Virus record (IMG/VR): IMGVR_UViG_3300027805_000012 | Location: 4,421-68,420 of that record | Length of the DNA stretch: 64,000 nucleotides | DNA from: a virus | Strand: one strand, 5' to 3' | Part shown: piece by piece, positions 1 through 64,000 of the stretch | Position numbering within the stretch: position 1 is the stretch's first letter | Layout: each line of letters begins with the position of its first letter | Translations under genes and position numbers: made by a program | Notes under the pieces: generated by a model | What the model was told of the DNA's origin: nothing | The model's input: the letters and a program-made list of their open reading frames with translations, nothing else | Databases searched by the model: none

Positions 1-35
1 TCAAGAAGGGGAATCCTGGTGTCAAGAGCCAAGCA
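1..35 (-). mobile_element. Probable intein N-terminus (block A) in portal protein
   Basis: In-frame CLALDTRIPLL begins at Cys303, where a T4-like portal would continue with an S-M-x-E-D-F-type motif; the rest is outside the window. Confidence 0.75.
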
Positions 36-941
36 CTGGGGATCATACTGGCCATCAACGACGTCCTTCTGACCATTGTTGGTCATACCAGGAACTCTCT
101 TCTGGCGAATTTCATTCTTTACCTGCTCAAGGTACTGCTTTACCCGCTGGGCTGGCATGTTGCCAACGTCAACGTAGAATACTCTGCGCTCGGGAGCTCT
201 AACGATTCTGTAGATGATGACCGCATCTTCAATCATTGAAAGCTGTCGGTAAACTCTAAAAACTGGCCTAAGAACAGATTGACCAAATGGGGTACTATCT
301 CCCATTTCATCTGACATAGTGAAGTGCAGCATTGCGGCTGCAGGTATGATTTCAATTTCCTCGTTCTTTGTTCCGTAGGCGGTGCTGCTGTGTGGCTTGC
401 CGGGCTTCTTCAAATGATAGTTTATCTTGTTGCCAAGCTGGTCTATTTCAATACCATACACTAAGGATGGATCAATCCAGACCCACTTCTTGGTATCGGA
501 ATTTTTTCTGAAAAAGCAGTCACCATACTTTATGAGAGCACGAGACACGCCAAAAAGACGCACGTTCAAATCTTGGAGTTGAGACCACTGCCTGACTGCC
601 TGCCTAAGCGTTATCGCGGTAGTGTCACTCACGTCCTGGTTATCTTCTTTATCGTACTCAATAATGAATGGAAGCTTTGTCTTTTCGTCCTTGTTTGACA
701 TCTCCTCAGCAATAGTGTCGAGAGCTCTTGAGATGTCAACATCTGCATCCATCGCGTCGTACTGCTTGTACTGGTTCATCCTGCTACCTGGTCCACGCAT
801 TATCTGCGAGTACCAAGTTACAGTCGTCATTGATGAAAGATCAGTAGTTCTTGGGTCGTACGCGTCAGTGGATATAGTGGTGTACAGCTGCTTTCTTGAA
901 GCAGGTGTGATAATCTTCCAGTAGTTACTGAACTGTGCCAT
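1..941 (-). CDS. Portal protein (T4 gp20-like), 5' part; runs off the window and appears to enter an intein
   Basis: Manual translation from ATG at 941: MAQFSNYWKII...IEDAVIIYRIVRAPERRVFYVDVGNMP...DGQYDPQ|CLALDTRIPLL. The 'IYRIxRAPERRVFYxDVGN' motif is characteristic of T4-type portals. Confidence 0.92.
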   Translation of the reverse strand, partial: MAQFSNYWKIITPASRKQLYTTISTDAYDPRTTDLSSMTTVTWYSQIMRGPGSRMNQYKQYDAMDADVDISRALDTIAEEMSNKDEKTKLPFIIEYDKEDNQDVSDTTAITLRQAVRQWSQLQDLNVRLFGVSRALIKYGDCFFRKNSDTKKWVWIDPSLVYGIEIDQLGNKINYHLKKPGKPHSSTAYGTKNEEIEIIPAAAMLHFTMSDEMGDSTPFGQSVLRPVFRVYRQLSMIEDAVIIYRIVRAPERRVFYVDVGNMPAQRVKQYLEQVKNEIRQKRVPGMTNNGQKDVVDGQYDPQCLALDTRIPLL

Positions 942-950
942 TTGGCTTCC

Positions 951-3900
951 TTATGCTGCAGCGTGTCCGTTTATCAGCCAGCTGTGAAGAGTAGTGTTAT
1001 CGCTGAAGGCCTGTTTTGGAAGTTTAGCTATTTGGTCAGCTAGTGTTTCTTCAGAACTACCCTGCTTCATGTTAAGAGCTAGCATTTGCTTCAATATATC
1101 TAGTTGCTGCTGTGTGTTTGAAATAAGCTGTTCCATGCCGGCGATAGCGAGCATAGTTCCGTCAGGTTGTGTGCCTTTAGTTTTCTCTTCGGTTGACTGT
1201 GTTTTATTTACTTCTGGCGGTGTCACTTGGGACTGCTGCGTAGGTTGAGGAGTAGCGATAACAGCTGTTTGTGATTTCATTGCCTCAGCTTGCAGAGTCT
1301 GAGCAGTCGATTTAGCAGATGCAAGTACGTTCTCTGCTCCCCAAACTGTACTGTTCTTCGTAGCAGCGGCAAGTTGCTTTGACTTGTCGGCTGTTTCTTT
1401 CTGCGCCTTGATCTGCTGTTCACCCATAGAGCGGAGAGTGGCGCCTTCGGTATTCCAAAGAGTTTTGAGTGTTTCTGCTTGAGCTACTACTGCTGCATCC
1501 TGTTCATCTGAGAATTGTCTAAGTGACTTTGCCCAAGGTGCGTCCTTGTTAAAGAAACCAATGATATCTGAGAAAACGCGAGCAAAGGAAGACAATATTG
1601 TTTTTGCGCCCATGGTAAGTATAATGGTCATGGTGTCAAAAAGCTTAGTGAGGTTCAAATTAAGGAACTTGAAGTTTATCCCAAGCCCCTCCATCACCCA
1701 GTTGAAGCTTCCATCTACCAATCGTGTAATTCCTGTAAAGAAGCTATTCAGCCCCCCAACCAAGACACCAAGCAGGCGACCTCCAATATCGTCGCCAAAA
1801 TCTAAGGAAGTCGCCATTTCACCGGTAAAGGCTTCTTCAATAGCTCCAAATATGATACTAAATGGGCCGGCGCTCTTGAAGATTCCAAAGATCTTTCCCA
1901 TTGATGATTTGAGACCATCACCGAGGCGGCCCACTATGCCCTTCTTGGTTTGTTCTGGAATAAGATCACCTTCAGCGGTAAAGTTCAATGAGTTTAGCGC
2001 TGACATGCCAAACATGTTGCCAAAGATTGGTGTCAAGAGCCTAGTCAACAAGGTATCGCCGCGAGCAGCCTTTGCTGCCTTCGCCGCATTCTCGGCTGCC
2101 TTGGCTTCGTTTTGAGCAGCAATTCTAGCACCAATCCCCTTCTCTCTAATTTCGCCTGGCGCCCTTCTGCCAGTGATATCAATTCCAGCAGCTGAGCTAA
2201 AGGTTTCGGCAAGGAAGCTTCCAAAGGATGCGAGCGCTCCTCCTTTACCTACTTTCCCTGCTATATTACCTGGCTTTTTTCCAAACAGCTTGAAGATACC
2301 GCCAGTGCTACCAGTGTTCTTGGCAATGATTGTTAGTAGACTGCTCTGTATCACGGTCTGTGCTAAGATGGAACCGAAGATCACCATTGCATCAGCAAGT
2401 GGGTTCTTCATGAAGCCTGATAGCGTCGTCAGGCCCCGACCTATGTCCTGCATGAAGCCTGAGGTCTGCTTACCTATTTCAGCGTTCTGTGCCAATCCTG
2501 CTTCTGCTTGTAGTTTCACTGTACCTGCAGCCGTCTGCAGCTCACTTTGAACTGCTGGTGCAAGAGCTCCAAGTTCATCTGCGATGTTCTCAAGCGCAGG
2601 ATTTGGCGAGCTCTTAAGAGTTTGTAGAAACTGTTGATAGTCGCCGGCAAGCTCTGCTATTCGCTTTTTATCCTCTTCTGTACGAAGAGCGGGGTTCTTC
2701 ATCATCAGCTTTGCGTACTCTTCAACACGCGACGTATCGATCCCAAGAATGGCACCGCCCATTCTAATTGTTCCTGCAGCTTTAAAGCGGTCCTTAACAG
2801 TGGCTCTCCGTTGCGCGAGCAGCGCTTCCTGAAGCTGCTTAGATGCTTGCGCTGTTGCCCCAAGCTGATATCCAATGGTTGCACCTTGCGTGATCTGCTG
2901 TAAACGTGCTGCTCTTTCGGCTGGGGCCAAACCTAAGAGCTCCTCTTGTACCATTTGGTTGTTAGCTATATCTGCCTGCAGTTCCCTGAAGGCATCGGCT
3001 GTCATCAGTGTAGTTTTTCGCAGCTGCTCAAACAACTGAATCTGGGAATTGACAGCAGCTTCCTGAGTCTCACGGCTAATGCCCACTGTAACCGCGGTTG
3101 TTCTTAGCGATGCCGCTAGCTGTTCAGCTGCAGGTCCAAACACACCGAGCCTGTTGAGCTGTCTAGTTGTGCGATCAACGCTGTCACCAAATTCCTCAAA
3201 GCTGCCGGCTCTAACTACCGCAGCTGAATTTTCCTGCAGCATTGAGGTGTATTCCTGCAGGCTCATGCCAGCCTTCATGGCATTGCCGTAAAGCCCAAAT
3301 AAGCTGTCGCTTGCAGAAATTCCGCGCGACTGTAGATAGAACATGTCGCGGGTTAAGTTTATGAGGGTGTCTGAAAGAGCCCATGCCAGATTAGTTAGCT
3401 GTGATTTAAACCACTCTGCGCTGTCACCGGCACCCTTTAAATCAATGCCGAAGCGGTTAAGCATTCCACCAAAAAACGAACCTAAGTTAGAAATTTGATT
3501 TGTGGCTTTACGGGTAGCATCTGCATGGTTGCCCGTGGCCTCAGCTGATCCTATGGTGGCCTCAGTATTAGTGGTTGTGGCCGCGGTAGATGACCCCAGC
3601 TCTTTCCTTGAACCTCTAACTGAAGCAATAAGTCCTTGAAATGCTTTTCGCAGCAGTCTTGACGTCGTTGTTAGCTGTCCAAATGAAACGTGCAGGGCAT
3701 CAGATTTATCCTTTACCCCGCTGATAGAAGATGAAAGCGCATCAGTTTCGGGAAGCTCACTCGGTTTAAGAGCCTGCATGCTACTTACAACCTGCGCAGT
3801 TACGTCCTTTAAACCAGAAAAGGCAGCCGTGCTGGAACGAATACCTCTCCGCATGAAGCTCAGTTCTTTGTGAGCTTTTTCTGTGTTCTTTGAAAGTTTT

Positions 3901-4112
3901 TCAGTTTCGTTAACAAGCTGTTGTATTCTAGTTGTGGCTCTTATAATCTGATTGTTCAGATCTGTAAAATCAGCTTCTGACTCTTTTTTGCCACCTTTTC
4001 TTCTAGACAGATTGCGCCGTGCCTGTTCTTCCTGCTGCAAGGTGGACATAGAGGCGTCAATTACCCTCTCTATCTTGTGTAAGACCTCAATTAGCTTTTT
4101 GTTGTCATCCAT
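951..4112 (-). CDS. Tape-measure-like protein (~1053 aa)
   Basis: Long Ala/Gln/Gly-rich helical ORF with a hydrophobic C-terminal third, located among portal and hub genes. ATG at 4112 preferred over the TTG at 4124. Confidence 0.65.
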   Translation of the reverse strand: MDDNKKLIEVLHKIERVIDASMSTLQQEEQARRNLSRRKGGKKESEADFTDLNNQIIRATTRIQQLVNETEKLSKNTEKAHKELSFMRRGIRSSTAAFSGLKDVTAQVVSSMQALKPSELPETDALSSSISGVKDKSDALHVSFGQLTTTSRLLRKAFQGLIASVRGSRKELGSSTAATTTNTEATIGSAEATGNHADATRKATNQISNLGSFFGGMLNRFGIDLKGAGDSAEWFKSQLTNLAWALSDTLINLTRDMFYLQSRGISASDSLFGLYGNAMKAGMSLQEYTSMLQENSAAVVRAGSFEEFGDSVDRTTRQLNRLGVFGPAAEQLAASLRTTAVTVGISRETQEAAVNSQIQLFEQLRKTTLMTADAFRELQADIANNQMVQEELLGLAPAERAARLQQITQGATIGYQLGATAQASKQLQEALLAQRRATVKDRFKAAGTIRMGGAILGIDTSRVEEYAKLMMKNPALRTEEDKKRIAELAGDYQQFLQTLKSSPNPALENIADELGALAPAVQSELQTAAGTVKLQAEAGLAQNAEIGKQTSGFMQDIGRGLTTLSGFMKNPLADAMVIFGSILAQTVIQSSLLTIIAKNTGSTGGIFKLFGKKPGNIAGKVGKGGALASFGSFLAETFSSAAGIDITGRRAPGEIREKGIGARIAAQNEAKAAENAAKAAKAARGDTLLTRLLTPIFGNMFGMSALNSLNFTAEGDLIPEQTKKGIVGRLGDGLKSSMGKIFGIFKSAGPFSIIFGAIEEAFTGEMATSLDFGDDIGGRLLGVLVGGLNSFFTGITRLVDGSFNWVMEGLGINFKFLNLNLTKLFDTMTIILTMGAKTILSSFARVFSDIIGFFNKDAPWAKSLRQFSDEQDAAVVAQAETLKTLWNTEGATLRSMGEQQIKAQKETADKSKQLAAATKNSTVWGAENVLASAKSTAQTLQAEAMKSQTAVIATPQPTQQSQVTPPEVNKTQSTEEKTKGTQPDGTMLAIAGMEQLISNTQQQLDILKQMLALNMKQGSSEETLADQIAKLPKQAFSDNTTLHSWLINGHAAA

Positions 4113-4170
4113 CCTAGTGTCCAAAAACTTGCAGGTGAAAGCAAGTAAATAAGGCTATACGTATATTTAC

Positions 4171-4959
4171 ATGGAGATGAAGATGTCAGAAAACACATCC
4201 AACCCGTTGGTGCAAAAGCTGAAGCTACCAGGTCGCGTTTTTCAGCTACCTTCAAGGGGAGCTTTATACAAGAATGGAGAAGTCTCCTCAAGCGAAGGAG
4301 AGGTGCATGTGCACCCCATGTCGGCACTCACGGAGATAAACCTAAAGAACCCAGATCTGCTGTTTAATGGCAAGGCGCTGGAAGAGGTTTGCGCAGAGTG
4401 CATCCCAGACATCAAGAAACCAACTCAGCTTTTTGGTAGAGATGTTGACGCTCTGATGTTCTATCTGCGGCTTGTCACGTATGGCCCAAAGTTTGAAATC
4501 AACGTCAAGCACACCTGCGAAAATGCGAAAAATCACTCGTACGTGGTTGACCTAGAGCAGATGGTTACGCAGATGAAGGTGCTAGACCCTACTGAAAAGT
4601 TTGAGGTTACCATTCAAACTGGGCAGAAGGTAGTGCTGCACCCCGTAAAGTACGAGCACATGATCAAGCTTTATCAGATGAATGCTGGTAAAACTGAAAT
4701 GACTCCAGATGATGTAAAGAAGAACATCATCTTCAACCTGGTAAATCTAGTCGATAACGTAGATGGAATAACTGATAGAGCTTTGATTGAGGAGTGGGCG
4801 ACAAAGCTAACATCGCCAATGCAGAATAGGATAACAGAAGTCATTGAAAAGATGAATGGCTGGGGTCCAAATGGAACTACTAACCTCAAGTGCAAGGACT
4901 GCGGAACAGAAATGGAAGTAGAGCTTCCATTGAACCCGATAAGTTTTTTCACCGAATGA
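4171..4959 (+). CDS. Baseplate hub assembly protein (T4 gp26-like)
   Basis: 'LPSRG..Y', 'PM...EI.LKNPDLL.NG.AL', 'DVDAL...LRLVTYG' and C-terminal CxxC 'CKDCG...LPLNPISFF'. Confidence 0.8.
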   Translation: MEMKMSENTSNPLVQKLKLPGRVFQLPSRGALYKNGEVSSSEGEVHVHPMSALTEINLKNPDLLFNGKALEEVCAECIPDIKKPTQLFGRDVDALMFYLRLVTYGPKFEINVKHTCENAKNHSYVVDLEQMVTQMKVLDPTEKFEVTIQTGQKVVLHPVKYEHMIKLYQMNAGKTEMTPDDVKKNIIFNLVNLVDNVDGITDRALIEEWATKLTSPMQNRITEVIEKMNGWGPNGTTNLKCKDCGTEMEVELPLNPISFFTE

Positions 4960-5180
4960 TCATCTCAGGCGAGGCGAGCAGAATCGCCGAGATGATCAAT
5001 ACAATGGGTGTAGATGTTAGAAACCTGCTCAAATCAGCTGTAGAGATAGCGTATTTTTCTCGTGGCTCGATTCAATATCAAGACGTGCTGCGGATGACAC
5101 CGCTGGAAAGAGACATTGCGGTTGAGTTCATCAACAAGCGACTGGAGGCAGCTGGCAAGATGCCGTTTCCGGTGTTCTAA
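4956..5180 (+). CDS. Baseplate hub assembly catalyst-like (T4 gp51-like), 74 aa
   Basis: ATGA overlap with the gp26-like gene; 'YQDVLRMTPLERDIAVEFI'. Confidence 0.65.
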   Translation: MIISGEASRIAEMINTMGVDVRNLLKSAVEIAYFSRGSIQYQDVLRMTPLERDIAVEFINKRLEAAGKMPFPVF

Positions 5181-6663
5181 ACACCCAGCGCTGGTGGCCA
5201 CAGTCACTAACTTTTGACCACCCTGCAGCCAACATATTCTCCTCCTCTGAGAGAGACGGGTCGTACTGCTCGCCTAGCACCTTTGACAGTAGGTGCTTCT
5301 GCGTCTGGTAGCGAGTGAGGCGACGGCGGCCTTTGTGCCACGTATATCCAGGCTTGGTTGTCCGCTGCAGCGTGAAGCCTGTTGCTCGATAAACGCCTCC
5401 ACTGCCAGTTCGGACATCACAGAATGAGACTACAGTTTGCGCGCCAGTGATGGCTAGCGCGTTCTTCAGGCACCGGCTGAAGCCTCCTCTAACAGAGGTA
5501 TTAAGGGCCGTTGCCCACCGGATGATTTCCAGGTCCTCTTTGCCCCAGCGTGGTCGTCCGACTGATAGGACTGCCTCCAACCCAGTGCTCGACCGAAGCC
5601 CGATGTGATGTTTGGCTGGGTGGAATCCGGCGAGGTGAGTGCTATCCAAAAAGGCTCGAGCCTCGGCTGCAGTGATGACCTCCAACGTTAGGGAGCGCGC
5701 GTTGAGTCGCCGGGTAGTTCTACCGACTGCATGTAGTATCAGGCTTCGCACCTTCTCTGGATGCTCGTTGCACTCCCAGTCCATGATGTGATAGAGCCTT
5801 ATGCCTGCATTCTGAGCAAGACGTGTCTTCTCAACCATAGGGGTACTTTTGCCGTCACAGTGCCAATACCAGCCGTTAACCTCAAAAGCTACCTTGTGCT
5901 CTGGTAACAGTACATCTAGCTCCAGCGGCGCAATGATTTTCCGGTCGTTGCGCTTAAAGCTGATGCCACAGCACCTGAGCACCTGCTCCACCAACCGCTG
6001 CTCCTTAGATGTGCCACAGCCGGGACATCTTGGGATTCCGTCGGTGTGCGATGCCGTCCATATGGTACCGCAGGGCAGGTGTCTAAAGGTAAGCGGTTTC
6101 TTTGATTCCCAGTCTGACAGTACCTCAACCTCATAGGCTTCAAGCCATGCCTGCTGTCTTCGTGGAAAGACGGTGTCACGGTATCGTGTGATCTCCGCCA
6201 GCCGTCTCTTTTGGACGCTAGCGGCCACCTTATTAGGTGCGGTCGCCGGGGTAATGGCCCCGTAGCGTTGAAGATTAGTGGCCTTTCGCTTATCCTGTAC
6301 TGAAGCTACCTTGGTGGGGTGACCACCATATCTCTCTTGGTTGGTGTTCTGAATCTTCTGCTTCACAACACATGAAGCGATAGCTGAGGCTGTGCCGTAA
6401 CGCCTTAGATTGGTGCGCTGAGTTTTCTTAAGCTTCAGTTGATTTCGACAAGAGGGTGACCCACAGGTGGTCAACCTGCCAGTGTTAGTTTGCTTAGGAG
6501 GACAGGCAGCACCGCAGACGGGGCAGGACAACAGGTGAGGATGCATTGCGTCCCACAGCGCCTGTCTTGTGCCAATCTGCAATCCATGACTGGCCAGAAC
6601 CTGGCGCCAGTTGCGACCGACCCCATCACTGAAGATGGCACTAAGTTGTTCAGATAAGGTCAT
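5131..6663 (-). CDS. Hef-like/PD-(D/E)xK homing endonuclease with TNLxRYG repeats and C-terminal Mom/GNAT-like domain
   Basis: Repeats TNLRRYG/TNQERYG/TNLQRYG; 'LELDVLLPEHKVAFEVNGWYWH'; 'LEIIRWAT...GGFSRCLK...VVSFCD'; more GC-rich than its neighbours. Confidence 0.75.
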   Translation of the reverse strand: MTLSEQLSAIFSDGVGRNWRQVLASHGLQIGTRQALWDAMHPHLLSCPVCGAACPPKQTNTGRLTTCGSPSCRNQLKLKKTQRTNLRRYGTASAIASCVVKQKIQNTNQERYGGHPTKVASVQDKRKATNLQRYGAITPATAPNKVAASVQKRRLAEITRYRDTVFPRRQQAWLEAYEVEVLSDWESKKPLTFRHLPCGTIWTASHTDGIPRCPGCGTSKEQRLVEQVLRCCGISFKRNDRKIIAPLELDVLLPEHKVAFEVNGWYWHCDGKSTPMVEKTRLAQNAGIRLYHIMDWECNEHPEKVRSLILHAVGRTTRRLNARSLTLEVITAAEARAFLDSTHLAGFHPAKHHIGLRSSTGLEAVLSVGRPRWGKEDLEIIRWATALNTSVRGGFSRCLKNALAITGAQTVVSFCDVRTGSGGVYRATGFTLQRTTKPGYTWHKGRRRLTRYQTQKHLLSKVLGEQYDPSLSEEENMLAAGWSKVSDCGHQRWVFRTPETASCQLPPVAC

Positions 6664-6762
6664 AACAATCCTATCAAATTATTAACTAATTATATCGACG
6701 TAGGGTACCATTTGGTACCCTCGCCTATTTTGCAACTAATGCTAATGGGTGCGCGCCGCTTG

Positions 6763-7083
6763 CTATCCTAGCGTTGTTCTTATCATTCCCTTGTAGATCC
6801 ACTTTAGGATTTGGTCTTTGCTTAATTCAAGCAGCTTATTCTGACTTATCTGTCTGTACTCTGGGGCATTCATGTCTGTGTCGTTCTCCGGCATAACGCG
6901 CTGAAATAGAAGACCCTCTTCAACTTTAGTTTCTTCTTTATAATTTTCCTTGGTTATAAACAGGGAGTAGTATCTGCCATGTTTATTCCAAATCCACTCT
7001 TCATCAAATTTTACCTGGGTCCTGCAACGTTTTTTTGCTTGCAGTTCCTTTTGCATGAAGATGGTAAATGACAGATAGTTCAT
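6763..7083 (-). CDS. Hypothetical protein
   Basis: 106-aa ORF, ATGA-coupled to the upstream gene. Confidence 0.6.
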   Translation of the reverse strand: MNYLSFTIFMQKELQAKKRCRTQVKFDEEWIWNKHGRYYSLFITKENYKEETKVEEGLLFQRVMPENDTDMNAPEYRQISQNKLLELSKDQILKWIYKGMIRTTLG

Positions 7084-8315
7084 GAAGTAATCCTTACTCC
7101 TATGCGCTGCATGAGGCCACTTATATCATTAAGATACTGAATTGGAACTCCATCAATACCATCATGCACCATGATACCGTGACGGTCAACAGCTTCCCAA
7201 ATAAGATACCGAGCTTCTCTTTCCCATTCAAAGTAGCTACCAAAAACGCGTTTTTGGTTCTTAACTGTTGGATTTAGCTTCAGCGCCAGCGCGCACACGT
7301 CCTTTTTGGCGCGCGCGTATTGTCTAGAGATAGACTGTAACCGTCTGCCAATCACGTCAAGGCGCGACGGTGTAACTTCATCTGCTGCTTTCACGATAAT
7401 TTGCGCGGTAACTGAGAATGCCTGTCCACCCTCAAGGATACCAGGGGAAATACGTGAACCATTCGCCAAGCTCATGCACACCGTCTTAACTAATGAGATG
7501 CTCTCTTCATTCCATTTTAATCCAAGAACCTCTTCGCAGAGCTCGCGTCTCCACTTCTGCTTGTCCTCAACTAGAGCAATTAGATCTGGAAACAGTGTCT
7601 TCATGAGCGATTTTCTTGAGCTGTAGATCTCCTGAAGGTGAAACATTAGGTACTGCGTGTAGGCGCTGTCGATATCAATTCCTGGGCCAAACAGAGCTTC
7701 TCTAAGCCAAGAAGGCCACGTCTCAACTGCCACTACTGGCCAAACAGAAGTGTCGCGTTGCTGAAGCTTGCCTGCAGGCTTGAAGATGAAGTTAAGCTCC
7801 TGGTGCTGAAGTATCCACTTCACAGCTTCAAGCAGGTGAAATTGATTCTCATCACAGAGGCGCTTTATGATTTGCTCAGCATTGCTCCTATGAACGTACA
7901 CCTTTGAAATAATTCCATCATCTGGTCGAGGGGGCGGTTCATATTCGAGCTTGTAATCTGCTGTGCCACCAGCACGATGACCACAGAGCTTCTTTGGTAC
8001 AAGAATGCTTATCTCGTTGTTATCATCACCTAGGTTAAAACCTAGCTGTTGAACGTCAAAGAAGTAGTCAAGCGCGGGGCGATAGTCGTAAACCCATTCA
8101 CGAAGAGACGTTAGCCTGAGCTTAACCGTATTAAATGCTCGAGGTCTTGCCTTGGACGTTGCGGCAGAATGTAGCTTTGCGAGATACAGGATTAAATCCT
8201 GTCTTTCCTGCATCGCGTCACGGTGCAACCGTTCTTTTCGGTAGAAGTTGCCTACGTGAAGAGGGTCTATCGGCTTAGGCTGCTTCTTTGCTCTAAGCCG
8301 GTAGATAGTTGTCAT
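7080..8315 (-). CDS. Hypothetical protein with polymerase palm-like motifs
   Basis: 'LREALFGPGIDIDSAYTQYL' and 'GIMVHDGI' resemble family A polymerase motifs A and C. Confidence 0.45.
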   Translation of the reverse strand: MTTIYRLRAKKQPKPIDPLHVGNFYRKERLHRDAMQERQDLILYLAKLHSAATSKARPRAFNTVKLRLTSLREWVYDYRPALDYFFDVQQLGFNLGDDNNEISILVPKKLCGHRAGGTADYKLEYEPPPRPDDGIISKVYVHRSNAEQIIKRLCDENQFHLLEAVKWILQHQELNFIFKPAGKLQQRDTSVWPVVAVETWPSWLREALFGPGIDIDSAYTQYLMFHLQEIYSSRKSLMKTLFPDLIALVEDKQKWRRELCEEVLGLKWNEESISLVKTVCMSLANGSRISPGILEGGQAFSVTAQIIVKAADEVTPSRLDVIGRRLQSISRQYARAKKDVCALALKLNPTVKNQKRVFGSYFEWEREARYLIWEAVDRHGIMVHDGIDGVPIQYLNDISGLMQRIGVRITS

Positions 8316-8527
8316 GCTTTTCTAGATTTTAGGTTCTTGTAGATGCCTTTTACGCTGTCGGGGCGAACTAGCAGTTGATGAGCCGGAGCGCTGTTGTCAC
8401 CAGTGATTGGCTTTTCATGACGTCTAACTTGATACCCATCTTTTTGGATTTCTCGCCCTGCTTCTGACAGAGTGACTGCTAGTCCCATAGCTGCTCGCCT
8501 AAGACGTTTTGCCTGCTTACCGTTCAT
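8312..8527 (-). CDS. Hypothetical basic protein
   Basis: 71-aa ORF 'MNGKQAKRLRR', coupled to its neighbours. Confidence 0.65.
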   Translation of the reverse strand: MNGKQAKRLRRAAMGLAVTLSEAGREIQKDGYQVRRHEKPITGDNSAPAHQLLVRPDSVKGIYKNLKSRKA

Positions 8528-8528
8528 G

Positions 8529-9128
8529 TTAAAAAACTCCGGAATATCGGGGATTCAAATGTGTGTCAACCCAGTCGGGTATGTAGCCATGTGCCTGATT
8601 GAAAAATAGAACTTCCCAGTTGCTGGCTGACGCGGTACCAAGTTTTGACAGCTTTGGTCTAACAATGATAAACTTAACGTCACCCGAAGATCTTAGGCCT
8701 TTCGCAACAAGTGGTACCTCTACACCAATCAGCTTTACTATTGTATTACTTTCATTTTCTTGCGTAAGCTCAAATGCAGGTAGAGGCAGCTGAATTGAAT
8801 GAATTACTGAAGGATGAGGGGTTGGAAGAGCTCTTAATCCCTTAGTGTGCTGGCAAAATCTTTCAAGACTGTTGATAAATGAGACATAGGTAAAGTCATT
8901 CACCCCTCCCCGTCTTATTGACTGTCGAAGCTGATCTTTTGATGGTGCAAGATACGGTCGATTTGGTCCTCGCTGTTTAGCGTTGTATGGGCCAAGAAAG
9001 TCCACGGCCTGCACGTGAAGCTTGTAGTGATGGTTTATCAACGGTATAAGATCAGAAAACCCAGGTTGAGTGATTGGGCGAGTGACAGCGAGGCGCACGT
9101 TCCATCGAGGTAGCGTAGTTTCAATCAT
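8529..9128 (-). CDS. Hypothetical protein
   Basis: 199-aa ORF in an operon. Confidence 0.7.
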   Translation of the reverse strand: MIETTLPRWNVRLAVTRPITQPGFSDLIPLINHHYKLHVQAVDFLGPYNAKQRGPNRPYLAPSKDQLRQSIRRGGVNDFTYVSFINSLERFCQHTKGLRALPTPHPSVIHSIQLPLPAFELTQENESNTIVKLIGVEVPLVAKGLRSSGDVKFIIVRPKLSKLGTASASNWEVLFFNQAHGYIPDWVDTHLNPRYSGVF

Positions 9129-9134
9129 GGTGTC

Positions 9135-9686
9135 TTATGCTTTGTTGCGCTTGTTTTGTTTCGGATGCTGCCAACCCACTCGTGCAAGTGCAGCTTCTTT
9201 TCTGCGCTGTACTGCTTGCGGCGTTCTCATAGTAAGCAGACGTTTCTGACGGTATTCAGGATTGTCCCACATAGCCCTGAGATTTACTGAACGTATGCTG
9301 CGCAGTATTTCATCTTCACCGACTTTCTTGGCTGACATGGACATCTTGTAGCGGGTAGCCTCCCTGTGAGATTTGCCAGTCATTCCAGACCCGCCTATTC
9401 CTCCTTCCGCCAGATTCAAGATGTTTGGATTTGAACGTAGCATAGATACAAGAACACGCTCATAATGGAACGCAGCCTCAGCGTCGGCAAACGTCCTCAC
9501 TATGGTTGTCCGCCAAGTATCAAATTCAAAACCTTCTTTGAGAAACATCTGGGTCAGCCTGATGCCAGACCCCTTATATTTTCCCTGGCTCACGTTCTGT
9601 GTTTTACCTTTGCCTGCGTAGATGTATCCGTACGCGTGTCTGGTAATGTAGACGCAGTGTTCCAGTGTTAGGTCAACTCTTGACAT
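9135..9686 (-). CDS. GIY-YIG (Seg-like) homing endonuclease
   Basis: 'VYIT...IYAGK...YKGSG', 'AFHYE', 'ILNLAEGG.GG..MTGKSH' (NUMOD3-like). Confidence 0.75.
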   Translation of the reverse strand: MSRVDLTLEHCVYITRHAYGYIYAGKGKTQNVSQGKYKGSGIRLTQMFLKEGFEFDTWRTTIVRTFADAEAAFHYERVLVSMLRSNPNILNLAEGGIGGSGMTGKSHREATRYKMSMSAKKVGEDEILRSIRSVNLRAMWDNPEYRQKRLLTMRTPQAVQRRKEAALARVGWQHPKQNKRNKA

Positions 9687-10260
9687 ACCAAAACTCCTTT
9701 ACTTTCAACAATTCCCCAAGCAAGAAGACATTCAGTGTTCTCGGTTGCGCTGAGTACGTGGTAAGCGTGACAGCTGGGTTTATTGGCGCCCGCATCTCAG
9801 TGACAGCGAAAACGGGTGTGTGGTTCCATTTGCAGATCAGAAGTGGATTTTTGTTGAGCTTGGCAGCATCGATGACTGCTTCTTCGAACCACTTAAAAAC
9901 ATTTGCATTACCCGAAACCAAGGAAGTGAAATTATCAGTTGTTGCATACGCCTTACACTCAATCACGTGCCCGAAGCGCACTCCTTCCTGGCGCTCATTC
10001 ACCGGCACCACATCACCGACAAAGATCTTGAGAGCATCCTCTCCAAACATCTTACCAATTGTTTCAAAGTTCTTTCCACCCACGCGGGCACCAGAACCTG
10101 GGGTACGAATGAAGTTGAGTGGGGCTAGGGCTTTTGACAGTGTCTTGGCGACGGTGCCTTCGAAGCCGTTGCCCTTTTGTTTGCCACCACCTGGGCGCAT
10201 CTTGCGCTTCTTGGGTTGCACAGCGAGGTCATGATCGACTTCGACAGAGTTTGATGGCAT
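9673..10260 (-). CDS. Holliday junction resolvase (Hjc-like PD-(D/E)xK)
   Basis: 'KGNGFEGTVAK', 'RTPGSGA', 'GDVV', 'IECKAY'. Confidence 0.8.
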   Translation of the reverse strand: MPSNSVEVDHDLAVQPKKRKMRPGGGKQKGNGFEGTVAKTLSKALAPLNFIRTPGSGARVGGKNFETIGKMFGEDALKIFVGDVVPVNERQEGVRFGHVIECKAYATTDNFTSLVSGNANVFKWFEEAVIDAAKLNKNPLLICKWNHTPVFAVTEMRAPINPAVTLTTYSAQPRTLNVFLLGELLKVKEFWYVKS

Positions 10261-10312
10261 AGCGGTAATCCTTCAGGGAGTTGTCTGAAATATTTACCAA
10301 AGGATCAACCTG

Positions 10313-10681
10313 TTATTCTATGATGATGAACAAACGGGCTAGAGTTCTGGGTTTCACTGAAACTTTTACAGGAAGTACGGTATTATCAAACTTCTCGAGA
10401 ACATAATCCCTGATTTCATCAGTGCATTCAGTCCACATAGTGTCTGAGATATTCGAGTCTCTGATGATGCTGATGTAGCAGTCATATCTGTAAAGCATTG
10501 GATGATTTTCAGACGTAACCACAGCCCATGGAACTGGCGTATCATCAATGTCATTTCCAGATAGCTCTGCAATCCCTCTTCGATACTCCAGCGCCATGTT
10601 GTCAAGCTCTATGATGAGCTTGTCTCTAACCTTCTCACGGAGGGCAAGAGAGGCTTCAGTAAGAAGCTCAGCTGTCTTCAT
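10313..10681 (-). CDS. Hypothetical protein with capsid-targeting-like N-terminus
   Basis: MKTAELLTEA. Confidence 0.65.
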   Translation of the reverse strand: MKTAELLTEASLALREKVRDKLIIELDNMALEYRRGIAELSGNDIDDTPVPWAVVTSENHPMLYRYDCYISIIRDSNISDTMWTECTDEIRDYVLEKFDNTVLPVKVSVKPRTLARLFIIIE

Positions 10682-11145
10682 TTCTTTTCGGCGTATGCGT
10701 CTTCAAAATCCTTAGCTGTCTGAACGTCGTAGGTAAATTCATCGTCCTCTGTCATGCGCAGCAGATAATCTCCCTTTTTGAGGGTCTTCTTTTTACCATC
10801 AAGGTCAACCTTTGTAGTATCTCCACTGTACTTGAAGGCCTCAACCTCGTCAGCATCTCGATACATCGTGAATCCCTCAGCATCTTCCTTCTGGTTTGAA
10901 CGAACTGGAACGTATGATGTTTCAAGCTCTTCAGAGTCCATTTTTGCCACCAATTTACGAGTTCCGCTTGAATCAGAGTACACCTCGTACTCAGTTGGGT
11001 CAGAGCCTTTAACCTTCTTCACCATGTATACTGACTGTTGGATGAAAGTGGCAGACGAATCTTTGTTTTCTTTCCAAAGATCAGAAGCAAGAACAGTCTC
11101 AATTGCTTCTTCGTTTAGTGATAAAAGTTCTTGTAGTAGCTTCAT
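10678..11145 (-). CDS. Hypothetical acidic protein with capsid-targeting-like N-terminus
   Basis: MKLLQELLSLNEEA. Confidence 0.7.
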   Translation of the reverse strand: MKLLQELLSLNEEAIETVLASDLWKENKDSSATFIQQSVYMVKKVKGSDPTEYEVYSDSSGTRKLVAKMDSEELETSYVPVRSNQKEDAEGFTMYRDADEVEAFKYSGDTTKVDLDGKKKTLKKGDYLLRMTEDDEFTYDVQTAKDFEDAYAEKK

Positions 11146-11182
11146 TTCAACTTCCTTCAGTGAATTAGTTCTATTTACGATA

Positions 11183-12928
11183 TCAGTCGTAGATTACCGA
11201 ACTGAATCCACTTTCTTTCCTGATGATCAGATTTTTGTCAAGCCGTCCAGAGATAGATGGATGGTGCGAGATTACAAATACCGACATGTTTTCATCTCTG
11301 CTCTTCTCCTTGAGAATTCTGACAACTGCGTCAATTCCGTTCTGATCCAGAGCACCGTCAAGCTCATCAATCAGCAAAAGATTGGTCTTTGCGTGTAGGT
11401 GATGCAGCACATCTCTAAAAGAGAGAGCAAGACTAGTGTTGACCCTCTTTTTCTCACCAGCAGACAGATTTCCAAAATCAAGCTCTCGGCCAAACTCTGA
11501 CACAGTACAGCTCATGTCTGAGTCGAACTTCACAACATGTGGTAAACCCAGAGTTCGTGTGTAGTGGTTGATGCGGGCATTCAGGAAGGGAATGGTCTGG
11601 TTAATGATGCGGCGACGCAGGAAGCTGTTCTTGTCGGTAAGCAGCTTTAACAAGAAGTTCTGGTGATCCAGCCTGCGACGAAGATCGTCCACCTTCTTCG
11701 TATCCACGCCCTCAACCTTTTCTGCTTCTAGCTCACTAAGTGCCTCTTCATGCGGGTTGGTGGCCTTCTTAAGCTGTTCAAGCTTGGTTTTTAGAGCAGC
11801 AACATTTTCACGGGCCTTTAAAAGATCATCTAGGTCCTGATGCTGAATTGCGTCTTCAATTTCAGCAAGCTTTTCCTTCTTTTCTTTAGACTGCTCCTCA
11901 AGAATTTCAACTTCATCCTTTAGGTTAATGAGCAGACTACCTTTTTTCTCAATGATGTCAAGAACTGAAGCAAGCTTAGACTGCGCGTCTGCGTAGTTCT
12001 GGGCACAATATGGGCACTTCGCGTCTTTAAGGTGCTCCTCTTCTCCCATCAGCTTCTCAAGGTCCTTGTTGAGCTGCTGTAGATCCTTCTTCTTTGGAGC
12101 CAACTTGGCCGCCAGGTAAGCACCTTCTTGCTTAAGCTTACTTCTTTCTTCATGAAGCAGCTTTTCAGTGTCAAAGTCTACTGTTGATAACGTCTGTAGT
12201 GTTTCCTCGATCTCAGCGATGTCAGCGGCTGTTTGAGTTTCCCACTTAGCTACTCTCTGTTTGGCCTCCTTGATGTGCTTAGCGTGGAGGTCAATCGCGA
12301 CCTGCTGTTGAGCGCACACCGCTTCAGCGATCTTGATATCAGCCTCAGTGGATTTAATTTTTTCCTTTAGCTTCTGTGCCTTCTCAGAAAGCATCGTGAT
12401 GTTGAACAGCTCCTCAATTTGATTGCGCTGCTGGTTGATAGGCAGCTGTAGAAACGCTGGCGAGTTTCCAGAGAAGATAATGGTCTTGGTGAACAGGTCG
12501 TAACTTACACCAATGATGTCCTCAATTATAGCGTCGCATTCAGTCACGTTCTTACCAGGAGTAATATCCTCACCATCTCTGCGGATCTCAATTCTGTATT
12601 CCTCACCTCGAGCACGGTAGATTTCATACTCGACACCACCTTTTTCAAAGATGAGACGAACCTCCATCAACGTATTTTTCAACGCATTAGTTGTATTCAC
12701 AAGTCGTTGCAGAGATATGCTGTCAAACGGCTTGTTATAGAGGGCGTAGCAGATGGCGTTGATGATACCTGTTTTTCCACTTCCATTCGAGGACCCTCCG
12801 CCTACATCTAGATTTTCGCCGGTGATTGTGACAGTACCTTGTTCATCAAGCTGAATAAGCTGCGACTGATTTCCATAAGAAAGAAAGTTCCTCAACTCAA
12901 TCGATTTAAATATGAATGGAAAGCTCAT
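11183..12928 (-). CDS. Recombination endonuclease ATPase subunit (T4 gp46/Rad50-SbcC)
   Basis: 'IELRNFLSYGN', Walker A 'NGSGKT', zinc hook 'CPYC', signature 'LSAGE', Walker B 'LLLIDE', H-loop. Start at MSFPF (12928). Confidence 0.95.
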   Translation of the reverse strand: MSFPFIFKSIELRNFLSYGNQSQLIQLDEQGTVTITGENLDVGGGSSNGSGKTGIINAICYALYNKPFDSISLQRLVNTTNALKNTLMEVRLIFEKGGVEYEIYRARGEEYRIEIRRDGEDITPGKNVTECDAIIEDIIGVSYDLFTKTIIFSGNSPAFLQLPINQQRNQIEELFNITMLSEKAQKLKEKIKSTEADIKIAEAVCAQQQVAIDLHAKHIKEAKQRVAKWETQTAADIAEIEETLQTLSTVDFDTEKLLHEERSKLKQEGAYLAAKLAPKKKDLQQLNKDLEKLMGEEEHLKDAKCPYCAQNYADAQSKLASVLDIIEKKGSLLINLKDEVEILEEQSKEKKEKLAEIEDAIQHQDLDDLLKARENVAALKTKLEQLKKATNPHEEALSELEAEKVEGVDTKKVDDLRRRLDHQNFLLKLLTDKNSFLRRRIINQTIPFLNARINHYTRTLGLPHVVKFDSDMSCTVSEFGRELDFGNLSAGEKKRVNTSLALSFRDVLHHLHAKTNLLLIDELDGALDQNGIDAVVRILKEKSRDENMSVFVISHHPSISGRLDKNLIIRKESGFSSVIYD

Positions 12929-13119
12929 AGGTATTCCTTCTTTCGAATACCAACAAGCACCTGGACGCGTCTCTGTTCCGGCGTCCAGTTCTTTTCGCGC
13001 CTGTATGTCTTGATCCACTTCACTAATCGACTAATTATGTTACCACACATGCTTCCCAAGATAATAAGGGGCACTATACAATACACATGCCAACCAAATT
13101 TTGGATCAGGTCTCATCAT
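12925..13119 (-). CDS. Small membrane protein
   Basis: 64 aa with one hydrophobic segment; ATGA overlaps at both ends. Confidence 0.55.
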   Translation of the reverse strand: MMRPDPKFGWHVYCIVPLIILGSMCGNIISRLVKWIKTYRREKNWTPEQRRVQVLVGIRKKEYL

Positions 13120-14210
13120 AGCTCCTCATAAAGTTTGACCAACATGGTTGGATCAATGGTTGTTGACGACTGAACACCCTCGTTGATCAGCTTGCGAACG
13201 GTGTTATCAAGTGATGACAGATCAATTTCGCCATCAACCTCAAGTCCTTCAGCCAGCTGCTCCTTACGTAGGGCAACATCCTCCTCAACAGAAAACTCTC
13301 TAAGTCCCAGCTCCTTGACCATCTCATCGCGAAGAGACTGCACCTCGCTATAACCAATATCGACGTCAAGAGTGCAGCGCACTCTGCTTCTCGGAGGAAA
13401 GTTTACTTCACCATCAAGAACGCGGCTTAGCTTTGTTTTGAAGAACAGCGGAGCATTTTCCCAGTTGTGGAACCAAACATCATCATTCTCAACGTCAAAT
13501 ACCGCGCACCCTCGTTCAGCATCCCCGGCATCTCCAAAGTTGGTTGGAAAGGTATTTCCTATGTAGATGATGTTCTTAAAGGCTTGTCGTTTGTGAAAGT
13601 GGCCGCTGAAGATGAACTTGGGGCCATGAAAATCCTCAGGATCAGGCCCATGTTCCATTCGACGGTCAGCACCAGTCACCACGAAGTTGCGGAACTCGAA
13701 GTGCCCAAGAACGTACTTGTGGTTGTTGATCTCAGCAACCTGTACAGCGTACTCCTCACGGAAGAGGTAGGGAGCCGCATAGAAGTCCTTGTTAAGCTTC
13801 ATCGGTTCATTAACCAGGATGAAGTTGCCAAGGTCGTTGAAGATGTCCGTCGAAAAGATCAGCCGGTTGGACCGATGGTATAGGTCGTGGTTGCCGATGA
13901 TGAAGAAGATCGGGATGCCGAGCGCGTTCAGCCGACGACAGCCCTCGATAGCATGGTGCAGGGTACGAACGTTGATGGCATTGCGGTTCTCGAAGAAGTC
14001 ACCAAGAAACGCGATGTGACTCGGCTTCTCCTTCTTGATGATACCGATGAGCCAGTCGATGTAGTCCAGGTTGTCGAGGTTGTGCTGATCGGAGTTGTTT
14101 CGTGCCCCAAAATGTATATCAGTAAAAAGCACCATTTTGGTGATCTTCTTCCAATCACCAGGCAAGGTGTCACCCAGGTTGCCACCAAGGCCATTGACAA
14201 TTCGAGACAC
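13116..14210 (-). CDS. Recombination endonuclease nuclease subunit (T4 gp47/Mre11-SbcD)
   Basis: 'FTDIHFG', 'FLGDFF', 'IIGNHD', 'GHFE', 'FSGHFH'. Confidence 0.95.
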   Translation of the reverse strand: MSRIVNGLGGNLGDTLPGDWKKITKMVLFTDIHFGARNNSDQHNLDNLDYIDWLIGIIKKEKPSHIAFLGDFFENRNAINVRTLHHAIEGCRRLNALGIPIFFIIGNHDLYHRSNRLIFSTDIFNDLGNFILVNEPMKLNKDFYAAPYLFREEYAVQVAEINNHKYVLGHFEFRNFVVTGADRRMEHGPDPEDFHGPKFIFSGHFHKRQAFKNIIYIGNTFPTNFGDAGDAERGCAVFDVENDDVWFHNWENAPLFFKTKLSRVLDGEVNFPPRSRVRCTLDVDIGYSEVQSLRDEMVKELGLREFSVEEDVALRKEQLAEGLEVDGEIDLSSLDNTVRKLINEGVQSSTTIDPTMLVKLYEEL

Positions 14211-14212
14211 GC

Positions 14213-14677
14213 TTACTCCTCCGAAGAAGAGGAGCGGAAAGCAGTATCATCCGATGTGTTACCGCCTTTAGACCGTTCCTGGAACGAGAACGACGGGTTG
14301 GCTCCAGCATCCACTAGAAGTTCATCACGAATATCTCGCTGCTTCTTTTCATCAGCAAGATACTGCAGAAAGCTTCTATAGACCGCGGTGGTATAGAAGG
14401 CAAAAGGATTGTCAGACTTTGTGGGATCGAACTTGTGCCAGTTAGCAATCAGGTTGACTACAGCAAACGATACCATATCTTCACGAAAAGAATATCCTCC
14501 GAAGCTTGCGCTTCGAGAATACCTCTCAGCGATCATGTTCAGGTACTTAGCTAAGGTACTTGATAGTTTTCCCTTTTCTTTGCATACCTTTATTTCCTCA
14601 AGAAGCTGAGCATTGGTAACGTAGTGACCTTTTGTCGAAGTTGATTTTGGTTTCTTGTAAACAGTTTTTGTCGCCAT
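14213..14677 (-). CDS. Late-transcription sigma factor (T4 gp55-like)
   Basis: 'HYVTNAQLL', 'YSFREDMVS', 'FDPTKSDNPFAFYTTA..RSFL..L..EKKQ'. Confidence 0.92.
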   Translation of the reverse strand: MATKTVYKKPKSTSTKGHYVTNAQLLEEIKVCKEKGKLSSTLAKYLNMIAERYSRSASFGGYSFREDMVSFAVVNLIANWHKFDPTKSDNPFAFYTTAVYRSFLQYLADEKKQRDIRDELLVDAGANPSFSFQERSKGGNTSDDTAFRSSSSEE

Positions 14678-14778
14678 GGGTTGCCCTTCTTACGGGTTGT
14701 TAAGCGACTTACAGTAATTGTAACATCTAAAGGATATTTAGCAGCGAGAATTGTGATTACAGTCGACTTTAGTAGGTT

Positions 14779-14786
14779 CATAAATA
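14779..14786 (+). promoter_or_regulatory. T4-type late promoter (nATAAATA)
   Basis: CATAAATA upstream of the baseplate operon. Similar motifs at 34260, 41612, 45864, 46408, 51728, 52748 and 63868. Confidence 0.65.
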
Positions 14787-14810
14787 CTAAAACGCTAGCG
14801 GGGGATAAAA

Positions 14811-15509
14811 ATGCAGTTAGAAGAAGCTCAGGAACTACCTGGCAAACAGAAAAAGAACGTCGTTGTCGCGGTTGGCAGATTTAATCCTCCAACCAGAGGA
14901 CACTACAAGGTGATAAATGCAATGAAGGCATTTATCAGAGATAACCCCGACCTCAATCTAGACACTATTCCCGTGGTCGTCATAGTCGCCGGAAGTAAGT
15001 CTGATCAAGATAAATCTAGGAACCCTCTTTCAGGTGATGAACGGAAGACCTTCATGGAAAGCTCAGGAAGAGCAAATGGGGTGAAGTTTCTAATCGCCCC
15101 ATCTGCCTTCGCGGCATTTGCAGAAGTTAGAAACAATGGCATGGAACCCATTGCGGTTGCCGCTGGCAGTGACAGATTGCCAGGGTATCTAAAGATGCTT
15201 GATGACTACTTCACCCATGATGGAACACCGGCAAAGAGCGGTGGTAAAAAAATCACCCACTATTCAGTTCCTGGTTTAGACCGTGATGCGGATGCGGATG
15301 CGGATGATGGCGACAGCTACTATCAAAAGATCATTGATATGATTGTAGATGGGGATAAAGTGAACGACGATATGATAAGTGGTTCTCTCGCAAGATTTGC
15401 TGTACGGAAAAATGAACCGCGTGCCTTCGCATACATAGTTGGGCTTGAAAAGAAGCCAAAGCTATCAGAAAAAATGTTTGACAAGATTAAAGAGGCTCAA
15501 ACATCGTGA
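14811..15509 (+). CDS. Cytidylyltransferase-like nucleotidyltransferase
   Basis: 'AVGRFNPPTRGH' (HxGH-like), 'AGSDR', 'ISGSLAR'. Confidence 0.8.
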   Translation: MQLEEAQELPGKQKKNVVVAVGRFNPPTRGHYKVINAMKAFIRDNPDLNLDTIPVVVIVAGSKSDQDKSRNPLSGDERKTFMESSGRANGVKFLIAPSAFAAFAEVRNNGMEPIAVAAGSDRLPGYLKMLDDYFTHDGTPAKSGGKKITHYSVPGLDRDADADADDGDSYYQKIIDMIVDGDKVNDDMISGSLARFAVRKNEPRAFAYIVGLEKKPKLSEKMFDKIKEAQTS

Positions 15510-17128
15510 TCAAAGATCTTCTAAACGAGGCTGTTCCTAGGGCTGTTGGGGCTGTAGTTGGGAGCGTCCAGAACAAAATCGACGAATTTGCAAACAGAGC
15601 TGTTTCACAGACGACAGAGGCGTGGGGCAGTTTCAAGAAGCTGCTTGCAGATGGAAAAGATAACACCGTTACTTCAGCCAATACCGCTTTTAGGAAGTTT
15701 GAAATTGAGAACGGTTACGGTCCGTCAGAAGCTGAAGTTGATGAAATGATCAGAGAAATGAGCCCGCTTGGAGAAGGAACGGCTCTAGATGCATACTCCA
15801 ATGAAGCGCAGCTTGAGCGACAGCTAGAAGGGCAGTTTACAGCGGCGCAGGTAAAATCATTGATTGGGCAAAATACTGCTGAAGACCAAAGCCACAAGGT
15901 TAAGCTGGTAGAAAAAGGCGTTGATCAAGTCGTATTTGACATCATGCCAGAAGTTACAGAAAATAGAAACGTGGAGTATGAAGCAGTTGCTCCACCTCAA
16001 AGCCCATCAGCGTTTCAAAAGTACAAGGGGACTACCAGTACGCAATGGACGGTGCAGGCAACTTTGACCTGTAGGAATACTGATGAAGCAACAGAGAATC
16101 TCAGAAAGCTCAACGTACTGCGTGGGTGGACCATGCCATTCTTTGGGGAGAATACGCGTGTAGCCTATCCAGATAAGCTTGGCGCTCCACCTCCGGTGCT
16201 TGAATTTTCCGGCTGGAGAAATCAAATGGTTGGTCCAGTACAGGTAGTTATTACCTCTTTAAGCTGGAACTTTCCACAGGATGTAGACTACATTCCAGCA
16301 AAAGGATTTACCAGAGCTGCAGGGAATGAACTAGACTATACCGGTGAGTTGATTCACCGGTATAGTTATACCGGTGAGTTGATTCCATTCCCTGCAGTTA
16401 TTAAGCTGCAGATAACACTAGTTGAAAGCTTTTCAACTGAGCAACTTAACAGCTTTGATCTGGCAGAATTTAGAGCTGGCAGGTTTGATAAAGCGTTTGT
16501 TCAAACAGTTTCATCTCAGTCAACTCAAGAGAGCACACGTGTACAGCTCAATGCCCCAGGGGTAGCAGCTGAAGAAGCTCAAACTGTGGTGGTAAATTCA
16601 AATGGGTCTGTAAGCAGTGAAGTGACGACACAGGTGGAAGAAACAGAAAAACAAGCAGTTGTTTCAGAAGTAGCGGAAGCTAATGTTTCACAGAATGAAA
16701 GCTTACCAGCTGAAACCACGATTCAGCGAGTTGGAAACACATCACCTGCAGCACCTGGACCAACGGCGCCGCCCCCTGGTTCGACAGAAGATGGAGCACT
16801 TCGCCAAAAGCGCTCTCAATTAACTAAGGACATTGCGCTAGCAGAACAAAACGCTGTTACTAGCCAGCAGGCTGCTGATAGGTATACTGCTAAAGCTAAT
16901 CAGGAAACAAATTCAGCACTTGAATTTGAGGCAGCAGCAGCTGCCGAGCAGGATGCTGAAAAATCGGCAGCACTCTCAAGTTCAGCACAGAAAGCAAGAG
17001 AGCAGACAGAGATTGCCAGCAAGAGAGCTCAACTATTGAAAAAACAGACTGAAAGTTCTAAACAACAAGCACAGCAGTTTAGAGATGAATTAAGCGCGCT
17101 ACCAGCCCCAACTAATACATTTGGCTGA
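15506..17128 (+). CDS. Baseplate/tail-tube junction-like protein with low-complexity C-terminus
   Basis: 'PPPVLEFSG...VVITSLSWNFP..VDYIP' (tube-initiator-like) and its position in the baseplate operon. Confidence 0.6.
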   Translation: MIKDLLNEAVPRAVGAVVGSVQNKIDEFANRAVSQTTEAWGSFKKLLADGKDNTVTSANTAFRKFEIENGYGPSEAEVDEMIREMSPLGEGTALDAYSNEAQLERQLEGQFTAAQVKSLIGQNTAEDQSHKVKLVEKGVDQVVFDIMPEVTENRNVEYEAVAPPQSPSAFQKYKGTTSTQWTVQATLTCRNTDEATENLRKLNVLRGWTMPFFGENTRVAYPDKLGAPPPVLEFSGWRNQMVGPVQVVITSLSWNFPQDVDYIPAKGFTRAAGNELDYTGELIHRYSYTGELIPFPAVIKLQITLVESFSTEQLNSFDLAEFRAGRFDKAFVQTVSSQSTQESTRVQLNAPGVAAEEAQTVVVNSNGSVSSEVTTQVEETEKQAVVSEVAEANVSQNESLPAETTIQRVGNTSPAAPGPTAPPPGSTEDGALRQKRSQLTKDIALAEQNAVTSQQAADRYTAKANQETNSALEFEAAAAAEQDAEKSAALSSSAQKAREQTEIASKRAQLLKKQTESSKQQAQQFRDELSALPAPTNTFG

Positions 17129-17143
17129 TCTTAGGAAATAATC

Positions 17144-17518
17144 ATGCAAAAGAACAGCACTATGAATAGAAACTCCCGATATGTCGCAGGAGGAACAACT
17201 GAAGTTAATGAGTTCGCGCTTGAGTGGTGGGATCGAATAACAATATCTCTTGACCCAACTGATACTACATACGTCGTTGAGAAAAAATTTGCTGGGAGGC
17301 TGGACTTAATTACAGCTGTTTTTCTTGGTGAACAGAACGTAGCCAATTGGTGGGTGGTTGCAATGATGAACAACATCCTTGACCCATACACTGAAGTTTA
17401 TGAAGGAAGAGTTCTGTACATCCCAACCAGAGAAAGAATGTCTTCTCTATTAAATGGCAGGCTTGGAGGTGAACCTTCCACCAGAGATGTTCCAACGTCG
17501 ATTCTACCTATAGTATAG
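17144..17518 (+). CDS. Baseplate wedge subunit (gp53/LysM-like)
   Basis: 'YVVEKKFAGRLDLIT......WWVVAMMNNILDP....GRVLYIP'. Confidence 0.75.
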   Translation: MQKNSTMNRNSRYVAGGTTEVNEFALEWWDRITISLDPTDTTYVVEKKFAGRLDLITAVFLGEQNVANWWVVAMMNNILDPYTEVYEGRVLYIPTRERMSSLLNGRLGGEPSTRDVPTSILPIV

Positions 17519-17534
17519 ATTGAAAGCATAAAGC

Positions 17535-19706
17535 ATGCAACGCATAGAGCAATTTGTTCAAGATGGACCTAACTCGATGAAATTAAAGAACGCGCTTGAC
17601 GCGTTCACTTCATATTCAACGCACTTCGTTGTCATGGCTGCGCGATCTACTGAAACAGCTAGAGCTTTTACGCAGCAGTCTAATAATAGAGAAACTCTCG
17701 ACGCAATTGACAAGGTAAAGGCATTGGGGGAAGTTGTTCCATACTCAACAGCAAGAAGTGGGGAGGATGTCTATCTAGTAATGGACACCAGAAGGTTCAG
17801 CCAGTTTACGGTTGAAAGCATGAAGTACGACGTGTTAATCAATGGTCTTACCGCTGGACAGTCTCATGCAAATCTTGCAACGACCATCGAGATGACCGTT
17901 CTTGACAGCGTAGGTATTTCATTCATAAATTTCATGCAGTGGCTGATGGACACCAAGCTGCAAACCAACTTTGACGGCATGATATTTCTCATTAGAGTTA
18001 TCTTTGTTGGGCATAATTCAGATGGTACCACTCAAACTGTGCAAGCGGTAACGATTCCAGCCTATCTGTTTAAAATGGAGGTAAACCTAGACTTTTCAAA
18101 GGGCGTGTATAATCTAGAGTTTATGCCAAACATGAACTTCTCTGTGTTTCAGCACAAGCGCTGGCTACATATTGGTAAAGCCACAAGCTTCAGCACGATA
18201 GGAAGTAAGACTCTCCAATCTGTAGTTAAGGCTTTTGAAGATAGACTAAATGAGGAAAGTTTATCTTTCTACAACGCAACAAGCCCAATTTTGCTGAGAG
18301 CTGGAAGAAACCCGCAAAATACCGGTAGCCAAAATTCAAAATTTGGTAGACTGGTAAAGTACCAAATTACGCTGCCTGATGGATGGGGTGATAAGGAATT
18401 TTTTGGGTCTTGGAAGCACAATGTAAATTCGTCTGAAGAACGTGATTTTGTTAAGGAGCTTCAGAAGCTTGACGCTGCAAAAACTCCCGCACAAAAGCAA
18501 AATGCGAAGCCGACAGATGGAACTAAGAGCCCAGCAAAGGACGTAAGCAGCTCAGTTCCCGTGGGCATCACCATAACAGAGGTCCTTGACATTATTTTTA
18601 GGCAGGTTCCAGCGATAGCTGAATTTGCAAATTCAGAAAAAGTTTCTAAGACTGACGGTCTCATCAAGTTCTACAAGCACGTGGTTAGCCTGACGAGCAC
18701 TAATGATGTTATTACGGTTCACGTTGATGTGGTTGCATTTGAGGTTCCTAATGCGCAACCGCCCAAGAAGAAAACAGGTGAAGAAGTGTCGCAGCACCAG
18801 CAAAGGTTTTACAGAACTGTAAAAGAGAATGGTCAGTCAAAGAACATACCCGCTAACTACTTTGAACTTGACTACATCTTCACCGGTAAGAACACACAGG
18901 TTCTGAACTTTGACATGAAAATTCAAGATCTGCAGTTCTTGCTTGCCAGTAACGTTAGAGTTTCTGAGGGTGAACTTTTCGCTGTTAAGGAAGATGATGC
19001 TGAAATTAGCAAGGAGAAATTACCAGAAGTTCTGACAAGCATGAGACCATACGATCCCTTCTTAATCCCTATGAAAACAGAGCTAGAAAAATCTGGATTT
19101 TCAGAGCAAAGCGCAAACTCTAGGGATCCACAGGCAAACTTTGAAGTTAGCAGAAGCTTTCAGCAGTACTCAAGAAATCTATCCGCATTCTACGCGGCAT
19201 CACCGATACAGGTAGCTATGACCATAAAAGGCAACCCTGACATTATGCTGAAGTTCAGCAATCCAAATATTGCGCCGAGTGCCGAGCAGACCATAGAAAC
19301 AGCTCAAACCTCTTCAATAACTGACGCGCAGCGGCAACAGTACAGACAGCAGTTTGAACGTGAAATCTTGAACTCTGACAGTGATACAAGGATGCTGACT
19401 AAAACTGGCCGTGGAACATTTTTGATGAATCCACAGCTTGGTAATGCCAGCTATATGACGACTCCAGTATTTGTTAAGCTGAATGTCAAGGGTCCAAATG
19501 TCGATTTTAGAACCAATGAGCTGATTGAAGGAGAGAACTTTACAAAGGACGTTCTTTATGACAACTACTACGTCGTCTTCAAGGTAACAAACATAATTGA
19601 ACGTGGAGTTTTCACTCAGCAGCTGGAACTTTGGTCGCATAACGTGTTTGGTTCAAACAAAATTTCACGCGAGCTGGTGGATGCTAGAACAACTGTGAGG
19701 CAGTAA
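17535..19706 (+). CDS. Baseplate hub-like protein (gp27-like position)
   Basis: 723-aa ORF before the spike gene; 'MTIKGNP', 'YYVVFKVTNIIERGVFTQQL'. Confidence 0.6.
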   Translation: MQRIEQFVQDGPNSMKLKNALDAFTSYSTHFVVMAARSTETARAFTQQSNNRETLDAIDKVKALGEVVPYSTARSGEDVYLVMDTRRFSQFTVESMKYDVLINGLTAGQSHANLATTIEMTVLDSVGISFINFMQWLMDTKLQTNFDGMIFLIRVIFVGHNSDGTTQTVQAVTIPAYLFKMEVNLDFSKGVYNLEFMPNMNFSVFQHKRWLHIGKATSFSTIGSKTLQSVVKAFEDRLNEESLSFYNATSPILLRAGRNPQNTGSQNSKFGRLVKYQITLPDGWGDKEFFGSWKHNVNSSEERDFVKELQKLDAAKTPAQKQNAKPTDGTKSPAKDVSSSVPVGITITEVLDIIFRQVPAIAEFANSEKVSKTDGLIKFYKHVVSLTSTNDVITVHVDVVAFEVPNAQPPKKKTGEEVSQHQQRFYRTVKENGQSKNIPANYFELDYIFTGKNTQVLNFDMKIQDLQFLLASNVRVSEGELFAVKEDDAEISKEKLPEVLTSMRPYDPFLIPMKTELEKSGFSEQSANSRDPQANFEVSRSFQQYSRNLSAFYAASPIQVAMTIKGNPDIMLKFSNPNIAPSAEQTIETAQTSSITDAQRQQYRQQFEREILNSDSDTRMLTKTGRGTFLMNPQLGNASYMTTPVFVKLNVKGPNVDFRTNELIEGENFTKDVLYDNYYVVFKVTNIIERGVFTQQLELWSHNVFGSNKISRELVDARTTVRQ

Positions 19707-20798
19707 ATGATGACTTCAGCGTTCGTAGAAGGAGTAGTTGTTGATACATCTGATCCGCAACAGATGGGCAGATTCAAGGTATGGTGCCCATCAATTGATG
19801 GTGACGCGTACAAGATCGAGGACCTTCCTTGGGTAGTCTACACATCTCCACTGGCTGGTCAAATTCGTGATTTTCCAGCTGGTGTCAATGCTGTTCCAAC
19901 CAATGGACCAACCGCCTACGGTATTTGGGCCATACCTAAAGTTGGTGCCACAGTTATAGTTGGATTCTTGTATAACAACTACAATCTTAGATTTTACGTT
20001 GCATCGACATATCCAGAACATGGAAACAGAACTTTGCCGGCTGGCAGAAATTCTGAAAATGGACCAGTTTCTGATGTGCTTGAGCCAATACAGCCGTCAA
20101 AGCAGAACTTAACCGCGCAGTTCAACGGTAAGATAACTCAGTCTGAGGCGATGACCCGTGGAGTGTACGAGAGACAGGTTGCACAGGCAAAAACCGTTAA
20201 AGATGGTCAGGAGGGCTACCAGAATGATTTAGTGGGAGATGGACTTGATGCGCAGACGTACTGCATCGTAACACCGGGACATCACGCGATTATCATGCAG
20301 GATAATCCCGTGACGTCAAGAGTGCGAATTAAAACCGCAGAGGGCTCTCAGGTTTTGATCGATGACGCTAATGAGCGTATCTATGTCAGCACCGCGAAGG
20401 GGAAAACCTGGATAGAGCTTGACCAAGATGGACACATTCACGTCTATGGCTCTGAAAGCATAAGCGTTACCACAGGTGCAGATTTTAACGTAACCGCTAA
20501 GGGTGACATAAACCTTCACGCTGGCGGCAATCTAAATCTGGCCGCAGCCGGGCATGGACGTTTGTCGGCATGCAAGGATGTATCTCTATCTGCTGACGGG
20601 CCCCTAAATATAGATGCAGGTGCCCAGCTAAACCTGTTAGCGGCTGGCGCAATACTGCAGACTGGTAGTGAAATACACCTTAATGGACCAAATGCGGCCG
20701 AAGCTCCCTGCGCTGACAGACCAGAAATTGTTCCTGATCATGAACCATGGAAAAGACCCACATCTAAGTCAAAACGCAACAAGAACTGGAAACCTTGA
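19707..20798 (+). CDS. Central baseplate spike (gp5/VgrG-like, no lysozyme domain evident)
   Basis: 'GVVVDTSDPQQMGRFKVWCP' OB-fold, 'IPKVGATVIVGF', beta-helix repeats ending 'IHLNGP'. Confidence 0.85.
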   Translation: MMTSAFVEGVVVDTSDPQQMGRFKVWCPSIDGDAYKIEDLPWVVYTSPLAGQIRDFPAGVNAVPTNGPTAYGIWAIPKVGATVIVGFLYNNYNLRFYVASTYPEHGNRTLPAGRNSENGPVSDVLEPIQPSKQNLTAQFNGKITQSEAMTRGVYERQVAQAKTVKDGQEGYQNDLVGDGLDAQTYCIVTPGHHAIIMQDNPVTSRVRIKTAEGSQVLIDDANERIYVSTAKGKTWIELDQDGHIHVYGSESISVTTGADFNVTAKGDINLHAGGNLNLAAAGHGRLSACKDVSLSADGPLNIDAGAQLNLLAAGAILQTGSEIHLNGPNAAEAPCADRPEIVPDHEPWKRPTSKSKRNKNWKP

Positions 20799-21640
20799 TG
20801 AAGCTACTAGAGATAAAAAAGAAGTCAGTTGCTGACTTGAACATCAAGTACACAGGCGGTGACTTTGTCTGCAGTAACAACCAGCTGACATCCCTTGAAG
20901 GAGCGCCATCCCATGTAGGTGCTCACTTCTTCTGCGACCACAACCAGCTGACATCCCTTGAAGGTGCACCATCCCATGTAGGTGATAACTTTTCCTGCTA
21001 CGACAACAAGCTGACATCCCTTGAAGGAGCGCCATCCCATGTAGGTGGTGACTTTGCCTGCGCCGACAACCAGTTGACCTCCCTCGAAGGAGCACCATCC
21101 CATGTAGGTGGTGGCTTCTTCTGCAACTACAACCAGCTGACATCCCTTGAAGGTGCCCCATCCCATGTAGGTGGTAACTTCAGCTGCAACCACAACCAGC
21201 TGACATCCCTTAAAGGAGCACCATCCCATGTAGGTGGCAGCTTCTTCTGCTACAGCAACAAGCTGACATCCCTTGAAGGAGCACCATCCCATGTAGGTGG
21301 TGACTTCTACTGCGACGACAACAAGCTGACATCCCTTGAAGGTGCACCATCCCACGTAGGTGGCGGCTTCTACTGCGACGACAACCAGTTGACCTCCCTC
21401 AAGAACATCCACAAGATCATCAAGGAGATAAATGGTGTATTTTACTGTCACGGCAACCCAATCAAAGAAGGTCTGCTGTACATCCTGCTTATAAAGGGGG
21501 TTACAGCAGTAAGAACTACTTGCCCAAAAGCAGACATGATAATCAACGAGTACCTTAAGACGAATCCATCTGGCTCAATCCGTGCTGCATTAGATGTGCA
21601 GCAGCTGTTATCAGATGCGGATGAGGAGTATCCAAGATGA
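20798..21640 (+). CDS. Leucine-rich-repeat protein, 9 x 22-aa repeats
   Basis: Repeat consensus GGxFxCxxNQLTSLEGAPSHV. Confidence 0.9.
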   Translation: MKLLEIKKKSVADLNIKYTGGDFVCSNNQLTSLEGAPSHVGAHFFCDHNQLTSLEGAPSHVGDNFSCYDNKLTSLEGAPSHVGGDFACADNQLTSLEGAPSHVGGGFFCNYNQLTSLEGAPSHVGGNFSCNHNQLTSLKGAPSHVGGSFFCYSNKLTSLEGAPSHVGGDFYCDDNKLTSLEGAPSHVGGGFYCDDNQLTSLKNIHKIIKEINGVFYCHGNPIKEGLLYILLIKGVTAVRTTCPKADMIINEYLKTNPSGSIRAALDVQQLLSDADEEYPR

Positions 21641-22117
21641 AGCTACTAGAGATAACCCAGAGATCAGTTGCTGACCTGAAGATCAAGTACACAGGCGGTA
21701 ACTTCGACTGCAGCGACAACCAGTTGACATCCCTTGAAGGTGCCCCATCCCATGTAGGTGGTGGCTTCTACTGCAACCACAACAAGCTGACATCCCTTGA
21801 AGGGGCACCATCCCATGTAGGCGGTGACTTCTACTGCAATAACAACAAGCTGACATCTCTTGAAGGAGCGCCATCCCGTGTAGGTGGTGACTTCTTCTGC
21901 AGTAGCAACCAGTTGACATCCCTCGAAGGTACCCCATCCCATGTAGGTGGTAGCTTCTTCTGCAACTACAACCAGCTGACATCTCTTGAAGGAGCACCAT
22001 CCCATGTAGGTGGTAGCTTCTTCTGCTACAACAACCAGCTGACATCACTTGAAGGAGCACCATCCCGTGCAGGTGGTGGCTTCTACTGCAACAACAACCA
22101 GCTGACATCCCTCAAGA
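20858..22117 (+). repeat. Two arrays of 66-bp coding tandem repeats
   Basis: Unit ~ aaccagctgacatcccttgaaggagcaccatcccatgtaggtggtNNCttcNNCtgcNNCNNC. Confidence 0.95.
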
Positions 22118-22353
22118 ACATCCACAAGATCATCAAGGAGATAAATGGTAGATTTTACTGTTACGGCAACCCAATCAAAGAGGGGCTGCTGTACATCCTG
22201 CTGATCAAGGGAGTGGAAGAAGTAGAGACCCCATACCCAAAAGCAGACAAGATAATCAACGAATACCTTGAAAGCAATCCATCTGGCTCAATTCGCGCAG
22301 CTTTAGATGTACAGCAGTTGCTCTCAGACGCGGATGTGGAGTATCCAAGATGA
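21637..22353 (+). CDS. Leucine-rich-repeat protein paralogue, 7 x 22-aa repeats
   Basis: Same repeat and near-identical C-terminal cap; ATGA-coupled. Confidence 0.9.
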   Translation: MKLLEITQRSVADLKIKYTGGNFDCSDNQLTSLEGAPSHVGGGFYCNHNKLTSLEGAPSHVGGDFYCNNNKLTSLEGAPSRVGGDFFCSSNQLTSLEGTPSHVGGSFFCNYNQLTSLEGAPSHVGGSFFCYNNQLTSLEGAPSRAGGGFYCNNNQLTSLKNIHKIIKEINGRFYCYGNPIKEGLLYILLIKGVEEVETPYPKADKIINEYLESNPSGSIRAALDVQQLLSDADVEYPR

Positions 22354-22382
22354 TATTTAAGCTTACTAATATGGTAATGACT

Positions 22383-23345
22383 ATGTCCAATAAGCCCGTC
22401 AATGTTTTTGAAGAACAGGAACCTTTTGTGATATCAATCATCAAAAAGCTTCTTAAAAGCGGAGCAATTGTTCAGTATGTTTCTCCTGACGGTACAGCGC
22501 GCTCATTCAACCACATTCGTAGAATAACGGGCCCGTCAGGTGAAATTAAAAAGTTCATGTTCATCAACTACCCTCAAGGGCTAGGATTTAACAGCACTGT
22601 TGCCGGTGAAAAAATACTAGGCAATCTAAACAGACTAAAAGTAAAGAAGCAATCTTTGAAGGCACTAGATGGTAGGGACGTATGGCATCTATTTGACGCA
22701 GCACACATTAAAGAAGAAATGGTGAATGAGATGTTTAACGATGGCGGAGAATTTTTTGTTAAAACGGCAGCAAAACTTGCAGAAGCCGGTAAGCTTTGGT
22801 ACGTGGATGAAAATGGCAAAGAAGCAAAGATTGTAAGTGCTGAAAAGAAAGAAGATAAACTAGGTTTGGCTTTACGTGACGGCAAGAAACTATTTTACTT
22901 GCATATGAAAATGTTACCAAGTTTAGGTAAACCACTTGCCTCGGCAAAGATTATCAAAATGAGCCTGTTAGATGAGTTCTACACGATAAAAAAGGATGAA
23001 TCATCTGGACAAAAGAGGTTCCTCTTGGTTAAGAAAGATCTTATCAGGGCTGATGACTTAAAAGAAAGTAAGCACGTGGAGATGCCGTTTTTAGTTTCTA
23101 TGTTGATGAAGCTTGTGCGGGCCCATTTTAATCAAGGTACTGCTAAAGTTGTTCTTAGAGACAATGAGTATGGCATCAGAGATAAGTTTATTCGTGGGGC
23201 GGCTTGGAGATTTGGTAACCTTGAAGTTAGCTATGATGATGACAATCATCTAGGACAGATAATTTATCCGATTGAGATAATTGAAAATGGGATAAAGCTC
23301 TGGAAGAACAAAGAAGAGGACTATTGGGTTCTTGAGTATCTGTGA
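22383..23345 (+). CDS. Hypothetical protein with internal repeated module
   Basis: Long ORF; start uncertain (22371, 22377 or 22383). Confidence 0.7.
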   Translation: MSNKPVNVFEEQEPFVISIIKKLLKSGAIVQYVSPDGTARSFNHIRRITGPSGEIKKFMFINYPQGLGFNSTVAGEKILGNLNRLKVKKQSLKALDGRDVWHLFDAAHIKEEMVNEMFNDGGEFFVKTAAKLAEAGKLWYVDENGKEAKIVSAEKKEDKLGLALRDGKKLFYLHMKMLPSLGKPLASAKIIKMSLLDEFYTIKKDESSGQKRFLLVKKDLIRADDLKESKHVEMPFLVSMLMKLVRAHFNQGTAKVVLRDNEYGIRDKFIRGAAWRFGNLEVSYDDDNHLGQIIYPIEIIENGIKLWKNKEEDYWVLEYL

Positions 23346-23370
23346 AAGGCTGAGTAAACTAGGATTTGAT

Positions 23371-23715
23371 ATGTTGCTCTATGAAATTTCAGGTTTTAAT
23401 CTTCTGCCAAGTATGCTTAAAAAGCTGCTTTTAAAGAAACAATTGATCTTTGTTTCTATTGAAGATGAAAAAACGACGATAGACGGTAAGACGGTTGATC
23501 TGTTTCAAGATGGTAACCCATGGTCATCGGTGTACGTTAATGGGAAATTGATTGGAATCTCTGAACTACCGGATGCGGTAATTCTTCACGTTGAAGTGAA
23601 TCAACAACATAGAACATCGGAACAGGAGCATCTGTTGCATAGAGCTGCCTTCTCAGAGCTAGTAGAACTAAAAAAGACACAGCATGAAGGTGTTTGGGCG
23701 CTTTCAAACAAATAG
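23371..23715 (+). CDS. Hypothetical protein
   Basis: MLLYEISG...; shares a module with the upstream gene. Confidence 0.65.
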   Translation: MLLYEISGFNLLPSMLKKLLLKKQLIFVSIEDEKTTIDGKTVDLFQDGNPWSSVYVNGKLIGISELPDAVILHVEVNQQHRTSEQEHLLHRAAFSELVELKKTQHEGVWALSNK

Positions 23716-23777
23716 CTCTAAAGCAAAACAACCTGCATAAAGAAATATGCACTTAGTAGAAGTGTTTAAAATACATC

Positions 23778-24044
23778 ATGAGTATTTTTTCTACCCCACT
23801 TAGTCCAGGAAAAATTGACCACGATCCTCATGGTCCTGACGTTCAAGTCCACGATGATGGTGACGAAGTGTTCATTACATTCAGCGATCAATTTATTAGC
23901 AAATCAGGTTGGCGTGAAGATGATGAAATCGTCTGGGAACTTCTACCTAATGGAGAGGTAAAAATCTCAAATCCCAAAGCTGACATTCGAAAAACAGTTA
24001 GGGAAAAAGTTGATCAACTTCTTTCTGGAGGAGCTGAGCTGTGA
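23778..24044 (+). CDS. AbrB/MazE-like swapped-hairpin protein
   Basis: 'VFITFSDQFISKSGWREDDEIVWE...GEVKIS'. Confidence 0.5.
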   Translation: MSIFSTPLSPGKIDHDPHGPDVQVHDDGDEVFITFSDQFISKSGWREDDEIVWELLPNGEVKISNPKADIRKTVREKVDQLLSGGAEL

Positions 24045-24670
24045 AGCTTGTATTTCTAGATATCGACGGCGTTGTAAACAGTTCAAGGTCTGTTATTGCT
24101 AAGATCGGCCCAACGATTGAGACATCTGAAAAGGTACGAGATCTCGCGCGGCTTGATTGGGATGACTTCCACAATGGGTTGTCACCTGATCAGCAGTCGA
24201 GTAATGAAGAGGGGCTTGATTATGGGGTACGATTTGGGCTGCAAACCGTCGATCCCGTGTGCGTCGCCCTCATCAACAAGCTGTTCGAGCAGAAGGACGT
24301 CGGTCTGGTGTTGAGCTCATCACACCGCAAGTTCCTGTACAGCAACAAGGTTCCATACGGTAGCGATGAGCACCTGCACCGGCTGCGCATGTACCTTGAC
24401 GCGATGGGATTCCACGTGCCAAAGTTGTTCAGCGTCACTCCTGTTAGGCACTCCAAGCGCGGGGATGAGATCGACGAGTGGCTCAACATGGCCTGGGAGA
24501 ATGGTATCATTGATGACGAACATCCATATGTCATCCTTGACGATGCCGCTGATATGCTTCCTGGGCAGCCGCTTGTGCGCACTGATCCAGACCATGGCTT
24601 TAGCTTCTATGACTACGTTGAGGCCTGCAGACACCTCGGACTAAAGGAGCCTGGACTTGTCCTCCTCTAA
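24041..24670 (+). CDS. HAD-family phosphatase (Swiss-army-knife RNA-repair HAD type)
   Basis: 'VFLDIDGVVN', 'LVLSSSHR', 'RGDEIDEWL', 'YVILDD'. Confidence 0.85.
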   Translation: MKLVFLDIDGVVNSSRSVIAKIGPTIETSEKVRDLARLDWDDFHNGLSPDQQSSNEEGLDYGVRFGLQTVDPVCVALINKLFEQKDVGLVLSSSHRKFLYSNKVPYGSDEHLHRLRMYLDAMGFHVPKLFSVTPVRHSKRGDEIDEWLNMAWENGIIDDEHPYVILDDAADMLPGQPLVRTDPDHGFSFYDYVEACRHLGLKEPGLVLL

Positions 24671-24908
24671 GAAACAAAAACCGAAGCAACCCACCATGCA
24701 CGAGAAGATCGAGGTGTACGAGCGGTTGCTACATGACTTGCACTTTCATAGTTCGGTGACTATGCGCCATGATGCGGTGATGGACTGCTTAAACCGAATA
24801 AGTGCGTGGAGCTACGCACATCGCCGAGGGAATGGCGTGTACTCAGAAAAAGAACAACAGCAAATAGTAAATGCCGCTTTTTGGAACCTAAACAAACCAC
24901 CTGTATGA
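24657..24908 (+). CDS. Hypothetical protein
   Basis: Coupled ORF; start uncertain (ATG at 24696 possible). Confidence 0.55.
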   Translation: MSSSKKQKPKQPTMHEKIEVYERLLHDLHFHSSVTMRHDAVMDCLNRISAWSYAHRRGNGVYSEKEQQQIVNAAFWNLNKPPV

Positions 24909-25225
24909 TCGCGCGAAATGACATTACTGGGGATGCCATCAAAACAGGAGAGTCTTCTGACGCATATAGGTCTGGTTGGGATCTCATCTTTGGCCGAAAA
25001 GGAGATGGTCCAAATGAAGCTAAGGTTGAGCCAGCTCCTGAACAACCCAACCTAAACGCTGTAGTTAGCTGTTCACCCCCAGATGAAGAGAAGATTAAAC
25101 AGGACTCTCTAAGACAAGAATGGTGGAAGTACTGTCAAGAAAATCAATCATCGTTCGTTGAGCCTAATCCAAGCGGTAATCTTGTGCCGTACTTTGAAGA
25201 ATGGCGCCAATCTACTGGGCAGTAA
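24905..25225 (+). CDS. Hypothetical protein
   Basis: MIARNDITGDAIKT, a common phage N-terminus. Confidence 0.6.
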   Translation: MIARNDITGDAIKTGESSDAYRSGWDLIFGRKGDGPNEAKVEPAPEQPNLNAVVSCSPPDEEKIKQDSLRQEWWKYCQENQSSFVEPNPSGNLVPYFEEWRQSTGQ

Positions 25226-25959
25226 CCGCGCTTTTTCTGTGCTGTCAAACAGCACTTGCGGTTACAGCTAAATCGTATATCGCTACAGATATGAATGGGC
25301 AGGTGCTGATAGAGAAAAATTCAAACGAAGTTAGATCTATAGCAAGCATAACTAAGCTGTTCATAGCAGAAAAGGCATCAAATCTTGACCAAGATGAGCT
25401 TATTGAAGTCACTAAGGAAGATGTTATCAAAGGCAGAATGCGGTCAACTCCCCTTAGAGCAGGAAAATCATACACCCGGCGCCACCTTACCGAACTCGCT
25501 CTCGTGTCTTCAGACAACGTGGCGGCCCTCGCTCTTGGTCGTTACCTTACATCAGTACAAACAGACAAAGCGCAGCTGGTAGAAGCAAGTGGTCTAAGCC
25601 CAAGCAACCAAGCATCAGCTGCACAGGTTGCCGCCGCAGCAAGAGAGCTTTACTCTACGCAGGTAGCAGAGATATCAGCGATGTCAAGAGCAACCGTAGG
25701 TGAAAGAAGAAGTACCAACCCTCTGCTGCATCGAGAAGGTTGGGTTTTTCTACTGTCTAAAACTGGGTTCATTAACCAATCTGGTGGGTGTTTGGTTGTT
25801 ATAGTAGAAGTCAAGGGTCAACCAGTAACAATTGCAATTCTAGGTTCTGCAGACACGCGGGAAAGATGGAGAGACCTAGCAAAAATTAGGCAGCTCCTAG
25901 GTGATGATGGTTTCTACGTCCCAGTAAGTGTAACGAGTGTAAAAAAGAAACGAAAGTAA
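25201..25959 (+). CDS. Serine D-Ala-D-Ala peptidase (S11, PBP7/PbpG-like) with signal peptide
   Basis: SxxK 'ASITKL', SxN 'SSDN', KTG 'SKTGF'; hydrophobic N-terminus. Confidence 0.88.
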   Translation: MAPIYWAVTALFLCCQTALAVTAKSYIATDMNGQVLIEKNSNEVRSIASITKLFIAEKASNLDQDELIEVTKEDVIKGRMRSTPLRAGKSYTRRHLTELALVSSDNVAALALGRYLTSVQTDKAQLVEASGLSPSNQASAAQVAAAARELYSTQVAEISAMSRATVGERRSTNPLLHREGWVFLLSKTGFINQSGGCLVVIVEVKGQPVTIAILGSADTRERWRDLAKIRQLLGDDGFYVPVSVTSVKKKRK

Positions 25960-26101
25960 TCCTACTTTCCTTGCAGAAAGTTTACTTTCTTTCAGTTTCA
26001 TGATATAATTTAACCCATCAAACCCTCTGTAGTACAATGGAAAGTATGTGGGTTTCCTAAACCTGAGACGTGGGTTCAACTCCTGCCAGAGGGACCAAAG
26101 A

Positions 26102-26563
26102 ATGATGAAGAACCTGACTGTTGAAGAACTAGACGAAATGAACAGGTCTCAGATCCTTGAGCATCTGTTGCGCCTTTCGCCTGAAGATCGCCGGCTTCGC
26201 TTCTGTATAACGACATCTGATGACTTCATCAGGGCGTACGCGCAAAAGATCATGTCTATTGACAGCGACCTGTGCTTTGGGGCTTTCGCTGACGGTAAAC
26301 TGGTAGGCCTAGCTAACATCGCGGCGATTGACGGTAAGTGCTGTGAGTTAGCATTTTCGATTGACAGCGAGTATCGAGGATCAGGTCTTGCGCGTAACCT
26401 GATGAAATCCGCAATCGCGAAGTGCAGGGAACTGGGGGTCTCAAAGCTGTGCATGTCATGTCTGCGTGAGAATAAGAAGATGCAGGCACTAGCTACTTCA
26501 TTTGGTCTCAACATGACAATCACCTACGACGAGGCATATGCCGAGCTTGGAATAACGAGGTAA
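26102..26563 (+). CDS. GNAT acetyltransferase
   Basis: 'HLLRLSPEDRRLRF', 'ELAFSIDSEYRGSGLARNLM', 'ENKKMQALA'. Confidence 0.88.
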   Translation: MMKNLTVEELDEMNRSQILEHLLRLSPEDRRLRFCITTSDDFIRAYAQKIMSIDSDLCFGAFADGKLVGLANIAAIDGKCCELAFSIDSEYRGSGLARNLMKSAIAKCRELGVSKLCMSCLRENKKMQALATSFGLNMTITYDEAYAELGITR

Positions 26564-26566
26564 GTC

Positions 26567-27058
26567 ATGGCATGGCAGGACAAGTCAGTTGAAGCCGATA
26601 CACGCATCTATATGTGGGAAATCTTGGTGCCTACTGAGAAGCGGGTCAAGTCGAAACCGCCCGATCCACGCACTGCTCCGGGCGACTATCATCGATGGCA
26701 GAAACGACATGCGTATACGACTCGGTACCATCGAGTGTGGGACCAGAAGGTGCGTGCCATCACCGGAGGTCTGACAATTCTACAACCTGCCAAGGGCCAG
26801 TGGGTTAGCCCAGCTGGTGAGCTGCACCAGGAGCGCATGATCCCAGTGAGGATCGCTGCCACTCGCGCGCAGATTGACAGGATCATCGACACGACCATCG
26901 CCTACTACGACCAACTGGCGGTGCTGTGCTACAAGGTAAGCGACGAGGTGATGATCCGCCACGTCTGCGACAAGGGATGTCAGTACGCGAAGGATGTTTC
27001 TATGGCGCCTGGGCACCGGTGCGCCAATGGCTGCATGTACGAGAAGGGACAATCATGA
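26567..27058 (+). CDS. Hypothetical protein
   Basis: 163-aa ORF 'MWEILVPT...ERMIPVRIA'. Confidence 0.65.
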   Translation: MAWQDKSVEADTRIYMWEILVPTEKRVKSKPPDPRTAPGDYHRWQKRHAYTTRYHRVWDQKVRAITGGLTILQPAKGQWVSPAGELHQERMIPVRIAATRAQIDRIIDTTIAYYDQLAVLCYKVSDEVMIRHVCDKGCQYAKDVSMAPGHRCANGCMYEKGQS

Positions 27059-27270
27059 GGCAAGCATTTGACCCTCAAACCAAGGAGCGTAAAATTGTGA
27101 CACACAAAGACGTCATGAGCTACAGCGCGATGATCGCCGGTTTCGGCATCTTTTTGGCCGGCCTGGCGTACGACACCAGGATGTACGGTACAGCCACAGG
27201 CATCGGCATCATCGCCGGCGGAGCTGTGGTATGCGGCCTACTTGCTTATCTCCGCAGCACGAAAGGCTGA
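27055..27270 (+). CDS. Small membrane protein
   Basis: Two hydrophobic segments; ATGA-coupled. Confidence 0.6.
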   Translation: MRQAFDPQTKERKIVTHKDVMSYSAMIAGFGIFLAGLAYDTRMYGTATGIGIIAGGAVVCGLLAYLRSTKG

Positions 27271-27273
27271 ATC

Positions 27274-27513
27274 ATGAAGCGCGACAACGGTCAAGGCATG
27301 TTCACGATGGACTTCATCAACGAGATCGCCGCGATGCGAGACCTGGCAGCCGCCAAGGCGAAGGTCGCCGCTCGCGGCGATGTGTCGGGCGCCACCGACG
27401 AGAACAAGCAGAAGGCGATGCGGATGGTCCACAACGCTCGTACCTGCAACAACCTGATCTTCGGGATGGCCAACTTCAGCCTGAGCCACCAAGGCCTTGG
27501 TGTAGCAAAATAA
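27274..27513 (+). CDS. Hypothetical protein
   Basis: 79-aa ORF with strong C3 codon bias. Confidence 0.6.
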   Translation: MKRDNGQGMFTMDFINEIAAMRDLAAAKAKVAARGDVSGATDENKQKAMRMVHNARTCNNLIFGMANFSLSHQGLGVAK

Positions 27514-27571
27514 ATAGTTCTCGGATCTTCGTCAAAACTGAGTTTATGTTACTTCACTGGGAGATTTAGCC

Positions 27572-28249
27572 ATGATGACTTCTATCTCACTTCAATCAAC
27601 TGCTGAAACCAATCGAGTTCTTCGAAACACCTTCGGTCTTGTTGCTCTGTCAATCCTTCCAACAGTGATCGGTTCATGGGTTGGAATGGCAGTTGGTCTT
27701 CCCGCGGTGATGGCAGCATCACCTCTTATCACATCGCTAGTATTTCTAGCGGTGATGTTTGGGGTGCTCTTTGGTATCAATGCTCTTCGAAACTCGGCGG
27801 CCGCCGTCCCTGCAATGCTAGGCTTTACGTTGCTAATGGGAATGTGGATGAGTGGACTTCTAAGCGTCGCTCTTGGAAGAGAGGGAGGTTTTGAGCTGAT
27901 CGCTATGGCTGGTTTGGGAACTGCAGCGGTTGTTGCAGGGTGCTCGATGTACGCGATGAACCCGAAGAGGGACTTCACCAAGATGGGTGGATTCCTTTTT
28001 GGATCAGTCATCGCGCTTGTTGTGGTAAGCTTGGCAAATATCTTCTTCCAGATGCCACTTATCTCTATCATCATCTCAGCTGTTGCTGTTGTGGTATTCA
28101 GTCTGTTCATGATCTTTGACGTGCAGCGGGTTGTCCAGGGCGGAGAGACCAACTACGTGCTAGCAGCAGTTTCTATCTACCTCAACATCTACAACATCTT
28201 TACCTCGATTCTTCATCTGCTGCTTGCATTTACGTCTAGTGACGATTAA
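27572..28249 (+). CDS. Bax inhibitor-1/YccA family membrane protein
   Basis: About 7 TM segments; 'NRVLRNT', 'RDFTKMGGFLF', 'GGETNYVLAAVSIYLNIYNIF..ILHLL'. Confidence 0.93.
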   Translation: MMTSISLQSTAETNRVLRNTFGLVALSILPTVIGSWVGMAVGLPAVMAASPLITSLVFLAVMFGVLFGINALRNSAAAVPAMLGFTLLMGMWMSGLLSVALGREGGFELIAMAGLGTAAVVAGCSMYAMNPKRDFTKMGGFLFGSVIALVVVSLANIFFQMPLISIIISAVAVVVFSLFMIFDVQRVVQGGETNYVLAAVSIYLNIYNIFTSILHLLLAFTSSDD

Positions 28250-28251
28250 AC

Positions 28252-29193
28252 ATGTTTTCTCCTTTAAAGACATTTCTGCCAAACCATGAAGGACGCGATT
28301 TTGTAATCGGTGACCTGCACGGCTGCTATTCTCTGTTTGGGCAGCTGCTGGCATTCCTAAAATTTGACCCGCAAAAAGACAGGATGTTCAGCGTTGGCGA
28401 TCTTGTTGATAGGGGACCCGACAGTCTAAAGTGCCTCGAGCTGCTTTACGAGCCTTGGTTTCACACTGTTCTTAGTAATCACGAACAGATGATGCTTGAG
28501 GCTTTTCGTGGTGGGTTCCTAGGCCAGTTTTGGTTCAAAAATGGTGGTTTCTGGGGTGCCGAGGCCTTGAATGACTGGAGAAACCAAAACACTCCTAGTA
28601 AGCGGCCACCATCTGACGACAGCGCGAAAGTTTTTGATCTAGTTGAAAAACTTGCGCAGCTGCCATACCTCATCACCGTGGGGTTAAAAAATGGTGAGAA
28701 GGTGCACATCATTCACGCTGAGCTTCCTGGTGGTCAAAAGATAACTGACGAGGATCTAGCTTCTCACGAGAAGCTGTATGAGCTTGCGACAACTCAATCT
28801 GAAGATGGTGATTTCATCCTTTGGGGTCGTGATCTTTTCTACCAATTCTGCCTAAATGATCTTAGCAACGTAGATAAAGTCAAACGAACAGCAACCTATA
28901 AGCTTGGTAGAGAGTACGGCCACGCTAATATTTTTAGCGGTAAGCTAAGTCATATTATTTCTGGACACACAATTGTCCAGCGCCCCCTGACCCTGCTGGG
29001 CCAAACTAACATTGATACTGGAGCATTTTACACGGCAAGTGAAAAACACCCCAAGTGGTCAGCGCTTACATGTCTAGATTTGAATGAGTGGAAGTTTTAT
29101 CAGTCACGGCCTAATGGGGTTACTTCTGTAGAAGAGCTTCAAGTCTCGTCTGACGATATTAGAAATCTCGCTCCATCTGTACTACCATCCTAA
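28252..29193 (+). CDS. Ser/Thr protein phosphatase-like metallophosphoesterase
   Basis: 'IGDLHGC', 'VGDLVDRGP', 'SNHE', 'SGHT', 'IDTGA'. Confidence 0.9.
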   Translation: MFSPLKTFLPNHEGRDFVIGDLHGCYSLFGQLLAFLKFDPQKDRMFSVGDLVDRGPDSLKCLELLYEPWFHTVLSNHEQMMLEAFRGGFLGQFWFKNGGFWGAEALNDWRNQNTPSKRPPSDDSAKVFDLVEKLAQLPYLITVGLKNGEKVHIIHAELPGGQKITDEDLASHEKLYELATTQSEDGDFILWGRDLFYQFCLNDLSNVDKVKRTATYKLGREYGHANIFSGKLSHIISGHTIVQRPLTLLGQTNIDTGAFYTASEKHPKWSALTCLDLNEWKFYQSRPNGVTSVEELQVSSDDIRNLAPSVLPS

Positions 29194-29198
29194 CAAGT

Positions 29199-29450
29199 AT
29201 GATAAAGACAGTTTCTATTCCAGTTTCACTTGAACAGGAACAGCTAATAGCGGAACATCTGTTCTATGGTAAGCAGCTATACGTTTCACCAGATGAAAAG
29301 ATCAGACTTGCAAAATGGGTTCATGCTAAACATCCGCAGTTCAAGATAGAAAAAGCTGAAATTGACTTGGAAAACGCATCTTGGAATTTGTTTCTTTGTT
29401 CTCAAAATGTTACATCTTCAGTAAATAAAAGTCCTACAGATGATGTATAA
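29199..29450 (+). CDS. Hypothetical protein
   Basis: 83-aa ORF. Confidence 0.5.
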   Translation: MIKTVSIPVSLEQEQLIAEHLFYGKQLYVSPDEKIRLAKWVHAKHPQFKIEKAEIDLENASWNLFLCSQNVTSSVNKSPTDDV

Positions 29451-29458
29451 TGTCTATC

Positions 29459-29605
29459 ATGGAGAAAATTACTATTCCAGTTGCGAAACCTAGGAACTAC
29501 TTGGTTGCTGCTGCAAAATTCAGGAAGGCTGGAGCCCATGCGACTAAGCGTGAGAAGCTAGAACGTGCTCAACTAAGGGAGCTGCGGGATGCTACACGCA
29601 TCTGA
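29459..29605 (+). CDS. Small basic protein (48 aa)
   Basis: MEKITIPVAKPRNYLVAAAKFRKAGAH...; TATAAT lies 7 nt upstream. Confidence 0.55.
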   Translation: MEKITIPVAKPRNYLVAAAKFRKAGAHATKREKLERAQLRELRDATRI

Positions 29606-29987
29606 TGGGCTCAAAAATGAAGTCACAGTGCTTCTAGATCGCGTGTTTACCGGAGAAACACTAACGTTTTTTGGTGAAGACGGGGGTGGTCAGTACGGGC
29701 GTTCTACGTTTCCAGTTTCCCACGCAATCAGGGCCTTTGATGTAGACGTAGAAACTTTCAGTGATGACATTGCCGAAACAGCGGTGTACGTGAGGATTTT
29801 TCTTGATGGGTACGTCGCTTCAACCCATGGTCATGCAATAACTGACAGCAACCTTCACATCAATCTAAACAGGCTTCTTGACAGAGAGTTCATTGATAGG
29901 AAGGCTCTTGATTGGGCTCCTATTTCCTATCAAGGTGAAACGTTTATCTGTCTAAAGGTTGATGCGGCCAAGCTTCTGGAGTGGTGA
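29589..29987 (+). CDS. Hypothetical protein
   Basis: 132-aa ORF. Confidence 0.6.
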   Translation: MLHASDGLKNEVTVLLDRVFTGETLTFFGEDGGGQYGRSTFPVSHAIRAFDVDVETFSDDIAETAVYVRIFLDGYVASTHGHAITDSNLHINLNRLLDREFIDRKALDWAPISYQGETFICLKVDAAKLLEW

Positions 29988-30149
29988 GAATGTGGAGAGC
30001 CATCAAAAGCGTTCTGTTCTGTGAGCATGATTGGCAGTGGCTGCGAAATGCAGTTGATGGGCACGCCAAGAACGGGTACAGGCACCCTACCTCAGTTCAC
30101 ATCTGTACCAAGTGCGGAAAACTGAAAACGCTGGAGCACAAGTGAAGAT

Positions 30150-30929
30150 CTACCTTGGAACTTTGCAGTTTGTCAAATGCCAACGGCGCATGTTGGGAGC
30201 CGAGCCCGTTTTACCACAGTGGCATGTCAACTTCGGCAAGTTTAGAAAGGCATGCGTGCCAGCAGCGAGTTGTTTGGCAGCCATTTTCTTTCCATGCTCA
30301 GAACCGTGCCGCCCCTGAAATGGATGGCGACCTTCAGCAAGTTGAGTTGCACAAATTCTTTTTGAATTTTCAGAACCTTTCTTCCCTGCCCATGGATTTG
30401 TGCCCTCCTTTACCCTTCGAAGATTTTGCTCGGAAGACATCTTTGAGCCCGCTACCCCAGAAAATGGGTTTACGTAATTCGGATCTGCAGCGCGTGCGCT
30501 CATAGCAACAGATAATTTTTGGCAATGTTCATTTGACTTTTGCTTACCAATAAGTGCATTGCTAATGTTTGCACGATGGTCTACGCTTTTAGGATTTCCT
30601 TGCAATGCCTTGCTTATCTTTTGCGCCGTAGATAAAATATGATCTGCGGGACCGTGCTTTCCGCCCGGCGTAAGATTTAGGCATCTAGGATCGCTTAGTA
30701 ATTCTGCTGTTACGATGCTTCTTTCTGCTTCCTCGGCTGCTTGGCGAGTTTCGTACAGCGACAAAATTGTCTTTACGTGAAACTTTTTGCCATGTTTCTT
30801 GATACTTGACCTTAGCCGAGTACCTGACCCCATATACCCATCATCGAGGTTATTGGTGCTATGGATGCCGAAATAGAAATGACCGTCTTTGCGATCAATC
30901 CGATAGAGAATATGATATAATTTGGTCAT
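30150..30929 (-). CDS. GIY-YIG (Seg-like) homing endonuclease with NUMOD3 repeats
   Basis: 'ILYRI...FYFGIHST...DGYMGSG', 'CLNLTPGG', '[13 protein letters not shown]', terminal 'CHCGK...RRWH..NC'; antisense to its neighbours. Confidence 0.88.
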
Positions 30930-30951
30930 AGCAACTGTGGAAAGTACGTTT

Positions 30952-32040
30952 ATGCGTGTTTATTTATGTGGCGGAGCAGTTCGCGACACCTACATGAAGA
31001 AGCAGGTCTCTGACCAGGACTTCGTGGTTGTAGGTGCAACACCTGAGGATCTACTGCGTGAAGGTTTTCAACAGGTAGGTGCATCTTTTCCAGTGTTCCT
31101 GCACCCTGTTACTCGTGAAGAGTATGCCCTTGCTCGAACTGAGCGCAAGACTGGCCCTGGATATCACGGATTTGAAACCGTTTACGATGAGTCTGTCACT
31201 TTGGAAGACGATCTGGCCCGCCGCGACTTCACGATCAACGCGATGGCTATCGACATGGACACCGCTGATCTAATTGACCCGCACGGCGGTTTCAAGGATC
31301 TGAAGGCCAAAACGCTGCGCCACGTTGGTCCAGCCTTCCGTGAGGATCCACTGCGTGTGGTGCGCATGGCTCGTTTTCTTGCCCGTTTCACTGACTTCAC
31401 TGCAGCTGACGAGACCTTCTTTCTTGCACAGGAAATGGTTCGCAATGGCGAGCTTAACGAGCTGTCGTGGGAGCGATTTGCTGCCGAGATCCACAAGGTG
31501 CTGGACACCTGCACGCCTGACGGCTGCTTCACCTTCTTCGACGTGCTGGACAAGCTACGCTGCAGCGAGCACGTCTCGTTTTTCGCGGGTATGAACCTGC
31601 AGAAGGCGGCGCGGGCTGCCAAGCACGTCAAGCTGAAGATCGCGCCAGTTGTTCGGGCCGAGATCTTTGCGGCCCTAGCCTTCGACGAGACCGAGCGGTG
31701 CGAGCACGTCGGTGGTGTGATGGGCCGAGATGTTCGGCGGCTGCTCGACCTGCTGGTGTTGGACAGGCCAGATGCCGAGATGATGTACAATGTGCTGCAC
31801 AAGTCAGGTGCCTGGAAAAACTCTCACATCTGGCCGATTCTGGTTGCTAGCGTTCAGCTGGGTCAGGAGTTGGGTCGATACTATGCCTTCCATTGGACTC
31901 AGCTGGTGCAGGCCGAGGCAGTCACAACGCCCTACGGCCGAATGGGTGCTGAGCTGGCAGCTCAAGGTGTCAAGGGCGCTGACATCGGTCGCCGCATCAA
32001 GGAAGCCCGAATGGGCGAGCTATTGATGCTTGACCTGTAA
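30952..32040 (+). CDS. cca: CCA-adding tRNA nucleotidyltransferase
   Basis: 'YLCGGAVRD', 'DQDFVVVG', '[10 protein letters not shown]', '[13 protein letters not shown]', '[14 protein letters not shown]'. Confidence 0.95.
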
Positions 32041-32099
32041 GACAATATCGCAACTTGTTCAACAGAGGTTAGAATACCTCATCAACTACTGGAGAAAAA

Positions 32100-32297
32100 A
32101 TGTCTCGAAACAATAAGAACGCTCGCCGAGTAGCTGCTCGTAAGGAAATGTCGAAGCTCCGTCAAGGCGGCGGATCTGGTCCTGCACGCACTACCCCCAA
32201 GCATGAGAAGAAGAATGCTTGGTGGCAGGTGGGTAATGGATCTTACTCAGCCTTCGTCAAGGGTAAGAAGAAGCGAACTGAAGAGGCCGAAACTTGA
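32100..32297 (+). CDS. Small basic protein
   Basis: 65 aa, with GGAG Shine-Dalgarno upstream. Confidence 0.6.
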   Translation: MSRNNKNARRVAARKEMSKLRQGGGSGPARTTPKHEKKNAWWQVGNGSYSAFVKGKKKRTEEAET

Positions 32298-32381
32298 TAG
32301 AACTTCTAGTTTGGGGCATACCGGCGGTGATCACCGCTGCGTGCATTTGGGGCATCATATACAACGTGAAAGGTAAGAAAG

Positions 32382-32846
32382 ATGACACGGACATTCAAGA
32401 GTGATGGTGTGCTGTGGCGGCTGGCAACTGTCTATGGGCCACTGGATGCAAGATTCACTCGCAAGTGGGGCACTGACATCTGTACCTACACCCAGGCAGT
32501 TATCAAAGGCATCTTCGCTGTACTTGCTATCACAGCATTAGGAAGCTTTGCTGCCATTGCTGTTGGGGAAGCTGGTGCATTTTGGGCGGCGTCGCTGGTG
32601 CTTGGGACCATTCCTCCTGAAGGTGCGCCCTTTATTGTTATGTTAGGGTCAACACTCATTTTGATGGCAGCTGTCACAGGAATCGTCTTTTTTGCGATCA
32701 AGACATTGAAGAGGCTCAATGCTGTATTCAAGCTGAAGAAACCATCTACACCGCCTGTTGTAATTAGCAAGCTCAATCTCATGATTGACGCCTGGAAGAA
32801 TAAGTACTGCTGCACTATTGACTTTAGGAGTGATAATGCTTCGTGA
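32382..32846 (+). CDS. Membrane protein
   Basis: Two hydrophobic segments. Confidence 0.65.
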   Translation: MTRTFKSDGVLWRLATVYGPLDARFTRKWGTDICTYTQAVIKGIFAVLAITALGSFAAIAVGEAGAFWAASLVLGTIPPEGAPFIVMLGSTLILMAAVTGIVFFAIKTLKRLNAVFKLKKPSTPPVVISKLNLMIDAWKNKYCCTIDFRSDNAS

Positions 32847-33504
32847 GATTTGTGATGTCTTCAAGGAAGCATACCGTCGTGGATGGATCACTACCCGAGA
32901 CGGTAACGCCTCTTTTCGTCGACCAGAACAGGATTGGTTCTATGTCACCCCGTCAGGTGTCCGTAAGAACGAGATGGTGCCCGATATGTGTATCAAGCTC
33001 GACATCAACCAACAGGGCTGGTCACGTGACCGCTGGCTTGCTGCTGATGATGGGCTTCTCAAGCAGCAGCTCAACCGCGGTCTCAAGCCGACTGGGGAAC
33101 TGCCAATGCACTGGTACCTCCAGCGAGACCTGAGCAAGACGCAGCACCCGCGCGTCGTTCTTCACCTGCACCCGACGCACGTCATCGCGGCCACTCGGTA
33201 CCTGATGGAGCACCCTGCAGTTTTTGGAGGTGACGGGTCTGATTTGATGCGTTTGTGCGAGCAGTTTCCTGAGATCTTCCGCTACACCAAGACTGGCAAG
33301 ATCCTGCCTTACGTTGCACCGATTTCTCAGGCGCTAGCAGATGGCGTTGAGCAGATCATGCTCAATGGTGGCAATGAGCTGCTGTGCGACGTCATCGCGA
33401 TGGACAAGCATGGTGCGGTGTCAGTCGGTGCTGATCCATGGGAAGCGTTCGAACATCAAGAGCGACTTTCGCATATTTGCGAGATATTTTTAGCCTCTAG
33501 ATAA
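32836..33504 (+). CDS. Class II aldolase/adducin family protein
   Basis: 'RDGNAS.R', 'TPSGVRK', 'PTGELPMH', 'LHLHPTH', 'HGAVSVG'. Confidence 0.9.
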   Translation: MLREICDVFKEAYRRGWITTRDGNASFRRPEQDWFYVTPSGVRKNEMVPDMCIKLDINQQGWSRDRWLAADDGLLKQQLNRGLKPTGELPMHWYLQRDLSKTQHPRVVLHLHPTHVIAATRYLMEHPAVFGGDGSDLMRLCEQFPEIFRYTKTGKILPYVAPISQALADGVEQIMLNGGNELLCDVIAMDKHGAVSVGADPWEAFEHQERLSHICEIFLASR

Positions 33505-33753
33505 CTTGCCTCTTCCTAGAAACCAACCTTCTGACAGATAACCACTTAGATCTTTTTTGTCTATCATCTTAGTATTATCTTTTCGTATCCATATTCTTCC
33601 CTTTACCCATTTGCTGACCGCACTTAGTTCATTAGTTGGGTCGTCACCGCCGCCCCAAGACCTAGGTACAATGTCATGATTTTCCGAATATCCGATAGGC
33701 GCATGTAGCCTCCGCTTCTGAATAAGTAGATCGTAGTGTTTTGCGTAATCCAT
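33490..33753 (-). pseudogene. Internally deleted HNH homing endonuclease remnant
   Basis: 'YAKHYDLLI...ENHDIVPRSWGGGDDPTN' joined directly to a C-terminal 'WIRK...YLSEGWFLGR' module. Confidence 0.65.
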
Positions 33754-33850
33754 ATCAATCCTCAGTGATTCACGTGGTGTTTATTCTACATATGGAGCAC
33801 CTTAACCACGCCTGTGAGATCTTTCTGCTGTCACAATAACTTTGTAGAAA

Positions 33851-34252
33851 ATGGCCATCATCAAGATTGTTGAAAAGTCCAAGACCAAGCGGAAACCTGG
33901 CTGGCAACAACAGCAGGCTGAGTATGATGCTTGGTTGTCCAAAGTCAACAGCATGAGCACCAACTTTAGCCGCTCAAAGGAGCTGCCCAAGAAGCCTCTT
34001 GCTAAGGATACAACTCCGGCGACAACGGTTTCCACCTTCCTGCCAAAGTCGTTTGATGCTTTCAAGGGAGGCGGTACCTTGAAGGTCCACCGTCCTGAGT
34101 TGGAATATGCCGACCATCCCGAGATGCTGGAGCGGGAGCTCCGCGCGCGGGAACGGAAGTTCAACGTCGCTCCTGCTTACAACAAAGGCCCAACCATTTA
34201 CGTTTCTGAGGATGAAATCACGAATCAACTTGTTGGTGGTCGTAGGCGATGA
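33851..34252 (+). CDS. Hypothetical protein (T4-like phage 'APAYNKG' family)
   Basis: 'NVAPAYNKGP'. Confidence 0.65.
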   Translation: MAIIKIVEKSKTKRKPGWQQQQAEYDAWLSKVNSMSTNFSRSKELPKKPLAKDTTPATTVSTFLPKSFDAFKGGGTLKVHRPELEYADHPEMLERELRARERKFNVAPAYNKGPTIYVSEDEITNQLVGGRRR

Positions 34253-34357
34253 AACCGGCAATAAATAGCATTGGAGACGCCAAATGGGTCTTCATTTAAC
34301 CGGGTTGCCCTAGCGGGACCCACATCATTAACTCGCTTCTATGAAGGAGAAATTTCT

Positions 34358-34795
34358 ATGACACGTCTGTCACTTCAACCTCTTCACACTCGCTTCCTTG
34401 GTTTTGACCGTCTCTTTGGCGACATTGACCGAGTTCTTACAGATGCACAATCCACTGTTGGCAGCATGGGCTTCCCTCCCTTCAACCTCTACAAGGAACA
34501 GAAGGGATACTCCATCGAGGTGGCTCTTGCGGGCTACAAGAAGGAGGACATCTACGTCAAGCACGACAAGAAGAGTGGAACCCTTACCATTGGTAGCGAT
34601 GGCGTGCCCCAGGACGTTCCTGAGGGGCGAGAGCTTCTGAAGGGCGGTATCGCAGCCCGTTCTTTTGAGCGGCTGTTCACTATCGCTGACAACTTGGTTG
34701 TCAAAAGCGCTGAGATGAAGGATGGCTTGCTCACCGTTCAGCTCGAGACAGTTGAACGTGAAGAGGATAAGCCGCTGCTTATCGCAGTGAAGTAA
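34358..34795 (+). CDS. Small heat-shock protein Hsp20 (IbpA-like)
   Basis: 'FLGFDRLF', 'FPPFNL', 'IEVALAG', 'GIAARSFER.F', 'MKDGLLTV'; AAGGAG Shine-Dalgarno. Confidence 0.95.
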   Translation: MTRLSLQPLHTRFLGFDRLFGDIDRVLTDAQSTVGSMGFPPFNLYKEQKGYSIEVALAGYKKEDIYVKHDKKSGTLTIGSDGVPQDVPEGRELLKGGIAARSFERLFTIADNLVVKSAEMKDGLLTVQLETVEREEDKPLLIAVK

Positions 34796-34812
34796 CCTCC
34801 CAACCATACCCA

Positions 34813-34840
34813 GAGAGGGGTTGAGAGGCCCCTCCTTTAA
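34813..34840 (+). terminator. Rho-independent terminator
   Basis: gagggg/cccctc stem followed by T residues. Confidence 0.6.
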
Positions 34841-34842
34841 AA

Positions 34843-35382
34843 ATGCTAGTACTTAGAAATGCAATTACTAGTCCATATTGGATGACTATGCGCAACTACG
34901 TTCTAAACAGAATGCAGCGCTGCATTTCAGAAAAAGTTACTAGTAAAGTTTGGCGAATTCAGAGCGGTAAACGCTCTCGCATCTACTACATCTGCGACAG
35001 CGATGGGTGGCCAATTTCCTGGTTATATCTGACTCAAAGAAAACACTGGGCAGCTTGGGAAGTGGTGCAAATTTGGACCTTCCCGGAGTTTCGAGGTAGA
35101 GGCTACGCAGAGAAGCTATACAGGACAGCGATCAACATTGATGGCATTCTGTTGGCATCTGGCAATCTTCACACGCAGTTCTCCCAAGCAATGTGGAAGA
35201 GCTTTATTAGTCGTGGTGTGTTCAATATCTGGGCCCAAGATTTCAAGAACCTCAGCAAAACATCAACAGTAGAAGTAGAGAATGGCGAGCTTATCTGTAG
35301 CTTACCGATCTATGTTGATCCAGGTTTAAATCGCCCTTCTACTGACGTTAGACTTATTGCCATTAGCAAGGAAACTAGATGA
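34843..35382 (+). CDS. GNAT-fold-like protein
   Basis: 'TFPEFRGRGYAEKLY', 'AMWKSF'. Confidence 0.6.
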   Translation: MLVLRNAITSPYWMTMRNYVLNRMQRCISEKVTSKVWRIQSGKRSRIYYICDSDGWPISWLYLTQRKHWAAWEVVQIWTFPEFRGRGYAEKLYRTAINIDGILLASGNLHTQFSQAMWKSFISRGVFNIWAQDFKNLSKTSTVEVENGELICSLPIYVDPGLNRPSTDVRLIAISKETR

Positions 35383-36065
35383 CATCAACATCTATTGAGA
35401 CCATGACTGGTCAGTTTGTGGATCTGGTAAATCCAGATCCCAAGACAATCGACATCAGAGATATCGCTTGGGCGACAAGCAGAATGCCTCGCTACGTTGG
35501 GCATACCGTTTCAGCTCTGCCATACACAATCGCGCAGCATTCAATCTTTGTGACTGAGCTCACCTTAGAGCTCTTTAAACGAGATGGAGTGCAGGATCTA
35601 AAGAAATCGTATTTTTCATTTCTAAACGAACAGCTAAGCAAAGATCCTGTAGCACACGAAGAGTGTCAAAAGCTACTCTCAAGACCTGCTAACGTGCGCC
35701 TGCTTCTGGAAATTTTGATGCACGACGCGTCAGAGGCGTATATCGTCGATGTGCCTACACCACTCAAGGAAGCTGATGGCTTTAAACAGGTGTATCTTGA
35801 GCTAGAAAATAAGATGATGTCGGCAATTAGACAACGGTTTAACATGGGAAACCCAGACCCGCACCACCTTAAGGTTTTAAAGTGGGCTGACCGTGCCGCG
35901 CTTACCATCGAAGCGCATCATCTCATTCGGAGCCGAGGGGAAAATTGGACAAGGCTGATGCCCATGGACATGACCTCAATGCGTCTATTCAAGGAACCTA
36001 AAGAACCAATTGCGGTGTATGAAGATTTTATCCAGTGGTTTGAAGAGCTAACGACTCACGCCTAG
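35379..36065 (+). CDS. HD-domain phosphohydrolase (YfbR/YfdR-like deoxynucleotidase)
   Basis: 'RYVGH', 'YTIAQHS', 'LMHDASEAY..DVPTPLK', 'KWAD'. Confidence 0.85.
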   Translation: MTSTSIETMTGQFVDLVNPDPKTIDIRDIAWATSRMPRYVGHTVSALPYTIAQHSIFVTELTLELFKRDGVQDLKKSYFSFLNEQLSKDPVAHEECQKLLSRPANVRLLLEILMHDASEAYIVDVPTPLKEADGFKQVYLELENKMMSAIRQRFNMGNPDPHHLKVLKWADRAALTIEAHHLIRSRGENWTRLMPMDMTSMRLFKEPKEPIAVYEDFIQWFEELTTHA

Positions 36066-36403
36066 CGAATACGGTACTTCTTCTTTAGCATGTTGATTGC
36101 AAACTGGGTGTGTTCATCTGGTTTGGTAAACCATGTGCTGGTATCTAGAAAATCAGGCAGATTCTTAATTATGACAGGACGAACGTCTTGTTCTCCTGCT
36201 TGCCTTGCCCTTCCGATATCATCAAGAAGGTTGTCGCTACCAAGTAGATCATAGATCCTATCCATCTTTTTCTTATCAGATGGACTAATAGGATCCTGTA
36301 GCATGTCCATTATTTCCCTGACCTTGTCAAATGTGTCAGGAAGAGACCATGTTCCCTCAGTAATTGAGGTTGAACTTGATGTAATAATTTCTGCTACTCT
36401 CAT
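36062..36403 (-). CDS. Hypothetical protein
   Basis: MRVAEIITSS; late-promoter-like motif upstream on the minus strand. Confidence 0.65.
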   Translation of the reverse strand: MRVAEIITSSSTSITEGTWSLPDTFDKVREIMDMLQDPISPSDKKKMDRIYDLLGSDNLLDDIGRARQAGEQDVRPVIIKNLPDFLDTSTWFTKPDEHTQFAINMLKKKYRIR

Positions 36404-36639
36404 ACACACTCCACTTTATACTTGCTATTTACCTAGCGAGCGGTTAATAGCATTAGTTGCTAAATAGGCGAAGTCGCACCACCCAAACTAATAAATAAGT
36501 TTGGCTTTAACACATGGTGAGAAATGACATCCAGGACACTCGCAGAGTTAACTGCTCACGTTAGCGTCGCTACAGTCCAAATTGAACAGCCAGTTGCAGA
36601 AGATTAAACTTAACTTTTCAGATTTTTTGGGGCATCAAC

Positions 36640-37392
36640 ATGCAGCGTCGTGAAATTTCATTTAAGCAGTTCCTAATTGAGAATGACGAAGGCGAAGACA
36701 TAGTCTCAGGCCTTCGTAAGCTTGTTTCTGACATCAGGACAAACTGGCGCTCTCCATATTCTGCTGTGAAAAAGGAGCAAGAGCGCCTGTGGAAAAAGCT
36801 GTCACCAAAACAACAAGCACTTCTAAAACAACAATTTGATATTGCTATTAGAGACGCGTTATCAAATATTTCTCAGCCTATACGACTTTCTGGGTTTAAC
36901 CCATCTTCTAAGCTTGAAGCTCAGGTAATTTACTTGACATTTAGAAGAATGGCTAAGGATTTACAGGATCAAATAGGACCTAATTTCTTGGAATTTGCGT
37001 CAACTGGTGCCGATCCATTGATATCACAAAAACAGGCTGATGACTTTAAATCGCAGTATAATTCTGGTTCATTACCAATGGATACACCACTTGGTCCCGT
37101 GGTAATAAAATTCGTGAAGGACCATCAGCAAGAATTAACACGGATAGTAATTGATGAGGACGAGGGAGCATTTGGTTTTGATATATTTGCAGTTCCTCAA
37201 AATCTTTCTCGAGCTCTAAGAAATACCCCGCAAAATAGAAGAGAAGAGGCTGTAAAAGGCGTTCATTATCTTCTTCTTAGAATGGCACGCCAATTTTCTG
37301 ATGCTTCTGTACAGCTTGAGCGTCAATATGCTGGTAAAAATCTTCCAGCAGAACCGCAAAATTCCTCTCAGCCGGCAACCGGAGAGAAGTAG
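36640..37392 (+). CDS. Hypothetical protein with capsid-targeting-like N-terminus
   Basis: 'SFKQFLIE'. Confidence 0.7.
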   Translation: MQRREISFKQFLIENDEGEDIVSGLRKLVSDIRTNWRSPYSAVKKEQERLWKKLSPKQQALLKQQFDIAIRDALSNISQPIRLSGFNPSSKLEAQVIYLTFRRMAKDLQDQIGPNFLEFASTGADPLISQKQADDFKSQYNSGSLPMDTPLGPVVIKFVKDHQQELTRIVIDEDEGAFGFDIFAVPQNLSRALRNTPQNRREEAVKGVHYLLLRMARQFSDASVQLERQYAGKNLPAEPQNSSQPATGEK

Positions 37393-37427
37393 ACTTCTGT
37401 AACAGCTTAAACTTTGTTACAAAAGCT

Positions 37428-37456
37428 GTGTACTTTTTTGCAGGTTTGTGTATAAT
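37428..37456 (+). promoter_or_regulatory. Sigma70-like early promoter
   Basis: GTGTAC-N17-TATAAT; homologues at 48174-48202 and 48260-48288. Confidence 0.7.
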
Positions 37457-37462
37457 GCACCT

Positions 37463-37786
37463 ATGCAACAAACCAAGCGTAAGCGCCGTTCTGATCGTTC
37501 TCACGTTATCTACCAGGTGACGTGCGTCGCCACGGGTGAAAAGTATATCGGTTTGACCGTCTGCGCCGGTAGCACCCCGAAGAAAGCTGTCGAGGTTCGC
37601 TGGAAGCGGCACGTCACTCGTGCGCACAATGAAGGTAAGAGCTGGAAGCTGTGTGAAGCTATTCGCCAGTTCGGGGCCGAAGCTTTCGCTGTTGAGATCC
37701 TCGAGAAGGTCCGTGGTAAGGCTCATGCTCATGTCCGCGAGCGTGAAGTTACCAAGGAAATCGGTGCCACCCTCAACACTGCCTGA
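37463..37786 (+). CDS. Small GIY-YIG nuclease-domain protein
   Basis: 'VIYQVTC..TGEKYIG', 'RWKRH', 'EREVT...LNT'. Confidence 0.8.
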   Translation: MQQTKRKRRSDRSHVIYQVTCVATGEKYIGLTVCAGSTPKKAVEVRWKRHVTRAHNEGKSWKLCEAIRQFGAEAFAVEILEKVRGKAHAHVREREVTKEIGATLNTA

Positions 37787-37955
37787 TTATGCTCTACACT
37801 ATCATCTTTCTGACCGAGGACCGTCATACCGACCAGATGTGGTTCACCAACCCGAAGGTCGGCGATGTCGTCAAGACCAACCTGCTGACTGATGAGGAGC
37901 TCGAGTACTGGGTGATCAAGTCCATTGAGCACAACATCGTCTACCTGGAGAAGCA

Positions 37956-38246
37956 ATGAGCAAGAAGATGAAGTTTGGTGAGTACGTCGGCGCCGTGATT
38001 GCCGGTCACTCCGGTGCCACCGTGATGAAGATCGGCTACGGCTACTTCAACATGGAAGCCATCACCACGGCCGCCAAGCAGATTGATGATGTCGTCTTCA
38101 CTGCCCAGATGGAGCAGCGCAAGCTGACCCGCTTTGAACAACTGATGGTGGAGATCCTTCTGTGCCAGGCCGGTTTCAAAAATCTGACAGAAGCCAATGA
38201 GGGCTACCAACGCTACCTTTCCAAGCAGGAAGATTGTCATGACTAA
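37956..38246 (+). CDS. Hypothetical protein
   Basis: 96-aa ORF with C3-rich codon usage. Confidence 0.6.
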   Translation: MSKKMKFGEYVGAVIAGHSGATVMKIGYGYFNMEAITTAAKQIDDVVFTAQMEQRKLTRFEQLMVEILLCQAGFKNLTEANEGYQRYLSKQEDCHD

Positions 38247-38373
38247 GGTTGGACGAAAGACCCGTGCAAAGCAGGTCCTGTTGACGCTTCTCTTTTTAGC
38301 CATCTGCAATCCAGCAACCATCACCGTTGTCATTGCCTTCCTGATGCACCCTGACCTCTTTTAAGGACATTGT

Positions 38374-38583
38374 ATGAAGCTCTACCTCTGCACCTTCCGT
38401 GTCGACCACACCACCTACATGGGTCGTACCAAGAAAGGAGAGAAGGACTTTCGCCTAGTGTACGCCCGCGATGAGGTCGGCGCGCAGGTCAAGCTCCAAC
38501 TTGCACTCGGTACAGACCGCTGTGAGCCTGGAGACGATGCCCTCTGGTTGCGCGACTTCGAAGCCCACGAAGCGATTCAATAA
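38374..38583 (+). CDS. Hypothetical protein
   Basis: 69-aa ORF with AAGGA Shine-Dalgarno. Confidence 0.6.
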   Translation: MKLYLCTFRVDHTTYMGRTKKGEKDFRLVYARDEVGAQVKLQLALGTDRCEPGDDALWLRDFEAHEAIQ

Positions 38584-38604
38584 GCACTTCCTAAGGAGAA
38601 AAAC

Positions 38605-40128
38605 GTGCGTAACTTTTTCATGAAAATCTCAATTATTTTCATTTGTGTTGTTCTATCTGCGTGTGGTGGGGGTGGAGGTACCACGCCCATTGATTCCGCC
38701 CCGCAAAAAACAAAGCAGGCAGTCAAGCTTAAGGCAATCAGCATCACCAAGAACGATCTGCTAGTTCAGACTAAACCGCAGAAACAGACAGTTTCTAGTT
38801 TGTTCAAGCAGTTTATTCAGCTCAATCTGCCAGTGTCTACGGCATTTGCTGCAACGTCCAGTATTCTGCCAGGTGAAAACTTCGGGTTCACCAACAAGTT
38901 CGTAGATGGAAAGCTTGTTGGCCTAGACATCTCTCTTGCTACGCTAGATGGCGCGCCCCTTCAGTGCAGTGACCAAACTGCAGAAGCAAGGATTCACAAG
39001 GTTTGGAAAGTTGGCTCCGATGTTGACCACCTTCTTGTCAACATGACGCTACCTTCTGTTATCAATGAAGACTGTACCGTGCAGTATACTGATAGGCCTG
39101 TAACCTATGTGGTGTATCCTAATGGTTCTGCTGCAGATACTGCAGTCAGCGGAGATGAAATTGTTTACGTTATTGAACCCGGTGATCAGGCTGCCAATAC
39201 TAGCTCTAAGGCCCTTTTGATCTATTCTTCCGGTAAAATTAGGACTCTTCGGATCACCGCAACTCAGAACGTTCAGGTGGCAGATCTAACAACGTCAAAT
39301 TTGCCCCTGCGAATCGTCAACCCCTATACTGTCAACAACCCAACCGCAAAGGAGATCTTTGAGAGGGAACGTGCTCTGCTCGCGAATGTTGGAAAGGTTT
39401 CCTTCAACGGCAGATATCTTGTTGGAATTGCACAAGACCGAAAAGACGTGGTACTTGTATTTGACAGCACTACAGCAGATGCGTTCTTTATCGTGCTGAA
39501 GCCCACTGACTACGCATTTAACTATCCTGGTGCTGCTGTGTTTATCAATGCAGAGGGGCAGTTCATCTGGAATGATGGCCGGGGTGAAAATATGCGAGTG
39601 CTTGATATCCCTAACAAGACCTACAGTATTTGGCAGCCCACAAAAAATGCCAGCGCTTCTTATCAAACGGTTGGCGAAATGTATGGAAACCGTGGTAGGT
39701 TCGAAAAGTGGTTGCTGTCTGATCGGTGCAAGCTGTGGAACTACGAGACTGGAGAATTTCAGATCGCCTCTATTGGACTTGAACGTAATGTTACCCCCCA
39801 CGAATCTGTAGTTTGGTCAGGCTCAAGCCATGCTCGACTTGTTGGCAACCTTGCAGTTTGCGCCAGCGCGATTGGTAATATCTTTGCCCGTGTAGACGTC
39901 GCAACTGGGCAGACCGTCGCATTTAACACGGATCAACTTGGGCTTTATTTCAGTGCGGCCCGAACCTTCCACGTTACACAGAGCAAAGCTATGCTGATGG
40001 ACGCTGTTGATGGAAGTGGCAATGCACGCATGATTGAGCTTAACTTTGAGACGGCGCAGGTAATTGATCACGGGGTAATTAAGGCTGATGACCGCCAAGT
40101 TGTAGACTTGGTTCCAATTGGATCCTGA
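38605..40128 (+). CDS. Large lipoprotein, beta-rich
   Basis: Lipobox 'VLSA-C' followed by a GGGGG linker. Confidence 0.8.
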   Translation: MRNFFMKISIIFICVVLSACGGGGGTTPIDSAPQKTKQAVKLKAISITKNDLLVQTKPQKQTVSSLFKQFIQLNLPVSTAFAATSSILPGENFGFTNKFVDGKLVGLDISLATLDGAPLQCSDQTAEARIHKVWKVGSDVDHLLVNMTLPSVINEDCTVQYTDRPVTYVVYPNGSAADTAVSGDEIVYVIEPGDQAANTSSKALLIYSSGKIRTLRITATQNVQVADLTTSNLPLRIVNPYTVNNPTAKEIFERERALLANVGKVSFNGRYLVGIAQDRKDVVLVFDSTTADAFFIVLKPTDYAFNYPGAAVFINAEGQFIWNDGRGENMRVLDIPNKTYSIWQPTKNASASYQTVGEMYGNRGRFEKWLLSDRCKLWNYETGEFQIASIGLERNVTPHESVVWSGSSHARLVGNLAVCASAIGNIFARVDVATGQTVAFNTDQLGLYFSAARTFHVTQSKAMLMDAVDGSGNARMIELNFETAQVIDHGVIKADDRQVVDLVPIGS

Positions 40129-40192
40129 AAGAGGTTAGCTTATTGAAGCTGGCCGCTGCAAAGTAAATATCTTAACTAACTGGGAGTTAAAG

Positions 40193-41113
40193 ATGAGGTC
40201 TGACTTCAATAAGATTCTTGTTGAGCGCGAGCGTATCCGTCACGCCGACCACTATCACAACTACCGCCACATGAAGGGCCCCAAGGGGCTAGACGACGAG
40301 GAGGTTGGCGGTCGTGAGGGCATGCGGAAGCGCTTCAACTTCGGCTACGACCGCAAGCAGTTCAATGAGAATCTTAATCCTCTCTGGGGATGGCTTCGCT
40401 CTTGCGTTGGTAAGAAGTGGGACAAGTGCTACAGCGAGCTCTGCAGGACGTTTGACATGCGTGGTGTCATTAATGCCCACATCCTGCAGCACCTCTACCA
40501 GAAGCTTGAGACCGACACCTTTCTCGATGAGAAGGGTCGGGTGATGACCGTGAGTGGTGGCTACAGCGGCAGCGGCGCTATTCCCATCAAGGAAAGCTAC
40601 AAGGACTACTACGTCTGCCCGAAGGACGGCACCGTCAAGAAGACCAACAAGCCGCCGCGCCGCTCAGTCATCAAGCAACGCGAAGCTGAAAAGAAGGCTA
40701 AGGAGCTGGCGGTCAAGCGCGTCCTCAATGACAAGGAAGTCCTGCACCTGATCGACGGTGTCTGGTATCACTTTGACCTGCTGCCGGTGCCTGATGCCCG
40801 TGTCGTCTACGACCGTCCTCGGAGTCCTGAAACCTTTCGTATCGGCTACCACTTCGGAAAGGGGCCGGACAACCGACTTGAAAAGACCTGGGATGAGCTC
40901 AACCAGATGGAGCGTGAGCGCTTTGGTGTTCGGCGGGTCGTGGGCGGCACTGCGTATGATGAATTCACGGGTCACACTGTCTACCGTGACCAAAAGGGCG
41001 TTATCCGTTTGAACGACAACGTCTTCTTCCGGCGCGCTATGCCTGCTGATGTCTACCACGCCAACAAGAAGACGGCTTCCAAGAAGCACCTCAAGCAAGC
41101 TGGTCTGCTGTAA
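40193..41113 (+). CDS. Hypothetical basic protein
   Basis: 306-aa ORF with GGGAG Shine-Dalgarno. Confidence 0.8.
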   Translation: MRSDFNKILVERERIRHADHYHNYRHMKGPKGLDDEEVGGREGMRKRFNFGYDRKQFNENLNPLWGWLRSCVGKKWDKCYSELCRTFDMRGVINAHILQHLYQKLETDTFLDEKGRVMTVSGGYSGSGAIPIKESYKDYYVCPKDGTVKKTNKPPRRSVIKQREAEKKAKELAVKRVLNDKEVLHLIDGVWYHFDLLPVPDARVVYDRPRSPETFRIGYHFGKGPDNRLEKTWDELNQMERERFGVRRVVGGTAYDEFTGHTVYRDQKGVIRLNDNVFFRRAMPADVYHANKKTASKKHLKQAGLL

Positions 41114-41607
41114 TGTCAACCTTCAATTCCAGTGCGCTGGTTTCGCCACTTCAACAGGATTTACAGGCAAGTATCCTTAGCATTGCTAAACAAAGTCATC
41201 TCAATGTAAAGGTTCGTGTTGACCAACCGCAGATGAGCTACTTTACGATGTATGAAGAGCAGCTTGTTAGGTTTGATATCGATGATGTTGCGCCTGATGG
41301 AATTCTTGCACCAAAGAAAGCTAGATTTGTTATCTTTTTCAATAGGTTAGTTACTACTCTACAGGAGATTGGTCAAACTCTCAACTTCAAAGTTGAACTA
41401 GCTTCTAGGGACGGCTCGCGGCGAATTTATCGTTTGACAGATGATCCACTTACAGGAGTAGAGGTATTTGCTGAATACCAAAAATCTCTTGAACTTCAGC
41501 GCCAGCACCAATCTTCGGTAATATTGAGACTGATTGCGGCACACAGCGACTTCCTTGCACCTTCTGCGCACGCAATTAATAAGTACAAAAAATCTGACTT
41601 CATCTAG
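41113..41607 (+). CDS. Hypothetical protein
   Basis: 164-aa coupled ORF. Confidence 0.65.
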   Translation: MSTFNSSALVSPLQQDLQASILSIAKQSHLNVKVRVDQPQMSYFTMYEEQLVRFDIDDVAPDGILAPKKARFVIFFNRLVTTLQEIGQTLNFKVELASRDGSRRIYRLTDDPLTGVEVFAEYQKSLELQRQHQSSVILRLIAAHSDFLAPSAHAINKYKKSDFI

Positions 41608-41641
41608 ATGCCATAAATAGCTCATACCACGGAGCTATTTA

Positions 41642-42505
41642 ATGCGCATCTCGGAGCTTTTACAAGAAGCAGAGCACGTCTCGTTCAATCTCAAGGATCT
41701 CGTGCCTGAGTTTAGGGCGCTTGCCAAGAAGTTCCAGCTGACCCTCAACATGGGGATGGGCTATCCTGCCATCAACAAGGATGGAATCTGGTTTGCTGCA
41801 TCTCTTACCCCGTTGAAGGGTATCAGCGATGAAGACGCGGTGCTGTCAATTGGCAAGCGACGCATTGGTTTTCTACATGCACTTGCTAAGCGACTTGAAG
41901 CTCTGATGGCTGAAGGGCGCACCGTCAAGGTGGCAAAAGGCATCTCGCGGTCAAGCAATGCCCAGATTGCAGAGCCAGGACAGGTCAAAGATCTTTTGAT
42001 CCAGTCAATGGTAGCTGTCCACAATCCTGGACTTCGCCTTGCTGCTGCTGATCACCAACCTTCTGTATCTTGGTTTGTGAGCAACCCAGTTGGTGCTGTT
42101 AGCGTTCCATTTGTCAGACTGATGGTGTATCTAGCTGACCCTATGATTGGGTTATTTGGCGAGTACGTCGCTTTCCAGTTGCCAGATGACGAACAGCTCC
42201 AAAAGAAGTTTATGAGTTGGGCAAAGAAGGTCGGCGAGAAGCGAAAGTGGGTCGGTGGCCAATATAAAACAGCGCCAGAATATCGACAGCTCGCAGCCGA
42301 TCTTGTCATGAAGATGCAGGAACTCGGCGGCAACTACACCAAGAATCAGCAACAAAGAGGAGCAAGGAACATCACTCGTGAAGAGGCAATTAGGATGAGT
42401 CCTCACCTTGAGTTTAAGAAGGTCCATTCTATTGGTCGCGATCAATCTTTGGTTGAACTTGAACCCCTTCTACCAGTGTTTAGAAAACATGGCTTACAGG
42501 TTTAA
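41642..42505 (+). CDS. Hypothetical late protein with capsid-targeting-like N-terminus
   Basis: MRISELLQEAE; CATAAATA at 41612. Confidence 0.75.
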   Translation: MRISELLQEAEHVSFNLKDLVPEFRALAKKFQLTLNMGMGYPAINKDGIWFAASLTPLKGISDEDAVLSIGKRRIGFLHALAKRLEALMAEGRTVKVAKGISRSSNAQIAEPGQVKDLLIQSMVAVHNPGLRLAAADHQPSVSWFVSNPVGAVSVPFVRLMVYLADPMIGLFGEYVAFQLPDDEQLQKKFMSWAKKVGEKRKWVGGQYKTAPEYRQLAADLVMKMQELGGNYTKNQQQRGARNITREEAIRMSPHLEFKKVHSIGRDQSLVELEPLLPVFRKHGLQV

Positions 42506-42524
42506 CTAATAAAGGCACAAGAGT

Positions 42525-43037
42525 ATGAACGTTCACGAGCTATTTGAATCAAGTTCCTTACCTGAATGGGTTAAGTCTGAGAACTCTCAATTTGCACAAT
42601 TGGCAGATAAGTTTGGACTTAAGCATACCAAAAAACCAAAGATGGCTGATGGTATTTGGAGCTTTGGCGGTGAGCTTAAGGACGTTGCATCTTCTACTTT
42701 ATTGATTAGCTTGGATAAGCGAGTTGCTGGTCTGCAGAAGGCGGTAGCAAAGTACCTGTTTGACTTGAAGGAAGAGGGTAGAGAGGTCTCGACGTTTGAT
42801 ACCTCTTGGTATGGACCCAAGTTCTTTGGGCACCAGCGAACTGATACCCGACCATTTCTGCCTGATGACGCCCTTTCCTACTTTGAACAGAGAGTAAAGG
42901 ATAAGCTCTTTATCAATACTATTTCTAGTGGTGGCTACAGCATCATCTTTAGGTATTCAGTTTCTGAGCCTAAACCAAAGGAAGAGCCAAAGCCAGTTGA
43001 ACGCAAGGTCTATCGAGTGGTAAACAGTACCAAGTGA
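42525..43037 (+). CDS. Hypothetical protein, paralogous module to the upstream gene
   Basis: MNVHELFESS; 'KFGL...DGIWSF' resembles 'KFQL...DGIWFA' in the gene at 41642. Confidence 0.7.
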   Translation: MNVHELFESSSLPEWVKSENSQFAQLADKFGLKHTKKPKMADGIWSFGGELKDVASSTLLISLDKRVAGLQKAVAKYLFDLKEEGREVSTFDTSWYGPKFFGHQRTDTRPFLPDDALSYFEQRVKDKLFINTISSGGYSIIFRYSVSEPKPKEEPKPVERKVYRVVNSTK

Positions 43038-43604
43038 AGGCCAAAGAACTTACCGTACAAACGAAGCAACGCAAGTCTCCAGAGGAACTAGAAGCGCTGA
43101 AAGCTGCTCCTGATTACTGGAAGAAGGAAGTACGCAACGAGTTCAACACTATTATCAAACGCTTTGGTGCAACTTCTACAGAATCTGCAGGGGCTTCAAA
43201 TGATGTCAATAAGCTGTCATTTGATAGAAACATAGTGGTGCCGACAACAGATGAAAATAACATAACGCTGAGCCGTGATAAGCGCGCACGAGCATTGCTT
43301 CACGCGATTGCTTCACGCGATTGCTAAATGGCTGTTGCAAAAGACGAAAGATGGATATGAGGTTGATCTTGGTTGGTGGGCCACAAGCAGACGGCTAGGA
43401 TGGTACCCGGGGAAAAATATTAGCTCTACCAAAATCAGTGCATCTGATACGGTTGAGGACGTTTTTCAGCATCTGCTGGAAGCAACACGTATGGACAGCA
43501 CAATCTCCTGGCTTATGACTCTAGGCGAAAGGGGTGAAAAGATGCCATTAAAAATAGACCTGATAATTGGCATTATCAAGCCTGCATCTCAACAGAATAA
43601 ATAG
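43034..43604 (+). pseudogene. Gene frameshifted by a 13-bp tandem duplication
   Basis: TTGCTTCACGCGA occurs twice (43295-43320); removing one copy gives a single 185-aa ORF. Confidence 0.8.
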
Positions 43605-43698
43605 CTGACCAACACAATTGGAGTTACCCTTCATCAACCGATGTAGGGTGTTTAGGCCTCTACTCCTTGGGTCGTGATAGTGGTGGTAGGAGAAATGC

Positions 43699-44523
43699 GT
43701 GATGTATAGCGAAAAGTTTGTCGTCGCCGTCAAACACAATGGCCACGTTCTACGCGAGCAAGGCGAAACGGTCGTAGTCCCATTCGGATCGGAATATACC
43801 CTCTTTTTCAAAAACCTCAACTCAGTCCGAGCACTTGTTCGCGTCAACATTGACGGGAAGGATGCTACCAAGGGCACTAGCCTGATTGTTCCACCAAACG
43901 AATCTGTTGAACTAGAGCGTTTTCTCGATGCTAATCAGATGGACAGGGGGCACAAGTTCAAGTTCATTGAGCGTACCAAGAAGATTGAGGATGGTCCCCG
44001 AGGAGTTGGCGTAGAGGATGGTCTCATCCGAGTAGAGTTTGAGTTTGAGAAACAACCGCCCAAGGTCGAGTATGAGACCATCAAGCGCACCTATGTTGAA
44101 GACTACTGGAATAACAACTACCCCCGCCAATGGTCTGGTCCGCTCTGGACAACAACCTCAGTGACTTATGGCACAAACGGGCCTGAAGAGGTTTTGCTCT
44201 GCACGGCATCCATCAAGTCCTCTGCCTTTAGAAATCTTAAGGGCGCCGAGGATGCAGTTACGGCTCAAGCCGCCACTACTAATGATATCGGTATCACCGT
44301 ACCTGGCAGTATCAGTGAGCAAAAGTTTGAGGTCAGTGCTTGGTTCCCCACTGACGGACAGAAACATGTGATGGTCCTTAAGTTACTTGGTCAGGTTGGG
44401 GGAACTAAGGTAGAGAAGCCAGTCACAGTCAAGACCAAGACTGAGTGTCAAACCTGCGGCACCAAGAACAAGTTCGGTACCAAGTTCTGCAAAGAGTGCG
44501 GGACGTCGCTTTTACTAGTCTGA
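43699..44523 (+). CDS. Hypothetical protein with C-terminal double zinc ribbon
   Basis: 'CQTCGTKN...KFCKECG'. Confidence 0.8.
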   Translation: MMYSEKFVVAVKHNGHVLREQGETVVVPFGSEYTLFFKNLNSVRALVRVNIDGKDATKGTSLIVPPNESVELERFLDANQMDRGHKFKFIERTKKIEDGPRGVGVEDGLIRVEFEFEKQPPKVEYETIKRTYVEDYWNNNYPRQWSGPLWTTTSVTYGTNGPEEVLLCTASIKSSAFRNLKGAEDAVTAQAATTNDIGITVPGSISEQKFEVSAWFPTDGQKHVMVLKLLGQVGGTKVEKPVTVKTKTECQTCGTKNKFGTKFCKECGTSLLLV

Positions 44524-44695
44524 CAGAACAACTTGTTACTGCTGTTGCATAATGGCAGTGTGCTTCTAACTTTAAATTCTACTAGAGTGTGCTTTATGCA
44601 CTCTAGTAGATGTTTATCAATACACTTTGCAATTAGGGAAACACGTCAGAAACACAAAAAGCAGCGCTGGTATCTTTTTCAGTGTATAATTAACT

Positions 44696-45328
44696 ATGAA
44701 CCGTACAAAGTATCCTCGCACCCCTCATCTTCCCTGGAGTCGTGGCGCAACTGACGATGATAAAGTTTTAAAGTCAGTTGCTCACTTTAAGGGCAGACGA
44801 GTAGTTGTATCCAAGAAGATGGATGGAGAATCGACAACCATTTATCATGACGGATACCTACATGCCAGGTCGCTTGACAGCCGTGGTGGCATTGATCGTG
44901 ATTGGGTCACCGCATTTGCAAAAACATGGTGCTTCAATCTGCCAGCAGGCTGGCGAGTGTGCGGAGAAAATTTGTGGGCCCGACACTCTATTGCCTACGA
45001 TGATCTGCCCTCCTACTTCATGGGCTTCAGCATCTGGAATGAGCGCAATGAGTGCCTCAACTGGGAGGACACCAAGGAGTGGTTCGAGATTCTTGGTATC
45101 AAACGTGTGCCAATCCTTGATGATAGCCTATTTGACGTCGACCATCTGCAGCATCTTGCATCTAGGTTAGACCTCGATAAAGACGAGGGATATGTTGTGC
45201 GGCTGGCCGATGACTTCAAGTATGAGGACTTCGGTACATCTGTTGCCAAGTTTGTAAGGGAAGGTCATGTCACAACAGACACCCATTGGCGGCATCAGCA
45301 GCTAATACAAAATGGGTTGAAGAAGTGA
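44696..45328 (+). CDS. RNA ligase family protein (nucleotidyltransferase domain only)
   Basis: 'KYPRTPHLPWS', motif I 'KMDGE', 'CGENL', 'EGYVVR', 'AKFVR'. Confidence 0.88.
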   Translation: MNRTKYPRTPHLPWSRGATDDDKVLKSVAHFKGRRVVVSKKMDGESTTIYHDGYLHARSLDSRGGIDRDWVTAFAKTWCFNLPAGWRVCGENLWARHSIAYDDLPSYFMGFSIWNERNECLNWEDTKEWFEILGIKRVPILDDSLFDVDHLQHLASRLDLDKDEGYVVRLADDFKYEDFGTSVAKFVREGHVTTDTHWRHQQLIQNGLKK

Positions 45329-45861
45329 CACCGCGTCTTTTCGTCTACATCACTCGCCCTGAAGCATATGAGGTCTATATGGGTGGGAAGCGCCATCTTG
45401 ACCTGTGGCTACAGGAGCCCTACTATGACCATCGTCCAAAAGACAATGGAGATGGGAAGTATGTGGACATCGGGTGGACTGCCACTCACTGTCAACCCCA
45501 ACTGGCCAGGCACCTTCTCAATCAAGATGAAGGGCTTCTTGAGACCGTGATGGAGTTTGTCATCATGAGCCTCTATCCAAAAGGCATGGACCTCGATAAG
45601 GGCACCTACTGGGCAGATGCCTTCGATCATGAGGGTGATCAAGGATGGAGAATGCTCTTCAAGGATAGTGAGTGGGAAGGAAAGTGCAACACATGCTATA
45701 AGCGCTTCCTCCTCAAAGTTGATCTGCGAACCAACAAGGTTGAACAGGTTACTCCATACGTAGTCCTCAACGGTGCTCACTACACCAGTAATGATTGCGC
45801 GCCGGAACTAGCAACGCAGCGCTATCACGACCCGAGCAGTGTTGACGTTATTCCATTTTGA
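45325..45861 (+). CDS. Hypothetical protein
   Basis: GTGA-coupled 178-aa ORF. Confidence 0.65.
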   Translation: MTPRLFVYITRPEAYEVYMGGKRHLDLWLQEPYYDHRPKDNGDGKYVDIGWTATHCQPQLARHLLNQDEGLLETVMEFVIMSLYPKGMDLDKGTYWADAFDHEGDQGWRMLFKDSEWEGKCNTCYKRFLLKVDLRTNKVEQVTPYVVLNGAHYTSNDCAPELATQRYHDPSSVDVIPF

Positions 45862-45876
45862 CCTATAAATAAGGTC

Positions 45877-46404
45877 ATGCTGCTTGAAGAACTTACCACC
45901 AGCGACTTGAATCTCTTGGCAAAAGCACTTGCCATGCTCGGTAAAGATGATGCTTGGGGTAAGCTAGAAAAGCACGCCTATAACAGTAAAGCTCTTGAAG
46001 AGGCGGTGACCCTCTACAACTGGGCAATCAACTCCAACAACGCGAACTTTGGCGCTGAGTATGAAGCGCTTAGTCACCTGCTTGCCCTCAAGTCAATGGG
46101 TGGAACTTTATCTGCATGTCGAAGGCTACAAAAGTCGGGCTTTCTTGAACGTAACTTCGACGTTCATAACCTTTGGACTGAATCCATTGTAAAGAATCCT
46201 GCAAGATTCAAATCAGCAAGGCAAAATGCCATTCCATTTGTTAAAGCTGTGAGAACTCTGTTTTACAGCCTTAAGGTTCTCGGGGACGTTGCGACTCCTG
46301 GAACTAAGCGGAATGAAGCCAATGACGGCCTTGCTCGATCAGTTTCTAAAGCGGTGCTCAAGAAGCTGGGTATCAAAGGTGACAGTTTCTTCGTTAACGC
46401 TTGA
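45877..46404 (+). CDS. Hypothetical late protein
   Basis: MLLEELT; TATAAATA at 45864. Confidence 0.7.
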   Translation: MLLEELTTSDLNLLAKALAMLGKDDAWGKLEKHAYNSKALEEAVTLYNWAINSNNANFGAEYEALSHLLALKSMGGTLSACRRLQKSGFLERNFDVHNLWTESIVKNPARFKSARQNAIPFVKAVRTLFYSLKVLGDVATPGTKRNEANDGLARSVSKAVLKKLGIKGDSFFVNA

Positions 46405-46418
46405 CGCCATAAATATCA

Positions 46419-46799
46419 GTGAGGATTTTCACTGATACGATGCTCACCGAAACAAACCAGCGCTCCCCCAATAGGCTTTTCACTGGCACTTTGCCTGATG
46501 GAACGACTGCGACATTTTTAGTCCACTTCGTGGGTAAAGACGGCTCAAATATAAGGGGAGAATACGCGTCGCTGTGGCTTGGTAAGATGAAGAAAGCAGG
46601 TGAGCCAATGGTTGATGTGGCTCTTGCGGTGGCAGATGATGGAACAATCATTGCCGCAAACCTTGCAGCCCCAGAGGAAGCAGTAAATCATTCAAGAGGT
46701 TATCGCCGTGCATACGGCCCCAGCCTAAAGCCTATGTACAACTGGCGCGTGACTGACTACAAAGGAACCAAACTGGAAGGTTACCATGAAAATAGGTGA
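46419..46799 (+). CDS. Hypothetical protein
   Basis: 126-aa ORF; start uncertain. Confidence 0.55.
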   Translation: MRIFTDTMLTETNQRSPNRLFTGTLPDGTTATFLVHFVGKDGSNIRGEYASLWLGKMKKAGEPMVDVALAVADDGTIIAANLAAPEEAVNHSRGYRRAYGPSLKPMYNWRVTDYKGTKLEGYHENR

Positions 46800-47286
46800 A
46801 TTACTGGAGGGCCGCTGGGTGGCTAAGTCGCTTGACGGTAAGGTGCGTAGATTCAAAGATGAAGCAGATGCCGAATATTGGAGAAAGAATATCTCTACGC
46901 ATATCATTCCCGCTAAGGAACCCCAAGGCCTTGACCATTACTTTAAGGAACTTGATAGGATGGAGGCTGCCATCCGAACAAATAAGGAAGCAAACAAGCC
47001 CAAGCTCAGCGACATCTGGAATAAGTTTCAGCAGGCAGTAGGTGACAGCTTTCCCGACGGCGATCCGTTTGATCGCATCGGTCCTTGGATGAACCAGCAC
47101 AATCTGACCATTCACGACATTGATGCTGCCGTGAAGGAGTACAATGGCACCGACACTGCGCAAGAATACCTACGGCAGATGTGGGATGACTACTCTGCCG
47201 ATGCCGAGCATGATGCTATGATGGGTGCCCATGGCGAAACCTATGACGATGACCAGTGGTTCAACCGTCCTAACCCATGGAAGTGA
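46786..47286 (+). CDS. Hypothetical protein
   Basis: MKIGELLEG. Confidence 0.7.
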   Translation: MKIGELLEGRWVAKSLDGKVRRFKDEADAEYWRKNISTHIIPAKEPQGLDHYFKELDRMEAAIRTNKEANKPKLSDIWNKFQQAVGDSFPDGDPFDRIGPWMNQHNLTIHDIDAAVKEYNGTDTAQEYLRQMWDDYSADAEHDAMMGAHGETYDDDQWFNRPNPWK

Positions 47287-47287
47287 T

Positions 47288-47950
47288 ATGAAGCTAAACC
47301 AATTAGGATTAACAAAGACTGGTCAGGTAGCAACTAAAAAATTAACTCATCAGGTGCATAAGGCGACCGTTGCCGCGGCGATGGAACCTAAGCTCAAGCT
47401 GGGTGTTATCGGGATTGAAATTGGGCAGGAGCAGTCTACAGGTTTGACGTCTAGAGTCAATGAGGTAGCATCACCAGTTGAAGAGCTTATCAGGCTGGTC
47501 TATAAGCTTGCCAACATTCTCAAGTACGAGGAACACACGCACGCTGTCCTACCACCAGCCAGCAACCCTGAGCTGTGGAAGGCTGCTATTGCTATCGGGC
47601 GCCATTTTGACAAAGATGAGTCCACTCACGCGAATGCAGCTTGGTACATCATGCAGAACATGAAGCAAAACCTAAAGACCATGAGCTTTGATACTAGGTT
47701 TGCTGAGATGGTGGAGAAGCTAGAGAAGCTTGGCGTGATGTATGGTCCACTGTACCAGATGCACAAGAAGCTGGTAGAGTTTCAGCAAGCCATTGATCTC
47801 GCAGAGATTGAGACCTTCCAAGACGATCTAAAGGCAATACTCGACTTCTTTGACTGGGCGGTCATCAACTACAACGAATATGACTTCTTTGACAGCTTCC
47901 AGAAAAAGATGATCTTTGCGGTCTTCACGAAGTTAGCATTTCAAATATGA
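47288..47950 (+). CDS. Hypothetical protein
   Basis: 220-aa ORF from ATG at 47288. Confidence 0.7.
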   Translation: MKLNQLGLTKTGQVATKKLTHQVHKATVAAAMEPKLKLGVIGIEIGQEQSTGLTSRVNEVASPVEELIRLVYKLANILKYEEHTHAVLPPASNPELWKAAIAIGRHFDKDESTHANAAWYIMQNMKQNLKTMSFDTRFAEMVEKLEKLGVMYGPLYQMHKKLVEFQQAIDLAEIETFQDDLKAILDFFDWAVINYNEYDFFDSFQKKMIFAVFTKLAFQI

Positions 47951-48141
47951 ACCTCACCTTTAAACAATTTCTTCTGATTGAGGCCAAGTACAAAGGCAAC
48001 ATCGGTATGATGGAGATGGCTAAGTTCTTCCAAGTTGCAACGCCCGAGGAGAAAGCCAAGCTGAAGAAGCTCATCGCTGATGGCAAACAGGAGGAAGCCT
48101 GGAAGTTTCTCCAACAGGTGACTAAGATGGAGCTGGAGTAA
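47947..48141 (+). CDS. Small protein with capsid-targeting-like N-terminus
   Basis: MNLTFKQFLLIEAK. Confidence 0.7.
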   Translation: MNLTFKQFLLIEAKYKGNIGMMEMAKFFQVATPEEKAKLKKLIADGKQEEAWKFLQQVTKMELE

Positions 48142-48295
48142 GTGTAACAACCTGAATGCTGTTACACTTTAAAGTGTACAAATCTTCAAAACGTGGTATT
48201 ATAGCATCATCGACGCAGAAGCCTTACTGCTAGTCAACCTGGCTTCTTCTTCAAAAACATTGTACAAACTGGGAAATTAAGCTATAATAAGCTGA

Positions 48296-48475
48296 ATGCA
48301 AACGGAGTTGATTGAAGCCTTGAAACACCTCGACAAGGTCGCAAGGTCTCTTGGCATCAACAACATTTTTCAACCGGGATTAGCAAAGGAAGCATTTCTA
48401 GCAAATACACTTGGTCACACCCTTTTACCAAAAAAGCATGGACCAGACGCGATTACCCAAGATGGTCTGACCTGA
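48296..48475 (+). pseudogene. Truncated PvuII-like endonuclease N-terminal fragment (59 aa)
   Basis: LGINNIFQPGLAKEAFLANTLGHTLLPKKHGPDAITQDG resembles the recalled PvuII segment [39 protein letters not shown]; it stops before the E-x-K motif. Confidence 0.55.
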
Positions 48476-48553
48476 TTTTTATTGCACAAGAAATCTGACT
48501 TTCATATAAATAAATTCATCGAATAAACTCCTTCAAGGAACAAGTGTAAAATC

Positions 48554-48682
48554 ATGAACTCAATCGTCAATCGCACCAAAACCACGGAGATGTTCTGGCA
48601 ACAGCGCCAGAATAATTTCGTGCGCTTTAAGCGTCATGAGATTGATACCAAAACCCTGGTCTTCGGGGAGAGGAAAGCCTAA
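48554..48682 (+). CDS. Putative leader peptide (42 aa)
   Basis: MNSIVNRTKTTEMFWQQRQNNFVRFKRHEIDTKTLVFGERKA; weak Shine-Dalgarno. Confidence 0.5.
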   Translation: MNSIVNRTKTTEMFWQQRQNNFVRFKRHEIDTKTLVFGERKA

Positions 48683-48706
48683 AGCAAACCTCAAGTTCTA
48701 AGACCA

Positions 48707-53673: not shown

Positions 53674-54309
53674 TTACCTATATGATGGCACGAATGGTTC
53701 ATCCACATCAGTCTCGACCGACGTAATTTCCCCATTTTCACCTACTGTAAACGCTAGCACGGTCTTTTGGTCGTTAAGCTTTTCCATAAGCACTTTCTGT
53801 TTAGTTACTTCCTGGAAAGAAGGATTGAGCTTTACTAGCGTAACCTCAACAGAGTACGGCATAACGGCAGGCGAAGAGATTCCGGCGTACTCTTTTCTAT
53901 CTGCAAAGGTATGAACATTTACGACGTATCTTCCTGGGAGTACCGTTCTGATGGTTACTATTTCCCGTCGTATAGCTTGAATCTTTAGAGTTCCATCAAT
54001 CGGATCAACGTACGTATTTCCCAGTCCTCCTCTGTCATCCCTGTCAAGCGTCATCACCCCAATGTCTCTATTGGAGTAACCTATCATCTTGCCATCTGGC
54101 ATTTTCACCCAAAGATCCTGATCATCAAGGGAACCATCTGGCCATGATAAGGTAAGAACAAATTCAGCCTTCATTTCAATGGCCTTTTTGGATGGTTCAA
54201 TAGATGGTTTTATCATGATGAACGCAAGCAAAAATAGCAGTGCGAATGCCAAGGCCATGTTAAACAGCATATCTAGGAAGGCAAGGTCTGATCTAACTCG
54301 TTCTTTCAA
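53674..54309 (-). CDS. ExbD/MotB-like single-TM protein with DxDLWV (YfaP-like) domain
   Basis: 'AFLDMLFN' TM aspartate; 'WPDGSLDDQDLWVKMPDG', 'REIVTIR..LPGRYVVNVH'. Confidence 0.65.
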   Translation of the reverse strand: MKERVRSDLAFLDMLFNMALAFALLFLLAFIMIKPSIEPSKKAIEMKAEFVLTLSWPDGSLDDQDLWVKMPDGKMIGYSNRDIGVMTLDRDDRGGLGNTYVDPIDGTLKIQAIRREIVTIRTVLPGRYVVNVHTFADRKEYAGISSPAVMPYSVEVTLVKLNPSFQEVTKQKVLMEKLNDQKTVLAFTVGENGEITSVETDVDEPFVPSYR

Positions 54310-54773
54310 TTGCTTTCCTTTAGGTATTCTAGATTGATCAGTTGCAGCTTAAACACCAATGAGCACGCAAGCCCGACTATAGTTGTTATAGCTGATGTGG
54401 AAAAACCATTTGCCATCTGCGCTATTAGAGCCTGCATTGCAGCAGTGTCAGCTGTGTTTATAGGTGAACCCAAAGCTGATCCAAGAAGTACTAGAAATCC
54501 AGTAAGAGTTCCAAGCATCCCCAATCCCATCATGGCTTCTGCTATGTACCAGCAGATAGGAAGATGTCTAGTAAAATCTTGATCACCGTTTCGTGATTTG
54601 AATGTAAGCTGTCCTACCCATATAGTTGACAGAATGAAAACTACAACTGTCACAGCTGACAAATAAGAGATGTCTACCTTAAGCATGTAGTGGAAAAAAT
54701 TCATGTTCCACGCAACAAAAATTCCAAAGGCTGACATGCAAAAGATAAACCACCATCTTAGTACAACTATCAT
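54306..54773 (-). CDS. MotA/TolQ/ExbB proton-channel family protein
   Basis: 'EAMMGLGMLGTLTGF', 'GFSTSAITTIVGL'; GGGAG Shine-Dalgarno before 54773. Confidence 0.82.
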   Translation of the reverse strand: MIVVLRWWFIFCMSAFGIFVAWNMNFFHYMLKVDISYLSAVTVVVFILSTIWVGQLTFKSRNGDQDFTRHLPICWYIAEAMMGLGMLGTLTGFLVLLGSALGSPINTADTAAMQALIAQMANGFSTSAITTIVGLACSLVFKLQLINLEYLKESN

Positions 54774-54882
54774 TTTTTCTCCCATTTGCCGCAGCACGTT
54801 TCTATTTAAGCGCCTAACTAAGTCTTTTGTAATTTTCGTCAGCACGAAACACTAAATACCATTTGGATGAAGAGAATACTTA

Positions 54883-55176
54883 ATGTTACTAACTAAGTTT
54901 TCCACTGTGGCTTTTATGTCATTGGCGATACTTTTAGTAAGTTTTTCCGCGCTTGGCAGTGAAAAGCCCACATTGCAAGAGCTAGAAGACGCGTACTGGA
55001 AGTGCGAAGAAGCAGCAGCTGTAACAACCTTAAATTCTTCTCAGGCAGCTTTCTGTAGCGCCGTTTTTGAAGAACTAAAGCGTGAAAAATTTGGTGGGGA
55101 TTTTTCAAAATTCTATAGATGGTGGCAACAAAACAACAAAAAGATAAAAAGAGACAAAGATGACAGGAATCCTTAA
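54883..55176 (+). CDS. Small exported protein
   Basis: Signal-peptide-like N-terminus and two Cys. Confidence 0.6.
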   Translation: MLLTKFSTVAFMSLAILLVSFSALGSEKPTLQELEDAYWKCEEAAAVTTLNSSQAAFCSAVFEELKREKFGGDFSKFYRWWQQNNKKIKRDKDDRNP

Positions 55177-55468
55177 AGAATTGCTCACTCTGCTTGAGTC
55201 AAACACGTACAGCATTAATAAAAGATGCAGCATCGATCTTTCTGCACTTGAACAATCTATTGCAACTCAGCTGATTGCAAATCCTGAAACTCTAGGAACT
55301 TTCGTCTTTGAGGATGATGAAGGAAGGTTTAGATGGTTTTCATCAGCTAATCTAAAGAATGAAGACGCGTCATTTTCTAAATCAGCAAGAATGGCGTGCG
55401 ATTACTATAAGAGATTGGCAGGCACCAGCTTCTGTAGGTTAAACTGCACAAGCGCCAAGATAAGGTGA
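55160..55468 (+). CDS. Hypothetical protein
   Basis: 102-aa ORF. Confidence 0.5.
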   Translation: MTGILKELLTLLESNTYSINKRCSIDLSALEQSIATQLIANPETLGTFVFEDDEGRFRWFSSANLKNEDASFSKSARMACDYYKRLAGTSFCRLNCTSAKIR

Positions 55469-55507
55469 CATCGCTAAAATGACTGCAGCTATAAAAAGGA
55501 GAAAAAT

Positions 55508-55804
55508 ATGCAGTTCCCAAGACTATCTGAAATTGCTGGAATAAAGACTGAAGAGCAACAGCTTCTGGTCGAAAAGAAGTGGAGTGCAAAAGTAACCACT
55601 AGATGGTCCCCACCAGAAGGATTCTTTACTAAGTCAGCTGAAGCGATTGCTACTGGACTGAAAACAAATCATTCAGACCTACGCTCAGCAATGTCCAGTT
55701 TAAACTTCTACATCAATAGAGCGGGAAAAAATCTATCTGCTGAAGATAGGCAACGCTTAGAGACAGCTAAAAAGAAACTGCAAGCGCACTTCAAGGGTAA
55801 GTGA
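55508..55804 (+). CDS. DUF3175-like protein
   Basis: 'KWSAKV', 'SAMSSLNFYINRAGKNL...LETAK..L'. Confidence 0.7.
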   Translation: MQFPRLSEIAGIKTEEQQLLVEKKWSAKVTTRWSPPEGFFTKSAEAIATGLKTNHSDLRSAMSSLNFYINRAGKNLSAEDRQRLETAKKKLQAHFKGK

Positions 55805-55939
55805 TAAATGGGATCTGGCTTTTTAAACCTGATTTTTAGAGCCAGTTCACTAAATACACCGTACAAACCTGCAGCTGTTTTCTATAATGACATCATATGT
55901 TTTTCAGATACATAGCTGCACTGCCTTGATGGTTCAACA

Positions 55940-56611
55940 GTGAGCAAGGAAGAATTCTTAGCCTTTTTAAGTGATCTTATAGATGCCCTAACGTGGAAAA
56001 GGGCGCTTTTGATCTTCTTACTTGGGGTGTCCACAATTCTGATTGCTGTCGTATTTGAAAACAGAACATCTCTTTTTAATAGATTTTTTGATCAAGTTCC
56101 GGTTGAAAACATAAGCACTCCTTGGGAAGTTTCAGAGCAGACTAAGAGTGAAATGATTAAGATGGTCAAGACGCCTCTTGTTGGTGCGATTTTGTTGACT
56201 GAAATAGATCTAAAGAAAAACAGAAAGATTGTTAAGTTTTGGTACGTGGAAGATGAAATGCTAAGAAATCAAGCACTTGAAATTTCAACAAATGTTCTAC
56301 CACAGGCATTTTTTGATACAGACCCAAAGAACAATGATCAAATGTTAGCGGTACTTAACAACCAATTTCTTTGCAGTAAAACAGAGGATACCATCTTTAT
56401 AAGATTTTTTCCAGAGCTTTCAAAAACCTATCCATCTGTCTGCAGACTGGCCGTTCCCCCATTTAGCGGTCAGTTTGCAGGCATGATAACTTTGTTCCTA
56501 ACAAAGTTACCAGAGCATACAGAAGTAGATTCACTCAAGATCGAAGCAACCCAGCTTTCTATAGAAACATATCTTCGCGACATCCAAAAGGACGGAAGAG
56601 GTAGAAAGTGA
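55940..56611 (+). CDS. Single-TM protein with periplasmic domain, T4 holin T-like
   Basis: N-terminal TM; C-terminal 'CRLAVPPFSGQFAGMITLFL' resembles T4 gpT 'CPYFNLDNIYAGTITMYW'. Confidence 0.5.
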   Translation: MSKEEFLAFLSDLIDALTWKRALLIFLLGVSTILIAVVFENRTSLFNRFFDQVPVENISTPWEVSEQTKSEMIKMVKTPLVGAILLTEIDLKKNRKIVKFWYVEDEMLRNQALEISTNVLPQAFFDTDPKNNDQMLAVLNNQFLCSKTEDTIFIRFFPELSKTYPSVCRLAVPPFSGQFAGMITLFLTKLPEHTEVDSLKIEATQLSIETYLRDIQKDGRGRK

Positions 56612-57306
56612 CGCTGCCACTGTTAACAAGCTTTATTACGAAGCTAATTCGTAAAATTACCCTTAACCGCGTTTTAGTGTGGTCATTCACCGCGCTAACG
56701 GTTATTCTCTTTTACACGCTGTACGAGAATAAAACGCAGCTCGTATCTCACTTTACTACTCCTAGCATTACCAACATGGTAGGAGTAACTTTTGACGTCA
56801 GCAAGGAAACAAGAGCCCAAGCTCAGTTGACAGTAGAAGGTGATAAAAGCATAGTTGGAATTTCTATAATGTCAGCTGATCTGCGCTTAAATCAAGCGCA
56901 CGGTGTGTTTTATTTTTCCGATGACGCGGTAGTTTCTGATGTTCTGTACCGCGCTGAACGTGCTGGAAGCAATAGAATGCCGATCTTCACTACATCAGAC
57001 AGCCATAATGGCGAGATGGTAAAACTGATTAATGGCACTTTTTCCTGCGCCAAATTCAGCACGACGCTTTCATCAAAGATCTACCCTGAGCTCTCAAGCT
57101 CTATAAAAACAGTATGTAGATCTGGAATTCCTTCGTACTACGGTTATTTTTCTGGGTACGTTGAAGTTTATCTGTCTGAGGAAGTTGTGTCTGAAAAGAC
57201 AATGCAGCTTGAGCTGATTATTGAAGGATTAGCAGATGCTATCTACTTCGATGACGTCATCCCAACTCAGCGACCAGAGAAAATGATAGGACAAAGACGC
57301 TTTTAA
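56608..57306 (+). CDS. Paralogous holin T-like protein
   Basis: Same architecture; 'VCRSGIPSYYGYFSGYVEVYL'. Confidence 0.5.
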   Translation: MTLPLLTSFITKLIRKITLNRVLVWSFTALTVILFYTLYENKTQLVSHFTTPSITNMVGVTFDVSKETRAQAQLTVEGDKSIVGISIMSADLRLNQAHGVFYFSDDAVVSDVLYRAERAGSNRMPIFTTSDSHNGEMVKLINGTFSCAKFSTTLSSKIYPELSSSIKTVCRSGIPSYYGYFSGYVEVYLSEEVVSEKTMQLELIIEGLADAIYFDDVIPTQRPEKMIGQRRF

Positions 57307-57417
57307 CCTGTTTTACTCATAGCTAAAACTGTCATGCTGTAATAAAATTTATGTTACTGTAAGGTGCAAAATAAATTTTCACCTTACGGATAAATTTTTC
57401 ATCCACATAGGTAAAAC

Positions 57418-57651
57418 ATGCATCAAGCCCAAAAGATTTTCCATCGACTTTGCGCGGTAGAAAAGATCGAAATTCGCGCAGCTAATACAGATAGGCTGGA
57501 CTTTCTGGCGCAAACTAATTACCAAGCTGATCTTCCGGTTCTTAACGCAGACGATCGGTTAGCAGTCCTGCGGGAAGTAAAAGTTCTCTGTCTTCAAGAA
57601 AGCGCCAGCTTTTCTATCACCAATGGATTTCCTTGCACCTGGAAGTTCTAA
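57418..57651 (+). CDS. Hypothetical protein
   Basis: 77-aa ORF. Confidence 0.5.
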   Translation: MHQAQKIFHRLCAVEKIEIRAANTDRLDFLAQTNYQADLPVLNADDRLAVLREVKVLCLQESASFSITNGFPCTWKF

Positions 57652-57968
57652 TGGCGACGGTCACATATCCAAATGGGGTAGTTCTGTCATGGGATGATAC
57701 CCTGCAGGTTGGTGAGCTCATCACAGCGCATGAGGCGGGGTATCACATCATCACAGGTTTCGAATACCGTGATGGAATGACCCCTCTTATCTATCATGCT
57801 CGCGTGGTCTCGGATGCTGGTAGGAAGGTCAAGGGAACCAAGACCCTGAAGTGCGATGCTTCTTATGCCCGTCGGCTGACTAAGGAGGACATCGAGATCC
57901 TCTACAGGGTAGAGATCAATGCCGCTAGCATTAAAAAATCCAACCTGATGCAGTTTGCTATCCGCTAA
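57651..57968 (+). CDS. Hypothetical protein
   Basis: MATVTYPNG, 105 aa. Confidence 0.6.
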   Translation: MATVTYPNGVVLSWDDTLQVGELITAHEAGYHIITGFEYRDGMTPLIYHARVVSDAGRKVKGTKTLKCDASYARRLTKEDIEILYRVEINAASIKKSNLMQFAIR

Positions 57969-58002
57969 ACGGGTAAATAGGGAATATGCTTGGAGGTTCC
58001 CT

Positions 58003-59082
58003 ATGGCAAAAATTCTTGTTGTTGGCGCTGGTAGAGTTGGGTCTGCCTGTGTAAAGATCATTGCGGCTACATCAAACCATGAGATAGTAGTAGCTGACTA
58101 TTCAGAGTCAGCCCTAGATAATTTACATGATGAGCTCTTAAGAGTGGAGCAGGACAAAGCTTCTGTTTCATACTTTCTAGCTTATGACACAGCTTCACTA
58201 GAAACAATCTTTAAAAATGAATCTCCCAACGTCGTAATTTGCTCGACACCATTTACAGTTAATCTTGAGGTTGCACGATTAGCTGCAGCATTTGGCGTAA
58301 GCTACATCGACTTCACCGAGGATACCAAGGTCACCGACGAAATTTCTAAACTGGATGTTAAAGGTTCCACCTTCGTTCCACAAACTGGACTTGCCCCAGG
58401 TCTTATTAGCTATCTTGGTCTTGAGCTTTTTGACAAACTTGGTATCCCGCACGAGCTTAAGCTTAGAGTAGGCGCCTTACCAAGATCCGCATTTGGTCCA
58501 GAGCACTACGCTATAACGTGGTCAGTTGATGGTCTCATCAATGAATATCTAAACCCGGCATTTAGAAAAAGAAATGGTGCGGTAGAGACAGTAGCCCCTC
58601 TAACAGAACATGAAACTGTTGTTGTTGGCGGAACGCTGTATGAAGGCTTCACCACTTCAGGCGGAGTAGGTAGCCTGGGCGCCTACGACAGCATACCAAA
58701 TGTTGAGTATAAGACACTTCGCTATCCAGGACATCTCACGTTTATCAAGGACCTTCTACAAAGAACTAAATTTGATCTTCAGCTTGGAGTTAATGAAGCA
58801 AAGAAAGTTTTTAATCGAACACGAGATGACGTTGTTGTTCTGCTTGCTTTGGCATCTGATGTAGATGGACTATGCTCCTCAGTTGGGTTGCATTTTTCTC
58901 CTCACGCGCAGCTGCGGCTTACGGCCCTTGAGCTCACAACTGCAGGAATAGGCGTAGCTGTCGCTGAGCTTATACTTGGTGGACAACTGCCGGGTGGTAT
59001 TTTGAAACCAAATCAGATACCTATGGCTATGATTAGAACTACCGCTGCTCATCAGCTTATTTTCTCGGTTGTTAACCAATAA
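58003..59082 (+). CDS. Saccharopine dehydrogenase-like oxidoreductase
   Basis: Rossmann 'ILVVGAGRVG', 'SYIDF', 'TGLAPG', 'ITWSVDGLINEY', 'YKTLRYPGH'. Confidence 0.9.
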   Translation: MAKILVVGAGRVGSACVKIIAATSNHEIVVADYSESALDNLHDELLRVEQDKASVSYFLAYDTASLETIFKNESPNVVICSTPFTVNLEVARLAAAFGVSYIDFTEDTKVTDEISKLDVKGSTFVPQTGLAPGLISYLGLELFDKLGIPHELKLRVGALPRSAFGPEHYAITWSVDGLINEYLNPAFRKRNGAVETVAPLTEHETVVVGGTLYEGFTTSGGVGSLGAYDSIPNVEYKTLRYPGHLTFIKDLLQRTKFDLQLGVNEAKKVFNRTRDDVVVLLALASDVDGLCSSVGLHFSPHAQLRLTALELTTAGIGVAVAELILGGQLPGGILKPNQIPMAMIRTTAAHQLIFSVVNQ

Positions 59083-59117
59083 ATACAGGTAACGGCACTT
59101 TTGCCTAGCTAGGAGAA

Positions 59118-59231
59118 TGACATGATAGAATTTGGCGCTGGACTTGTTTTAGGAACTGCGTTTGCTCCATTGTGGATGATGCTGTATAACAACTACGCCA
59201 AGCCGCAAATTGAAAAGCTGATGGGGAGATA
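59118..59231 (+). CDS. Small membrane peptide
   Basis: M(T/M)IEFGAGLVLGTAFAPLWMMLYN...; AGGAG Shine-Dalgarno. Confidence 0.45.
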
Positions 59232-59476
59232 ATGTGAATATTGACATTTCTCTAATTACCGGTGCCTCGTTAGGTGTTGAGTTCATTGGGGTAGATGAAG
59301 CAGCAGATATATCATGCCCATGTGTTGTTGTTGATCTGCTGTTTATTCGAATAGTCCTGGAATTTATACAAAAATAAACTGACCATGGAGAATCAACTAA
59401 TGGTCTGTTCCTCGTAACAGACCATTTTTGTTACAAATTACCATACACTAACCTGAAAAGTGTGTTAAAATACATC

Positions 59477-59920
59477 ATGAGAAATTTATCAGATTACGAA
59501 AAGGAGCCAAGATCTGGGTTGATACCGTTCTTGAGATCACCCGATGGGACAATCAGGTACCTGATGATGGTTGCGTCTGATCCCAAGTTTGGTGGCCATC
59601 GCCCCATGATTTCTAAGGGTAAGATAGAGGATGATGAAGGTCCTCTTGAATGCGCCATTAGAGAAGCTGAGGAAGAGCTTGGACTCAAAAAAAGAAACCT
59701 AAGAGGTGAATTCTACGAGGTATTTGAGGGTAGGATTGAGCTTTACTCCTGCGCCTACACACTGTTTGTTTTCGGTGTTGAAATTCAAGACAGATACGAC
59801 TTTGGCAAGTGGTGTGATGAGACTGAGTACACTCTTTGGTTAACTCTAGAAGAATTTAAAGAAAAAGGAAGAAAGGACCACATTAGGTTCGTTGAGGAAT
59901 TGGAAAGGATGGTAACATGA
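59477..59920 (+). CDS. NUDIX hydrolase
   Basis: Nudix box 'KGKIEDDEGPLECAIREAEEELG'. Confidence 0.92.
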   Translation: MRNLSDYEKEPRSGLIPFLRSPDGTIRYLMMVASDPKFGGHRPMISKGKIEDDEGPLECAIREAEEELGLKKRNLRGEFYEVFEGRIELYSCAYTLFVFGVEIQDRYDFGKWCDETEYTLWLTLEEFKEKGRKDHIRFVEELERMVT

Positions 59921-60504
59921 GCCGAATTCTTAAGCTTGATGTTAACGGAACTCCGTCTGAGTGGGTATCCCACCAGGATGCTATCATCTATCATGCCAAG
60001 AACCTGGTTGCATGGCAGCTCGGCGAGGGTGAAGGAGATGTTCTGTTTCGTGGTGGTCAGAACCGTATCACCGGAAAGCAGTCACGCATTGTAACGGCGC
60101 CTATCATCGCCGTTAAGGGCGAAGGGGGTGCCGCCAAGCGACTGAACAAGCCGCCAGGTCTCACAAACAGGGAACTCTTTAGACGTGACCATTACATGTG
60201 CGCCTACTGTGGAGGCATCTTCAAGGAGCTGCAACTCACACGCGACCACGTAATTCCACGATCAAAAGGTGGCCCTGACAAGTGGACCAACGTTGTTACA
60301 GCATGCGAGAAGTGCAACCACAAGAAGGACGATCAGCTTCTTCACGAGTGCGGTATGGAGCTTCTGTACGTGCCGTACGCCCCTAACAGGGCTGAGGCGT
60401 TGATCCTTGAGAACCGTGTCATCCTCGGATGTCAGATGGACTACCTCAAGAGCTTCCTGCCTGACCACAGTCGAGTGTGGAAGCATCTGTCAACTGCACA
60501 GTAA
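59917..60504 (+). CDS. HNH endonuclease (McrA/HNH_5-like)
   Basis: 'LFRRDHYMCAYCG', 'TRDHVIPRSKGG...WTNVVTACEKCNHKK'. Confidence 0.92.
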   Translation: MSRILKLDVNGTPSEWVSHQDAIIYHAKNLVAWQLGEGEGDVLFRGGQNRITGKQSRIVTAPIIAVKGEGGAAKRLNKPPGLTNRELFRRDHYMCAYCGGIFKELQLTRDHVIPRSKGGPDKWTNVVTACEKCNHKKDDQLLHECGMELLYVPYAPNRAEALILENRVILGCQMDYLKSFLPDHSRVWKHLSTAQ

Positions 60505-60527
60505 GGGGAGCCTAGGCTCCCCTTTTT
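60505..60527 (+). terminator. Rho-independent terminator
   Basis: ggggagcc/ggctcccc followed by TTTTT. Confidence 0.85.
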
Positions 60528-60542
60528 AACCAAGGATAAGAA

Positions 60543-61121
60543 ATGGACGCCAAAGACAGAATTGAACAGGAAGTTTCGAACGCGCTTGCACGTTCTCGCA
60601 CAAAATGGCTGCTTCATGCCGTTGCAGCAACAACAGTTCTGTATCTGATACTCTCTAGTTGGTGGTTGCTAGCTATTCCCATTTATCTCTTTGTTAGCTA
60701 CCAAGCTATGCTGTTCATGACTGTAAATTCTTTGAGCAAAACTCTATCTGCGTCTATGCTACATGAAGTTTCAAAGGCTGAGGCGATGCGTCAATTCTCA
60801 GAGATGAAGGAAAAAATTGATGCTGGAGAAACACAGCCAACTTTGGAATTCTTGGATACTATGAGGAGCGCAGGGCTCGCGGTAGGTTCTGTAGTCGCAG
60901 TTTCAGAACAAATACTTGGCCGCTATCAGGATGCCGATATTCACGAATGGGTTGAAATCAAAGATTCAACATCTGAGCAAGCCCAAAAGTACTGGTTTGA
61001 ACATGTTGCACAGGTTGACAGCAATGGAGCTTTTATACTGCCTGAACTTGAAGACAAAATCTGCGCATGTGTCAATGGTTTCATTTACTCCCGCCCAGTT
61101 GAAAGCATTCAACCTGAATAA
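60543..61121 (+). CDS. Membrane protein
   Basis: Two N-terminal hydrophobic helices. Confidence 0.65.
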   Translation: MDAKDRIEQEVSNALARSRTKWLLHAVAATTVLYLILSSWWLLAIPIYLFVSYQAMLFMTVNSLSKTLSASMLHEVSKAEAMRQFSEMKEKIDAGETQPTLEFLDTMRSAGLAVGSVVAVSEQILGRYQDADIHEWVEIKDSTSEQAQKYWFEHVAQVDSNGAFILPELEDKICACVNGFIYSRPVESIQPE

Positions 61122-61173
61122 ATGTCAAGCAAAAACGGCTTTTTACCATCTTTCGATATAAAATAACATCATA

Positions 61174-61312
61174 CACCAAATTGTTGGTGTAGCGATTGGC
61201 TGGAACCGATCGGTAGCGGTTATCTTAACATGAATGCCGTGCATCCTAGAGGACGAGTATTCTCCTCTAGCGCATGAAAACAGTTGGGAGGTCTGGCAAT
61301 ACCTCATCCGTT
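61174..61312 (+). ncRNA. Run of four hairpins upstream of the Y-like RNA
   Basis: caccaa/ttggtg, cgattgg/ccgatcg, ctagagga/tcctctag, gaggt/acctc. Confidence 0.45.
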
Positions 61313-61342
61313 CCCGTTCCACTCTTTGTTCCCCATTTCAAA

Positions 61343-61647
61343 CCAGTCGAAATTCCGTCAACCTTAACACAGACCGCTTGGAATTGGTTATCATTAAACG
61401 ATGACACCGCAAGCACTTGACTACCTAAGCCAGTTGAAAGACAAGCCGGGCAAGTCAAGGGTACGCCGCCAAAACCTTACGAGCGGACAGTCTAGTCTTC
61501 TATAAAGAAGAACGTTGGAGGATCGAACACCTCATAAGTTACCCGTAACGAACTAAACGGGTGTAGGTAGCGAGTACTAAAGTACGGACTGCTGAATTTT
61601 CCGATTCCGCATTTTTGTCTGTGTTAAGGCTGACACCTAACTTGCTG
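61343..61647 (+). ncRNA. Long Y-RNA-like RNA
   Basis: CAGUCGAA pairs with CUUGCUG leaving a bulged C; 13-bp perfect helix 61362-74/61617-29; 8-bp helix 61380-87/61601-08; ends 31 nt upstream of Ro60. Confidence 0.7.
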
Positions 61648-61678
61648 TCGCCGACAGCCGATTCAAGAGGAGACCGAT

Positions 61679-63289
61679 ATGTCAAACGTCTACGCAAACT
61701 TTGCCAACGCCAACACGACCAAGGCTTCCAAGGTCGTGACTCCGCAGTCTCAGGCCATCCCGGGCCGTGAGGCCGACATGAAGCGCAACAATGCCGGCGG
61801 CGTGACCTTCACGCTCGACCAGTGGGGCGTCCTGGACCGCTTCCTGATGATCGGTTCGGAGGGCGGCAACTACTACGTCGGCGAGCGTGACATCACCAAG
61901 CAGAGCTTCGACACCGTCAAGAAGTGCCTGAAGGAAGACGGTCTCCGTGCGGTCAACCGTGCCCTCGAGTACTCGCTTGCTGGTCGCGCCCCGAAGAACG
62001 ATCCGGCTGTCGTCGCCATCGCTCTCGCGGCAGTGTACGGCGACGACGTCACCAAGGCGGCAGCCTACGAGGCACTACCAAAGATCGCCCGCACCGGTAC
62101 ATGGCTCTTCCTGTTCGTCTCGATCCTCGACGCCCTCGGTAAGTGGAACGCGGCAGCGAAGCGCGGTGTTGCCAAGTGGTATACCAACAAGGACATGGAT
62201 CGCCTGGCAGTTCAGCTCCTGAAGTACCAGTCACGCAACGGCTGGGCACACCGTGACGTGCTCCGTCTGGCACACGTCAAGCCGACGAACGAGGTTCAGT
62301 CAAACCTGTTCCGTTACGCCGTGGGCAAGGACCTGGCGCTCGGTGCAGCCGTACCTCAGCTGCTGATCGACTTCGAGATGCTGAAGCGCACCGACTCCAA
62401 GAAGGACGTGCTACGCATTGTCGAGAGCAACGACAACGTCACCTGGGAAATGGTGCCGACTCAGTGGCTCAAGGACAAGGACATCATGCTCGCCCTCGTG
62501 CGCAACATGGGTCTGACTGCCGTGATCCGCAAGCTTGGTGTTCTGACCCAGAACGGCGTCATCGCCCCGCTATCGGAAGGCGCGAAGCTGGTGATTAGCA
62601 AGCTGAACGACGCCGAGTCGCTCAAGAAGCAGCGCGTTCACCCGATCACGATCCTGCAGGCCATGAAGCAGTACTCGGCTGGTCGTGGCCAGAAGGGTTC
62701 AGCAACGTGGAAGCCGGAGCAGCGAGTCGTCGACGCTCTCGACAGCGCGTTCTACGCGGCGTTCGAGTACGGCGAGAAGTCGGATGAGTCGTACCTGCTG
62801 GGTGTCGACTGCTCTGGTTCGATGTTCGCCGCGCAGGTCAACGGTTCTCCGAACCTGACGGCTGCGGAAGTCGCTGGTGTGATGGCCCTCGCGGTCGTCA
62901 AGAACCAGCCGAACTACTGGATCGGTGGCTTCAACACTAAGATGAGCGAGCTCAAGATCACGCCGAACATGCGTCTCGACAAGGTTCTGGAGGTGATGAA
63001 CCGCTTCAACTGGGGCGGCACCGACTGCGCGCAAGTTTACCTCCATGCTTCAGCGATGGGCATGAAGGTTGATCGCTTTGTCAGCATCACCGATTCAGAA
63101 ACGTGGGCAGGCGGCGTCCAGCCGGTGCAGGCGTTGCGAGACTACCGAAAGAAGTTCAATCCAGGAGCCAAGGGTGTTGTCATTGGGACGAGCGTCAGCG
63201 AATTCACAATCGCAGATCCCAAGGATGCGGGAATGTTGGACGTGGCGGGGTTCGATTCAGCTGCGCCGCAAATCATCGCTAACTTCTGA
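61679..63289 (+). CDS. rsr: Ro60/TROVE-domain RNA-binding protein
   Basis: 'NNAGG', 'LDRFL.IGS..G.YY', 'KYQSRNGWAHRDVLRLAH', 'IRKLG', 'VHP', vWA 'VDCSGSM', 'GGTDC', 'ITDSET', 'AGFDS'. Confidence 0.96.
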   Translation: MSNVYANFANANTTKASKVVTPQSQAIPGREADMKRNNAGGVTFTLDQWGVLDRFLMIGSEGGNYYVGERDITKQSFDTVKKCLKEDGLRAVNRALEYSLAGRAPKNDPAVVAIALAAVYGDDVTKAAAYEALPKIARTGTWLFLFVSILDALGKWNAAAKRGVAKWYTNKDMDRLAVQLLKYQSRNGWAHRDVLRLAHVKPTNEVQSNLFRYAVGKDLALGAAVPQLLIDFEMLKRTDSKKDVLRIVESNDNVTWEMVPTQWLKDKDIMLALVRNMGLTAVIRKLGVLTQNGVIAPLSEGAKLVISKLNDAESLKKQRVHPITILQAMKQYSAGRGQKGSATWKPEQRVVDALDSAFYAAFEYGEKSDESYLLGVDCSGSMFAAQVNGSPNLTAAEVAGVMALAVVKNQPNYWIGGFNTKMSELKITPNMRLDKVLEVMNRFNWGGTDCAQVYLHASAMGMKVDRFVSITDSETWAGGVQPVQALRDYRKKFNPGAKGVVIGTSVSEFTIADPKDAGMLDVAGFDSAAPQIIANF

Positions 63290-63296
63290 TCGATGA

Positions 63297-63326
63297 GAAG
63301 AAGCCCTCAAAGAGGGCTTCTTTCGT
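63297..63326 (+). terminator. Rho-independent terminator after rsr
   Basis: aagaagccctc-aaa-gagggcttctt followed by T; second hairpin at 63329-63359. Confidence 0.85.
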
Positions 63327-63539
63327 TACTGAACAACTCGAGCCTTTTGAGTTGTTCAGACGCGCAGGCATCATTTGCAGATTGCTGATTTTATTGAAGA
63401 CTGACAAATAATCCTCTATGCTAACAATCATTCACCTAGACCCTCTGAACCGCATGGTTCGGTTGGGCCTCGGTAGAAACAACGGCCGCTGGTTCGCCAG
63501 GGTTGACCTCTGGTGGGTCGGTGTTCGGATAACAAAGCC

Positions 63540-63836
63540 ATGAAGATCAAGTCCCGTCACCCAACCTCCATAGACGCCATCGTCCTCGACCTTCTTCAGA
63601 CCTTATCTTCTGAAGATCTAGCCTTCGTAGCATCAAGGCAGCCAGATTTTGGCTGCCTCGGGCGCCACATTCGAAACCACTATGGGCTGTGGAATCCCGA
63701 TCATCCTCTCACCAAGAACTGGCACTCCAATCCGGCAGGTCGGACCATCGTAGATGGGATCGACCACTCCATTGACCACCCTGACAACGTGGCGGGCGCC
63801 ATCATTGAGAGGCTCAGGACATACCTGGTAGTGTGA
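63540..63836 (+). CDS. Hypothetical protein
   Basis: 'GRHIRNHYGLW', 'HPDN.A..II'. Confidence 0.7.
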   Translation: MKIKSRHPTSIDAIVLDLLQTLSSEDLAFVASRQPDFGCLGRHIRNHYGLWNPDHPLTKNWHSNPAGRTIVDGIDHSIDHPDNVAGAIIERLRTYLVV

Positions 63837-64000
63837 CCTGAAAAGTTGGCTTTTTTTAGCCAACCTCTATAAATAAGCGCAATAGAGCCAATAGAGCTCT
63901 GAAAGATTGTGGGAATCCACCCGCAACGGTAACGGCGACGTATCACCGTGAGTCTTTGACCGTGCAACGCGGTTCGAGCATTTCGGAATGGTGATATGCA

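What the first reader, a model, noticed from the sequence alone, without database searches (positions are those of the whole stretch)
61343..61647. Giant (~305 nt) Y-RNA-like RNA directly upstream of phage Ro60
The 5' CAGUCGAA (61344-51) pairs with 3' CUUGCUG (61641-47) as C-G, A-U, G-C, U.G, bulged C, G.U, A-U. This is the bulged-C helix geometry Ro60 binds, and it contains the GNCGAA core of bacterial Y RNAs. The helix continues through gtca/tgac, a perfect 13-bp stem and ggaattgg/ccgattcc, about 33 bp in all. It encloses a ~210-nt domain with many arms (tcat/atga, cttgact/agtcaag, ctaccta/taggtag, ccgc/gcgg, tcttc/gaaga, gagg-atcgaaca-cctc T-loop-like, acccgt/acgggt, gtac/gtac). Known Y RNAs are roughly 85-150 nt and tether Ro60 to an effector such as PNPase. 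A cargo domain twice that size suggests a new class of Ro60 RNP scaffold or a catalytic/decoy RNA used by the phage.
Basis: partly seen in the sequence, partly recalled or inferred. Interest (0 to 1): 0.9.

Follow-up and report, generated by a model that had tools for sequence, protein, structure and literature searches.

The report
Large two-module Y-like RNA before phage Ro60

Summary
The RNA is real. The long closing stem and most inner arms are conserved, with heavy compensatory change, in at least 18 phage loci. In every one it lies directly upstream of Ro60 on the same strand. No Rfam family matches it. Contigs from two freshwater metatranscriptomes cover it.

Its 5' strand is the 3' strand of a helix that closes a second, smaller module upstream (61193-61349). 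Its 3' strand belongs to a small conserved hairpin just before the ribosome-binding site.

The flagged unit is module 2 (61357-61634) of a roughly 500-nt RNA. Both modules and the small hairpin carry the same invariant motif: a helix ending in a C-G pair, then an unpaired C and a G, opposite a U-rich bulge. This resembles the Ro60 site of Y RNAs. The same core (CCG, 9-10 nt, GGUUAYC) occurs in the Yrl RNAs of mycobacteriophage Ava3. It also occurs in 60-150-nt RNAs inside tRNA arrays of Ro60-encoding phages, including this one (50660-50744).

Best reading: a divergent, unusually large Y-like partner RNA of phage Ro60. Binding is inferred, not shown. Earlier agents of this scan noted phage Ro60 with Y-like RNA arrays on other DNA, but not this RNA family.

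The parts
61157..61164 (+). -10-like promoter box TATAAAAT. The transcription start is inferred at about 61170.
   Evidence: The box is conserved at the same position in most homologous loci (alignments). Metatranscriptome contigs begin at 61183 and 61188, with no coverage over 60655-61178. No sigma-70 -35 box was found.
61173..61190 (+). P1, a 5'-terminal hairpin (ACACCAA / UUGGUGU)
   Evidence: The stem sequence differs between homologues but stays paired: GCAUUGA/UCAAUGC, GCACUG/CAGUGC, GCAUCGA/UCGAUGC.
61193..61349 (+). Module 1, a 157-nt Y-like stem-bulge-stem unit. Elements: P2 61193-99 / 61343-49; P3 61202-06 / 61328-32; unpaired C61207; GA 61208-09 paired with UC 61323-24, leaving a UUU bulge at 61325-27; upper stem 61212-19 / 61314-20; hairpin 61286-92 / 61301-09.
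   Evidence: RNAalifold consensus from 9 sequences. Covariance model R1 recovers L006, L007 and L071 at the predicted coordinates. 95.8% of cells pair, 19 of 29 pairs are compensatory, 0 of 500 shuffles reach this, and slid controls give 34-53%.
61205..61224 (+). Core 5' motif of module 1: ACCGAUCGGUAGCGGUUAUC
   Evidence: The pattern ACCGNTYGGNNNNGGTTATC matches only at 61205 and 61373 in 64 kb, with 0 matches expected. Nearly every homologue carries two copies.
61357..61634 (+). Module 2, 278 nt: the structurally supported part of the flagged unit. Lower stem 61357-74 / 61617-34; unpaired C61375; GC 61376-77 paired with GC 61609-10, opposite the bulge AUUUUU 61611-16; upper stem 61380-87 / 61601-08.
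   Evidence: In helix 1, 16 of 17 pairs change on both sides. The C-G pair next to the unpaired C is invariant (CG in 20 of 20).
61388..61600 (+). Cargo domain of module 2 (213 nt). Arms: A 61413-64 (containing the near-invariant segment GCAAGUUGAAAGACAAGCC), B 61466-86, C 61494-61514, D 61518-33 (loop AUCGAACA, T-loop-like), E 61540-63, F 61566-93.
   Evidence: Consensus structure with window coordinates. Per-helix covariation for helices 3-10. RNAalifold on 11 sequences.
61642..61661 (+). Site 3, a minimal hairpin copy of the motif: UU-GCUGUC-GCC-GACAGC-[C61659]-GA. It ends 6 nt before the Shine-Dalgarno sequence.
   Evidence: The hairpin is present in 14 of 14 loci that keep this spacer. 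GCU/AGC is invariant and the inner pairs covary. It is missing only in L004, where a GIY-YIG endonuclease gene is inserted there.
61667..61672 (+). Shine-Dalgarno sequence GAGGAG of the Ro60 gene
   Evidence: Read directly from the sequence. An AGGAG-like box is aligned in the homologues.
61679..63289 (+). Ro60 (Rsr) gene, 536 aa, with TROVE and vWA domains
   Evidence: Pfam PF05731 at 5.7e-25 and PF25045 at 6.1e-48. D. radiodurans Rsr 2nvo at E 1.2e-102, human and Xenopus Ro60 at 1e-97 and 1e-93.
50660..50744 (+). An 85-nt small Y-like RNA with the same core, inside the tRNA array. Lower stem AUGACAAC/GUUGUCAU, unpaired C50668, upper stem GGAAUGG/CCGUUCC, UUAUC, and a hairpin showing the loop CUUUCAC.
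   Evidence: Motif hit. Fold z = -3.99. The L077 homologue has a compensatory change in the lower stem and a different loop, CUCAUAC. The RNA lies between tRNA-Ile and tRNA-Gln.

Best explanation
The flagged stretch is module 2 of a roughly 500-nt non-coding RNA (about 61170-61665). It is transcribed from a phage promoter together with the Ro60 gene that follows it.

The RNA holds two tandem paralogous stem-bulge-stem modules and a third minimal hairpin. Each presents the same invariant docking motif: a helix ending in C-G, then an unpaired C and a G on the 5' strand, opposite a U-rich bulge followed by G on the 3' strand.

Most likely the phage Ro60 ring docks on this motif, as Ro60 does on the bulged-C helix of Y RNAs. 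The 213-nt multi-arm cargo of module 2 would then act as the effector end, either tethering a host factor such as a 3'-5' exoribonuclease or gating access to Ro60. The copy next to the ribosome-binding site could let Ro60 limit its own translation or mark a processing site.

Shown: structure, conservation, exclusive linkage to Ro60, presence in RNA libraries, and sharing of the core with accepted phage Yrl RNAs.
Inferred: Ro60 binding, what the cargo does, and autoregulation.
For: 1. Linkage.
- Searches that started from the RNA pattern, in IMG/VR and in 241 million metagenome records, returned true homologues only next to Ro60 and on the same strand. The other pattern hits were chance matches.
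- Model R2 finds the unit upstream of Ro60 in 18 loci, with Ro60 identities of about 57-93% to the window's protein. These include complete 336-358-kb jumbo phages.
- No member was found in representative genomes of 185,579 bacterial and archaeal species.

2. Structure.
- Strong covariation in both modules and in the closing stem.
- The C-G pair and the unpaired C stay invariant while the flanking helix changes sequence.

3. Resemblance to Y RNAs.
- The vertebrate Ro60 site is a 7-bp helix, a single bulged C and a 3-nt bulge on the opposite strand (PMC4726728). The consensus for module 1 gives P3, bulged C61207 and a UUU bulge at 61325-27.
- The core CCG-N9-10-GGUUAYC occurs three times upstream of mycobacteriophage Ava3 Ro60, and one of those units contains the Rfam YrlA hit.
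- Chen et al. 2014 describe a GNCGAA motif and a conserved YUAY in YrlA RNAs.

4. Co-occurrence across genomes.
- Small RNAs with the same core sit in tRNA arrays of Ro60 phages.
- Of the IMG/VR pattern matches, 32 of 129 pass a structure test, against 1.35 +/- 1.05 expected.
- Records carrying such an RNA encode TROVE in 9 of 25 cases, and in 5 of 5 that are at least 90% complete. Records whose match fails the structure test do so in 0 of 12, and in 0 of 5 complete ones.

5. Expression. Contigs from two freshwater metatranscriptome studies start at 61183 and 61188. Neither has coverage over 60655-61178. Depth over the RNA is above that over the coding sequence: 32 against 8, and 9.8 against 2.4-6.6.

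6. Action in trans is plausible. In L004 a GIY-YIG endonuclease gene separates the RNA from Ro60 by about 750 nt, yet the RNA remains intact and conserved.

7. Precedent. Thermus phage phiLo has two Yrl RNAs upstream of its Ro60, and both bind it (PMC12135203). M. smegmatis YrlA and YrlB are processed from one precursor upstream of rsr.

8. The region is not coding: no open frame is conserved across the homologues.
Against: - No binding data exist, and none can be obtained with these tools.
- The strict bacterial motif GNCGAAN0-1G is not met: the motif reads ACCGAU in module 1 and ACCGCU in module 2.
- Rfam YrlA and all other families give no hit at E <= 10. There is no tRNA-like domain.
- Model R1 of module 1 does not detect module 2 or the Ava3 units, so the similarity between them is at motif level only.
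- No terminator separates the RNA from Ro60, so it may act only in cis.
- Logan contigs cannot show strand, transcript ends or true abundance.
- The co-occurrence of small core-bearing RNAs with TROVE could reflect shared ancestry of one jumbo-phage clade rather than function.
Confidence: 0.65

Rival explanations
1. It is purely a cis-acting 5' leader of the Ro60 mRNA, serving as a sensor or an autoregulatory platform. The structure would control Ro60 translation or mRNA stability and would have no role as a separate RNA.
For: - No terminator lies between the RNA and the start codon.
- Metatranscriptome contigs run from the RNA into the coding sequence.
- The conserved site-3 hairpin ends 6 nt before the Shine-Dalgarno sequence in 14 of 14 loci.
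Against: - About 500 nt with some 90 conserved base pairs and a 213-nt cargo is far more than known translational operators need.
- No helix sequesters the Shine-Dalgarno sequence or the start codon.
- In L004 an endonuclease gene is inserted between the RNA and Ro60 and removes site 3, yet both modules stay conserved.
- The same core occurs in free-standing small RNAs in tRNA arrays, far from Ro60.
- Contig depth over the RNA exceeds that over the coding sequence.
- This reading is not exclusive of the best explanation: the M. smegmatis Y RNAs are also cut from the rsr leader.
Confidence: 0.15
2. It is a structured RNA whose core is recognised by something other than Ro60, for example a tRNA-processing or RNA-repair factor. 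Its position next to Ro60 would reflect a shared pathway or shared ancestry rather than direct binding.
For: - Core-bearing small RNAs are interleaved with tRNAs and may be processed with them.
- One tRNA-Lys carries the core as an extra arm.
- An RNA ligase gene lies upstream of the array.
- The strict GNCGAA motif is not met.
Against: - The RNA is immediately upstream of Ro60, on the same strand, in all 18 loci.
- The core is shared with the Ava3 Yrl units.
- The local geometry (C-G pair, bulged C, G.U, U-rich opposite bulge) matches the published Ro60 site.
- All 5 complete genomes carrying the small RNAs encode TROVE, against 0 of 5 controls.
Confidence: 0.15
3. It is a known unrelated element such as an intron, a ribozyme or a transposon end, or else a chance fold.
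For: The long inverted repeat could in principle be the terminal repeat of a mobile element. HNH and GIY-YIG endonuclease genes lie nearby.
Against: - No Rfam family matches at E <= 10 in the window or in four homologues.
- The stem arms change by compensatory substitution rather than being conserved in sequence.
- There is a single copy per genome, at a fixed position.
- The endonuclease genes vary in presence and position.
Confidence: 0.02

Closest known systems
Yrl1 and Yrl2 of Thermus phage phiLo (PMC12135203)
   Same: Two Y-like RNAs lie in tandem directly upstream of a phage Ro60 gene, each with a stem-bulge-stem layout and a CGA-containing motif. They were shown to bind the phage Ro60 and host PNPase.
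   Different: - The phiLo Ro60 is only distantly related to this one: E 8e-4, against 1e-102 for Deinococcus Rsr.
- The phiLo RNAs are drawn with one or two hairpins each. Module 2 here has a 213-nt cargo of about six arms.
- A third minimal site lies at the ribosome-binding site here.
- I did not compare the sequences, because the phiLo RNAs were not available to the tools.
YrlA and YrlB of mycobacteria and mycobacteriophages (Rfam RF02553; Chen et al. 2014, PMC4201824)
   Same: - Both are encoded upstream of Ro60 on the same strand, in tandem. In M. smegmatis they come from one precursor.
- Both share the core: stem, then NCCGA, 9-10 nt, GGUUAYC, and a UGU-containing 3' strand. This is seen in three Ava3 units.
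- The conserved YUAY is present in both.
   Different: - There is no tRNA-like domain and no RF02553 match at E <= 10, while the control phage scores 36 bits.
- The first motif base is A, not G.
- The lower stem is 17-27 bp long.
- The unit is 278 nt, against 114 positions in the RF02553 model.
Vertebrate Y RNAs (Ro60 site in the lower stem)
   Same: The 5' and 3' parts form a lower and an upper stem. The local motif is the same: a C-G pair, a single bulged C, then G and A, opposite a short U-containing bulge (compared).
   Different: Vertebrate Y RNAs are about 100 +/- 20 nt and are separate Pol III genes with a La-binding U tail. Here the RNA is a multi-module bacterial-type transcript fused to the Ro60 mRNA, and the 5'-strand sequence GGUCCGA is replaced by (R)ACCGA.
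D. radiodurans Yrn1 in the Ro60-Y RNA-PNPase (RYPER) machine
   Same: It offers a working model in which the RNA is modular. One end docks Ro60 and the other tethers an exoribonuclease or gates the Ro60 cavity. The window's Ro60 is closest to Deinococcus Rsr among solved structures.
   Different: No sequence or model similarity was detected. No PNPase gene or PNPase-binding element was identified here, so the effector is unknown.

Membership tests
Y RNA (functional class: non-coding RNA bound by Ro60) | Physically bound by Ro60 | not testable with these tools
   No RNA-protein binding tool is available. This needs EMSA or immunoprecipitation.
Y RNA (functional class: non-coding RNA bound by Ro60) | Encoded close to the Ro60 gene on the same strand (Chen et al. 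2014: within 4 kb) | tested here: met
   The RNA is directly upstream and on the same strand in all 18 loci found with model R2, and in all true hits from the searches that started from the RNA pattern.
Y RNA (functional class: non-coding RNA bound by Ro60) | A long stem formed by the 5' and 3' parts of the unit, with an effector module at the other end | tested here: met
   Module 1: P2 and P3. Module 2: a 17-bp lower stem with 16 covarying pairs, an upper stem and a 213-nt cargo.
Y RNA (functional class: non-coding RNA bound by Ro60) | A conserved Ro60-site motif on the 5' strand with a bulged C (GGUCCGA in animals, GNCGAAN0-1G in bacteria) | tested here: inconclusive
An invariant AC[C]G motif with an unpaired C and an opposite U-rich bulge occurs at three sites. 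Strict GNCGAA is not met: the motif reads ACCGAU or ACCGCU.
YrlA (Rfam RF02553) | Match to the RF02553 covariance model | tested here: not met
   There is no hit at E <= 10 in 61050-61750 or in four homologues. A search of the whole record gave only weak sub-threshold hits within the tRNA array. In the control, Ava3 scores 36 bits at E 3.8e-5.
YrlA (Rfam RF02553) | A tRNA-like domain (T-arm, D-arm and an acceptor-like stem) | tested here: not met
   The RNA gives no tRNA or YrlA model hit. Only a 4-bp hairpin with loop AUCGAACA (61518-33) resembles a T-loop, and its second loop base varies between U and C.
Cis-regulatory leader or riboswitch | An expression platform: a terminator, or a helix that sequesters the ribosome-binding site | tested here: not met
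   No terminator lies on the + strand. The Shine-Dalgarno sequence 61667-72 is unpaired in the consensus, and the site-3 hairpin ends at 61661.
Group I or II intron, or another described large RNA (GOLLD, ROOL, OLE, HEARO and the like) | Match to the family's Rfam model | tested here: not met
   Rfam 15 (4227 families) gives nothing at the gathering threshold or at E <= 10.

The most novel reading that the evidence does not exclude
The RNA is a polyvalent Ro60 hub. One transcript would carry three docking sites and so assemble two or three Ro60 rings around a 213-nt cargo domain of a new kind.

It would be the flagship of a phage-wide set of Y-like RNAs that keep one docking core and swap cargo. 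The cargo ranges from nothing (60-nt minis), through displayed tRNA anticodon loops and tRNA-like domains, to this multi-arm domain. The phage would use the set to redirect host RNA decay or to blunt tRNA-targeting defences.
Probability: 0.2. Interest if true: 0.8.

Novelty: new variant of a known kind. Interest (0 to 1): 0.62.

Why it matters
Ro60 with a Y RNA is a conserved RNA quality-control particle. It is poorly understood outside a few model species, and in most Ro60-encoding phages the partner RNAs are not annotated.

This family gives a clean comparative data set:
- an invariant docking motif, reused in three contexts within one transcript and again in small RNAs inside tRNA arrays;
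- cargo domains that range from none to 213 nt.

That makes two questions directly testable. What does Ro60 recognise in bacterial-type Y RNAs? What does the cargo end recruit? It also supplies two covariance models for a family absent from Rfam, and links phage tRNA arrays, RNA repair genes and Ro60 in large freshwater phages.

Tried and rejected
- Rfam at the gathering threshold and at E <= 10, on the window and on four homologues: nothing relevant.
- blastn of the region against 50,697 phage records: no match.
- The pattern for the T-loop-like hairpin found only close relatives.
- The 16-mer AGTTGARAGACAAGCC gave mostly chance hits.
- The scan of 185,579 species genomes gave 17 matches, all chance.
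- RNAalifold on 14 MAFFT-aligned module-1 sequences predicted no pairs at all, because distant members were misaligned. This was solved with covariance models.
- RNAalifold on 11 module-2 sequences missed the long stem for the same reason. This was solved by duplex energies and by model R2.
- Model R1 does not hit module 2 or the Ava3 units. Paralogy of the two modules therefore rests on the shared 20-nt core and the matching layout only.
- The YrlA model run on the whole record gave only weak sub-threshold hits within the tRNA array.
- The MAFFT alignment of 29 small RNAs did not register the lower stem. I used a permutation test instead.
- My first automatic search for 3' partners mis-assigned several site-2 strands. 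I corrected these from the duplex folds.
- The Sim et al. 2020 review is not held.
- Coding potential was rejected: open frames differ in place and length between homologues.
- I considered a K-turn reading of the internal loop and dropped it, because there are no tandem G.A pairs (my own reading of the sequence).
- Recent horizontal acquisition of Ro60 was rejected. Its G+C excess over its flanks recurs in nearly all homologous loci.

Full report
**Setting.** The window is most of a 69.8-kb IMG/VR virus fragment, estimated 19% complete. The ORF at 61679-63289 is a canonical Ro60. It has TROVE and Ro60-vWA domains. It matches Deinococcus Rsr at E 1e-102 and human and Xenopus Ro60 at about 1e-95. 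The 557-nt spacer before it (61122-61678) has no conserved open frame. It also has no Rfam match, even at E <= 10.

- The 305-nt stretch folds better than all 100 shuffles (z = -3.48).
- Using the Ro60 protein and RNA-derived patterns, I collected homologous upstream regions from IMG/VR and metagenomes.
- Every true RNA homologue lies directly upstream of a Ro60 gene on the same strand. The remaining pattern hits were chance matches without Ro60.
- The long closing stem has quite different sequences in different phages but always pairs. Cognate 5' and 3' strands give a mean of -27.4 kcal/mol. Non-cognate combinations give -10.9 +/- 4.2, and the cognate pair is the best or joint-best in every row and column; the only tie is with L010, whose stem is identical to the window's.
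- A covariance model built from only six close sequences (R2) then found full-length matches upstream of Ro60 in 18 loci. These include complete 336-358-kb jumbo phage genomes.
- On that alignment 91.9% of cells pair and 52 of 62 pairs change on both sides. The covariation score is 0.447 against 0.129 in shuffles (0 of 500 reach it). Slid controls give 32-41%.
- In the lower stem 16 of 17 pairs covary. The one invariant pair is the C-G next to an unpaired C.
- Caveat: this alignment is fitted to the model's structure, and it includes four weak hits.

**What is wrong in the observation.** It does not survive comparison.
- CCAGUCG (61343-49) is the 3' strand of a helix, P2, whose partner is CGAUUGG (61193-99), 150 nt upstream. 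All six modelled pairs covary. Examples are GAUUGG/CCAGUC in the window, GAACGG/CCGUUC in L070 and AUAGAUUUA/UAAAUCUAU in L057.
- GCUG (61644-47) is part of a small hairpin, 61644-49 / 61653-58, present in 14 of 14 loci.
- The proposed ctaccta/taggtag pairing is contradicted by L071, which compensates the local arm pairing instead.

**Anatomy.** The whole spacer is one conserved structured RNA.
- A conserved -10-like box TATAAAAT lies at 61157-64, followed by a covarying 5' hairpin at 61173-90.
- Module 1 spans 61193-61349. It consists of P2, P3 (GGAAC/GUUCC, 61202-06 / 61328-32), unpaired C61207, an upper stem and a hairpin. Model R1, built from nine sequences, recovered three more distant members at exactly the predicted coordinates. 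It gives 95.8% paired cells, 19 of 29 compensatory pairs, and 0 of 500 shuffles as good.
- Module 2 spans 61357-61634. It has a lower stem of 4 + 13 bp, unpaired C61375, the upper stem GGAAUUGG/CCGAUUCC, and a 213-nt cargo of about six arms.
- Site 3 (61642-61661) is a hairpin that ends 6 nt before the Shine-Dalgarno sequence.
- The many G.U pairs would be A.C mismatches on the other strand. Together with the fixed orientation relative to Ro60, this points to the + strand as the functional one.

**The repeated motif.**
- Modules 1 and 2 share a 20-nt core, ACCGNUYGGNNNNGGUUAUC. It occurs exactly twice in the 64-kb window, with 0 matches expected, and twice in nearly every homologue.
- All three sites share one geometry: a helix ending in C-G, then an unpaired C and a G, opposite a U-rich stretch followed by G.
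- For module 1 the RNAalifold consensus gives bulged C61207 with a UUU bulge on the opposite strand. [quoted passage not shown]
- L008 has only one module, of the module-2 type, plus site 3.

**Link to accepted Y RNAs.**
- As a positive control, Rfam YrlA detects the known Y RNA upstream of mycobacteriophage Ava3 Ro60.
- Reading that region shows three tandem units. Each has a long stem followed by GCCGA, about 10 nt, and CGGUUAYC, with a UGU-containing 3' strand.
- The regex CCG-N9-10-GGTTAYC hits exactly these three places in Ava3 and the two modules here.
- Chen et al. 2014 describe a 5' GNCGAA motif and a conserved YUAY in YrlA RNAs.
- The similarity is therefore real but at motif level. 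The covariance models do not cross-detect, and the tRNA-like domain that defines YrlA is absent.

**The same core elsewhere.**
- The regex also hit the window's tRNA array. At 50660-50744 lies an 85-nt RNA with the same lower stem, unpaired C, upper stem and UUAUC, and a hairpin showing the loop CUUUCAC. Its L077 homologue has a compensatory stem change and the loop CUCAUAC.
- At 50924-51053 a tRNA-Lys carries the core as an inserted arm.
- Other Ro60 phage records have 60-150-nt versions inside their tRNA arrays, one of them with a T-arm.
- An IMG/VR scan for small versions gave at least 119 stretches. Of 129 matches, 32 pass a structure test, against 1.35 +/- 1.05 expected when the 5' and 3' halves are permuted.
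- Records with a passing RNA encode TROVE in 9 of 25 cases, and in 5 of 5 that are at least 90% complete. Records whose match fails the test do so in 0 of 12 cases, and in 0 of 5 complete ones.
- Shared ancestry of one jumbo-phage clade may inflate this association.

**Expression.** Two freshwater metatranscriptome studies hold the sequence at 100% identity. Their contigs begin at 61183 and 61188, just after the predicted start, and neither has coverage over 60655-61178. Depth over the RNA exceeds depth over the Ro60 coding sequence. Contigs cannot prove strand, transcript ends or abundance, so this is suggestive only.

**Cis or trans?** There is no terminator before Ro60, and contigs run into the coding sequence, so the RNA is probably co-transcribed with it. 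In L004, however, a GIY-YIG homing endonuclease gene sits between module 2 and Ro60 and replaces site 3, while both modules remain intact. The RNA is also better conserved than the neighbouring 192-aa protein, which is 24-42% identical between loci. This favours an RNA with its own function, possibly cut from the leader as in M. smegmatis.

**Mechanism (inferred).** Ro60 would dock on the C-bulge core of each module. The cargo of module 2 would tether or gate an effector, as Deinococcus Yrn1 and the phiLo Yrl RNAs do with PNPase. Site 3 could allow autoregulation or processing. The context fits RNA repair and tRNA biology: the window also holds an RNA ligase gene and a 17-tRNA array.

**Novelty.** Tandem Y-like RNAs upstream of phage Ro60 are known (PMC4201824, PMC12135203). 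Earlier agents of this scan reported phage Ro60 with arrays of Y-like RNAs on other DNA. None of their records resembles this RNA. What is new:
- a family absent from Rfam;
- a 278-nt module with a conserved 213-nt cargo;
- the bipartite layout with a third site at the ribosome-binding site;
- one docking core shared with small RNAs in tRNA arrays.

I class it as a new variant of a known kind.

Noticed in passing
window 50660-50744: An 85-nt small RNA lies between tRNA-Ile and tRNA-Gln. It has the same docking core as the two modules upstream of Ro60, and a hairpin whose 7-nt loop CUUUCAC equals a tRNA-Glu anticodon loop. The L077 homologue shows CUCAUAC instead, so the displayed loop is swapped between phages.
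   Followed up: partly
window 50924-51053; L077 3930-4065: A tRNA-Lys(CUU) carries an extra arm between the D and anticodon arms. The arm contains the same core in permuted order: U-rich stretch, hairpin, C-C-G, then GAAUGGUUAUC. The L077 copy has a perfect 7-bp hairpin there, while the window copy looks partly degenerate.
   Followed up: partly
L107 (G005:C1, around 64286), L109 and L110: Other Ro60 phage records hold the core in 60-nt 'mini' RNAs with no cargo, which lie in tRNA arrays. They also hold a 148-nt unit containing a T-arm, GGGUUCGAUUCCC, which would be a YrlA-like tRNA mimic on the same scaffold; no tRNA gene was detected in its 3-kb locus.
   Followed up: partly
L065 2590-2950 (mycobacteriophage Ava3): Three tandem Yrl-like units lie upstream of the annotated Ro-like gene. 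Rfam YrlA recognises only the tRNA-like centre of the middle unit, below its gathering score, and none of the three is annotated in the record.
   Followed up: partly
L004 2301-3044; window 59917-60504; L008 2052-2630: Homing-endonuclease genes cluster around this locus. A GIY-YIG/NUMOD3 gene is inserted between the RNA and Ro60 in L004. HNH genes lie just upstream in the window and in L008.
   Followed up: partly
window 61679-63289 and homologous loci: The Ro60 ORF is 5-16 points richer in G+C than its upstream flank in every phage examined (60% against 44% here), and richer than the downstream flank in all but L070, where the two are about equal. The RNA is poorer in G+C than the flanks, except in the window itself. 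This is a near-constant property, not a sign of recent transfer.
   Followed up: partly
window 60543-61121: A 192-aa protein with hydrophobic N-terminal segments and no Pfam or PHROG family lies just upstream of the RNA in most homologous loci, at 24-42% identity.
   Followed up: partly
window 44696-45328: An RNA ligase gene (PF09414, E 1.7e-26) lies about 4 kb upstream of the tRNA array. This fits an RNA-repair setting for Ro60.
   Followed up: no
window 61157-61164 and aligned positions in homologues: The only conserved promoter element is a TATAAAAT/TATAAATA-like box with no -35 box. By my own recollection this resembles T4-type late promoters; I did not test it.
   Followed up: no
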